Shown here one piece after another: positions 1 through 12,753 of a stretch of DNA of 12,753 nucleotides. The translations under genes were made by a program, and so were the position numbers. Positions within the stretch are counted from its first letter, which is position 1. The number at the start of each line of letters is the position of its first letter. Below the pieces are notes generated by a model. The model made no database searches. It was not told the DNA's origin and saw nothing but the letters and a program-made list of their open reading frames with translations. The stretch is from Histomonas meleagridis 2922-C6/04-290x (taxonomy: Eukaryota; Protista; Parabasalia). The stretch covers positions 1 to 12,753 of the forward strand of contig JAANOX010000160.1 of assembly GCA_020184695.1 (NCBI GenBank), written 5' to 3'.

Positions 1-120
1 CTGTATTAACAACAAAAATTAACAGTATGATTATAGGAAAAATAACTTCAATAATTGATAATAATACAGTAGCTGTTTTTAAAGGATAATTAAAAATAAT
101 ATATTTGAAATCTCTTATTT

Positions 121-2518
121 TTAATCATTGTCATCTTCTTCAACATCTTGTGTTTGATGATATATATTTTTATATTCATCTTTTAGAAAGTAACAATAAC
201 ATAATTCGCTTTCTCTACGGACTCTTTTTCTATCACATTTATCTTTTAACTGTAATTGAAAAGACCTCATTTTAATCTCATAAGGTTTATTAAATAATGC
301 ATCACTACAAAGCCAACCCTCACATAATTTATTATAATTATCACAAATAAATTGTTCTACAGTATTTCTTGATGCTTCTATTAAATCTTGTTTAGCTTCT
401 GTTACAGGTATAATTCTGGGATTATAATTATTAATATCTCTTTTTAATAAATATGTTAATAAATGATTATAAAACTCAGGAGTAAAACTGTCATACATTT
501 TTGTCCAAAAATCATGATTATTTTTATATTTACCGTTACATAATAATACGACATATCTTCTGTCATCTGATTCAATTTTAATAGGATAACTGTTATTAGT
601 AACAAATATACAATTAGCAACGTTTTTCAGAAGTTCTTCTGGGTTGATTTTTCTCGTTAATTCTAATAGTTTTATCAGTAATAATTGATTTTAAAGCATC
701 AAAATTTGCAAGTCTGTCTTCACCTACATTTTTTAATTCATTTAATACTAACAACATTTTACTTTCAACAACGCTGTTAAAGTTACCCGTTAATTCTCCT
801 ATTTGATTAATATTTTTTTCACTATATCCGCTTAATAATTCACAAATAACGTCAGTAAATGTATTTTTACCAATTCCTTGTAAACCTTTAAGAACAATAG
901 CTGTTTCAGTCTTTTTTCCGGGATTTTGTATTATATAAGATATCCAATTCAATAAATAGTTATATACATCATTATTGTTATCAGCAATTACTTCTTTAAT
1001 CATATTTAAGAAATTAGATATTATATCTATGTTTATTTTATCAACAGATTTGTATTTATAACCTTGAAATATAGAAAATATATCTTTTTCATTATTACTG
1101 TAAAATTTAATTCCTTTTACGGTCAGTTTAGATTTATAAGCTAAAAAAGCATCATATGCTGTAATATTCCTTTTACCGTCTTTCCAAAGTTTAATCATTT
1201 TAAGTAATTCTTTCATATTAGTATTTGTCATATAACCAATAACATATTTATTATTATGAATATCAAATGTTTTAATAATAAACATTAAATTATTGCTTTC
1301 TACCAATCTAATTACCTTTGATAAATCTTCAATAACGTCTTTATAACATTTATATATATGTCTTTCTGCTTTAGAACTAATATTTGTTATACTAAAATTA
1401 TCATTAAGATCAATGTTATGTATTATGTTTTCATCAGTATTATTTTTAATGAATTTCTTATAATAATCTTCATTATAAAGTTTAATTATTTTAATTAAAA
1501 CTCCGTAATGAGTTTGTAAATGCATATATCTACATTTAGCTATATCATAATTTGATTTAGCATTAGGTGTTAAATTGCAATTATTATATACATAATCATA
1601 AGCTTCATCAATAACTTCATTTGGTAAACTGTTAATTGCTTGAAACAGTACATATAATGTAATTTCTTTTGATAAAGGTCTATTATATGCATCGTTATGT
1701 ATTTCAAAACCTTCTAAACCGTGTATTAATGTTCTTGCAAATTCAACAGTAATATTATCAGAATCATTATACATTTTAACAATATCTTTAATTTCTTGAG
1801 GTTGTTCAACAGTAATTTTAATATCAAGATCCTTTAATATATCATTAACAGTTCTGATAATATGACTCTTACAATTACCTCTGATAAATTCATATGTTGA
1901 TACAGGTGATTTATGATCTTTTCTTACTTTAGATCCGGGCAGAACTACTAATGAACGTTTTGTTTCATCAACAGATGAAAATATATCAATATTATAGTCA
2001 TTTGATTCATAACACTTAATCATACGGTTATTTGTTGTATAAAATTCATCAGTATTACAATATATATGTAAACCTCCGGAAGCTGTTTTAACAATAATAT
2101 CATCATCAGATAATTTACTTAATATATTATTACGTATTTTATCTTTAGTATCGTTATCTAAAGATTTGTTAATATCAATGTCTATAACAGATAAGTTCTT
2201 TATCATATTGTTTAATAAAGCTTTGCCTGTAATAATATTGCGTCCAGATGATGATTTTTTATCAAATTTATTGTAATTATATAAATTTACAATATTTTTA
2301 CCAATACGTTGTTTTAAAGTTGAATTTATATAGTTATTTTTGTCGTGCAGCTCATTATCTACAGGACTATTATCAATCATTTAATCAAGGATTTTGTCAA
2401 TACGTTTTTCTTCGGGACTCATATCAAGCATTTTATCAAAGATTTTGTCAATACGTTTTTCGGTAGTTTCATTATCAACATCTGAGTTTGAAGTTGTCTC
2501 TGCCACTTGTTGCTTCAT
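121..2518 (-). pseudogene. Prim-Pol (bifunctional primase-polymerase) + D5-like SF3 helicase, Maverick/Polinton/NCLDV-type; disrupted, about 798 aa if repaired
   Basis: The N-terminal part has VIDID and KTASGGLHIY primase motifs. Walker A is GLQGIGKN (863-886) and Walker B is LLVLNE. Removing one base from the T5 run at 623-627 gives ENVANCIFVTNN (SF3 motif C) and DDRRY (Arg finger), in frame with ORF 121-498. An in-frame upstream segment MKQQVAETT...KRIDKILD starts at ATG 2518 and ends at TAA 2383-2381, directly before the annotated ATG at 2380. Confidence 0.9.
2381..2461 (-). repeat. 51-bp (17-aa) tandem duplication in the primase-helicase N-terminus
   Basis: GATTTTGTCAATACGTTTTTC occurs at 2390 and 2441. 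The translation is EKRIDKIFDKMLDMSPE / EKRIDKILD*MIDNSPV, and the stop aligns with Lys (AAA) in the first copy. Confidence 0.85.
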
Positions 2519-2722
2519 GATATTTTATATAATATAAAAAAAATAAAACAATAATTTAAAAACATAACGCTTTTTCAAACATATAATTACAACATATTTC
2601 AAACAGGTAATTACAAAAAATAAGTGATATTGAAAAGCAATATTTCAAACAACAGCCTTGAAATGTTAAAATAAAGGAAGTGAATATTTTCACCTACTTA
2701 TTTTCAACAGAATTATTTTTCA

Positions 2723-2820
2723 ACAGATAATTACAAACAATAGGTCTCAAACAGGTGATTACAAACAGATAATTACAAACAATAAGTCTCAAATAATAAG
2801 CCTCAAACAATAGGTCTCAA
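2723..2820. repeat. Seven degenerate 14-bp tandem repeats (iteron-like)
   Basis: Units are ACAGATAATTACAA, ACAATAGGTCTCAA, ACAGGTGATTACAA, ACAGATAATTACAA, ACAATAAGTCTCAA, ATAATAAGCCTCAA, ACAATAGGTCTCAA, in exact 14-bp register. Related partial units occur near 2581-2650. Confidence 0.85.
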
Positions 2821-2889
2821 ACAGTATAACTTCGAAAAGCCATATTCTCGAAATAAATATTTCAATAAAAGTAAATTTATATTATTTTT

Positions 2890-2990
2890 AATGTGTTCTC
2901 CTTTGTTCTTTTTTGTTCCCGGTTCTCAAACTTCAGACGAACTTTAAAGGGCAAAATGGCGAAAGGGCAACATTAACAGATTTATTTTTA
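2890..2990 (+). repeat. Diverged same-orientation homolog of the TIR core motifs
   Basis: AGGGCAACATTAACAG is identical at 2964-2979 and 3259-3274. Both are preceded by GGGCAA repeats and by a TGTTC(T/C)CC..TTGTTC..CCCGG tract in the same order. Confidence 0.65.
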
Positions 2991-3084
2991 AAAATTAACG
3001 TCTAAAGCCTCATTTTTGACGGTATTAGCCTCAAAAAGCCTTATTTTCAATAGCATGACCGTAAAAAGTGCTATTTTTGAGTAC

Positions 3085-3623
3085 CTGTATTGAAGAAATC
3101 TTATTTTTAATTAATATTCAACGTATCAAAAGTACAGTAAATTAACCTTGAATTTCATAGATAATTGAATGTTCCCCTTGTTCCTGCTTGTACCCGGGTT
3201 CATGACATTACCTTAAGAGTTAGGGGCAAAGGGCAACTGGGCAACAGATTTTGGCAACAGGGCAACATTAACAGCGTATTTTGGGCATGTGTATACAAAC
3301 ATCCCCCTAATAATTCATGTATTTTATAGTATGTTCCTTCCTAGTTCTTATATGAGAATATATAAATATAGAAATTGATTTAATAAGCATAAAGCATTTT
3401 GCCGATTGCTTATTGCCGATTTGCCTTTTGCCCTCAACTTTTAGATGAAGTTTGTTCCCCCCAGAACATCTAGGAACAGAGAACATCATTTTAAAATATA
3501 ATTTTTGAAGTAATATGAATTATCATTATCATGTAAGGATATATGACTTCAAAATACTAACTTTTAAAAACCTAATATTTATCATTATCATGTAAGGACA
3601 CATACTTCAAAATTCAACTTTTA
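3085..3623 (+). repeat. Left terminal inverted repeat (539 bp)
   Basis: Reverse complement of 12215-12753. Manual alignment shows 11 substitutions and no indels (528/539). Begins CTGTATTGAAG. Confidence 0.97.
3520..3623 (+). repeat. Direct repeat pair (about 45 bp, period 59) at the inner end of the TIR
   Basis: TTATCATTATCATGTAAGGA..AT.ACTTCAAAAT..AACTTTTA at 3520-3566 and 3579-3623, mirrored in the right TIR. Confidence 0.85.
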
Positions 3624-3876
3624 TTCTCGAAGCGAATGAGAATGAGCTGAGAGCACACACCGGAGCGAAGCGGAGTGCAGGGTGAAACGAAGTGGAGTCC
3701 CTGCTGTGTGTGTATGTGTGTATATCTTCTGGTTTCCATTCTTGTAATTTATTATCTGAAATATATTGTAACGTATCATTTGTGAATCTTTCTGTTAATT
3801 GTGTAACTGCACGCTTGATTTCTTCATCCATGTTATCAAAGATTTTATCCATCATTCCTTGATCGTAAATAAACAT
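3607..3876 (-). CDS. Small hypothetical protein; the N-terminal 50 aa look helical and the 3' part reads through hairpin/microsatellite sequence into the TIR
   Basis: 89-aa ORF divergent from the RNase III-like gene. MDKIFDNMDEEIKRAVTQLTERF is protein-like. No family recognised. Confidence 0.35.
   Translation of the reverse strand: MFIYDQGMMDKIFDNMDEEIKRAVTQLTERFTNDTLQYISDNKLQEWKPEDIHTYTHSRDSTSFHPALRFAPVCALSSFSFASRIKVEF
3677..3704. other. GC-rich stem-loop with GAA/TTC triloop, left sub-terminal copy
   Basis: Outer stem GCAGGG (3677-3682) / CCCTGC (3699-3704), inner AC-GAA-GT (3687-3693), followed by a TG tract. Homologous in inverted orientation to 12070-12112. Confidence 0.7.
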
Positions 3877-3968
3877 TCAAAATTCAAAATGTCAAAACTG
3901 ACAAGTTTTAGTCACTTTTACAAATGGTTGGCATTCTTTCAAATTGATATTTGTGCTTATTTAAATAA

Positions 3969-5957
3969 ATGCAACAAGAAATAAATAATCAGCAACTTTA
4001 TCCAAGAACACAAAATCAGCAAATGTATCAAGAAATATCAAATCAACAAATCCCGCAACAAAATTTAAGTGCACAAAATTATCAACCGAGACAACAATTT
4101 TCAAATCCTCAAAATTCATATCACCAAAATTATCAACCACGAATAATACCTCAAACATATCAACAAAATCCAAATTTACAAATTTTAAATCAACAAATTC
4201 CTCAGCCAAACTCAAATCCGCAAAATTACCAGTCAAATCAAAACCCAAATCAGGCAATGCTGCAGCTGAATCCAAACCAGCCAATGCAACAGTTAAATCC
4301 GAATCAGCCAATACGACAGATAAATCCGAATCAGCCAATACGACAAATAAATCCAAATCAGCCAATACGACAGATAAATCCAAACCAGCCAATGCAACAT
4401 ATAAATCCAAATCAGCAAATGCAACAGATAAATCCAAACCAGCCAATGCAACAGTTAAATCCGAATCAGCCAATACGACAGATAAATCCGAATCAGCCAA
4501 TACAAGAAATAAATCCGAATCAGCCAATACGACAAATAAATCCAAATCAGCCAATACAAGAAATAAATCCGAATCAGCCAATACGACAAATAAATCCAAA
4601 CCAGCAAATGCAACAGATAAATCCAAATCAGCAAATGCAACAGTTAAATCCGAATCAGCCAATACGACAGATAAATCCGAATCAGCCAATACAAGAAATA
4701 AATCCGAATCAGCCAATACGACAAATAAATCCAAATCAGCCAATACGACAGATAAATCCAAACCAGCCAATGCAACATATAAATCCAAATCAGCAAATGC
4801 AACAGATAAATCCAAACCAGCCAATGCAACAGTTAAATCCGAATCAGCCAATACGACAGATAAATCCGAATCAGCCAATACAAGAAATAAATCCGAATCA
4901 GCCAATACGACAGATAAATCCAAATCAGCCAATACGACAGATAAATCCAAACCAGCCAATGCAACATATAAATCCAAATCAGCAAATGCAACAGATAAAT
5001 CCAAACCAGCCAATACGACAGATAAATCCAAATCAGCCAATACGACAGATAAATCCGAATCAGCCAATACGACAGATAAATCCAAACCAGCCAATGCATC
5101 TACAAAACATCAATCAGCAAATGTATCAACAAAATTTCAATCAGCCAATGCAACAGATAAATCCGAATCAGCCAATGTATCAGCAAAGCTTCAATCAGCC
5201 AATGCAGCAGATAAATCCGAATCCGCAAGTGCAACATCTAAGTCCAAATCAGCAAATGCAGCAGATAAATCCGAATCCACAAATGCAACATCTAAGTCCA
5301 AATCAGCAAATGTATCAGCAAAGCTTCAATCAGCAAATGCAACATCTAAGTCCAAATCCTCAAATGTATCCACAAAGCTTCAACCAGCCAATGCAGCAGA
5401 TAAATCCGAATCCGCAAATGCACCCGCAAAACATCAATCCGCAAATGTTTCATATAAGTCCAAATCCGCGAATCCGCATAATCGGTCCAAACCGACAGAA
5501 CCCTGAGATGCCACGAAAGAATAAATCGAATCGTTCACCGAACCGTGTCGAAAGCATAATATGTTACACCTTCAACAACATCTTTCTTCTCAACTGCGCA
5601 TTAGCCGGAGACGCTAACGAAGGCGACAACATCCAAAAGTTCGAGCGAATGAAACTGGTTGGCAAATCATTTCTCTACTTCAGCATGACCGAGTACCTAT
5701 GCAATCAGTTCTCTGAGCTAAATGAGGACGAACTGACGAAACTTCGCGCTGAAATACACCAAAACGATACGCTCAAAAGGTTCACGCGACAATTGGGAAT
5801 CGACAAATACATTACGTCGAACGAAACGCAGCTGCAGGATACATTTAAGGCAATTGTGGCCGCAATTTATATGGACGGAGGGCAGAAATGCGCAAAGAAA
5901 TTTGTGTTCCGTATGATGCGGAATGAAATTATACATATTGAAACAGAGAAATTATGA
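3969..5957 (+). CDS. Q/N/P-rich repeat protein with C-terminal catalytically inactive RNase III-like domain
   Basis: Intact 662-aa ORF. The C-terminal ~130 aa (about 5550-5930) match the RNase III pattern: YTFNN..LL..AL, ERMKLVGK in place of ERLEFLGD, ELTKLRA...N..L....LGIDKYI, and DTFKAIVAAIYMDGG in place of D..EA..GA.YLD.G. No dsRBD follows. Confidence 0.88.
   Translation: MQQEINNQQLYPRTQNQQMYQEISNQQIPQQNLSAQNYQPRQQFSNPQNSYHQNYQPRIIPQTYQQNPNLQILNQQIPQPNSNPQNYQSNQNPNQAMLQLNPNQPMQQLNPNQPIRQINPNQPIRQINPNQPIRQINPNQPMQHINPNQQMQQINPNQPMQQLNPNQPIRQINPNQPIQEINPNQPIRQINPNQPIQEINPNQPIRQINPNQQMQQINPNQQMQQLNPNQPIRQINPNQPIQEINPNQPIRQINPNQPIRQINPNQPMQHINPNQQMQQINPNQPMQQLNPNQPIRQINPNQPIQEINPNQPIRQINPNQPIRQINPNQPMQHINPNQQMQQINPNQPIRQINPNQPIRQINPNQPIRQINPNQPMHLQNINQQMYQQNFNQPMQQINPNQPMYQQSFNQPMQQINPNPQVQHLSPNQQMQQINPNPQMQHLSPNQQMYQQSFNQQMQHLSPNPQMYPQSFNQPMQQINPNPQMHPQNINPQMFHISPNPRIRIIGPNRQNPEMPRKNKSNRSPNRVESIICYTFNNIFLLNCALAGDANEGDNIQKFERMKLVGKSFLYFSMTEYLCNQFSELNEDELTKLRAEIHQNDTLKRFTRQLGIDKYITSNETQLQDTFKAIVAAIYMDGGQKCAKKFVFRMMRNEIIHIETEKL
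4263..5477 (+). repeat. Coding 27-bp (9-aa, QINPNQPIR-type) tandem array
   Basis: 31 core units at 4263-5099 plus 14 degenerate in-register units to 5477. A 189-bp (7-unit) higher-order repeat starts at 4641 and 4830. Confidence 0.97.
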
Positions 5958-6035
5958 GAACGTTCTCAATTCAATAATGTGTCAAAATTTGTACACAATA
6001 AATATGTTGCTAATTTTTTTGAGAAAAAGAAGAAA

Positions 6036-6125
6036 AACATGTTTAAAATTTTATTCATATTGGTATCAGCTCTTGCTCAGCAACATGTTTAAAATTTTAT
6101 TCATATTGGTATCAGCTCTTGCTCA
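6036..6125 (+). repeat. Exact 44-bp tandem duplication (period 46)
   Basis: AACATGTTTAAAATTTTATTCATATTGGTATCAGCTCTTGCTCA at 6036-6079 and 6082-6125. Confidence 0.95.
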
Positions 6126-6225
6126 ATAATAATGTTGGTATTCGGGTATATGATGAATGCTGCTGGGAGTTATGATATAAATTTCCATGTTTTTTGATCT
6201 GAACCGTATAACTTGTAAAAAATTT

Positions 6226-6445
6226 CGTGCTTACGCATTTTTGGAGATCTCTCGAAACTTTTCGGTACTTATATGGTTCTGCTTCTTTCCGGGAGCTCTA
6301 TCCAGTGGTGCGCTTTTCCCTTCTCTAAGTTGCTCAGGTGAAAAAATAAAAAATCCATCCGCGCTGCTGGAATTTGGTGTTTATTTACGTATATTAGCGC
6401 TCACTAGAATGAGTATGTATTGTATAATGACGCGTCCGTCTTAAC
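6226..6445 (-). other. 3' UTR of retroelement copy B
   Basis: Follows the stop at 6446 and is highly similar to 10267-10531, the segment between the stop and poly(A) of copy A. Confidence 0.7.
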
Positions 6446-7219
6446 CTATGGTAGGTTGACCCTACTATTATGATCCATATTATTGCTGGCCTTCGGGGTG
6501 ACCGTAACCGTTTTGACTGTTCGTGTCACTTTTTTCTTTTTGTTATTCTTTTTTATAGTAGAATTATTAACCATTTCTTCTTTCTTCTTCTCATTGATCG
6601 CATAGTGTGAAAGTCTTGACGGATGTTTAACTTTCATTTGTTTCCGTATTTCATCAATACTTATTCTTTTGAGGGTTGAGTTCATCTTCGTTGAGTTATC
6701 TTCTCTTTTCTTTGTTTTGTTTCTATCTATAGTAAATACCTTTTTTCCTATTATAGATTTTTGTTTATTACCTTTTTTAACTGGTTTGTTGTGATTTAAT
6801 TTATTGTACTTATTTTCTGCTTCTTTTAATGCAAATCTTATATATTTTTTTCGTTCTTCTTCATTCGTATCTGAAGGTTCTGAATTAGAAAATATATCTG
6901 AGGAATATACCTCTTCTAGTTCTTCTTCTATTTCTGGATTATAATTATCTTCATTCATAACATTAAAATTATCTTCTTCTTCTTCTTTTTCTAAATTAAT
7001 GTTCAAATTATTGTTAATATTCTTATTTTTATTTTTGTCTTTCTCGTATACTTTATAAAATATTGACATTGATTCTCTCAGTGCTGCAATAACACATCTT
7101 TTAGATACTAGATGTATCAACCTTTTATTTCCATTGAATGATCTTTTCGAATCTTTAGTTGTTTGATATGGGATGATACCTAATGATGAGATAATAATTA
7201 TATAAAAGTCTACTTTCAT
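6446..7219 (-). pseudogene. RLE C-terminus plus ~200-aa acidic-then-basic extension (copy B)
   Basis: VDFYIIIISSLGIIP...KRCVIAALRES is the RLE end, frameshifted from ORF 7243-7818. The tail is homologous to ORF 10532-11164. Confidence 0.8.
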
Positions 7220-7242
7220 ATTAAGTCAATTTTTGCATAACT

Positions 7243-7818
7243 CTATATAATCTTTATATTTATTTCCTTTTTTTTTCTTCTAATAACAAAAGTTGATTCA
7301 GAGTCGTTATCATAATTCCGAATTGTACCATAGTGGGAATTGACTTCAATTATTGTTAATCTATTGTTATTGATATATAGAATGTTCGGTTTTAATGTTT
7401 CAATAGTTTTGTGATCTTTATCTATTATTTTGGTGTTCCTGTCGAATATTATATTATTACCTTTATAATTATTTTCTTTGAGTCCTTTGATTATTTCTTC
7501 GACTATTGCATTATGTCTTTTAGTAGCTATATTTCTAATTTTTAAGCAACCATTGATTCTATGCATCAATGAATCATTTTGATTTAAGTTACATCTATTA
7601 CATTTAGGATTTATATTTAAATTATTGTTATTTAGGATTTCATTTGTCGGTAAATTATTACATCTTGCTAGAATTGCGAATTTAATGATATTATTACTTG
7701 TTGGTGCTCTAAAATCAGATAGTAAGAAATTTGTGTCAGCTGATTTATCTATTGTGCAAAAAGTATGTGCTTTAAATAATAACTTCTTAAGGTTATCTGC
7801 ATGTTTCTTTCGTGTCAT
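7243..7818 (-). pseudogene. CCHC zinc knuckle + restriction-like endonuclease fragment (copy B)
   Basis: C-x2-C-x9-H-x4-C (CNRCNLNQNDSLMHRINGC), KRHNAIV, LKPNILY...IIEVNSHYG. The catalytic PD is changed to PN. Confidence 0.88.
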
Positions 7819-8076
7819 TTTATTTGGATATTTTGTGATATCTTTTTCATTAATACATTCTTCTGTTTCTTCTTATTCTTCTTCATTTTCTTTTGTTTTT
7901 TTAATTTGATAAATAATACGATTGTTTTCTTCTAAATTTGGCTTAGAACCTACTTTTAAGTTATATAATGATTTTGTTGCTCTACAAAATGTACTATTTG
8001 TTTTACTATATGAATTTTGTATGATTTTACCCTTTTCATCAAATGGAATTCCAAAATAAGGTGAGTTTTCATTGAC

Positions 8077-8460
8077 TTAAATTTTCCTAAAATCTAATTC
8101 TTTGTACATTGTCATTCTAATAAAATTCCTAATGTTTATATCTTTTGATAATAATAAACCTGTATAAGTTCTTAATTGTAAAACATAATTTCTTTCTCTA
8201 AAAGACATTATACTTAAACCTCCTTCTTTATAATGTGTATAAAATAAATTTTTTGGTAATTTTTTCGTGTTTAATATTTGGTTTATTGATCCTATAATAA
8301 ATTCATCAAGTTTTTTAAGTTCTTTAATAGAGCATAAACCATTTAACATTTCAAAGTCTAATTGAAAAGTAATTATTCTATTAATTGCATCTATTATAAT
8401 TTTTCCATTTATCTATTGTTAATTTTCATTCTAATGTAGTTTTAACATATTTTAAATTTA
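8077..8460 (-). pseudogene. Post-RT thumb-region fragment (copy B)
   Basis: KLTID..KIIDAINRIITFQLDFEMLNG...LKKLDEFI...LPKNLFYTHYKEGGLS matches the segment that follows the RT core in RLE elements. Stops occur at 8426-8428 and 8077-8079. Confidence 0.72.
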
Positions 8461-8689
8461 AATAAAATTCTTCTGGTGTATGTATAATAATCTCATTGTT
8501 AATATCAATGTTAGTATTATTATTTAGTGGAATATTATTTTTATATTGATTATAGTTTTCTATTTTTTGATTAGTTTGTTGTGGTTCTTGTATATTTTGT
8601 CTTATTTCATCGTTGTTAGCATTTTCTTTTTTATTATTGTTTGAAGCTTTATTATCTTCTTTATTTTTATCTTGAATAAAGTTATAATT

Positions 8690-9350
8690 TCCGTTTGGTA
8701 CTATTATATCTATATCTTTGTAAATGTAATTAATTTTTGGTATAATAATATTAATATCTTTTCGTATTTCATTTATTTTCATGTTTGTAATGGTTATGTT
8801 TTTATCTTCATTGATATAATTAAATTTAGGTGTTTTAATATTAATTGTTTCATCAATAAATTTAATATCTGGTTTTGGAATATTAATCTTATTTTCTAAA
8901 AAATTGTGAAATAAGGTAATTGAATATTAAAGTCTTTATTGATTTGGTTCATTCTAAAGTTTGGAATATTAATTGTTTATTCTATAATTTTATAATTTGG
9001 TATAGTAATATTTTCTTCTACATTTTGAATATTGAATTTTGGTATTGGGACATTAACTTCGAATTCTTGTTTGAAATATTTAGGTGATAAAATATTGTTA
9101 ATTTCTTCATTTAAATTAAATTTTGGAATCTTAACATATTGATCTTTTTGTATAAAGTTAATTTTGGAAATTGATAATTTTTTGATTTCTTCGATTATTT
9201 CTATTTTTGGTAATTGAATATTTTCTTCATATTTTTCGATATTAAATTCTGGGATTATAATATCATTTTTCTTCTATTATTTTTATTAAAATGTGGTATT
9301 ATATCATCTTCTGGAAATATTTTAAAGTTTGGGATTCTAATGTTTATATC
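8690..9350 (-). repeat. Degenerate ~14-aa coding repeat (xIPKFN-like), about 15 units
   Basis: Across frameshifted frames: RIPNFK, IIPHFN, IIPEFN, QLPKIE, KIPKFN, PIPKFN, NIPNFR, NIPKPD, KTPKFN, IIPKIN, IVPNGN. Confidence 0.65.
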
Positions 9351-9459
9351 TTGTGAATTTAAATTGGGATTAGGTCTGTTATTAGGATTATCATTATCAC
9401 CTATAATAATTCCTAATGTTGGGAATTTATTGTTTTTGGATAAAAGAAATAGAAAACCA

Positions 9460-10098
9460 TCAAGAAAACAACATTTTTCTGAGCATATCACTATAATAAA
9501 CATTTGAGTTTGCGTGATCCGTGAGATGTAAACCATATTCATCAGAATTATTTAATTGTATTTTATTACAGAATGGACACTTAATATTAAAAATTATTCC
9601 TGGTTCCTCACTTTCTTCAATTTCATTATTATTAATGTTAAGTAAATTAACTATGTCTATATCTCTGAATCTCATATATGGTGCTAATTCAATTCTTCTC
9701 CCTTTATGAAACTTGTTTAAATGTATAAATAATTCTTCAACGCTTTCGTTTTGCCAAGTACAAAAAGGAAACCATGGACAAAATAATAATTCTTTTTTCA
9801 TATTATTTCGTATTGCTATCGGTAAGTTGTAGTATGTGAATCTTATTTCATTCCTCATTAAATTTATTTCATCTCCTGTTAGTGTTCTTGGTCTAAGCAT
9901 TATATCTTCTACTTCTGTATCTGTACAAGTTTCTTCATCATCTGCATAGTATTCTTGTTCATTTATTATCTTCATTGGATTTCTAATGCTATTTGTATTA
10001 GGGAGTACGATTGGTGCTGATTGTGGGTGTGTTTGGAATTTTGGTAATCGATCAGATCGAAATCTGATTTCGAAATTTTGTTCATGATCTGGACTCAT
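9460..10098 (-). pseudogene. N-terminal region of copy B ORF with two C2H2-like zinc fingers
   Basis: C-x5-C-x12-H-x4-H at 9780-9706 and C-x2-C-x13-H-x3-H at 9579-9514. The frame stays open about 45 codons upstream of ATG 10098. Confidence 0.75.
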
Positions 10099-10249
10099 AT
10101 TCTCTCTGAATGGTTCTGGACTGGTGTACGTTGTTTCTGTGTTGCTTGTTGTGTCCTCCGTTGAACTTTCTTCTGCATCTGATCGATCAGGATGGCCGGA
10201 CTCAAAAAAATGGGTTTCTTCTTGATAAATTTAGCATTATTAGGCTCTA

Positions 10250-10266
10250 TTTTTTTTTTTTTTTTT
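10250..10266 (-). other. Poly(A) tail of copy A (A17)
   Basis: T17 on the plus strand immediately 3' (minus-strand sense) of ...GCACAACACG, about 265 nt after the ORF stop. Confidence 0.75.
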
Positions 10267-10531
10267 CGTGTTGTGCATAGTTTCGAGCCTAAATGTTTAT
10301 CTCGGAGAGATAATCTGGTATGTTCCAAGATTCTCCAATGATCGTCGGAACTTATATGGTTCTGCTCCTCTCCGGGAGCTCTATCCAATGGTGCGCTTTT
10401 CCCCTCTCTAAGTTGCTCAGGTGAAAAAAATAAAAAATCCATTCCGCGCTGCTGGAATTTGGTGTTTATTTACGTGTGTTAGTGCTCATTTGGAATGAGT
10501 ATGTGTTGTATAATGACGCGTCCGTCTTAAT

Positions 10532-11164
10532 TTATTGTAGGTTAACCCTACTGTTATGATCAATGTTAGAACTGTTCTTTGGGGTGGTCGAAACCGTTTT
10601 AATAGATCGTGTCACTTTTGTTTTCTTCTTATTCTTTTTAATAGTAGAATCTTTAACTATTTCTTCTTTCTTTTTTGCATTGATCGCGTATTGCAAAAGT
10701 CTAGATGATCGTACAACTCTTGTTCGTCTTTTTAACTCGTTAATACTTTTTCCTTTAAGTATTGAGTTCATCTTCGTCAAGTTATCTTCTTTCTTCTTCT
10801 TTTTGTTCTTGTCTATAATAAAGATCTTTTCTTTCATTATAGATTTTTGTATATTATCTTCTTTGATCGGTTTATTGTACTTCCTCTCTGCTTCATTTAA
10901 TGCGAATTTCATGTATTCCTTTTGTTCTTCTTCATTGGTATCTGATGGTTCTGAGTTTGAAAAAATATCTGAAAAAGGTACTTCTTCTAATTCTTCATCT
11001 TCATCTTTATCTTCTTCTTCTTCTTCAGGATTATAATTATCTTCATCAATAACATTAAAGTCTTCTTCTTCTCTTTCTATATTGTTTATATTATTGTTAT
11101 TATTCTTATTTTTATTTTTATCTTTCTCATAAATTCTATAAAATATTAACATAGATTCTCTCAA
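10532..11164 (-). pseudogene. Acidic/basic C-terminal extension (copy A)
   Basis: Shares SDIFSNSEPSDTNEEE.K.Y..FAL.EAE.KYNK and the terminal HNSRVNL(P/Q)* with copy B. Confidence 0.8.
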
Positions 11165-11837
11165 TGCTCCAATAACACACCTTCTCGAAACTAAATGTAT
11201 TAATCTTTTTGTTTGCAGTAAAGAATTTCGTTAAATCTGTAGTAGGTTGATTCGGGATAATTCCTAATGATGAAATAATAATTATATAAAAATCTACTTC
11301 TATATTAAGTCTATTTTTTTTTTTTTTTATATAATCTCTATATTTTTCTTCTTTTTCTTTTCTTCTAATAATAAGAGTTGATTCAGAGTTGTTATCGAGA
11401 TTTCTGATTGTACCATACGGAGAATTGACTTCAATTAAAGTTAATCTATTGTTATTAATATACCATATGTCTGGTTTTAATGTTCCGATTGTTTTGTGAT
11501 TCATATCAATTACTTTTGTGTTTCTATTAAATATTATATTATTACCTTCATAATTATTTTCTTTAATTCCTTTAATTATTTCTTCTACTATTGCATTATG
11601 TCTTTTAGTAGTTAAATTTCTAATTTTTAAGCAACCATTAATTCTATGCATTAATGAATCATTTTGATTTAAATTACATCTATTGCATTTAGGATTTATA
11701 TTTGGGTTTTTCTTATTTAAGATTTCATTTGTTGGTAAATTGTTACATCTTGCTAAAATAGCGAACTTAATAATATTATTACTTGTTGGTGCTCTAAAAT
11801 TAGATAAAAAGAAGTTTGAATCAGTTGATTTATCCAT
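11136..11837 (-). pseudogene. CCHC knuckle + RLE domain (copy A), catalytic motif intact
   Basis: CNRCNLNQNDSLMHRINGC, KRHN, LKPDIWY...LIEVNSPYG...KEEKY, SSLGIIP. Frameshifted at both ends. Confidence 0.9.
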
Positions 11838-12069
11838 TGTACAGAAAGTATGTGCTTTAAATGGTAATTTCTTAAGGTTGTCTAGGTGTTTTTCGTATCA
11901 TTTTATTTAAATATTTTGTAATGTCTTTCTCATTAATAAATTCTTCTGTTTCTTCTTCCTCTTCTTTATTTTCTTTATTATCGATTTGATAGATAATACA
12001 ATTATTTTCTTCTGAGTTTGGTTTAAAACCTACTTTTAAGTTATATAATGCTTTTACCGCTCTACAAAA

Positions 12070-12112
12070 CACACACACAGCGGGGGCTCCATCCCTTCGG
12101 GATTTCACCCCG
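12070..12112. other. (CA)5 tract plus GC-rich stem-loop, right sub-terminal copy
   Basis: Outer stem CGGGG (12081-12085) / CCCCG (12108-12112), inner ATCCC-TTC-GGGAT (12091-12103). Inverted homolog of 3677-3713. Confidence 0.7.
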
Positions 12113-12214
12113 TTATAAAAAGATATATCATTTGCAGAATTACTTTGTCACAAGGACCGGTTTAATTTCAAAAAATTAATTATTTAAGACTTTGCTATGT
12201 GCTGATTTTATTTT

Positions 12215-12753
12215 TAAAAGTTGAATTTTGAAGTATATGTCCTTACATGATAATGATAAATATTAGGTTTTTAAAAGTTAGTATTTTGAAGTCATATATC
12301 CTTACATGATAATGATAATTCATATTACTTCAAAAATTATATTTTAAAATGATGTTCCCTGTTCCCGGATGTTCCGGGGGGAACAAACTTCATCTAAAAG
12401 TTGAGGGCAAAAGGCAAATCGGCAATAAGCAATCGGCAAAATGCTTTATGCTTATTAAATCAATTTCTATATTTATATATTCTCATATAAGAACTAGGAA
12501 GGAACATACTATAAAATACATGAATTATTAGGGGGATGTTTGTATATATATGCCAAAAATACGCCGTTAATGTTGCCCTGTTGCCAAAATCTGTTGCCCA
12601 GTTGCCCTTTGCCCCTAACTCTTAAGGTAATGTCATGATCCCGGGTACAAACAGGAACAAGGGGAACATTCAATTATCTATGAAATTCAAGGTTAATTTA
12701 CTGTACTTTTGATACGTTGAATATTAATTAAAAATAAGATTTCTTCAATACAG
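12215..12753 (-). repeat. Right terminal inverted repeat (539 bp)
   Basis: Reverse complement of 3085-3623, ending ...CTTCAATACAG at the last base of the window. Confidence 0.97.

Follow-up and report, generated by a model that had tools for sequence, protein, structure and literature searches.

An intact parabasalid gene for an RNase III-like protein with lysine at three of four metal-ligand sites, apparently a non-cutting paralog of a small host family

An intact open reading frame of 662 codons plus stop (positions 3969–5957, plus strand), identified by translation in a 12,753-nt window of DNA (the whole stretch analysed here), encodes an RNase III-like protein in which an N/P/Q-rich repeat region is followed by one C-terminal RNase III nuclease domain with a preserved fold and lysine at three of its four metal-ligand sites. 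The gene looks like an ordinary non-cutting paralog belonging to a small host gene family rather than a weapon of a mobile element. Our preferred reading, to which we assign a probability of roughly 0.5, is that it is a chromosomal gene in a Histomonas-related parabasalid and encodes a non-catalytic RNase III subunit, whose dimer partner would be a second copy of itself or an active paralog. A role as a non-catalytic or 'poison' partner to an active RNase III is plausible for the 662-aa protein.

The frame is open over its entire 662 codons, compared with 51 and 10 stops in the other two plus-strand frames over the same interval and 7 stops per alternative frame in the RNase III domain segment alone. 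The N-terminal ~500 residues are predicted to be disordered and consist of N/P/Q-rich 9-residue repeats, encoded by a tandem array (4241–5422, plus strand) of ~44 in-frame 27-nt units with a higher-order period of 189 nt. Variation among 31 of these units (4242–5078) was 0.168 at third codon positions versus 0.036 and 0.075 at the other two, and this third-position excess indicates that the array diverged under coding constraint. Both the open codons and the pattern of repeat variation support the preferred reading. The frame stops 12 residues past the RNase III domain, and no dsRBD was found in it by translation, Pfam or NCBIfam TIGR02191. Exact look-up of the 662-aa protein and two neighbouring open reading frames returned no record in public gene calls, and Rfam and tRNA scans of the whole window were empty.

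The RNase III nuclease-fold domain (5538–5951, plus strand) was recognised by Pfam, by sequence matches in the PDB, by AlphaFold2 and by Foldseek. More specifically, the C-terminal 158-aa segment matches PF14622 (E 3.3e-15, 56.8 bits; gathering cutoff 35) and PF00636 (E 1.3e-14, 55.3 bits; gathering cutoff 27), both well beyond chance, which places the protein in the RNase III domain superfamily. Its PDB sequence matches are Drosha, Dicer and bacterial RNase III. The domain is all-helical, with helices spanning residues 20 to 157 of the segment; its AlphaFold2 model has a mean pLDDT of 90.9 and a pTM of 0.81, and Foldseek aligns it with the nuclease domains of bacterial enzymes (Campylobacter, E. 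coli, Aquifex) at a target-normalised TM of ~0.8 and an rmsd of 1.5–2.0 A. A first-pass annotation made from the letters of the DNA had called the protein a pseudo-RNase III with conserved fold residues and had proposed a check by profile and structure prediction; the Pfam scores, the confident fold model and the lysines described next bear this out.

Both catalytic signatures are degenerate. At 5643–5666 (plus strand) the codons gag cga atg aaa ctg gtt ggc aaa specify ERMKLVGK, in which the E38 site is kept and the E41 and D45 sites are lysine (both AAA), and at 5838–5849 (plus strand) gat aca ttt aag specifies DTFK in place of DxxE, with the D114 site kept and lysine (AAG) at the E117 site. 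Sequence and translation thus agree with the motifs and positions originally reported. In HMMER alignments with solved Drosha chains, ERMKLVGK aligns with ERLEFLGD and ERMEFLGD, and DTFKAIVAAIY with NCFEALIGAVY and DLLESFIAALY. Multiple alignments with 9 and with 63 other RNase III proteins confirm the three lysine sites, and in the resulting 64-sequence alignment segment positions 58, 62 and 123 are all K where E, D and E, respectively, make up 90% or more of the column. The four metal-ligand sites E41, D45, D114 and E117 read K, K, D, K, which is not the constitution of an active RNase III. The statement that only D114 remains holds among these four ligands and needs amending for a fifth acidic residue, at the E38 site, which is also kept, so that the sites E38, E41, D45, D114 and E117 read E,K,K,D,K. 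From what is generally known of metal catalysis by RNase III, lysine in place of three of the four Mg2+-holding carboxylates would leave the protein's own half-site unable to bind metal or cut RNA.

A similarity search covering 1.84 billion representatives (15 billion proteins) returned as its top three matches P0001 (42% identity), P0003 (39%) and P0009, a 118-aa metagenome fragment (44%); no ortholog above 42–44% identity was found among the 15 billion proteins searched. Further down the ranking (E 6e-11), interspersed with numerous bacterial RNase III proteins, came P0044, which was picked out by its architecture. The records of P0001 (KAH0787932.1 / XP_067775751.1, 273 aa), P0003 (KAH0788419.1) and P0044 (KAH0796011.1) are named 'ribonuclease III [Histomonas meleagridis]', and all three proteins combine a Q-rich N-terminus with a lone C-terminal RNase III domain. 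We define from these Histomonas genes a parabasalid family of Q-rich lone-domain RNase III proteins, to which the 662-aa protein belongs by its Q-rich N-terminus, single C-terminal domain, lack of a dsRBD and mutual closeness. The combination of a Q-rich region and a lone RNase III domain with no dsRBD is a previously undescribed architecture. Eighteen columns are invariant over five family members, including the signature G and an A.V.AIY.DGG block, and the family clade has a moderate bootstrap of 64% in a neighbour-joining tree. P0001, P0003 and P0044 occur in one copy each per Histomonas assembly, and their genes have ordinary neighbours (RRM proteins, an SNF2 helicase, ribosomal proteins L11 and L21e, Arf and a kinase). 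When the 158-aa domain served as query, a word-index search found nothing, a weak test as P0001 itself was missed; the same search with the P0003 domain yielded, apart from P0003, bacterial RNase III at no more than 44% identity, mostly from Planctomycetota, with no further parabasalid members. Two metagenome scans revealed relatives only at 39% identity or below, apparently of bacterial type.

The five acidic sites divide the family. The pattern is E,E,D,D,E in P0003, P0044 and P0009 and K,V,S,K,K in P0001; judged by these residues, one Histomonas genome appears to hold two active members (P0003 and P0044) and one dead member (P0001). P0003 and P0044 have the same architecture as the 662-aa protein at 36–39% identity and differ from it in retaining all five acidic residues, so that they are presumably active and represent the candidate partner type. 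P0001, the top match of the search of 1.84 billion representatives, is the closer counterpart: it is 41–42% identical over the domain, has the same architecture, is likewise predicted to be catalytically dead, and is the mutual best match of the 662-aa protein (41%). The two have in common several marks that are missing in the active members, namely CALA, RM in the signature and xTxKAIVAAIY, and the loop before the DxxE helix is shorter in both than in active members. They differ in that P0001 has lost all five acidic residues rather than three of five, has a far shorter N-terminus without the 27-nt repeat array, has a basic domain (pI 9.4 versus 6.2) and lies in an ordinary single-copy gene neighbourhood. 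In each protein lysine occupies three of the five once-acidic sites, but the two sets coincide only in part, and lysine at the E117 site is the only replacement common to both; the idea of a selected, conserved lysine triad is therefore not supported by this comparison (K,V,S,K,K versus E,K,K,D,K). Neither the neighbour-joining tree nor a count of exclusively shared residues separated grouping with the dead P0001 from grouping with the active members, so the loss of activity could be independent and recent.

Taken as a non-catalytic subunit, the protein would come from a small, lineage-specific gene family characterised by a long Q-rich low-complexity N-terminus and a single RNase III domain unaccompanied by a dsRBD. 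Dimers would form through that domain, either between two copies of the protein or, with higher probability, between the protein and a hypothetical, catalytically intact partner from its own family; the dimer-forming surface is assumed to be conserved, given that the fold-determining residues are kept. The resulting dimer would have one active site or none and might hold, nick or down-regulate the processing of structured RNA. Lysine side chains would occupy the emptied metal pocket, paired with the Glu and Asp that are still present, and the N/P/Q-rich repeats may provide multivalent assembly or localisation. Counting against the subunit reading is the location of the gene: transposons abound in the DNA around it, and inverted arms of 98% identity enclose it. 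The moderate clade support, the ambiguous placement of the protein in the tree and its slightly acidic domain count against this reading as well. A more far-reaching proposal, which we regard as speculative and improbable, is that an old, conserved dead subfamily together with active Q-rich paralogs makes up an asymmetric one-site enzyme from separate genes, acting in small-RNA or rRNA processing in the transposon-laden genomes of Histomonas-like parabasalids; less likely within that proposal is a copy in a D5-type element used against host silencing.

The left arm of the inverted repeat (3085–3623, with a weak extension to ~3713) contains a ~300-nt fold-back of reiterated motif modules (3179–3274 versus 3400–3478). 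The right arm (12215–12753, with a weak inward extension to ~12071) is 98% complementary to it and reaches the last base of the window; the arms are thus at least 539 nt long, with their outer ends beyond view. Outside the arms lies a D5-like primase-helicase gene (121–2380, minus strand; Pfam DUF5906 and VapE-like) from a virus-like repeated element. One frameshift disrupts this gene in comparison with intact relatives of ~755 aa, and it aligns as two pieces in two frames, each without an internal stop. Its product is 81% identical to metagenome proteins and 57–58% identical to Histomonas 'Poxvirus D5 protein' and T. vaginalis proteins. Between the RNase III-like gene and the right arm are two R2-like retroelement units on the minus strand. 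Unit 1 (6262–10345) is a decayed non-LTR element with a zinc finger and a restriction-like endonuclease, now in at least six open pieces with at least five interruptions, at least one of them a frameshift, and an unrecognisable RT core. Unit 2 (10345–12069) is 78–92% identical to it at a period of 4085 nt and has at least one frameshift; it comprises the 3' part only, the 5' part being missing at the junction with the right arm. AT-rich DNA, a D5-like gene, an RNase III and long inverted repeats led us to consider a giant virus or transpoviron as the source, which was rejected because the nearest named relatives of the D5-like and RNase III proteins are in parabasalid nuclear genomes and viral contigs were unmatched; a ciliate or microsporidian origin was dismissed on the same grounds.

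These surroundings bear on the suggestion, made in the first-pass annotation, that the gene is mobile-element cargo acting against silencing. On that account the 539-nt arms would be the terminal inverted repeats of a composite element, whose dead RNase III sequesters dsRNA or poisons a host Dicer-like enzyme. In its favour, trichomonads possess Argonautes, an RNase III enzyme and small RNAs with a link to transposon control (PMC7845603), and the gene does lie between two long, 98% complementary arms. The reiterated short motifs of the arms are arranged similarly to those in the inverted repeats of ~200 nt that flank D5-like genes of related contigs, a likeness of motif architecture rather than sequence, with nucleotide similarity to those contigs ending at the coding region; this resemblance to the borders of D5-like elements also counts against the cargo account. 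We consider the cargo account distinctly improbable, however, since the interval that the arms enclose has no gene for a transposase, an integrase or replication but only decayed R2-like fragments on the opposite strand, the D5-like gene lying outside. With the outer ends of the arms beyond the window, neither termini nor target-site duplications are visible; each arm is itself a module fold-back, so that the two may equal two insertions of a small non-autonomous repeat, and near-perfect long inverted repeats adjoin ordinary Histomonas genes too. No second copy of the gene or of an arm was found in viral, metagenome or prokaryote collections (viral-contig scans and a prokaryote-genome scan with the arm motif gave no match), and the closest relatives are single-copy host genes. 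The annotation had itself named single-copy host orthologs with variable residues at the lysine sites as evidence that would count against it, and the three closest relatives, although not proven to be orthologs, correspond to that description. Viral RNase III proteins are weaker Foldseek matches than cellular ones, and the best of the viral matches is a giant-virus protein (E 3.4e-06), with SPCSV RNase3 at E 0.33, which does not place the protein among viral RNase III suppressors. To our knowledge, the known suppressors of this kind retain catalytic residues and a dsRBD, unlike the 662-aa protein.

A second alternative is a duplicate, neutral or in decay: an active Q-rich RNase III gene would have been copied into transposon-rich DNA, and the copy, without a function of its own, would have lost catalytic residues to AT-biased mutation, with stops still to come. 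The density of broken repeats around it (the frameshifted D5-like gene and the decayed R2-like units) is consistent with this, as are the lack of any ortholog closer than 42–44% among 15 billion proteins and the infirm tree link to the dead Histomonas P0001. Both E-to-K changes, moreover, are single G-to-A transitions in DNA of 28% G+C (the composition of the genome of the window), and lysine is the most frequent replacement at the E41 and E117 sites in the degenerate RNase III domains that we collected; charge reversals at these sites need not have been selected, as had first been supposed. Nevertheless, we hold decay to be rather unlikely, because a long frame is open where the alternative frames are filled with stops, every fold hallmark is kept in a very confident structure model, the repeat array shows its excess of third-position variation, and the similarly dead P0001 persists intact and in single copy in two strains of Histomonas. 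Quite improbable, in our view, is an autonomous, metal-independent dsRNA clamp, that is, a homodimer whose three lysines hold dsRNA in what was once the catalytic valley, protecting or tagging it while the repeats drive condensation. The precedent invoked for it was apt: E. coli rnc70 (E117K) and Aquifex aeolicus E110K likewise replace Glu by Lys at the last metal ligand, the single Aquifex change gives stable, solved complexes with dsRNA, and these (1rc7 and 1yyo) are among the closest Foldseek matches of our domain. Three lysines at the five acidic sites of both dead members also hint that positive charge is favoured in the valley. These precedents are, however, single laboratory mutations with the dsRBD kept, whereas the 662-aa protein has three replacements and no dsRBD. 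Its domain is slightly acidic (pI 6.2, net charge about −1), which argues against strong RNA binding by the domain alone, and its lysine positions differ from those of P0001. In bacterial RNase III the loop before the DxxE helix supplies an RNA-binding motif, and in the 662-aa protein this loop is the shortest of the family. The clamp is thus weakened as an autonomous device.

Dead RNase III domains serve as partners or scaffolds in trypanosome editosomes, mitoribosomes and chloroplasts, and a dead domain in parabasalids would thus be an added lineage, not a new principle. The interest lies rather in two active members and one dead member apparently residing in one genome, and in both dead members having three lysines where the metal pocket once was, at sites that coincide only in part. 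RNA silencing is poorly understood in the repeat-dominated genomes of trichomonads; if the dead members are obligate partners of the active ones, they would offer a simple two-gene system for parabasalid RNase III function. The KREPB proteins of trypanosomes, which carry zinc-finger or PUF-type modules and not Q-rich repeats, likewise have degenerate catalytic residues in a kept RNase III fold, but they are mitochondrial and have no specific sequence relationship to the 662-aa protein, for which pairing is a proposal. Among the trypanosome editing endonucleases, degenerate KREPB4-8 pair with KREN1-3, so that one subunit is catalysis-competent (PMC9508840, PMC5648035). The mitoribosomal protein mL44 is also a dead RNase III fold employed as a structural subunit, and Foldseek matches the mitoribosome chains 9hch_c and 3j7y_c; mL44 differs in its dsRBD-like C-terminal domain and mitochondrial role, and the match of the 662-aa protein to the mL44 family PF22935 is weak (E 5.3e-05, below cutoff), so that it is not a member. 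Nor is it a bacterial class 1 RNase III, with 63.4 bits against a TIGR02191 cutoff of 166 and a match confined to model positions 4–144 of 219, or a Dicer or Drosha, which have two RNase III domains and PAZ, helicase or other modules where the 662-aa protein has one domain and otherwise low-complexity repeat. For the lone-domain architecture there is a protist precedent in EhRNaseIII of Entamoeba histolytica, a single RNase III domain without a dsRBD (PMC4521922, PMC5357909); it has no specific relationship to the 662-aa protein beyond the domain and differs in that it cleaves dsRNA, for which the 662-aa protein would lack the needed ligands.

All 662 codons of ORF 3969–5957 (+) are open, and the last 158 residues of its product score well over the gathering cutoffs of both Pfam RNase III models and also match chains of Drosha, Dicer and bacterial RNase III with solved structures. 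The signature motif ERMKLVGK (5643–5666, +) aligns residue by residue to ERLEFLGD and ERMEFLGD of Drosha, and DTFKAIVAAIY (from 5838, +) to NCFEALIGAVY and DLLESFIAALY of Drosha chains; alignments with 9 and with 63 other RNase III proteins place both motifs identically. At the five conserved acidic sites of RNase III, which in E. coli numbering are E38, E41, D45, D114 and E117 (the Aquifex equivalents D44 and E110 are named in the PDB titles of structural matches), the window protein reads E, K, K, D and K. The lysine replacements in ERMKLVGK and DTFK reported by the first-pass annotation are thus correct, but its statement that only D114 remains holds for the four metal ligands and omits E38, which is also kept. 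Its claim of a retained fold is borne out by an AlphaFold2 model of the domain computed from a 64-sequence alignment (pLDDT 90.9), which superposes on bacterial nuclease domains, including Aquifex E110K-dsRNA complexes, with a target-normalised TM of ~0.8 and an rmsd of 1.5–2.0 Å. The ORF ends 12 residues past the last helix of the domain, profile searches of the window protein detected no dsRBD, and the bacterial RNase III equivalog model is matched over its nuclease part only. The gene is intact, and its product keeps the RNase III fold, has lost three of four metal ligands and is without a dsRBD.

Upstream of the domain lie ~500 N/P/Q-rich residues, most of them in a tandem array (4241–5422, +) of ~44 in-frame 27-nt units; these encode 9-residue N/P/Q-rich repeats, and seven units make up a higher-order period of 189 nt. 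Variability among 31 sampled units is 0.168 at the third codon position versus 0.036 and 0.075 at the others, and the two alternative frames contain 51 and 10 stops, which together indicate that the array evolved as coding sequence and that the long ORF is no accident of repeats. A 46-nt unit in perfect tandem duplication (100% identity; 6036–6125) follows ~80 nt 3' of the RNase III stop codon.

A HMMER scan of the domain against 1.84 billion representative proteins returned 3111 matches, none under E 1e-30, headed by two Histomonas proteins, P0001 (KAH0787932.1/XP_067775751.1; 273 aa, 42%) and P0003 (KAH0788419.1; 354 aa, 39%), and by P0009 (44%), a 118-aa metagenome fragment on a 513-nt ENA contig. 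P0044 (KAH0796011.1; 293 aa) ranked lower (E 6e-11) amid bacterial RNase III proteins and was singled out by its architecture. P0001, P0003 and P0044, each annotated 'ribonuclease III [Histomonas meleagridis]', combine a Q-rich N-terminus with a single C-terminal RNase III domain and no dsRBD. All five acidic residues are intact in P0003, P0044 and P0009; none is left in P0001, where the sites read K, V, S, K and K. The window protein belongs to a family with both intact and dead genes in Histomonas meleagridis. The P0001, P0003 and P0044 genes occur once each in both published assemblies, which represent virulent and attenuated strains (PMC8529796), and they sit among ordinary genes (for RRM proteins, an SNF2 helicase, ribosomal proteins L11 and L21e, an Arf GTPase and a kinase). 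An RRM-domain gene directly adjoins both P0001 and the active P0003 (8701–9360 and 11344–12567 of the respective loci), an arrangement that may be coincidental or may reflect a link in function.

The window protein and P0001 are reciprocal best matches (41%) and have features in common that are absent from active family members. In a neighbour-joining tree only the whole family is supported (64%), and the count of exclusively shared residues mildly favours their pairing (5 versus at most 3), so that a single dead ancestor is no more than suggested by these sequences. The literature searched gave no description of a family with a Q-rich region, a lone RNase III domain and both active and dead members, and GenBank labels its members with the generic 'ribonuclease III' only. 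Pseudoenzymes with a dead RNase III domain are already known; the window protein adds a member in a new lineage and architecture.

The first-pass annotation took the three lysines to look selected. The triad is not conserved in P0001, which shares only the lysine at the E117 site and differs elsewhere. In a survey of 270 RNase III domains from 232 fetched proteins, a sample biased towards the window query, the acidic residue was intact in 242 (E41 site), 249 (D45 site) and 232 (E117 site); lysine was the commonest replacement at the E41 (8) and E117 (7) sites and rare at the D45 site (2). The lysine codons AAA (E41 site) and AAG (E117 site) each lie one G-to-A transition from glutamate, the favoured direction of mutation in DNA as AT-rich as the window (28.4% G+C), and the D-to-K change at the D45 site takes two steps. 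Notably, both dead members carry three lysines among the five sites, which would fit a slight bias towards positive charge where the metal pocket has been emptied. On these comparisons, the triad makes no strong case that charge reversal was selected. Lysine at the E41 site also occurs in one domain of P0002, P0006 and P0013 (Logan assemblies; 765–958 aa, signal-like N-terminus, two RNase III domains), with lysine at the D45 site too in P0002; these half-dead RNase III pairs form a second lineage, unrelated to the window family, and may be proteins that intracellular bacteria secrete.

RNase III domains work as dimers, and established enzymology implies that the window domain would be unable to bind catalytic metals or to cleave at its own half-site. 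We posit, with a probability of roughly one half, that the window protein is a non-catalytic subunit: its dead domain would form homodimers or pair with an active paralog, and the N/P/Q-rich region would give assembly or localisation. In the editing endonucleases of trypanosomes, non-catalytic RNase III subunits pair likewise (PMC9508840). By sequence the window protein is not a KREPB, mL44 or viral RNase III member. A duplicate drifting without function is unlikely, though worth weighing: both E-to-K changes are the single transitions that AT-rich DNA favours, but the repeat array has evolved as coding sequence. An autonomous dsRNA clamp is improbable, given the missing dsRBD, despite the Aquifex E110K-dsRNA complexes among the structural matches of the model.

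About as improbable is that the gene acts against silencing as cargo of a mobile element, as the first-pass annotation proposed. The gene does sit between inverted-repeat arms (3085–3623 and 12215–12753) that are 98% complementary over 539 nt, but no mobility function is encoded between them except a decayed retroelement, and the Histomonas relatives are single-copy among ordinary genes. An inverted repeat that is nearly perfect, its ~1.7-kb arms 1.8 kb apart, also lies 1 kb downstream of P0001 (JAANOX010000230.1, 11872–17037), so arrangements of this kind are common in these genomes. Nothing shows the arms to be ends of one element carrying the RNase III gene. They extend weakly to ~3713 (left) and ~12071 (right); the right arm runs to the final base of the window, with the outer ends, the true length and any target-site duplication out of view. 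Each arm contains a ~300-nt fold-back of reiterated short motifs (left: 3179–3274 versus 3400–3478) and two 59-nt-spaced direct repeats (left: 3499–3544 and 3558–3603). A third related module (2895–2979) lies between the left arm and a D5-like primase-helicase gene (121–2380, −).

The D5-like gene has 81% identity to proteins encoded by short metagenome contigs from ENA and 57–58% to Histomonas 'Poxvirus D5 protein' and Trichomonas vaginalis proteins, with one frameshift relative to intact relatives. Related metagenome contigs (2.3–3.8 kb), in which the D5-like gene stands alone between ~200-nt inverted repeats built of reiterated motifs, have the look of small elements with one gene, and their nucleotide similarity to the window is confined to the coding region. 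By motif architecture only, which resembles that of the repeats bordering these genes, the arms may be a D5-type terminal or miniature repeat present twice, in opposite orientations. Translated similarity of the window to the Histomonas locus of P0003 confirms the D5-like relationship, and Histomonas G+C (28.7%; PMC8529796) is like that of the window; taken with the RNase III relatives, these place the window in a parabasalid. D5-like genes are very abundant in metamonads, with T. vaginalis clusters of 198–350 members and remoter relatives in Monocercomonoides and Streblomastix. A 51-nt tandem duplication (84–89% identity; 2355–2456) marks the 5' end of the window gene.

The DNA right of the RNase III gene contains two decayed R2-like non-LTR units in head-to-tail order (6262–12069, −; period 4085 nt), an unusual tandem arrangement. 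Their motifs include a CCHC zinc finger and a restriction-like endonuclease, a part with matches to R2 proteins of solved structure (E 4e-4) and to Pfam zf-RVT. Unit 1 is broken into at least six open pieces, in which no RT core was recognisable, and unit 2 is a 3' portion interrupted by at least one frameshift. Each unit ends 3' in a G+C-rich stretch of 92 nt (6262–6353 and 10345–10436; 92% identity), far better conserved than the remaining unit sequence; it drew no match in Rfam and tRNA scans, and may represent a 3' UTR or part of the sequence that the element targets.
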